A DNA stretch of 64,000 bases from Escherichia coli (GTDB lineage Bacteria > Pseudomonadota > Gammaproteobacteria > Enterobacterales > Enterobacteriaceae). The position numbers were made by a program, and so were the translations under genes. Position 1 is the stretch's first letter. Every line of letters starts with the position of its first letter. The stretch lies in assembly GCF_001677475.2 (NCBI RefSeq), contig NZ_CP015229.1. One strand, 5' to 3'. Under the pieces are notes generated by a model. That model was not told the origin of the DNA. It did not search any database and was given only the letters and a program-made list of their open reading frames with translations. Positions 1 to 64,000 of the stretch are shown one piece after another.

Positions 1-12067: not shown

Positions 12068-12385
12068 ATGTCCTGGATTATCTTAGTTATTGCTGGTCTG
12101 CTGGAAGTGGTATGGGCCGTTGGCCTGAAATATACCCACGGCTTTAGTCGTTTGACGCCGAGTGTTATTACTGTGACGGCGATGATTGTCAGTATGGCGC
12201 TACTTGCCTGGGCGATGAAATCGTTACCAGTAGGGACGGCTTATGCCGTGTGGACGGGTATTGGCGCAGTCGGCGCGGCCATCACCGGCATTGTACTGCT
12301 CGGTGAGTCCGCTAACCCGATGCGCCTGGCGAGTCTGGCGTTAATCGTATTGGGGATTATTGGTCTGAAACTCAGCACTCATTAA
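12068..12385 (+). CDS. gdx: Guanidinium exporter Gdx (SugE), SMR family
   Basis: ORF 11918..12385; start trimmed to [22 protein letters not shown] (105 aa, 4 TM). Confidence 0.9.
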
Positions 12386-12915
12386 CTACCGGGTTGCTGT
12401 ACCCAAATAAACTTACTGACATCAAACCCTTCCCGGGTCGCGACTGCCAGCATTTCCTGTTTCACTTCGTCAGAAATGGTTGGCGTGCGGGAGAGTATCC
12501 ACAGGTAGTCGCGGTCCGGACCGCAAACCAGCGCATGGCGGTATTCCCGATCGAGCGCAATAACGTTATAACCGCCATAGAAAGGACCAAAGAATGACAC
12601 TTTCAGCGCAGCGCGAGTTGGTGCGCCGGTAAAGTATGCTTTCCCTTCACTCTGTTGCCACATTTCTCTGTCAGGGTTATAGCCTTTATTAATGACATTC
12701 AGGCCGCCGTCATCCCGCAGGCTGTATGTTGCGGTGACTTTTTCCAGTCCACGTTCAAAGCGGTGATCAAAACGGGCAATCTCATACCAGGTACCGAGAT
12801 AGCGTTTAGCATCGAAATTATTCACTACGGTCACGCCACGGGGCGGCGTAGGAGAACTGCAGGCAACGACCAGAAATGCAGCTGTCGCTGCGGCAACGAG
12901 AGGGAGCAGGCGCAT
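12382..12915 (-). CDS. blc: Outer membrane lipocalin Blc
   Basis: 177-aa ORF with lipobox VVACSSP and lipocalin motif GTWYEIA. Confidence 0.93.
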
Positions 12916-13003
12916 AAATGTTTCCTTACTGGTTTTTTTCTAAGTGTAGATGACAGCAAGGAAAAGCGGAGAAAAGGTCCGAAAATTCGGACCCGATGAA
13001 ATT

Positions 13004-14559
<1,556 letters not shown>

Positions 14560-14569
14560 CTCAGGCTCC

Positions 14570-15702
<1,133 letters not shown>

Positions 15703-15710
<8 letters not shown>

Positions 15711-17511
15711 TCGCCTTCTCCTTCTTATTGGCTGCTTCCGCCTTATCGGCTGCATCCGCTTCGCCACCGTAAACACGTTTAGCTGGCGGCAGCGTAGTAA
15801 TCTTCACGTCGCTGTACTCCAGGCGAGTCGTGCCATCAGCATCGCGGAAGGCGAGGGTGTGTTTGAGGAAGTTGACGTCGTCACGCTCGGTGCAACCTTC
15901 GTCCAGACGCTGGTGTGCGCCGCGGGACTCTTTACGTGCCATTGCGGAGTGCGCCATACATTCAGCAACGTTCAGACCGTGGCCCAGTTCAATGGTGTAG
16001 AGCAGGTCGGTGTTGAACACGCTGGAGGTGTCGGTGATGCGCACGCGCTTGAAGCGTTCCTGCAGCTCAGCCAGCTTGTCGATGGTTTTCTGCATCAGTT
16101 CCGGCGTACGGTAGATACCGCAACCTTCTTCCATAGCCAGGCCCATTTCGTCGCGGATCTTCGCCCAGTTTTCGCCGCCATCCTGGTTAACCAGATCTTT
16201 CAGACGTTGTTCAACGCCAGCTGCCTGCGCTTCAATTGCCGCTTCGTTGCCATTACCGGCAGTTGCTGCACGCTCTGTCGCTTGTTCACCGGCCAGACGG
16301 CCGAAGACCACCAGTTCCGCCAGGGAGTTAGAACCCAGACGGTTTGCACCGTGCAGACCAACAGAGGAACATTCACCCACGGCGAACAGACCTTTAATGC
16401 GGGTTTCACAGTTCTGATCGGTTTCGATACCGCCCATGGTGTAGTGTGCGGTCGGACGTACCGGAATCGGTTCTTTAACCGGATCGACGCCAACGTACGC
16501 TTTCGCCAGTTCGCAGATGAACGGCAGACGTTCATGCAGTTTTTTCTCGCCGAGGTGACGCAGGTCGAGATAAACCACATCACCACGCGGTGTGGAGATG
16601 GTGTTGCCTTTACGCCATTCGTGCCAGAAGGCCTGAGAAACTTTGTCGCGTGGACCCAGTTCCATATACTTGTTTTTCGGCTCGCCCAGCGGAGTTTCCG
16701 GGCCCATGCCGTAATCTTGCAGATAACGGTAGCCATTTTTGTTGACCAGAATACCGCCTTCACCACGGCAGCCTTCGGTCATCAGGATACCGGAACCTGG
16801 CAGACCGGTTGGGTGATACTGAACGAATTCCATGTCACGCAGCGGAACGCCGTGGCTTAGCGCCATACCCATACCGTCACCGGTAACGATGCCGCCATTG
16901 GTATTGTAACGATAAACGCGACCCGCACCGCCGGTAGCCATAACGACCGCGTTAGCACGGATCTGCACCAGCGTGCCTTCCATCATGTTCATTGCTACCA
17001 GGCCGCGAACATGACCATCATCAACCAGAATATCCAGCACGAAATGTTCGTCAAAACGCTGGATCTGCGGGAATTGCAGAGAGGTCTGGAACAGCGTGTG
17101 CAGCATATGGAAGCCGGTCTTATCGGCGGCGAACCAGGTACGCTCGATTTTCATGCCGCCGAAGCGACGTACGTTGACGCTACCATCCGGGCGACGGCTC
17201 CATGGGCATCCCCACAGTTCCAGTTGGGTCATTTCGGTGGGGCAGTGGTGGACGAAATAATCCACGACATCCTGCTCACACAACCAGTCGCCACCCGCGA
17301 CTGTATCGTGAAAGTGATATTCGAAGCTGTCATGATCCTGCGCGACAGCGGCGGAGCCCCCTTCTGCAGCAACGGTATGGCTACGCATCGGGTATACTTT
17401 TGAGATTAGTGCGATTTTTGCATTTGGATTTGCCTGCGCGGCAGCAATTGCAGCACGTAATCCCGCGCCACCGGCGCCTACAATGGCAAGATCGGCTTGA
17501 AAGGTTTGCAC
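15703..17511 (-). CDS. frdA: Fumarate reductase flavoprotein subunit
   Basis: 602-aa [29 protein letters not shown] (FAD-binding GxGxxG). Confidence 0.97.
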
Positions 17512-17644
17512 GACATTCCTCCAGATTGTTTTTATCCCACAGCCCCGTACTTCAGGGTAAGTGCCTGAAAGTTACGGTCTGCGAACGCTATTCCACTGCT
17601 CCTTTATAGGTACAACAGTATAGTCTGATGGATAAGTCTGAAAT

Positions 17645-17658
17645 TTGACGAGATCGAT
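17645..17658 (-). promoter_or_regulatory. Candidate FNR site of frd promoter
   Basis: ttgacgagatcgat resembles TTGAT-N4-ATCAA, about 135 bp upstream of frdA start. Confidence 0.45.
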
Positions 17659-17835
17659 TTTTTTAGTGCGCAAGAGGGCTAAATTATCACTGAAGATGAT
17701 TAATTTAATTACTAAACCATCAGATCGTGCTTTTTTTAGTCACTGCCCACCGTTGTTTGATTCCTGCGTAAAATTTGTCTCGCCGTCGCGTTGCGAGTAG
17801 ACTTCGTGCCCTTGTCAAAAACTGGAGATTTAACT

Positions 17836-18813
17836 ATGAGCGAAACGGCATCCTGGCAGCCGAGCGCATCCATTCCTAACTTATTAAAACGCGCGGCGAT
17901 TATGGCGGAGATCCGTCGTTTCTTTGCCGATCGTGGAGTGCTGGAGGTGGAGACGCCTTGTATGAGCCAGGCGACGGTAACCGATATTCATTTGGTCCCG
18001 TTTGAGACACGTTTCGTTGGCCCCGGGCATTCGCAGGGGATGAATCTCTGGTTAATGACCAGCCCGGAATACCATATGAAACGCCTGCTGGTTGCCGGTT
18101 GTGGGCCGGTATTCCAGCTGTGCCGCAGCTTCCGTAATGAAGAGATGGGGCGTTATCACAACCCTGAGTTCACTATGCTGGAGTGGTATCGACCGCACTA
18201 TGATATGTACCGGTTGATGAACGAGGTGGACGATCTCTTACAACAGGTGCTGGACTGCCCGGCAGCAGAAAGCCTTTCTTATCAACAAGCTTTCTTGCGT
18301 TATCTGGAAATTGACCCACTCTCTGCCGACAAAACGCAACTGCGGGAAGTGGCAGCGAAACTGGATTTGAGCAATGTTGCTGATACCGAAGAAGACCGCG
18401 ACACGTTGCTACAATTGCTGTTTACCTTTGGCGTAGAGCCAAATATTGGTAAAGAAAAACCGACCTTTGTGTACCACTTTCCAGCCAGCCAGGCATCACT
18501 GGCGCAAATCAGTACCGAAGATCATCGGGTCGCTGAACGCTTTGAGGTTTATTATAAAGGTATTGAGCTGGCGAATGGTTTCCATGAATTGACGGATGCC
18601 CGTGAGCAGCAACAACGCTTTGAACAAGATAACCGTAAGCGCGCGGCGCGCGGTTTGCCGCAGCACCCCATTGACCAGAATCTGATTGAAGCCTTGAAAG
18701 TCGGTATGCCTGACTGTTCCGGCGTGGCATTAGGTGTTGATCGTCTGGTGATGTTGGCGCTGGGCGCGGAGACACTGGCTGAAGTCATCGCCTTTAGCGT
18801 TGACCGGGCATAA
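17836..18813 (+). CDS. epmA: EF-P lysine-lysyltransferase EpmA (PoxA/GenX)
   Basis: ORF 17791..18813; start trimmed to [30 protein letters not shown] (325 aa); class II aaRS-like. Confidence 0.92.
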
Positions 18814-18842
18814 TTCTGAAAAATTACTGAATTAACAGCGAA

Positions 18843-18885
18843 GAATGGCGTGATAAGCGCCATTCTGTAGCATATGTTTTCATTT
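18843..18885 (+). terminator. Rho-independent terminator after epmA
   Basis: Hairpin gaatggcg-tgataag-cgccattc followed by T-rich tract. Confidence 0.65.
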
Positions 18886-19031
18886 TTCTGTTAAAGGCCA
18901 CAATTTAAGACTGGATATTTGATATCATCCAGGTATCAATTCTGTATTGGTTTTTACGCTGCCCGCTCAATGTTGGGCAGTGCAGTTCAGTGGGCGCGTT
19001 TTATACACGCGCTGAAATGAAGGATGGTTTC

Positions 19032-20534
19032 ATGCCTCACACGATAAAAAAGATGAGTCTGATAGGACTCATATTGATGATCTTTACTTCCGTATTTGGA
19101 TTTGCCAATAGCCCATCGGCTTATTACTTAATGGGTTATAGTGCGATTCCCTTTTATATATTTTCTGCATTGTTATTCTTTATTCCATTCGCCTTAATGA
19201 TGGCTGAAATGGGCGCTGCGTATCGCAAAGAAGAAGGAGGTATCTATTCCTGGATGAATAATAGTGTCGGACCACGTTTTGCCTTCATTGGTACGTTTAT
19301 GTGGTTTTCCTCTTATATCATCTGGATGGTGAGCACCTCCGCTAAAGTTTGGGTACCGTTCTCAACATTTCTCTACGGTAGCGACATGACCCAGCACTGG
19401 CGTATTGCCGGACTGGAACCTACGCAGGTGGTTGGTCTGCTGGCAGTGGCATGGATGATTCTGGTCACCGTCGTTGCTTCAAAAGGGATTAATAAAATTG
19501 CCCGCATTACTGCGGTGGGCGGTATTGCAGTAATGTGCCTGAATTTAGTATTACTGTTAGTAAGCATTACTATTTTGTTATTAAATGGTGGGCATTTCGC
19601 GCAGGATATTAATTTCCTGACATCACCGAACCCAGGATATCAATCCGGTCTGGCGATGCTATCGTTTGTGGTATTTGCCATTTTTGCCTATGGCGGAATT
19701 GAAGCGGTTGGTGGTCTGGTCGATAAAACGGAAAATCCAGAAAAGAACTTTGCCAAAGGTATTGTTTTTGCCGCTATTGTTATTTCAATCGGTTATTCGC
19801 TGGCAATATTTTTATGGGGCGTCAGCACAAACTGGCAGCAGGTATTAAGTAATGGTTCCGTTAACCTCGGCAATATTACCTATGTGCTGATGAAGAGCCT
19901 CGGGATGACGCTGGGTAACGCACTGCATTTGTCACCTGAAGCGTCATTGTCGCTGGGCGTATGGTTTGCGCGTATTACCGGACTTTCGATGTTCCTCGCT
20001 TATACCGGTGCGTTCTTTACGCTTTGCTATTCACCGCTGAAAGCCATCATCCAGGGGACGCCGAAAGCGTTGTGGCCGGAACCGATGACGCGCCTGAATG
20101 CGATGGGGATGCCGTCTATCGCCATGTGGATGCAGTGCGGGTTGGTTACTGTCTTCATCCTGCTGGTTTCGTTTGGTGGCGGTACCGCATCGGCGTTCTT
20201 TAACAAGCTGACGCTGATGGCGAACGTGTCTATGACGCTTCCTTACCTGTTCCTCGCGCTGGCTTTCCCATTCTTTAAAGCACGTCAGGATCTCGACAGA
20301 CCATTTGTGATTTTCAAAACGCGTATGTCGGCAATGATTGCGACGGTGGTTGTCGTTCTGGTGGTGACATTTGCGAACATCTTCACCATCATTCAGCCTG
20401 TGGTTGAAGCCGGAGACTGGGACAGCACATTGTGGATGATTGGCGGCCCTGTCTTCTTCTCGCTGTTAGCGATGGCGATATACCAGAACTATTGCAGTCG
20501 CATGGCGAATAAACCTGAGTTAGCTCTCGACTGA
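19032..20534 (+). CDS. yjeM: APC-superfamily transporter YjeM
   Basis: ORF 18990..20534; start chosen at MPHTIKKMSLIGLILMIF (500 aa). Confidence 0.8.
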   Translation: MPHTIKKMSLIGLILMIFTSVFGFANSPSAYYLMGYSAIPFYIFSALLFFIPFALMMAEMGAAYRKEEGGIYSWMNNSVGPRFAFIGTFMWFSSYIIWMVSTSAKVWVPFSTFLYGSDMTQHWRIAGLEPTQVVGLLAVAWMILVTVVASKGINKIARITAVGGIAVMCLNLVLLLVSITILLLNGGHFAQDINFLTSPNPGYQSGLAMLSFVVFAIFAYGGIEAVGGLVDKTENPEKNFAKGIVFAAIVISIGYSLAIFLWGVSTNWQQVLSNGSVNLGNITYVLMKSLGMTLGNALHLSPEASLSLGVWFARITGLSMFLAYTGAFFTLCYSPLKAIIQGTPKALWPEPMTRLNAMGMPSIAMWMQCGLVTVFILLVSFGGGTASAFFNKLTLMANVSMTLPYLFLALAFPFFKARQDLDRPFVIFKTRMSAMIATVVVVLVVTFANIFTIIQPVVEAGDWDSTLWMIGGPVFFSLLAMAIYQNYCSRMANKPELALD

Positions 20535-20684
20535 TCATATGAAATCCTGCAACTCATCGTCTCTCCGGCGATGAGTTGTCAGGAAGTAATGCGTATGGAT
20601 GATACTCTCCAGGGCCGGTGATAACTGAAGATGATGTTAAGCTGCTAAATGAGCCACGTTGACATCATTTGGCAGCTTCATGCA

Positions 20685-23600
20685 TTACAAACTTCCCGCC
20701 TGACGACCTTTGCCCGCAGACGTCAGCGTTCTCCCCGTTTGCTTACCGTTGAGGCTTTCCAGACGCATCTGGAAGGGCGGGAATGGCATATCGATACCGT
20801 GGGCGTGGAAGCCTGCCAGAATCAGCTGGTGGATCTCATGGCGTAGCGGCATACGGTGACCCATCTCAGCGGCGTAAATACGCAGCTCGAAAATCTGAAT
20901 CCCCTGTTGCAGATCCACCAGGAAGACTTCCGGTGCCGGGTTGTCGATCACCAGCGAGCAGCGACGCGCTGCGGTGAGCAGGATTTCCGTCACTTCTTCA
21001 CTGTTGGCATCGGCAGGAGCCGGAATCGTCAATACCACGCGCGTGACCGAGTCAGAGAGCGACCAGTTGATAAACTGCTCGGTAATAAACGCCTTGTTCG
21101 GCACGATAATTTCTTTGCGGTCCCAGTCGCTGATGGTGGTGGCGCGGGTGTTAATTTTTGTCACGCTACCGGTGAGATCGCGGATCGTCACCGTATCGCC
21201 AATGCGAATCGGTTTTTCGAACAGGATGATCAGGCCAGAGATAAAGTTGGCGAAAATTTCCTGCAAACCAAAACCGAGACCAACACCGAGCGCGGCGACC
21301 AGCCACTGCAATTTCGACCACTCAATACCAATCATTGAGAAGCCGACCAGCCCGCCAATCAGCATCAGCAGATATTTGGTGATGGTGGTGATGGCGTAAC
21401 CCGTACCCGGCGTTAAATCCAGGTGCTGCAAAATCGCCAGTTCCAGCAGCGCGGGCAGGTTGCGCACCAGCTGCGTGGTGATGATAAATACCAGAATGGC
21501 AATCAGCACCGCACCGAGGGTAATCGGCTCCAGACTTTCCACGCCCTGTACCGTGGAAGTGACATCCCACAGCGAAATATTTTCGAGGAAGCCGAAAGCG
21601 GAATGGATTTCTGACCACAGCACAATGACCGAAAGCAGGGCGATCAACATCAAAATTGAGCGCACCAGCCGCAAGGATTGCGCACTGATGGCATCGAGAT
21701 CGACTTCGCTTTCATCGACTTCAATTGCCCCTTCCGGGCTACTGTGATGATGCGCTTCCTCTTCGCCACGTGCACGTTGCGCTAACATCTCTGCCCGGCG
21801 ATGCTTCGCCCGGTCAAACGCCAGCCTGCGGCGTTGGATCAGCATCCAGCGGCGGATAACGTGATAAACCACCAGTAGCAGGAACCAGATGGCAACCGAG
21901 GTTTCAAGCCTCGCTAACAGTGCCTGCGCCGTTGCCAGATAACCCACCGCCGACGCCAGAATAGCAACCAGTGGCGCGCCAATCATCATGTTCCACAGCA
22001 TATGGTTGGTAATGTTGTCGCCGCTACCCTCTTTGTTGAGATACAGCGGGATACCGGCCTTTTTCAGGCTGAGGGTGACCACCGCCAGCGCACCGCAAAT
22101 GAGGATAAAGCAAAGCCGTCCCAGCGAACCGGAAAATTCGCGGTCGTCGAGATTATCGAACATCATCAGCGCCATAATCAGCGGCACAATAAGCCCGATG
22201 CTCATCAGGTAGTAGCGCATCCCACGGGAAACCCGTTCGCGTGGCCAACCAAAATGAGCGATAAACAAGCCGTTCGGGCGGGCAAAGGTGGCGCAAATCA
22301 TCACTACCCACAGCAGCGGCACGGTGGCTGTTACGCCATCACCAATCGCGACCGCCAGCGGATAAGGCCACGCCTCGCGCAAGCCGTAACCCAGCGTCAT
22401 CCACAGCACTGGCAGCGGTGACGCGACGAGAATCGACCAGAAAAGAGTGCGTAACGTCAGCCAGAAGTGATCCTGAGTCACTTTGCCGACTTTCGCCGCC
22501 GAACGTTCAAGAAAACGGGTGAAATATCGGCGCGAGTAAATACTGCAACCGACCAGAATCAACGCGCCAAACAGCGGCAAAATCGTCTCTTTGCTGGTCA
22601 GCATCATCACACTGGCTTTGCCCAACTGACTGAAGGTGTCCAGCGAAATGAGACGACGCAGATCCTGGGCGATTTCCAGCGGCCAGGCGATGGTCATCGG
22701 ACGTACGTCAGAGGTCCAGAACAGATAGCGGTGCGTCGCTTCATTCACCTCTTTCAGCGCATCCTCCAGTTGCCCGTTGGAGACTTTCAGCTTGGTCAGT
22801 TCCAGTAGTAGCGTGTCGCCACCCTGCAACAATGAGTTCAGCAACTCACGCTGAGTGCGTAGCTGTGCTTCGAGAATACGGTTTTGCTCGGCAGTCAGCG
22901 GCTGACCGTCGGCCTGATGAATTTGCCTTAGCTGCGGCTGTTTATTAAGCAGATCCTCATAACGTAACCGTTGCACACGCAACTGCGCCATTTCGGTATC
23001 AAGCTGTTGTGGTTTTGGCATTTCCGGCAGCCGTGCCACCTGCGCCCGCAACGCTTCGCCGAGCAGATTGGACGATCCCAGCCATTGCGACTGTTCACGC
23101 AGCGTATTCAACGCCTGCCGGACCTGTAACGTCTGGCTGGCAGCCTGACGCTGTTGCGAGGCAACGAGATCCATCCGCTGCGCCTGTTGATTCAGCGCTG
23201 CCGATAGTTCGCGGTTTATTTTGAATTGCGCGACGATATCTTTCGGCAAATCGGCACTGTTTTCTGCCAGCAATTCGGTACTTTCCAGCGCCCGCTCCGC
23301 CTCAAGCTGACGTTGGCTGTTCAACTGATTACGTAAGGTCTGCAAATACGCATCCAGTTGCTGGCTCTCTTTTTCCGCCAGCTCTGAGCGTAAGCGCGCT
23401 AATTCCTGGCGGTTATTGGCGGACAGCTGCGCCAGTTCCAGTTCATCGACGAGCGCTTTCAGGCGTGCGGAGTCAGACTGCAACGCGAAATTTTGTGCCT
23501 GATTGAGCGGGGAATTGCCGGTAAGCGTCCCCAGGCGGCGCTCGATTTCATTTAACTGACGGCGGGCATCGGTTTGCTGTTGCGGCAGTTGATTCAGCGA

Positions 23601-24008
23601 ATCGGCAATCTCGCGGGCGCGTTCCTGCTCTTGCTGGGCCTGACGGCTTTTATCCAGCAACTGGCTGCTGACCTGGAGAATTTCCTGATTCAGCGCGTCG
23701 GTAGACATTCCCGGTGACACGCTGCGCGGCTCGTCACGCATGTTGTTTAATTGCGCGCGCAGAGTAGCGGAGAGTTTCGGATAATTATCAATGACTTCTT
23801 GATATTGCTTGATGCGCTCAAGGGAACCTTTCCGTTCCTCAAGCGCATTTAAGGCAGACTGGAGCGCCTCTACGACTTCCGGTTGCGCGGGTTTCGCCGC
23901 TTTTGCCTGCTCCAGTTCTTGTGAGATTTGTTTGCTATCGGGGGCCGTCGCGGCGTACGCCCCCCAACTGAGGCACCAGGCCATCAGAAAAGTGATAATC
24001 AGGCGCAC
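20685..24008 (-). CDS. mscM: Mechanosensitive channel MscM (YjeP), MscS family
   Basis: 1107-aa ORF: signal peptide, long Q/E/R-rich coiled-coil periplasmic domain, C-terminal MscS-like membrane domain. Confidence 0.93.
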   Translation of the reverse strand: MRLIITFLMAWCLSWGAYAATAPDSKQISQELEQAKAAKPAQPEVVEALQSALNALEERKGSLERIKQYQEVIDNYPKLSATLRAQLNNMRDEPRSVSPGMSTDALNQEILQVSSQLLDKSRQAQQEQERAREIADSLNQLPQQQTDARRQLNEIERRLGTLTGNSPLNQAQNFALQSDSARLKALVDELELAQLSANNRQELARLRSELAEKESQQLDAYLQTLRNQLNSQRQLEAERALESTELLAENSADLPKDIVAQFKINRELSAALNQQAQRMDLVASQQRQAASQTLQVRQALNTLREQSQWLGSSNLLGEALRAQVARLPEMPKPQQLDTEMAQLRVQRLRYEDLLNKQPQLRQIHQADGQPLTAEQNRILEAQLRTQRELLNSLLQGGDTLLLELTKLKVSNGQLEDALKEVNEATHRYLFWTSDVRPMTIAWPLEIAQDLRRLISLDTFSQLGKASVMMLTSKETILPLFGALILVGCSIYSRRYFTRFLERSAAKVGKVTQDHFWLTLRTLFWSILVASPLPVLWMTLGYGLREAWPYPLAVAIGDGVTATVPLLWVVMICATFARPNGLFIAHFGWPRERVSRGMRYYLMSIGLIVPLIMALMMFDNLDDREFSGSLGRLCFILICGALAVVTLSLKKAGIPLYLNKEGSGDNITNHMLWNMMIGAPLVAILASAVGYLATAQALLARLETSVAIWFLLLVVYHVIRRWMLIQRRRLAFDRAKHRRAEMLAQRARGEEEAHHHSSPEGAIEVDESEVDLDAISAQSLRLVRSILMLIALLSVIVLWSEIHSAFGFLENISLWDVTSTVQGVESLEPITLGAVLIAILVFIITTQLVRNLPALLELAILQHLDLTPGTGYAITTITKYLLMLIGGLVGFSMIGIEWSKLQWLVAALGVGLGFGLQEIFANFISGLIILFEKPIRIGDTVTIRDLTGSVTKINTRATTISDWDRKEIIVPNKAFITEQFINWSLSDSVTRVVLTIPAPADANSEEVTEILLTAARRCSLVIDNPAPEVFLVDLQQGIQIFELRIYAAEMGHRMPLRHEIHQLILAGFHAHGIDMPFPPFQMRLESLNGKQTGRTLTSAGKGRQAGSL

Positions 24009-24029
24009 GTCAGCGTTTCCTTTGATGGA

Positions 24030-24998
24030 TTAGACCTGGTCTTTTTTGTCGTCAACCAATGGGCTGGCGTCGTGTTCTGCTTCGATCTCTTCAGCAGGAA
24101 GCGGGGCGGGTTCAGCGTCTGGCGTAACAAAGGTTTCGGTAGATACTGCCAGCGGCTGGCCAATTTTCGTGACAGACAGGCTTTCCAGTTGCTCAACCAG
24201 ATTCACTTTACCCGGTGCAAACAGGTTGATAACGGTGGAACCGAGTTTAAAGCGACCCATTTCCTGGCCTTTCAGCAGTGCCACAGAACCGTCGTTTTCC
24301 CCGGCAGGCCAGGTCCAGCGCTTGATGATACCTTCGCGCGGCGGCGTAATGGTGCCCGCCCAGACCGTCTCAATGCTGCCTACAATCGTCGCCCCGACCA
24401 GAATCTGCGCCATTGGGCCAAATTCGGTATCGAACAGGCAGATCACGCGTTCGTTACGGGCAAACAGATTCGGCACGTTCTGAGCGGTGAGATGGTTAAC
24501 GGAAAAGAGATCGCCCGGCACGTAGATCATCTCACGCAGAATACCGTTGCACGGCATGTGTACGCGGTGGTAGTCACGCGGGGAGAGGTAAGTGGTCACA
24601 AACGTACCGTTGCGGAACAGGTCCGCCATCAGATAGTTGCCTGCCAGCAGGGCTTCGAGGCTGTAGTTGTGGCCTTTGGCTTGCAGGATTTTATCTTCTT
24701 CGATTTTACCCAACTGGCTGATAACGCCATCGGCAGGCATAACCAGTACATTCGGATCGGTATCGATTGGGCGTACTTCGTCACGCAGCGGACGGACAAA
24801 GAATTCGTTAAAGGTGCGGTAGCTGGCGGTATCCGGCTTTTGCGCCTCTTTCATGTCGACCTTGTAGTATTTAACGAACAGATCGATAACCAGTTTTGTC
24901 AGCCATCCTGCCCGCTTGCTTGCGCCCCAACCCGCCAGGCGAGTAAGCCATAGTTTCGGCAGAATGTACTGTAGCGAAAGTTTAAATGAATTTAACAA
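24030..24998 (-). CDS. psd: Phosphatidylserine decarboxylase proenzyme
   Basis: 322-aa ORF with LGST self-cleavage motif ([11 protein letters not shown]). Confidence 0.95.
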
Positions 24999-25095
24999 GG
25001 TAGCCTCCAGGCCATTGTTTTGTCGTTCCTGATCCGGCCTACATGCCGGATCCTGAAAAAAAAGGGGACGATTCTAACGACGGTTAGCTTAATTG

Positions 25096-26148
25096 TCAGT
25101 CATCCGTATCAGAAAAGTTTTTACGCGTTTTTACCTGCGCCATGCTTTCCAGAATACGGTGATAGTTTTCGAAACGGGTTTCCGCGATTTTTCCTTCCTC
25201 AACCGCTTCCCGGATAGCGCAGCCCGGATCGGTATCGTGTTTGCAATCGCGATATTTACACAGACCTAAGTAGTCATGGAATTCGACAAAGCCCTGAGTG
25301 ATTTGTTCCGGCTCCAGGTGCCAGAGGCCGAACTCACGCACTCCTGGGGAGTCAATCACATCACCGCCGTGCGGGAAGTGATACAGCCGAGCGGCGGTCG
25401 TGGTGTGCTGACCGAGACCCGAGTTGTCAGAGACATCGTTGGTCAGGATCTCTTTTTGCAGCCCCAGCAACGCGTTCAGCAGGCTGGATTTACCAACGCC
25501 AGACTGCCCGGCAAAAATGCTGATGCGCCCGGTCAACGCCTCTTCCAGCGGTTTCAGCCCATCCTGAGTATGGCTGGAAACCATCAATACGCGATAACCG
25601 ATATTGCGGTAGATATCCATCTGCTCGTTGACGAATGCCATGCCTTCGTCGTCCAGCAGGTCTATCTTGTTGAGCACAATAATCGGCTCAATCTGCAAGG
25701 TTTCGCAGGCCACCAGGTAACGGTCGATAATATTGAGCGACAGCTCCGGCAAAATGGCGGAGACAATGACAATCTGGTCGATGTTGGCTGCAATAGGTTT
25801 CACGCCGTCGTAGAAATCCGGACGCGTCAACACCGAGGTGCGCTCATGCACCGCTTCCACGATCCCTTTGACATTTACGCCTTCCGCCGCCGGTTTACCC
25901 GGACGCCAGACTACGCGGTCGCCGGTCACCAGCGAACGGATGGTACGGCGAATATTGCAGCGGTGAACGTCGCCATCGGCGGATTCCACATCAGCGTGCA
26001 TACCAAAGCGGCTGATGACGATACCTTCATCAGGCTCGCCAAACAGATTGTCGTCGTAGTCGGGCTTCTCCTTAGACGTTTTAAGACGACGCTGGTGATT
26101 GGCGTTCACGCGGCGCTGCTGGCCTTTGGAGAGTTTATTTTTACTCAA
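25096..26148 (-). CDS. rsgA: Ribosome small-subunit biogenesis GTPase RsgA
   Basis: ORF 25096..26181; start set at TTG (plus-strand caa at 26146-26148) giving 350 aa; P-loop GQSGVGKSS and C-terminal zinc finger. Confidence 0.85.
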
Positions 26149-26242
26149 TCGTACAGACTCCTGGTCGCCCCTGATGGGCAAAACATCTATGATACACGCA
26201 ATTGTGGATCAATATAGTCACTGTGAATGGGTGGAAAATAGC

Positions 26243-26788
26243 ATGAGTGCCAATGAAAACAACCTGATTTGGATCGATCTTGAGATGACCGGTCTGGATC
26301 CCGAGCGTGATCGCATTATTGAGATTGCCACGCTGGTGACCGATGCCAACCTGAATATTCTGGCAGAAGGGCCGACCATTGCAGTACATCAGTCCGATGA
26401 ACAGCTGGCGCTGATGGATGACTGGAACGTGCGCACCCATACCGCCAGCGGGCTGGTAGAGCGTGTGAAAGCGAGCACGATGGGCGATCGTGAAGCTGAA
26501 CTGGTAACGCTCGAATTCTTAAAACAGTGGGTGCCTGCGGGAAAATCGCCGATTTGCGGTAACAGCATCGGCCAGGATCGTCGCTTCCTGTTTAAATATA
26601 TGCCGGAGCTGGAAGCCTACTTCCACTACCGTTATCTCGATGTCAGCACGCTGAAAGAGCTGGCGCGCCGCTGGAAGCCGGAAATTCTGGATGGTTTTAC
26701 CAAGCAGGGGACGCATCAGGCGATGGATGATATCCGTGAATCGGTGGCGGAGCTGGCTTACTACCGCGAGCATTTTATCAAGCTGTAA
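26243..26788 (+). CDS. orn: Oligoribonuclease
   Basis: ORF 26099..26788; start trimmed to [23 protein letters not shown] (181 aa, DEDDh exonuclease). Confidence 0.93.
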
Positions 26789-26914
26789 ATTTTTTCCTGG
26801 TCACGTAAGCGCCGTAATCCACTTGCGGTGGCGTGATTTTGACGCTAAATTGAACGTCTTGCCGATAATTTCAGCACTTGAGATAAAAACTCAAAAAAAA
26901 ATTTTTTAGGGGGG

Positions 26915-26942
26915 TTGCAGAGGGAAAGATTTCTCGTATAAT
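26915..26942 (+). promoter_or_regulatory. Promoter of glyV-glyX-glyY tRNA operon
   Basis: TTGCAG (26915-26920) - 16 nt - TATAAT (26937-26942), upstream A/T-tract, GC-rich discriminator gcgcctcc. Confidence 0.7.
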
Positions 26943-26999
26943 GCGCCTCCCGTAACGACGCAGAAATGCGAAAATTACGAAAGCAAAATTAAGTAGTAC

Positions 27000-27075
<76 letters not shown>

Positions 27076-27232
27076 AAATTTGAAAAGTGCTGCAAAGCAC
27101 AGACCACCCAATCGCAGTATTTCGAATTGCGACAAGGCGGCAACTGAACGAATCCTTGGGAGCTTACAAAAGTAAGTGACTAAGGTGAGTGAAGGCAGCC
27201 AAGGCAGTAGCGGTTCGAAAGACGAAGATTAA

Positions 27233-27308
<76 letters not shown>

Positions 27309-27343
27309 AAATTTGAAGGTGCTGTAAAGCACAGACCACCCAA

Positions 27344-27419
<76 letters not shown>

Positions 27420-27688
27420 AATTCTTCTCTCAATAAAATATCCACAGCGACGCGATGCGTTATTGCTGGTTTTTGTTGTCTCTGACAAACTCTTGTAAAC
27501 AGAGTTATCCACAGCCTCAGTCCGTAATCTTAATTTCAAAGAAACTTCGCACGGTGAATAGTATTTTTTTAACCTATTGATAGGTAAGTTAAAAATTAAG
27601 ATTCCGTTTTGTCGAGTCGATCACTTGACGATTTTATTCGTCTTGAATTGCAATGCGTTTTTATTTTTATTCACAAGCTGTGGATGAA

Positions 27689-28826
27689 TCAGGCGTCACG
27701 CGGTAACCCTTTTTCAATCACCCGAACCAGACGCTGTTTTTTCGGCAATTGCACTTCGACTATGCACGCATTTCGCCTCTCGATTTGCTGCGCCATCGCC
27801 CACGCTATGTGCTCATCAAGAAGTGGGTGCTCACCTTTGCGACTCTCCAGCGCCGCCAGAATCGTTTCATCCCAGGGGGCATTGCCTAATGCCACGGCGA
27901 TATTACGCAGCCAGCGCAGGTGACCTATACGGCGAATCGCCGATCCTTCCGTGACTTTTAAAAACTTCTCTTCGCTCCAGGCGAATAACTCAATGAGTTC
28001 CGGTGCGTGTAGCGGCTTACGCGGGCTGAAATCGTCTTCTGTAGTGAGTTGCGAATAGCGATTCCACGGGCAGATAAGCTGGCAGTCATCGCAACCGTAA
28101 ATACGGTTTCCCATTAACGGTCGCAACTCTTCCGGGATCGCCCCTTCCAGTTCGATGGTGAGATAAGAGATACAGCGGCGAGCATCGACGGTATATGGCT
28201 CGACGATGGCACCGGTCGGGCAAATCGTCATACAGGCCACGCATTTACCGCATCCTTCCTCGACTGGTTGATCCACGGGCAGCGGAATATCGACCAGCAA
28301 TTCGCCTAAAAAGAAGAACGAACCGGCCTCGCGATTGAGGATAAGTGAGTGCTTACCTGTCCAGCCGAGCCCAGCTTTTTCAGCTAACGGGCGCTCGAGA
28401 ATAGGCGCAGAATCGACAAACGGTCTAAAATTCAGCGAAACACAATGTTGCTGAATCATCTCGCCCAGCTTTTTGAGTCGGTTGCGCAGAAGCTTGTGAT
28501 AGTCACGGCCCAGCGCATAACGGCTAACATAGCCGAGTTTGGGGTTTTTCAGCGTGCTGGCAAATGCGGCGTTAGCAGGAAGGTAATTCATCCGCACGCT
28601 GATCACGCGCAGCGTACCGGGCAATAACTCATGGGGGCGAGCGCGCAGCATACCGTGACGCGCCATCCAGTCCATTTCGCCGTGGTATTGTTTGTCCAGC
28701 CATGCTTGCAGTTTTGGCTCGGACTCGCTGAGATCGGTATCGGTAATACCTACCTGCTGAAAGCCCAGTTCCAGCCCCCACTGTTTAATTTTTTGCGCTA
28801 ACTGATTGAGATCGAGGGGCTCTGAC

Positions 28827-28828
<2 letters not shown>
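27689..28828 (-). CDS. queG: Epoxyqueuosine reductase QueG
   Basis: ORF 27689..28936; start trimmed to MSEPLDLNQLAQKIKQWG (379 aa); 4Fe-4S ferredoxin Cys motifs. Confidence 0.88.
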
Positions 28829-30807
<1,979 letters not shown>

Positions 30808-30825
30808 CCTTTGAAAGGTGGCAGG

Positions 30826-32163
30826 ATGATGTATCGCATCAGAAATTGGTTGGTAGCGACGTTGCTGCTGCTGTGCGCGCAGGTGGGTGCCGCGACGCTC
30901 TCTGATATTCAGGTTTCTAACGGTAATCAACAGGCGCGGATAACGTTAAGTTTTATTGGCGATCCTGACTATGCATTTAGCCATCAAAGCAAACGCACCG
31001 TGGCGCTCGATATCAAACAAACGGGCGTGATTCAGGGGCTGCCGTTGTTGTTCAGCGGTAATAATCTGGTGAAGGCGATTCGCTCTGGAACGCCAAAAGA
31101 TGCGCAAACGCTGCGGCTGGTGGTCGATCTTACCGAAAATGGTAAAACCGAAGCGGTGAAGCGGCAGAATGGCAGCAATTACACCGTCGTCTTTACGATT
31201 AATGCCGATGCGCCACCACCGCCTCCGCCGCCGCCCGTGGTTGCTAAACGTGTTGAAACGCCTGCGGTTGTCGCACCGCGCGTCAGCGAACCGGCGCGTA
31301 ATCCGTTTAAAACCGAGAGCAACCGGGCTACGGGTGTCATCAGTAGCAATACGGTGACGCGTCCGGCAGCGCGCGCGACGGCTAACACTGGCGAAAAAAT
31401 TGTCATCGCCATTGATGCCGGACACGGTGGTCAGGATCCTGGCGCTATCGGCCCTGGCGGTACGCGGGAGAAAAATGTCACCATCGCCATCGCGCGTAAA
31501 TTGCGTACTTTGCTCAATGATGATCCGATGTTTAAGGGCGTTTTAACCCGTGACGGGGATTACTTTATCTCGGTGATGGGGCGCAGCGATGTGGCACGTA
31601 AGCAAAACGCCAATTTCCTCGTGTCGATTCACGCTGATGCCGCACCGAACCGCAGTGCGACTGGCGCTTCCGTATGGGTGCTCTCTAACCGTCGCGCCAA
31701 CAGCGAAATGGCCAGCTGGCTGGAGCAGCACGAGAAACAGTCGGAGCTGCTGGGCGGGGCGGGTGATGTGCTGGCGAACAGTCAGTCTGACCCCTATTTA
31801 AGCCAGGCGGTGCTGGATTTACAGTTCGGTCATTCCCAGCGGGTAGGGTATGATGTAGCGACCAGTATGATCAGTCAGTTGCAACGCATTGGCGAAATAC
31901 ATAAACGTCGGCCAGAACATGCCAGCCTTGGCGTTCTGCGTTCGCCGGATATCCCATCAGTACTGGTCGAAACCGGTTTTATCAGCAACAACAGCGAAGA
32001 ACGTTTGCTGGCGAGCGACGATTACCAACAACAGCTGGCAGAAGCCATTTACAAAGGCTTGCGCAATTATTTCCTTGCGCATCCGATGCAATCTGCGCCG
32101 CAGGGGGCAACGGCACAAACGGCCAGTACGGTGACGACGCCAGATCGCACGCTGCCAAACTAA
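30826..32163 (+). CDS. amiB: N-acetylmuramoyl-L-alanine amidase AmiB
   Basis: ORF 30811..32163; start trimmed to [16 protein letters not shown] (445 aa); Pro8 linker; amidase_3 domain. Confidence 0.92.
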
Positions 32164-32172
32164 GGACGATTG

Positions 32173-34020
32173 ATGCCAATTCAGGTCTTACCGCCACAAC
32201 TGGCGAACCAGATTGCCGCAGGTGAGGTGGTCGAGCGACCTGCGTCGGTAGTCAAAGAACTGGTGGAAAACAGCCTCGATGCAGGTGCGACGCGTATCGA
32301 TATTGATATCGAACGCGGTGGGGCGAAACTTATCCGCATTCGTGATAACGGCTGCGGTATCAAAAAAGATGAGCTGGCGCTGGCGCTGGCTCGTCATGCC
32401 ACCAGTAAAATCGCCTCTCTGGACGATCTCGAAGCCATTATCAGCCTGGGCTTTCGCGGTGAGGCGCTGGCGAGTATCAGTTCGGTTTCCCGCCTGACGC
32501 TCACTTCACGTACCGCAGAACAGCAGGAAGCCTGGCAGGCCTATGCCGAAGGGCGCGATATGGACGTGACGGTAAAACCGGCGGCGCATCCTGTGGGAAC
32601 GACGCTGGAGGTGCTGGATCTGTTCTACAACACTCCGGCGCGGCGCAAATTCCTGCGCACTGAGAAAACCGAATTTAACCATATCGATGAGATCATCCGC
32701 CGCATTGCGCTGGCGCGTTTCGACGTCACGATCAACCTGTCGCATAACGGTAAAATTGTGCGTCAGTACCGCGCAGTGCCGGAAGGCGGGCAAAAAGAAC
32801 GGCGCTTAGGCGCGATTTGCGGCACCGCTTTTCTCGAACAAGCGCTGGCGATTGAATGGCAACACGGCGATCTCACCCTGCGCGGCTGGGTGGCCGATCC
32901 AAATCACACCACGCCCGCACTGGCGGAAATTCAGTATTGCTACGTGAATGGTCGCATGATGCGCGATCGTCTGATCAATCACGCGATCCGCCAGGCCTGT
33001 GAAGACAAACTGGGTGCCGATCAGCAACCGGCATTTGTGCTGTATCTGGAGATCGACCCACATCAGGTGGACGTCAACGTGCATCCCGCCAAACACGAAG
33101 TGCGTTTTCATCAGTCGCGTCTGGTGCATGATTTTATCTATCAGGGCGTACTGAGCGTGCTACAACAGCAACTGGAAACGCCGCTACCGCTGGACGATGA
33201 ACCACAACCTGCACCGCGCGCTATCCCGGAAAACCGCGTGGCGGCGGGGCGCAATCATTTTGCTGAACCGGCAGTTCGTGAGCCAGTAGCTCCGCGTTAC
33301 ACTCCTGCGTCCGCCTCAGGCAGTCGTCCGGCTGCCCCCTGGCCGAATGCGCAGCCAGGCTACCAGAAACAGCAAGGTGAAGTGTATCGCCAGCTTTTGC
33401 AAACGCCCGCGCCGATGCAAAAACCAAAAGCGCCAGAACCGCAGGAACCTGCACTTGCGGCGAACAGTCAGAGTTTTGGTCGGGTACTGACTATCGTTCA
33501 TTCCGACTGTGCGTTGCTGGAGCGCGACGGCAACATTTCACTTTTAGCCTTGCCAGTGGCAGAACGTTGGCTGCGTCAGGCGCAACTGACGCCGGGTGAA
33601 GCGCCAGTTTGCGCCCAGCCGTTGCTGATTCCGCTGCGGCTAAAAGTTTCTGGCGAAGAAAAATCGGCATTAGAAAAAGCGCAGTCTGCCCTGGCGGAAT
33701 TGGGTATTGATTTCCAGTCAGATGCACAGCATGTGACCATCAGGGCCGTGCCTTTACCCTTACGCCAACAAAATTTACAAATCTTGATTCCTGAACTGAT
33801 AGGCTACCTGGCGAAGCAGTCCGTATTCGAACCTGGCAATATTGCGCAGTGGATTGCACGAAATCTGATGAGCGAACATGCGCAGTGGTCAATGGCGCAG
33901 GCCATAACCCTGCTGGCGGACGTGGAACGGTTATGTCCGCAACTTGTGAAAACGCCGCCGGGTGGTCTGTTACAATCTGTTGATTTACATCCGGCGATAA
34001 AAGCCCTGAAAGATGAGTGA
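32173..34020 (+). CDS. mutL: DNA mismatch repair protein MutL
   Basis: ORF 32170..34020; [38 protein letters not shown] (GHKL ATPase). Confidence 0.95.
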
Positions 34021-34963
34021 TATCAGTAAGGCGAGCCTGCCTAAGGCGATTTTTTTGATGGGGCCGACGGCCTCCGGTAAAACGGCGTTAGCCATTGAGC
34101 TGCGTAAAATTTTACCAGTAGAGTTGATAAGCGTTGATTCTGCCCTTATTTACAAAGGGATGGATATCGGGACGGCGAAGCCGAACGCTGAAGAGTTACT
34201 CGCCGCGCCGCACCGATTGCTGGATATTCGCGATCCGTCGCAGGCTTACTCGGCTGCTGATTTTCGCCGCGATGCGCTGGCGGAAATGGCCGATATCACC
34301 GCGGCGGGGCGGATCCCACTGTTAGTGGGCGGTACGATGTTGTATTTCAAGGCATTGCTGGAAGGGTTGTCGCCGCTACCGTCGGCAGACCCGGAAGTGC
34401 GGGCCAGAATTGAGCAACAGGCGGCAGAGCAAGGTTGGGAGTCATTGCATCGTCAACTTCAGGAGGTAGATCCGGTTGCGGCAGCAAGGATTCATCCAAA
34501 TGATCCACAAAGGCTTTCCCGGGCACTGGAAGTTTTTTTCATTTCGGGTAAAACTTTAACGGAACTGACGCAAACGTCAGGAGACGCTCTACCGTATCAG
34601 GTGCATCAGTTCGCCATCGCCCCGGCGAGCCGTGAACTGCTCCATCAACGCATTGAGCAGCGTTTTCATCAGATGTTGGCTTCAGGTTTTGAAGCAGAAG
34701 TCCGGGCGCTTTTTGCCCGAGGAGATTTGCATACGGACTTGCCTTCCATTCGTTGCGTGGGTTATCGCCAGATGTGGTCTTACCTTGAAGGCGAAATCTC
34801 ATACGATGAAATGGTTTATCGAGGTGTTTGCGCCACGAGACAGTTGGCGAAGCGGCAGATAACCTGGCTGCGTGGTTGGGAAGGGGTTCACTGGCTTGAT
34901 AGTGAAAAACCAGAACAGGCGCGTGACGAAGTATTACAGGTTGTTGGTGCTATCGCAGGCTGA
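34013..34963 (+). CDS. miaA: tRNA dimethylallyltransferase MiaA
   Basis: 316-aa ORF with P-loop GPTASGKT; overlaps mutL stop. Confidence 0.95.
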
Positions 34964-35036
34964 ATGTGTACAATTGAGATGTATCGTGCGCAATTTTTTC
35001 AGAATCGAAAGGTTCAAAGTACAAATAAGCATATAA

Positions 35037-35378
<342 letters not shown>

Positions 35379-35433
35379 CACGGGGAGCCAGCGATCCTGC
35401 GTTCCCCGCTGATCTATTTAGAGGGTTATACGC

Positions 35434-36714
35434 TTGTTTGACCGTTATGATGCTGGTGAGCAGGCGGTACTGGTACACATCTATTTTACGCAAGACAAAG
35501 ATATGGAAGACCTCCAGGAGTTTGAATCTCTGGTCTCTTCCGCCGGTGTCGAAGCATTGCAGGTGATTACCGGTAGCCGTAAAGCGCCGCACCCAAAGTA
35601 TTTTGTAGGTGAAGGTAAAGCAGTTGAAATTGCGGAAGCTGTCAAAGCGACGGGTGCTTCGGTCGTTCTTTTTGACCATGCCCTGAGCCCGGCGCAAGAG
35701 CGTAACCTGGAGCGTTTGTGCGAGTGTCGTGTTATCGACCGCACCGGCCTTATTTTAGATATTTTCGCCCAACGTGCGCGTACCCATGAGGGTAAGTTGC
35801 AGGTTGAGCTGGCGCAGCTGCGCCATCTGGCTACGCGCCTGGTGCGTGGCTGGACCCACCTTGAAAGACAGAAAGGCGGGATAGGTTTGCGTGGTCCGGG
35901 TGAAACCCAGCTCGAAACCGACCGTCGTTTGTTGCGTAATCGCATCGTGCAGATACAGTCGCGCCTGGAAAGAGTTGAAAAGCAGCGTGAGCAGGGGCGG
36001 CAATCGCGTATCAAAGCCGACGTTCCTACTGTTTCGCTGGTGGGATATACCAACGCCGGTAAATCTACCCTTTTCAATCGCATCACCGAAGCGCGGGTCT
36101 ACGCGGCAGACCAGTTGTTTGCCACCCTCGACCCGACGTTGCGGCGTATTGACGTTGCAGATGTCGGTGAAACCGTGTTGGCAGATACCGTAGGGTTTAT
36201 TCGCCACCTGCCGCACGATCTGGTGGCAGCATTTAAAGCCACGTTACAAGAGACGCGGCAAGCCACATTACTGCTGCATGTCATTGATGCGGCGGATGTG
36301 CGTGTACAAGAAAACATCGAAGCGGTGAATACGGTTCTTGAAGAGATCGACGCTCACGAGATCCCAACCCTGCTGGTGATGAACAAGATCGATATGCTGG
36401 AAGATTTCGAACCACGTATTGATCGGGACGAAGAGAACAAACCGATCCGTGTCTGGCTTTCCGCACAGACCGGAGCGGGGATACCACAGCTTTTTCAGGC
36501 TTTGACGGAGCGGCTTTCCGGCGAGGTGGCGCAGCATACATTGCGTCTGCCACCGCAGGAAGGGCGTCTGAGAAGTCGTTTTTATCAGCTTCAGGCAATA
36601 GAAAAAGAGTGGATGGAGGAGGACGGCAGCGTAAGTCTGCAAGTTCGTATGCCGATCGTTGACTGGCGTCGCCTCTGTAAACAAGAACCGGCGTTGATCG
36701 ATTACCTGATCTAA
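35434..36714 (+). CDS. hflX: Ribosome-associated GTPase HflX
   Basis: 426-aa ORF, TTG start; G-domain motifs [17 protein letters not shown]. Confidence 0.93.
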
Positions 36715-36799
36715 CGGCGTAGCGTCTGAAGCGTGGAGTCATATCCTCTGGCGTCGAAAGACAACAGGGATCACCGCATAACAAATATGGAGCACAAAC

Positions 36800-38059
36800 A
36801 TGGCGTGGAATCAGCCCGGTAATAACGGACAAGACCGCGACCCGTGGGGAAGCAGCAAACCTGGCGGCAACTCTGAGGGAAATGGAAACAAAGGCGGTCG
36901 CGATCAAGGGCCACCTGATTTAGATGATATCTTCCGCAAACTGAGCAAAAAGCTCGGTGGTCTGGGCGGCGGTAAAGGCACCGGATCTGGCGGTGGCAGT
37001 TCATCGCAAGGCCCGCGCCCGCAGCTTGGCGGTCGTGTCGTTACCATCGCAGCGGCAGCGATTGTCATTATCTGGGCGGCCAGTGGTTTCTATACCATTA
37101 AAGAAGCCGAACGCGGCGTGGTAACACGCTTTGGTAAATTCAGCCATCTGGTTGAGCCGGGTCTGAACTGGAAACCGACGTTTATCGACGAAGTCAAACC
37201 GGTGAACGTGGAAGCCGTGCGTGAACTGGCCGCTTCTGGTGTGATGCTGACGTCGGACGAGAACGTAGTGCGCGTTGAGATGAACGTGCAGTACCGCGTC
37301 ACCAATCCGGAAAAATATCTGTATAGCGTGACCAGCCCGGATGACAGCCTGCGTCAGGCTACCGACAGCGCCCTGCGTGGGGTTATCGGTAAATACACCA
37401 TGGACCGCATTCTGACGGAAGGTCGTACCGTGATTCGTAGCGATACTCAGCGCGAACTGGAAGAGACGATTCGTCCGTATGACATGGGTATCACGCTGCT
37501 GGACGTCAACTTCCAGGCAGCTCGTCCGCCGGAAGAAGTAAAAGCGGCGTTTGACGATGCGATTGCCGCGCGTGAAAACGAACAGCAATACATTCGTGAA
37601 GCAGAAGCGTATACCAACGAAGTTCAGCCGCGTGCGAACGGTCAGGCGCAACGTATCCTCGAAGAGGCGCGTGCGTACAAGGCCCAGACCATCCTGGAAG
37701 CTCAGGGTGAAGTGGCGCGCTTTGCTAAACTTCTGCCGGAATATAAAGCCGCGCCGGAAATTACTCGCGAGCGTCTGTATATCGAGACGATGGAAAAAGT
37801 GTTGGGCAACACCCGCAAAGTGCTGGTTAACGATAAAGGTGGCAACCTGATGGTTCTGCCGTTAGACCAGATGCTGAAAGGGGGTAACGCCCCTGCGGCG
37901 AAGAGCGATAACGGTACCAGCAATCTGCTGCGTATGCCGCCAGCCTCTTCCTCCACAACCAGTGGAGCAAGCAACACGTCGTCCACCAGTCAGGGCGATA
38001 TTATGGACCAACGCCGCGCCAACGCGCAGCGTAACGACTACCAGCGTCAGGGGGAATAA
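36800..38059 (+). CDS. hflK: FtsH modulator HflK (SPFH family)
   Basis: 419-aa ORF with Gly-rich N-terminus, TM segment and SPFH domain. Confidence 0.95.
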   Translation: MAWNQPGNNGQDRDPWGSSKPGGNSEGNGNKGGRDQGPPDLDDIFRKLSKKLGGLGGGKGTGSGGGSSSQGPRPQLGGRVVTIAAAAIVIIWAASGFYTIKEAERGVVTRFGKFSHLVEPGLNWKPTFIDEVKPVNVEAVRELAASGVMLTSDENVVRVEMNVQYRVTNPEKYLYSVTSPDDSLRQATDSALRGVIGKYTMDRILTEGRTVIRSDTQRELEETIRPYDMGITLLDVNFQAARPPEEVKAAFDDAIAARENEQQYIREAEAYTNEVQPRANGQAQRILEEARAYKAQTILEAQGEVARFAKLLPEYKAAPEITRERLYIETMEKVLGNTRKVLVNDKGGNLMVLPLDQMLKGGNAPAAKSDNGTSNLLRMPPASSSTTSGASNTSSTSQGDIMDQRRANAQRNDYQRQGE

Positions 38060-38061
38060 CG

Positions 38062-39066
38062 ATGCGTAAGTCAGTTATCGCGATTATCATCATCGTGCTG
38101 GTAGTGCTTTACATGTCTGTCTTTGTCGTCAAAGAAGGTGAGCGCGGTATTACGCTGCGTTTTGGTAAGGTACTGCGTGACGATGACAACAAACCTCTGG
38201 TTTATGAGCCGGGTCTGCATTTCAAGATACCGTTCATTGAAACGGTGAAAATGCTCGACGCACGTATTCAGACCATGGACAACCAGGCCGACCGCTTTGT
38301 GACCAAAGAGAAGAAAGACCTGATCGTCGACTCTTACATCAAATGGCGCATCAGCGATTTCAGCCGTTACTACCTGGCAACGGGCGGTGGCGACATTTCG
38401 CAAGCGGAAGTGCTGTTGAAACGTAAGTTCTCTGACCGTCTGCGTTCTGAAATTGGTCGTCTGGACGTGAAAGACATCGTCACCGATTCCCGTGGTCGTC
38501 TGACCCTCGAGGTACGTGACGCGCTGAACTCCGGTTCTGCGGGTACAGAAGATGAAGTTACTACCCCGGCGGCAGATAACGCCATTGCCGAAGCGGCAGA
38601 GCGCGTAACGGCTGAGACGAAGGGCAAAGTTCCGGTCATCAACCCGAACAGTATGGCGGCGCTGGGTATTGAAGTTGTCGATGTGCGAATTAAGCAGATC
38701 AACCTGCCGACCGAAGTGTCTGAAGCAATCTACAACCGTATGCGCGCCGAGCGTGAAGCGGTAGCGCGTCGTCACCGTTCACAAGGTCAGGAAGAAGCGG
38801 AAAAACTGCGCGCGACTGCCGACTATGAAGTGACCAGAACGTTGGCTGAAGCTGAGCGTCAGGGCCGCATCATGCGTGGTGAAGGCGATGCAGAAGCAGC
38901 CAAACTGTTTGCTGATGCATTCAGTAAAGATCCGGACTTCTACGCATTTATCCGTAGCCTGCGTGCTTATGAGAACAGCTTCTCTGGCAATCAGGACGTG
39001 ATGGTCATGAGCCCGGATAGCGATTTCTTCCGCTACATGAAGACGCCGACTTCCGCAACGCGTTAA
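38062..39066 (+). CDS. hflC: FtsH modulator HflC (SPFH family)
   Basis: 334-aa ORF directly after hflK. Confidence 0.95.
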   Translation: MRKSVIAIIIIVLVVLYMSVFVVKEGERGITLRFGKVLRDDDNKPLVYEPGLHFKIPFIETVKMLDARIQTMDNQADRFVTKEKKDLIVDSYIKWRISDFSRYYLATGGGDISQAEVLLKRKFSDRLRSEIGRLDVKDIVTDSRGRLTLEVRDALNSGSAGTEDEVTTPAADNAIAEAAERVTAETKGKVPVINPNSMAALGIEVVDVRIKQINLPTEVSEAIYNRMRAEREAVARRHRSQGQEEAEKLRATADYEVTRTLAEAERQGRIMRGEGDAEAAKLFADAFSKDPDFYAFIRSLRAYENSFSGNQDVMVMSPDSDFFRYMKTPTSATR

Positions 39067-39094
39067 TATAACGACTGCGGTACAGGTCAATAAA

Positions 39095-39132
39095 GCCACC
39101 GCATCCTCAGGGATGTCGGTGGTTTTCTTTTT
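39095..39132 (+). terminator. Terminator after hflC
   Basis: Hairpin gccaccg...cggtggt followed by tttctttttc. Confidence 0.6.
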
Positions 39133-39147
39133 CTATAAGGATAATCA

Positions 39148-39345
39148 ATGAATTCGACAATCTGGCTGGCGCTTGCCCTGGTTTTGGTGCTGGAAGGTTT
39201 AGGGCCGATGCTTTACCCGAAGGCATGGAAGAAGATGATCTCTGCGATGACCAATTTGCCCGATAATATTTTACGTCGTTTTGGCGGTGGACTTGTGGTT
39301 GCGGGCGTTGTGGTCTACTACATGTTGAGGAAAACGATTGGCTGA
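39148..39345 (+). CDS. yjeT: Small membrane protein YjeT (DUF2065)
   Basis: 65-aa hydrophobic ORF MNSTIWLALALVLVLEGLGPMLYP. Confidence 0.8.
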   Translation: MNSTIWLALALVLVLEGLGPMLYPKAWKKMISAMTNLPDNILRRFGGGLVVAGVVVYYMLRKTIG

Positions 39346-39426
39346 ACAAAAAACAGACTGATCGAGGTCATTTTTGAGTGCAAAAAGTGCTGTAACTCTG
39401 AAAAAGCGATGGTAGAATCCATTTTT

Positions 39427-39442
39427 AAGCAAACGGTGATTT
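39427..39442. promoter_or_regulatory. Candidate PurR box upstream of purA
   Basis: aagcaaacggtgattt; left half matches pur-box GCAAACG; -10-like tagaat at 39413-39418. Confidence 0.4.
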
Positions 39443-39445
39443 TGA

Positions 39446-40747
<1,302 letters not shown>

Positions 40748-40951
40748 TTCTGGTACGCCTGGCAGATATTTTGCCTGCCGGGCTAACAGTATGATACATT
40801 GCTGTGTCGGTTAAGCCATTACGCTATCCGACACAGTGTTAAATCCTCGCTTTTTTCCTTCCCCGAACTGAAATAAATTAGCGACACAGCTTGTGGCTGG
40901 TTTATCATCAATATAAATGTATTTTTTCCCGATTTCCCTTTTGAGGTTGAT

Positions 40952-41377
40952 GTGCAGTTAACGAGTTTCACTGATTACGGATTACGTGCGCTGATCTACA
41001 TGGCGTCATTGCCAGAAGGGCGGATGACCAGTATTTCTGAAGTGACTGACGTCTACGGCGTCTCCCGTAATCATATGGTCAAAATAATCAATCAACTTAG
41101 TCGTGCCGGCTACGTGACTGCTGTTCGTGGAAAAAATGGCGGCATTCGTCTGGGTAAACCGGCGAGTGCGATACGTATTGGTGATGTGGTGCGCGAGCTG
41201 GAGCCCTTATCGCTGGTGAATTGCAGCAGTGAGTTTTGCCACATTACACCTGCCTGTCGGTTGAAACAGGCACTTTCTAAGGCCGTGCAAAGTTTTCTTA
41301 CGGAACTGGATAACTACACGCTTGCCGATTTGGTTGAAGAGAATCAACCGCTTTATAAATTATTGCTGGTGGAGTGA
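40952..41377 (+). CDS. nsrR: Nitric oxide-sensing repressor NsrR (Rrf2 family)
   Basis: 141-aa ORF, GTG start; Rrf2 HTH and Cys residues for Fe-S cluster. Confidence 0.92.
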
Positions 41378-41415
41378 CGAAAATCTTCATCAGAGATGAC
41401 AACGGAGGAACCGAG

Positions 41416-64000: not shown

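What the first reader, a model, noticed from the sequence alone, without database searches (positions are those of the whole stretch)
20535..20684. Only 150 bp between convergent yjeM and mscM: the K-12 small genes yjeN/yjeO appear absent
As I recall the K-12 map, two small membrane-protein genes (yjeN, yjeO) lie between yjeM and mscM(yjeP). Here the two stop codons are separated by 150 bp containing only a hairpin (caactcatcg…cgatgagttg). That would be a second strain-specific indel in this window, implying the genome is not K-12 itself.
Basis: partly seen in the sequence, partly recalled or inferred. Interest (0 to 1): 0.3.

Follow-up and report, generated by a model that had tools for sequence, protein, structure and literature searches.

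The report
Common yjeN–yjeO deletion allele
The two small K-12 genes yjeN and yjeO really are missing here, but this is an old, ordinary deletion allele shared by about 44% of completely sequenced E. coli genomes, and it still carries the first 13 codons of yjeN as a scar.

Summary
yjeM (19032-20534, +) and mscM (20685-24008, -) converge on a 150-bp spacer (20535-20684). MG1655 has a 705-bp spacer there, holding yjeN and yjeO.

Of 5,426 complete E. coli genomes, 2,394 carry this spacer. It is 100% identical in O157:H7 and E. coli W. Another 2,153 carry yjeN and yjeO, and about 877 carry yjeO alone.

The spacer has four parts:
- a stem-loop after yjeM;
- the yjeM-yjeN intergenic region;
- the first 13 codons of yjeN, now frameshifted (MDDTLQGR*);
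- a second stem-loop, homologous to the yjeO-mscM hairpin of E. albertii and E. whittamii.

Removing 588 bp from the E. albertii spacer (yjeN codon 14 to the yjeO stop) reproduces this layout. yjeN also lies at this site in Salmonella. The short form is therefore an old deletion at a 3-5-nt microhomology, not an insertion in K-12. It is an ordinary accessory-gene polymorphism of low interest.

The parts
19032..20534 (+). yjeM, a glutamate/GABA-family (APC) transporter of 500 aa; intact
   Evidence: NF011775 862.7 bits against a cut-off of 400. Coordinates map onto the RefSeq yjeM of EC1515 (L002 533-2035 corresponds to window 19032-20534).
20498..20684 (.). Tract where the window haplotype and the K-12 haplotype stop aligning at high identity. 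It covers the last 12 codons of yjeM plus the whole spacer.
   Evidence: blastn of L001 (BW25113) against the window aligns up to 20497 and resumes at 20685. Alignment A1 shows the divergent yjeM 3' end.
20535..20684 (.). The 150-bp yjeM/mscM spacer, i.e. the short allele
   Evidence: It is 100% identical in E. coli O157:H7, E. coli W and others. It is present at >=80% coverage in 2,394 of 5,426 complete genomes, and no feature is annotated under it.
20545..20584 (+). Hairpin 1, the stem-loop just after the yjeM stop.
   Evidence: MFE and centroid structures. In 10 Escherichia alleles, 12 of 12 pairs are kept in 100% of cells, and 4 pairs are changed on both sides between the two allele types. 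No U-run follows, so it is not called a canonical intrinsic terminator.
20585..20594 (+). Relic of the yjeM-yjeN intergenic / ribosome-binding region (GGAAGTAATGCGT)
   Evidence: Aligns with GGAAAGGAAGACGTT upstream of intact yjeN in strain 2020N21-246-1, E. albertii and E. coli SCPM-O-B-8794.
20595..20634 (+). Relic of yjeN codons 1-13. The ATG is kept, a 1-nt deletion shifts the frame, and it now reads MDDTLQGR* instead of MDDTSRDPAITEDE...
   Evidence: Local alignment of spacer positions 1-100 to the yjeM-yjeN region of L004 (score 117) and L001. Translation.
20630..20639 (.). Deletion junction GAAGATGA|TGTTA. The TGA can be read as part of yjeN codons 12-13 or as the yjeO stop codon.
   Evidence: Left flank in E. 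albertii is GAAGATGA^AATC and right flank is TTGGTGA^TTGAAGCTGCC. The same junction is found in EC1515, E. coli E69 and Escherichia sp. MOD1-EC7003.
20639..20678 (.). Hairpin 2, next to the mscM stop codon. Arms are 20639-20652 and 20665-20678, with a 12-nt loop.
   Evidence: Folds on both strands. It is homologous to the yjeO-mscM intergenic hairpin GAAGCTGCCAGA..TCCGGCAGCTTCA(C/T)GCA of E. albertii L006 and E. whittamii L008, not to K-12's GCCGGATTGGTTCATCCGGC.
20685..24008 (-). mscM (yjeP), the miniconductance mechanosensitive channel of 1107 aa; intact
   Evidence: NF008180 2199.9 bits against a cut-off of 809. Five MscS-type Pfam domains.

Best explanation
The 150-bp spacer is the scar of an old deletion of about 590 bp. 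The ancestral Escherichia arrangement was yjeM - hairpin 1 - yjeN - yjeO - hairpin 2 - mscM. The deletion removed everything from codon 14 of yjeN to the stop codon of yjeO. It most likely arose by illegitimate recombination or replication slippage at a 3-5-nt microhomology (GATGA / GGTGA). What remains is the stem-loop after yjeM, the yjeN ribosome-binding region, 13 decayed yjeN codons and the stem-loop next to mscM. Each convergent gene therefore keeps its own 3' stem-loop, and both flanking genes are intact. The allele has since persisted, and probably moved by homologous recombination, as one of three common alleles in E. coli: short, yjeN+yjeO, and yjeO only. The window simply carries the short allele. 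Shown: the anatomy, the homologies, the allele frequencies and the outgroup states. Inferred: the direction of change (deletion), the microhomology mechanism and the 3'-end role of the two hairpins.
For: 1) Spacer positions 1-100 align with the yjeM-yjeN intergenic region plus the first 39 nt of yjeN of intact alleles, including the ATG. The relic is frameshifted, with a stop after 8 codons.
2) The last roughly 46 nt align with the yjeO-mscM hairpin of E. albertii and E. whittamii.
3) A virtual 588-bp deletion in the E. albertii spacer gives a sequence colinear with the window spacer (112 of 153 columns identical). The short alleles in E. coli EC1515, E. coli E69 and Escherichia sp. MOD1-EC7003 share the same junction. 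MOD1-EC7003 has a less decayed yjeN leader.
4) Outgroups: yjeN+yjeO lie at this site in E. albertii, Escherichia sp. E1V33 and E. coli SCPM-O-B-8794. A yjeN homologue (69% identity) lies alone between yjeM and mscM in Salmonella enterica. yjeN at this site is therefore older than E. coli.
5) Population: 2,394 genomes have the short allele and 3,030 have yjeN/yjeO DNA (2,153 with both genes), which sums to 5,424 of the 5,425 genomes that have the region.
6) MG1655 has the 705-bp form.
7) Hairpin 1 is kept by compensatory change: 12 of 12 pairs, 4 changed on both sides.
Against: Most other Enterobacteriaceae (Citrobacter, Enterobacter, Klebsiella, Kluyvera, S. enterica subsp. diarizonae) have a 35-95-bp gene-free spacer. 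At a deeper level, 'empty' could therefore be the older state. However, their spacers are unrelated in sequence to this one.

The microhomology is only 3-5 nt. The sequence just right of the junction (TGTTAAGC against TTGAAGC) differs by an indel and a substitution from the E. albertii model, so the exact breakpoint cannot be fixed.

No extant E. coli allele examined among the few intact alleles fetched combines intact yjeN-yjeO with the window-type hairpin 2. The direct progenitor is inferred from sister species.

Neither hairpin is followed by a U-run, so a terminator function is not established.
Confidence: 0.88

Rival explanations
1. The short form is ancestral, and yjeN-yjeO was inserted in the lineage leading to K-12. 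On this view the window shows the unoccupied site.
For: Most non-Escherichia Enterobacteriaceae have a short, gene-free yjeM/mscM spacer. Other genera carry unrelated or partly related cassettes (a 236-aa ORF plus DUF2645) at the same junction, so the site does accept insertions.
Against: The short allele contains the yjeN leader, the ATG and 13 codons in decayed, frameshifted form. An unoccupied site would not have these. Its right end matches the sequence downstream of yjeO in E. albertii and E. whittamii. yjeN occupies the site in Salmonella, and yjeN+yjeO occupy it in E. albertii.
Confidence: 0.05
2. The deletion did not happen in this genome's own lineage. The lineage acquired the ready-made short allele by homologous recombination from another E. 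coli. This rival concerns history, not what the sequence is.
For: The 150-bp spacer is 100% identical to that of O157:H7, E. coli W and many others. By contrast, the surrounding 1.2 kb matches every complete genome listed at no more than 98.9% (one unlisted record is counted at >=99%), and the surrounding 22 kb at no more than 98.4%. The short allele is also found in Escherichia sp. MOD1-EC7003 and E. coli E69, and intact alleles in E. albertii, Escherichia sp. E1V33 and E. coli SCPM-O-B-8794; these records were returned as separate entries of a one-genome-per-species collection.
Against: Zero differences in 150 bp at about 1.6% divergence is not statistically unusual (about 2.4 expected). No recombination breakpoints were mapped.
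Confidence: 0.4
3. The spacer is not just a scar. It encodes something functional of its own, such as a small RNA or an 8-codon peptide made from the yjeN relic.
For: The spacer folds strongly on both strands (z about -4.9). A promoter-like site (TTGTCA-16-GATGAT, 20576-20603) lies upstream of the relic ATG. The relic is well conserved among short alleles.
Against: No Rfam family matches at E<=1. PGAP annotates nothing there in any listed genome. The conservation is explained by the alleles being closely related. The relic has diverged about 25% from intact yjeN, more than the neighbouring hairpin has, as expected for relaxed constraint.
Confidence: 0.04
4. The short junction is an assembly or sequencing artefact.
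For: None.
Against: The same junction is in 2,394 complete genomes. Window 17685-27008 is 100% identical to an independent public assembly, GCA_033753315.1.
Confidence: 0.01

Closest known systems
The yjeM-mscM intergenic region of E. coli O157:H7, O145:H28, E. coli W and about 2,400 other complete genomes (short allele)
   Same: The 150-bp sequence is identical (100%), with the same flanking genes and orientation and no annotated feature in the spacer.
   Different: Nothing in the spacer itself. The flanking genes of the window differ by 1-2% from the complete genomes listed.
E. coli K-12 MG1655 yjeM-yjeN-yjeO-mscM (b4156-b4159)
   Same: The same flanking genes in the same convergent arrangement, and a stem-loop at the same place after yjeM.
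   Different: K-12 has a 705-bp spacer with intact yjeN (104 aa, no Pfam family) and yjeO (104 aa, DUF2645 inner-membrane protein). It also has a divergent last 12 codons of yjeM, a type II hairpin 1, and a different hairpin (GCCGGATTGGTTCATCCGGC) next to mscM.
E. albertii NBRC 107761 yjeM-yjeN-yjeO-mscM (L006)
   Same: The same type I hairpin 1 and yjeN leader on the left, and the same AAGCTGC...GGCAGCTTCA(C/T)GCA hairpin on the right. It is the best available model of the progenitor.
   Different: It retains 588 bp with intact yjeN and yjeO. The loop of hairpin 2 is 12 nt shorter.
The yjeO-only allele (e.g. E. coli 042 and Z0117EC0051; E. whittamii)
   Same: Another deletion allele at the same locus. 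It shows that this small operon is repeatedly eroded.
   Different: The breakpoints differ. Most of yjeN is lost while yjeO and the K-12-type flanks are kept.

Membership tests
YjeM (NCBIfam NF011775, glutamate/GABA-family transporter) | Whole-protein score above the curated equivalog cut-off (400 bits) | tested here: met
   862.7 bits, covering residues 16-509 of the 514-aa ORF.
MscM (NCBIfam NF008180, miniconductance mechanosensitive channel) | Whole-protein score above the curated equivalog cut-off (809 bits) | tested here: met
   2199.9 bits over the full length 1-1107. Five MscS-type Pfam domains.
yjeN gene | An open reading frame of about 104 codons homologous to K-12 YjeN between yjeM and mscM | tested here: not met
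   tblastn with YjeN finds nothing in window 15001-26000. Only a 40-nt relic of codons 1-13 remains, with a stop after 8 codons.
yjeO / DUF2645 (PF10840) | An ORF matching DUF2645 between yjeM and mscM | tested here: not met
   K-12 YjeO matches PF10840 at 140 bits. tblastn with YjeO finds nothing in window 15001-26000.
Short yjeM/mscM junction allele of E. coli | A 150-bp spacer with the junction GAAGATGA|TGTTAAGCTGC and both hairpins | tested here: met
   100% identity over 150 bp to O157:H7, E. coli W and others. 2,394 genomes match at >=80% coverage. The junction is shared with L002, L007 and L010.
Canonical intrinsic (Rho-independent) terminator | A G+C-rich stem-loop followed directly by a run of T/U | tested here: not met
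   0 terminator-like sites in 20400-20800 on either strand. Both hairpins lack a U-run. Hairpin 1 is nevertheless conserved by compensatory change, so a 3'-end role remains plausible but is unproven.
Any Rfam RNA family | A covariance-model match | tested here: not met
   No match at E<=1 in 20300-20900 on either strand.

The most novel reading that the evidence does not exclude
The convergent yjeM/mscM junction may be a recurrent landing and erosion site for small two-gene cassettes ending in a DUF2645 membrane protein. Examples are yjeN-yjeO in Escherichia and a 236-aa unknown protein plus DUF2645 in Citrobacter, Enterobacter and Pseudocitrobacter. Such cassettes could be orphan effector/immunity-like or stress modules, and their presence or absence could affect fitness. 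In K-12, yjeO is reported as sigma-E-induced, and it is reported as associated with growth in milk. The window would then be a natural null allele for testing this.
Probability: 0.1. Interest if true: 0.35.

Novelty: already known. Interest (0 to 1): 0.08.

Why it matters
It matters little. It shows the window comes from a non-K-12 E. coli lineage carrying the common yjeN/yjeO-null allele. It also corrects the idea that the indel is strain-specific. Practical points: yjeN and yjeO are dispensable accessory genes, absent from 44% of complete genomes (yjeN from about 60%). K-12-based expectations for this interval should not be transferred to other strains. The 13-codon yjeN relic should not be annotated as a gene.

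Tried and rejected
In K-12 (L001), 2020N21-246-1 (L004) and E. albertii (L006), only short and imperfect repeats were found. A perfect 9-nt repeat CGAAGATGA occurs at the left breakpoint and again inside yjeO (L004 2130-2138 and 2549-2557). The window sequence after GAAGATGA does not continue as yjeO, so that repeat did not mediate the deletion. Only the 3-5-nt GATGA/GGTGA microhomology fits.
2) Rfam scan of 20300-20900: nothing found.
3) Canonical terminator scan: nothing found.
4) Function of the lost genes. YjeN has no Pfam or NCBIfam family and no credible PDB relative (best E = 0.74). YjeO is only DUF2645.
5) Testing whether YjeN is related to the 236-aa protein that precedes DUF2645 genes in other genera: no BLASTP alignment. 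That protein has no significant Pfam match (best E = 0.17, below the cut-off) and no PDB hit.
6) Naming the source organism. Shigella genomes are not in the E. coli collection, so a Shigella origin could be neither tested nor excluded.

Full report
**Observation.** The + strand ORF ending at 20534 (TGA 20532-20534) is yjeM. It scores 862.7 bits against the NCBIfam equivalog NF011775 (cut-off 400). The - strand ORF 20685-24008 is mscM (NF008180, 2199.9 bits, cut-off 809). The two stop codons are separated by exactly 150 bp (20535-20684). It is the core of a longer stem-loop at 20545-20584. tblastn with K-12 YjeN and YjeO finds nothing in window 15001-26000.

**Comparison with K-12.** MG1655 (NC_000913.3) is annotated as follows:
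- yjeM 4383839-4385341 (+)
- yjeN 4385393-4385707 (+)
- yjeO 4385704-4386018 (+)
- mscM 4386047-4389370 (-)

That gives a 705-bp spacer. BW25113 is the same. The window is not K-12. Its flanking genes are 97.5-98.0% identical to BW25113. The best complete E. coli genome over 22 kb is O145:H28 at 98.4%, colinear in one piece. Window 17685-27008 is 100% identical to a public draft assembly, GCA_033753315.1, so the sequence is natural and independently assembled.

**How common the junction is.** Against 5,426 complete E. coli genomes, the 150-bp spacer is found at >=80% coverage in 2,394 genomes. Of all 2,669 matching genomes, 1,730 match at >=99% identity. It is 100% identical in O157:H7 strains, E. 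coli W and many others, and nothing is annotated under it. The K-12 yjeN-yjeO segment is found in 3,030 genomes. Of these, 2,153 hold both genes and about 877 hold only the yjeO half, for example strain 042. The sum 2,394 + 3,030 = 5,424 accounts for essentially every genome that has the region (5,425). This is a three-allele polymorphism with the short allele at 44%. It is not a strain-specific indel.

**Anatomy of the spacer.** It is more than one hairpin.
1. Hairpin 1 (20545-20584) follows the yjeM stop. Across ten Escherichia alleles, its 12 core pairs are formed in 100% of cells. Four pairs are changed on both sides between two allele types. Type I is CAACTCATCG...CGATGAGTTG, as in the window, O157 and E. 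albertii. Type II is GCCCTATCGTC...GACGATAGGGC, as in K-12, E. whittamii and Escherichia sp. E1V33. This is in effect one compensated haplotype difference, but it shows the stem is maintained.
2. Positions 20585-20634 align with the yjeN leader and the first 13 codons of yjeN in intact alleles. The ATG at 20595 is kept. A 1-nt deletion shifts the frame, so the relic reads MDDTLQGR*.
3. The junction is GAAGATGA|TGTTA at about 20630-20639.
4. Hairpin 2 (20639-20678) lies against the mscM stop. It has no counterpart in K-12, whose yjeO-mscM hairpin is GCCGGATTGGTTCATCCGGC. It is homologous to the hairpin downstream of yjeO in E. albertii and E. whittamii, GAAGCTGCCAGA...TCCGGCAGCTTCA(C/T)GCA.

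Neither hairpin is followed by a U-run, and no canonical terminator is called. No Rfam family matches.

**Direction of change.** A genome-collection scan with YjeM returned the junction from 79 loci, including several Escherichia genomes.
- E. albertii, Escherichia sp. E1V33 and E. coli SCPM-O-B-8794 have yjeN+yjeO.
- E. whittamii has yjeO plus a 3' relic of yjeN.
- E. coli E69 and Escherichia sp. MOD1-EC7003 have the short allele with the same junction. MOD1-EC7003 has a less decayed yjeN leader.

The YjeN family is tiny: 61 clusters among 5.8 billion proteins, and every hit that carries a source name is from Escherichia or Salmonella. In S. enterica, the 69%-identical homologue sits alone between yjeM and mscM. 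Deleting 588 bp from the E. albertii spacer, from yjeN codon 14 to the yjeO stop, gives a sequence colinear with the window spacer (112 of 153 columns identical). The main difference is a 12-nt larger loop in the window's hairpin 2.

The short allele is therefore a deletion derivative of an ancestral yjeM-yjeN-yjeO-mscM arrangement. The only shared sequence at the two breakpoints is GATGA/GGTGA, so illegitimate recombination or slippage at a microhomology is inferred, not shown. No longer direct repeats flank the segment. A perfect 9-nt repeat CGAAGATGA exists at the left breakpoint and inside yjeO, but the product sequence does not fit it.

**Relation to K-12.** The difference from K-12 is not a simple indel. 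The two haplotypes stop aligning at window 20497/20498, 37 nt before the yjeM stop. The C-termini are ...YCSRMANKPELALD* in the window and ...YCSRVAKNPQWAVE* in K-12. The alignment resumes at the mscM stop codon. An allele with window-type left flank plus intact yjeN-yjeO exists in about 271 genomes, for example strain 2020N21-246-1. Both flank types occur in other Escherichia species. The haplotypes are therefore old or are exchanged between species.

**What was lost.** yjeN encodes 104 aa with no Pfam, NCBIfam or PDB relative. yjeO encodes 104 aa and is a DUF2645 inner-membrane protein. In the literature, yjeN-yjeO (b4157-8) is listed as one transcription unit, with yjeO induced 2.6-fold in a sigma-E over-expression data set (PMC2731931). 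yjeO is treated as an accessory gene positively associated with growth in milk among mastitis isolates (PMC11390585). yjeN is discussed among uncharacterised 'dark' genes (PMC9976479). Nothing suggests that their absence is remarkable.

**Verdict.** It describes a common, ordinary accessory-gene deletion allele. The added value here is the anatomy of the scar (a yjeN relic and two conserved hairpins), the direction of change and the population frequency.

Noticed in passing
window 20498-20584; L001, L008 and L009 against L004, L006 and L010: The last 12 codons of yjeM and the hairpin after it exist as two old haplotypes, type I and type II. They differ by four fully compensated stem pairs. Both types occur in E. 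coli and in other Escherichia species, which suggests either an old polymorphism or exchange between species.
   Followed up: partly
L030 5503-6885, L032 5491-7160, L042 5503-6772, L043 5503-6762, L076 5503-6980: In Citrobacter werkmanii, C. youngae (upstream gene split), Enterobacter sp. ENT03, Pseudocitrobacter faecalis and Enterobacteriaceae bacterium 89, the same yjeM/mscM junction holds a two-gene cassette. It consists of a protein of about 236 aa with no significant Pfam match and no PDB hit, whose end overlaps a 104-105-aa DUF2645 (YjeO-like, 46-53% identity) gene. This partner is unrelated to YjeN by BLASTP.
   Followed up: partly
L087-L089 3001-3378; L018 5503-6024: Salmonella enterica carries a 125-aa YjeN homologue (69% identity) alone between yjeM and mscM. 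In the S. enterica subsp. arizonae type strain it is split into two ORFs. The subsp. diarizonae type strain has only a 61-bp spacer. The gene is therefore being lost repeatedly in Salmonella too.
   Followed up: partly
L003 2036-2475; L008 5504-5946: A third allele keeps yjeO but has lost most of yjeN. It is present in about 877 complete E. coli genomes, including strain 042, and in E. whittamii. This is an independent deletion with different breakpoints.
   Followed up: partly
window 10000-32000: No complete E. coli genome among 5,426 exceeds 98.4% identity to this 22-kb stretch; the best are O145:H28 strains. Yet a draft assembly (GCA_033753315.1) is 100% identical over 9.3 kb. The source lineage is absent from the complete-genome set. 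A Shigella origin could not be tested.
   Followed up: partly
window 20576-20603 (+): A sigma-70-like site (TTGTCA, 16 nt, GATGAT; 9 of 12 matches) overlaps the right arm of hairpin 1 and ends over the first codons of the relic yjeN (ATG at 20595). It may be a leftover of the yjeN promoter or a chance match (1 found against 0.3 expected).
   Followed up: no
L011, L012, L018, L020-L023, L029, L037, L070 spacers: In Citrobacter and Salmonella the short yjeM/mscM spacers are built of REP-like palindromes (e.g. GCCGGATAAG...CATCCGGC, TAGGCCTGATAAG...). These are unrelated to the Escherichia spacer.
   Followed up: no

Follow-up and report, generated by a model that had tools for sequence, protein, structure and literature searches.

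The 64,000-nucleotide stretch of Escherichia coli DNA analysed here (the window; contig NZ_CP015229.1 of NCBI RefSeq assembly GCF_001677475.2) contains the tRNA operon glyVXY, followed on the opposite strand by queG, which encodes an epoxyqueuosine reductase. The 269-bp gap between them, which runs from the end of glyY at 27419 to the queG stop codon at 27689-27691, holds a group of DnaA boxes together with one IHF-binding site (Table 1). RefSeq annotation under the matched segment lists a 'hypothetical protein' and queG, and the element described below is absent from it. Elsewhere in the window, Rfam models matched a Guanidine-II (mini-ykkC) riboswitch at 12004-12050 on the plus strand (49.3 bits; gathering score 32) and an RpsF leader at 59989-60073, also on the plus strand (110 bits), at the start of the rpsF operon.

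Table 1. Genes and sites in and around the glyVXY-queG intergenic region (positions in the window; DnaA box consensus TTWTNCACA)
Feature	Position	Strand	Sequence	Remarks
glyV-glyX-glyY, three tRNA-Gly(GCC) genes	27000-27075, 27233-27308, 27344-27419	+		ARAGORN and Rfam; gene order as in MG1655
DnaA box 1	27438-27446	+	ATATCCACA	dispensable for DDAH (PMC10950094)
Box 1 with glyVXY attenuator/terminator TglyV-X-Y	27438-27475	+		imperfect stem CAGCGA...TTGCTG, then GTTTTTGTTG
DnaA box 7	27493-27501	+	TTGTAAACA	two misfits to consensus; 3 bp upstream of box 2
DnaA box 2	27505-27513	+	TTATCCACA	perfect consensus; high affinity, essential
IHF-binding site core	27570-27582	-	TATCAATAGGTTA	fits WATCAANNNNTTA; flanked by A/T tract at 27583-27600
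yjeV, 17-codon ORF	27653-27706	+	MRFYFYSQAVDESGVTR	MG1655 b4670 via gap-free alignment; overlaps boxes 3 and 4 and the queG 3' end
DnaA box 3	27667-27675	+	TTATTCACA	exact TTWTNCACA; high affinity, essential; oriented as boxes 7 and 2
DnaA box 4	27679-27687	-	TCATCCACA	opposite orientation; auxiliary
queG, epoxyqueuosine reductase, 379 codons	27689-28828	-		ORF and MG1655 annotation; convergent with glyVXY; 3' end bounds datA
One-misfit box inside queG	28336-28344	-	TTATCCTCA	candidate box 5

Alignment of window positions 27400-27760 with MG1655 positions 4392639-4392999 was gap-free, with 358 of 361 bases identical. The three substitutions relative to MG1655 (27521 G>T, 27523 T>C and 27584 A>G) fall in spacers only, and the two sequences agree fully in the IHF core and in boxes 1, 7, 2, 3 and 4. 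The region is thus homologous to the characterised datA of MG1655, and its flanks, with glyVXY upstream and a convergent queG, are arranged as they are there. Boxes 2 and 3 point the same way and enclose a single IHF site, and the low-affinity box 7 adjoins box 2. The placement of datA between glyVXY and queG matches the literature (PMC10950094, PMC5742627). We consider it nearly certain that the cluster of DnaA boxes 3' of glyVXY is datA, the DnaA-inactivating and DnaA-titrating locus of E. coli; no feature of the sequence speaks against this. It is an already known locus, and the finding itself contains no new biology. We take its map position to be 94.7 min, approximately 0.47 Mb from oriC. 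The datA literature includes Kitagawa et al. 1996/1998, Kasho and Katayama 2013 on DDAH, and Kasho et al. 2017.

Within the locus, the core is ordered as box 7, 3 bp, box 2, 56 bp, IHF site, 84 bp and box 3, with all three boxes co-oriented; box 1 upstream and box 4 downstream are accessory sites. Minimal datA has been described as 183 bp long, with essential boxes that point in one direction (PMC5742627). The span 27493-27675 has precisely this published length, and the core that is conserved across families coincides with the minimal datA delimited by experiment. The numbering of boxes 3, 4 and 7 was derived from secondary descriptions, primer sequences and geometry, and the assignment of boxes 1, 7, 2, 3 and 4 given in Table 1 is the only one that fits PMC5835720, PMC5742627 (box direction and the 183-bp length) and PMC10950094 (box 1 and the attenuator) together. 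The two consensus boxes are boxes 2 and 3, with the IBS between them (PMC5835720), and TTGTAAACA fits the description in that paper of box 7 as a low-affinity box essential for DDAH. Box 4 has been found to stimulate DDAH in vitro while not being essential in vivo (PMC5742627). A literature search for TTATTCACA together with datA returned no relevant match. Published oligonucleotides also map to these sites. Primer subDnaAbox2_L (PMC10950094) replaces exactly the 9-mer at 27505-27513, and primer ChdatAsubIBS mutates 27576-27584. The IHF core TATCAATAGGTTA is identical to the MG1655 datA IBS shown in PMC4585315 Suppl. Fig. S11. Three further primers of PMC10950094, T1T2-frtkan-R and the deletion primers delter_L and delteronly_R, map to the box 1/attenuator region; the attenuator-deletion primers bracket 27438 to ~27463, with box 1 inside. 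The box TTATCCTCA within queG is a possible member of the original five-box datA of approximately 1 kb, perhaps box 5.

Boxes 1, 2 and 4 had been listed in a sequence-only reading of the window as three DnaA-box-like 9-mers in an untranslated gap between the tRNA operon and the queG 3' end, and all three were found at the positions and on the strands that it gave. The yjeV ORF of MG1655 maps to 27653-27706, so 'untranslated' is not wholly accurate for the gap as annotated. The boxes listed were real, but the inventory was incomplete: it overlooked the IHF site and boxes 3 and 7, all of them essential, and among the three sites listed the essential core is represented by box 2 only, box 1 being dispensable and box 4 auxiliary.

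The same reading judged the cluster mildly unexpected, on the grounds that less than one perfect 9-mer is expected in a window of this size. The latter figure is correct: TTATCCACA occurs once in the 64-kb window, and shuffled sequences give an expectation of 0.42. A functionless chance cluster of A/T-rich 9-mers would be compatible with this count, since at least one perfect 9-mer appeared in 35 of 100 shuffles, so that a lone site is not significant, and one-mismatch sites are common (19 in the window). Clustering is what chance does not reproduce. Four sites with at most one mismatch lie within 250 bp, the fourth being TTATTCACA, and in first-order Markov simulations of the window (n = 1000) four such sites were never reached and three were reached in 0.8%. 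Exact matches to TTWTNCACA number two in the whole 64 kb, at 27505 and 27667. The background-rate check proposed with the sequence-only reading (here shuffles, mismatch search and simulations) therefore favours function. The cluster does exceed chance, although 'mildly unexpected' understated the case, and datA was not recognised.

DnaA occupancy was another of the proposed checks, and published ChIP-seq data provide it. Enrichment at the region named 'datA' (coordinate 4392740) is 213-fold, with the peak lying over boxes 7 and 2, and is similar to that at oriC (218) and at DARS2 (213) (PMC11317965, Table 1). The double box reported for this peak, cTTGTAAACAgagTTATCCACAg, is identical to window positions 27492-27514, and the peak centre at MG1655 4392740 corresponds to window position 27501 in the gap-free alignment. 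The coordinates of PMC11317965 are stated to be those of NC_000913.2, but its oriC and datA numbers fit NC_000913.3. Strong in vivo occupancy by DnaA is thus predicted for the window from MG1655, whose boxes match those of the window. The 213-fold peak also argues against a chance cluster, as does the conservation of boxes, spacing and IHF site in five families while the spacers diverge; the probability of that explanation is practically nil, and we regard it as excluded.

Conservation was analysed within E. coli and beyond it. Of 5426 complete E. coli genomes, 5425 carry the 266-bp datA segment (27425-27690) as a single copy, mostly with 95-99% identity, in agreement with a study of 59 genomes (PMC4585315). 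Relative to every complete E. coli genome searched (n = 5426; best identity 99.2%), the allele in the window has two or more substitutions in the 266 bases, and no allele-specific substitution falls inside a known datA site. The allele may come from a Shigella or from an Escherichia lineage not represented among these genomes. For the cross-species scan, one genome per species was searched for the 3' end of tRNA-Gly(GCC) with TTATCCACA 70-100 bp further on, which gave at least 120 loci; the set was selected in this way for box 2 after tRNA-Gly, and the frequency of species without datA is not derivable from it. The matches listed belong, with the exception of three, to Enterobacterales, and they comprise Enterobacteriaceae (27 genera), Erwiniaceae, Yersiniaceae, Hafniaceae and Pectobacteriaceae. 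The informative set consisted of the 113 Enterobacterales loci among the matches listed that had enough downstream sequence, or 114 with the window included. In the three other matches, one from Lysobacterales (L015) and two from Moraxellaceae (L025 and L014), TTATCCACA lies 93-96 bp after an identical tRNA-Gly 3' end. Neither a second box nor a datA-like architecture was found in L015 or L025, and the L014 sequence was too short to judge; all three are probably chance matches.

The box array is kept in these related Enterobacterales species, which answers the conservation check that the sequence-only reading had also proposed. Among the matches listed plus the window, TTATNCACA occurs on the plus strand 159-164 bp after box 2 in 114/114 loci, and for 91 of the 114 this distance, from box 2 to box 3, is 161 bp. 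In the same set, the last four bases of box 7 are AACA in 110/114 and the spacer between boxes 7 and 2 is GAG or GAC in 108/114, while box 1 has at most one misfit to TTWTNCACA in 96/114. Of the 114 (matches listed plus window), 80 contain an IHF-like core with no more than one misfit, compared with 13 of 114 for a neighbouring control stretch. If two misfits are allowed, 112 have such a core, and in 82 of these it lies at a fixed offset of +65 from the start of box 2. A convergent QueG homologue directly downstream of box 3 was found in 108 of the 113 loci among the matches listed. Column conservation, expressed as the majority-base fraction in the matches listed, was 0.99 for box 3 outside its N position, 0.87 for box 1, 0.85 for box 7, 0.81 for the specified IHF positions and 0.68 for box 4, and 0.54 for the remaining intergenic columns. 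Box 4, with at most one misfit, is retained in 63/114 (matches listed plus window), and its distribution among the matches listed differs by family: Erwiniaceae 23/23, Enterobacteriaceae 37/66, Yersiniaceae 1/14 and Hafniaceae 0/5. Box 4 is clade-specific in this comparison.

The small ORF yjeV overlaps part of the conserved region, and coding constraint on it was considered as a cause of the conservation around box 3. This was rejected: an ATG is found at the homologous position in 37 of the 114 loci (matches listed plus window), and the variable base coincides with the N position of the box. The DnaA boxes account better than coding does for the conservation at 27653-27706.

A fixed architecture also bears on how the cluster acts. 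In the original model, reportedly that of Kitagawa and Ogawa, datA is a pure titration sink, a high-capacity reservoir that, after its duplication, takes up free DnaA and does not catalyse ATP hydrolysis. The discovery of datA as a chromosomal fragment with exceptional DnaA-binding capacity, its multiple high-affinity boxes and a ChIP-seq signal as high as that of oriC all speak for such a role. A sink, however, could do without the fixed 161-bp spacing, the single orientation and the constant offset of an IHF site, features that are conserved in five families, and published spacing and orientation mutants reportedly fail to complement (PMC5742627). We therefore judge titration to be unlikely as the full account. 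The titration and DDAH models are mutually compatible, and pure titration is a partial truth. An oriC-like origin was rejected, as 27420-27690 contains no AT-rich unwinding element with 13-mer repeats (GATCTnTTnTTTT); boxes 2 and 3 stand 161 bp apart around the IHF site and do not form an origin-like dense array.

The position of the locus between convergent transcription units suggests a different role, in which bound DnaA, together with IHF, would act as a roadblock or terminator of glyVXY read-through, as a regulator of yjeV or as a shield for queG, with replication control being secondary. DnaA is a known transcription factor (PMC11317965), box 1 overlaps the attenuator, and mutation of box 2 or the IBS raises read-through RNA (PMC10950094). 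Box 2 and the attenuator, however, set basal read-through only and are dispensable for initiation timing, and transcription has been interpreted as a regulator of datA rather than the reverse (PMC10950094). Moreover, datA stays active when it is carried on plasmids or placed elsewhere in the chromosome near oriC (PMC4585315), and the yjeV start codon is present in 37/114 loci (matches listed plus window). We consider a primary role in transcription control very unlikely, and inactivation of DnaA remains the preferred reading.

In the mechanism proposed in the literature for datA as a DnaA-inactivating locus, IHF would bind the central site after initiation and bend the DNA sharply (PMC5742627). 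This bend would allow a head-to-tail oligomer of ATP-DnaA to form at boxes 7/2 and box 3 (PMC5742627), in which contacts between protomers, involving Arg285, Arg281 and the sensor-2 Arg334, would stimulate hydrolysis of the bound ATP (DDAH; PMC5742627). Release of ADP-DnaA would permit catalytic turnover, so that ATP-DnaA is lowered and untimely re-initiation repressed. The boxes would in addition titrate DnaA directly (PMC5835720). Timing is proposed to come from IHF binding that depends on the cell cycle. The glyVXY promoter gives read-through that crosses datA, and this read-through would be required to keep or drive IHF off the site before initiation; it would itself be damped by the glyVXY attenuator, which lies over box 1, and by DnaA at box 2 (PMC10950094). 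TglyV-X-Y overlaps box 1 according to the same study, which also holds that timely dissociation of IHF needs a further, as yet unnamed factor (PMC10950094). [quoted passage not shown] The contribution of datA should be seen in proportion: it is dispensable for viability, and its share of ATP-DnaA hydrolysis is small next to that of RIDA (PMC5835720; also PMC4585315). According to PMC11331064, cells that lack every extrinsic regulator of DnaA are able to behave almost normally.

The read-through transcript over datA is longer in the window than in MG1655. The glyV-glyX spacer at 27076-27232 measures 157 bp, compared with 36 bp in MG1655, and the extra ~121 bp presumably represent an ERIC/IRU repeat (GAATCCTTGGGAGCTTACAAAAGTAAGTGACTAAGGTGAG), which they resemble as judged by ERIC primer sequences. 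This ERIC-like insertion lies inside the read-through transcript and adds ~121 nt to it. ERIC-like sequence gives a median of 7 matches per E. coli genome, and a long glyV-glyX spacer is found in ~1606 of 5426 complete E. coli genomes (~30%). A scan of 26780-27800 for sigma-70-type promoters yielded none that passed, so PyjeV could not be placed and the conserved TTGAC and TTGAAT blocks described below are not explained as a promoter.

The stretch from the IHF site to box 3 contains three short blocks whose conservation in five Enterobacterales families comes close to that of the known sites. The first, GATCRCTTGAC (GATCACTTGAC), at 27619-27630, has a conservation of 0.78 in the matches listed, compared with 0.54 in other spacer columns. 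Its GATC at 27619-27622 is the sole Dam site in the locus (27420-27690) and is kept in 89 of 113 species among the matches listed. The second is TTGAAT at 27643-27648 (conservation 0.88 in the matches listed), and the third is a T-rich tract at 27658-27666, directly 5' of box 3 (0.91 in the matches listed). No counterpart of these blocks was found among the datA elements in the literature searched, a search outside which the original datA papers lie, and Kasho et al. 2013/2017 may already account for them. We suggest, tentatively and as a rather doubtful possibility, that they form a binding or methylation-sensing site for the IHF-dissociation factor, or extra low-affinity contacts for ATP-DnaA that set the 161-bp geometry. 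A consensus scan also flagged a terminator-like hairpin at 27609-27631 on the plus strand, a short way downstream of the IHF site and followed by TTTTATT. It was rejected as a conserved structure and is probably not real: RNA folding of 27600-27645 showed no unusual stability (z = -1.26) and gave a minimum-energy structure without the flagged stem, and the 5' arm of the hairpin is not kept in Citrobacter, Enterobacter and other genera, so that the stem is not conserved outside Escherichia.

With oriC, DARS1 and DARS2, datA is one of the four non-coding elements of the E. coli chromosome that set the ATP/ADP state of DnaA and hence the once-per-cycle timing of replication. A tool-free reading of raw sequence is evidently able to catch real regulatory DNA that lacks RefSeq annotation. 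The value added by the present analysis lies in the phylogenetic footprint, which recovers across families, and independently, the minimal core of box 7, box 2, IHF site and box 3 with its spacing of ~161 bp, and which sets this core apart from box 4, which is clade-specific, and from yjeV, an ORF of poor conservation.

The closest known system is the datA of E. coli K-12, which occupies the same locus between the same flanking genes; the window carries an allelic variant only, and K-12 lacks the ERIC-like glyV-glyX insertion of the window. More distant counterparts are the DnaA-box clusters of Bacillus subtilis and Streptomyces coelicolor, which, like datA, lie outside the origin and repress untimely initiation (PMC5742627, PMC10950094). 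Unlike datA, they are thought to titrate DnaA, and they share neither sequence nor position homology with it. We know of no demonstration of IHF-dependent ATP hydrolysis for these clusters. Within E. coli, the left half of oriC, with R1, an IHF site and low-affinity boxes, resembles datA in its co-oriented boxes, its IHF bend and its head-to-tail oligomer of ATP-DnaA, and both loci need Arg285 and Arg281 of DnaA (PMC5742627). In contrast to oriC, datA has no duplex-unwinding element, 13-mers or helicase loading, and its output is Arg334-dependent ATP hydrolysis, whereas that of oriC is unwinding; IHF binds datA after initiation and oriC before it. DARS1 and DARS2 are, like datA, non-coding chromosomal clusters of DnaA boxes that change the nucleotide state of DnaA, and DARS2 shares with datA a cell-cycle-timed binding of IHF (PMC5742627, PMC10380432), although it needs Fis besides IHF. 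The DARS core consists of oppositely oriented boxes I-III, whereas the boxes of datA point in one direction, and the effect of the DARS elements is the opposite of that of datA: ADP is released and ATP-DnaA is regenerated.
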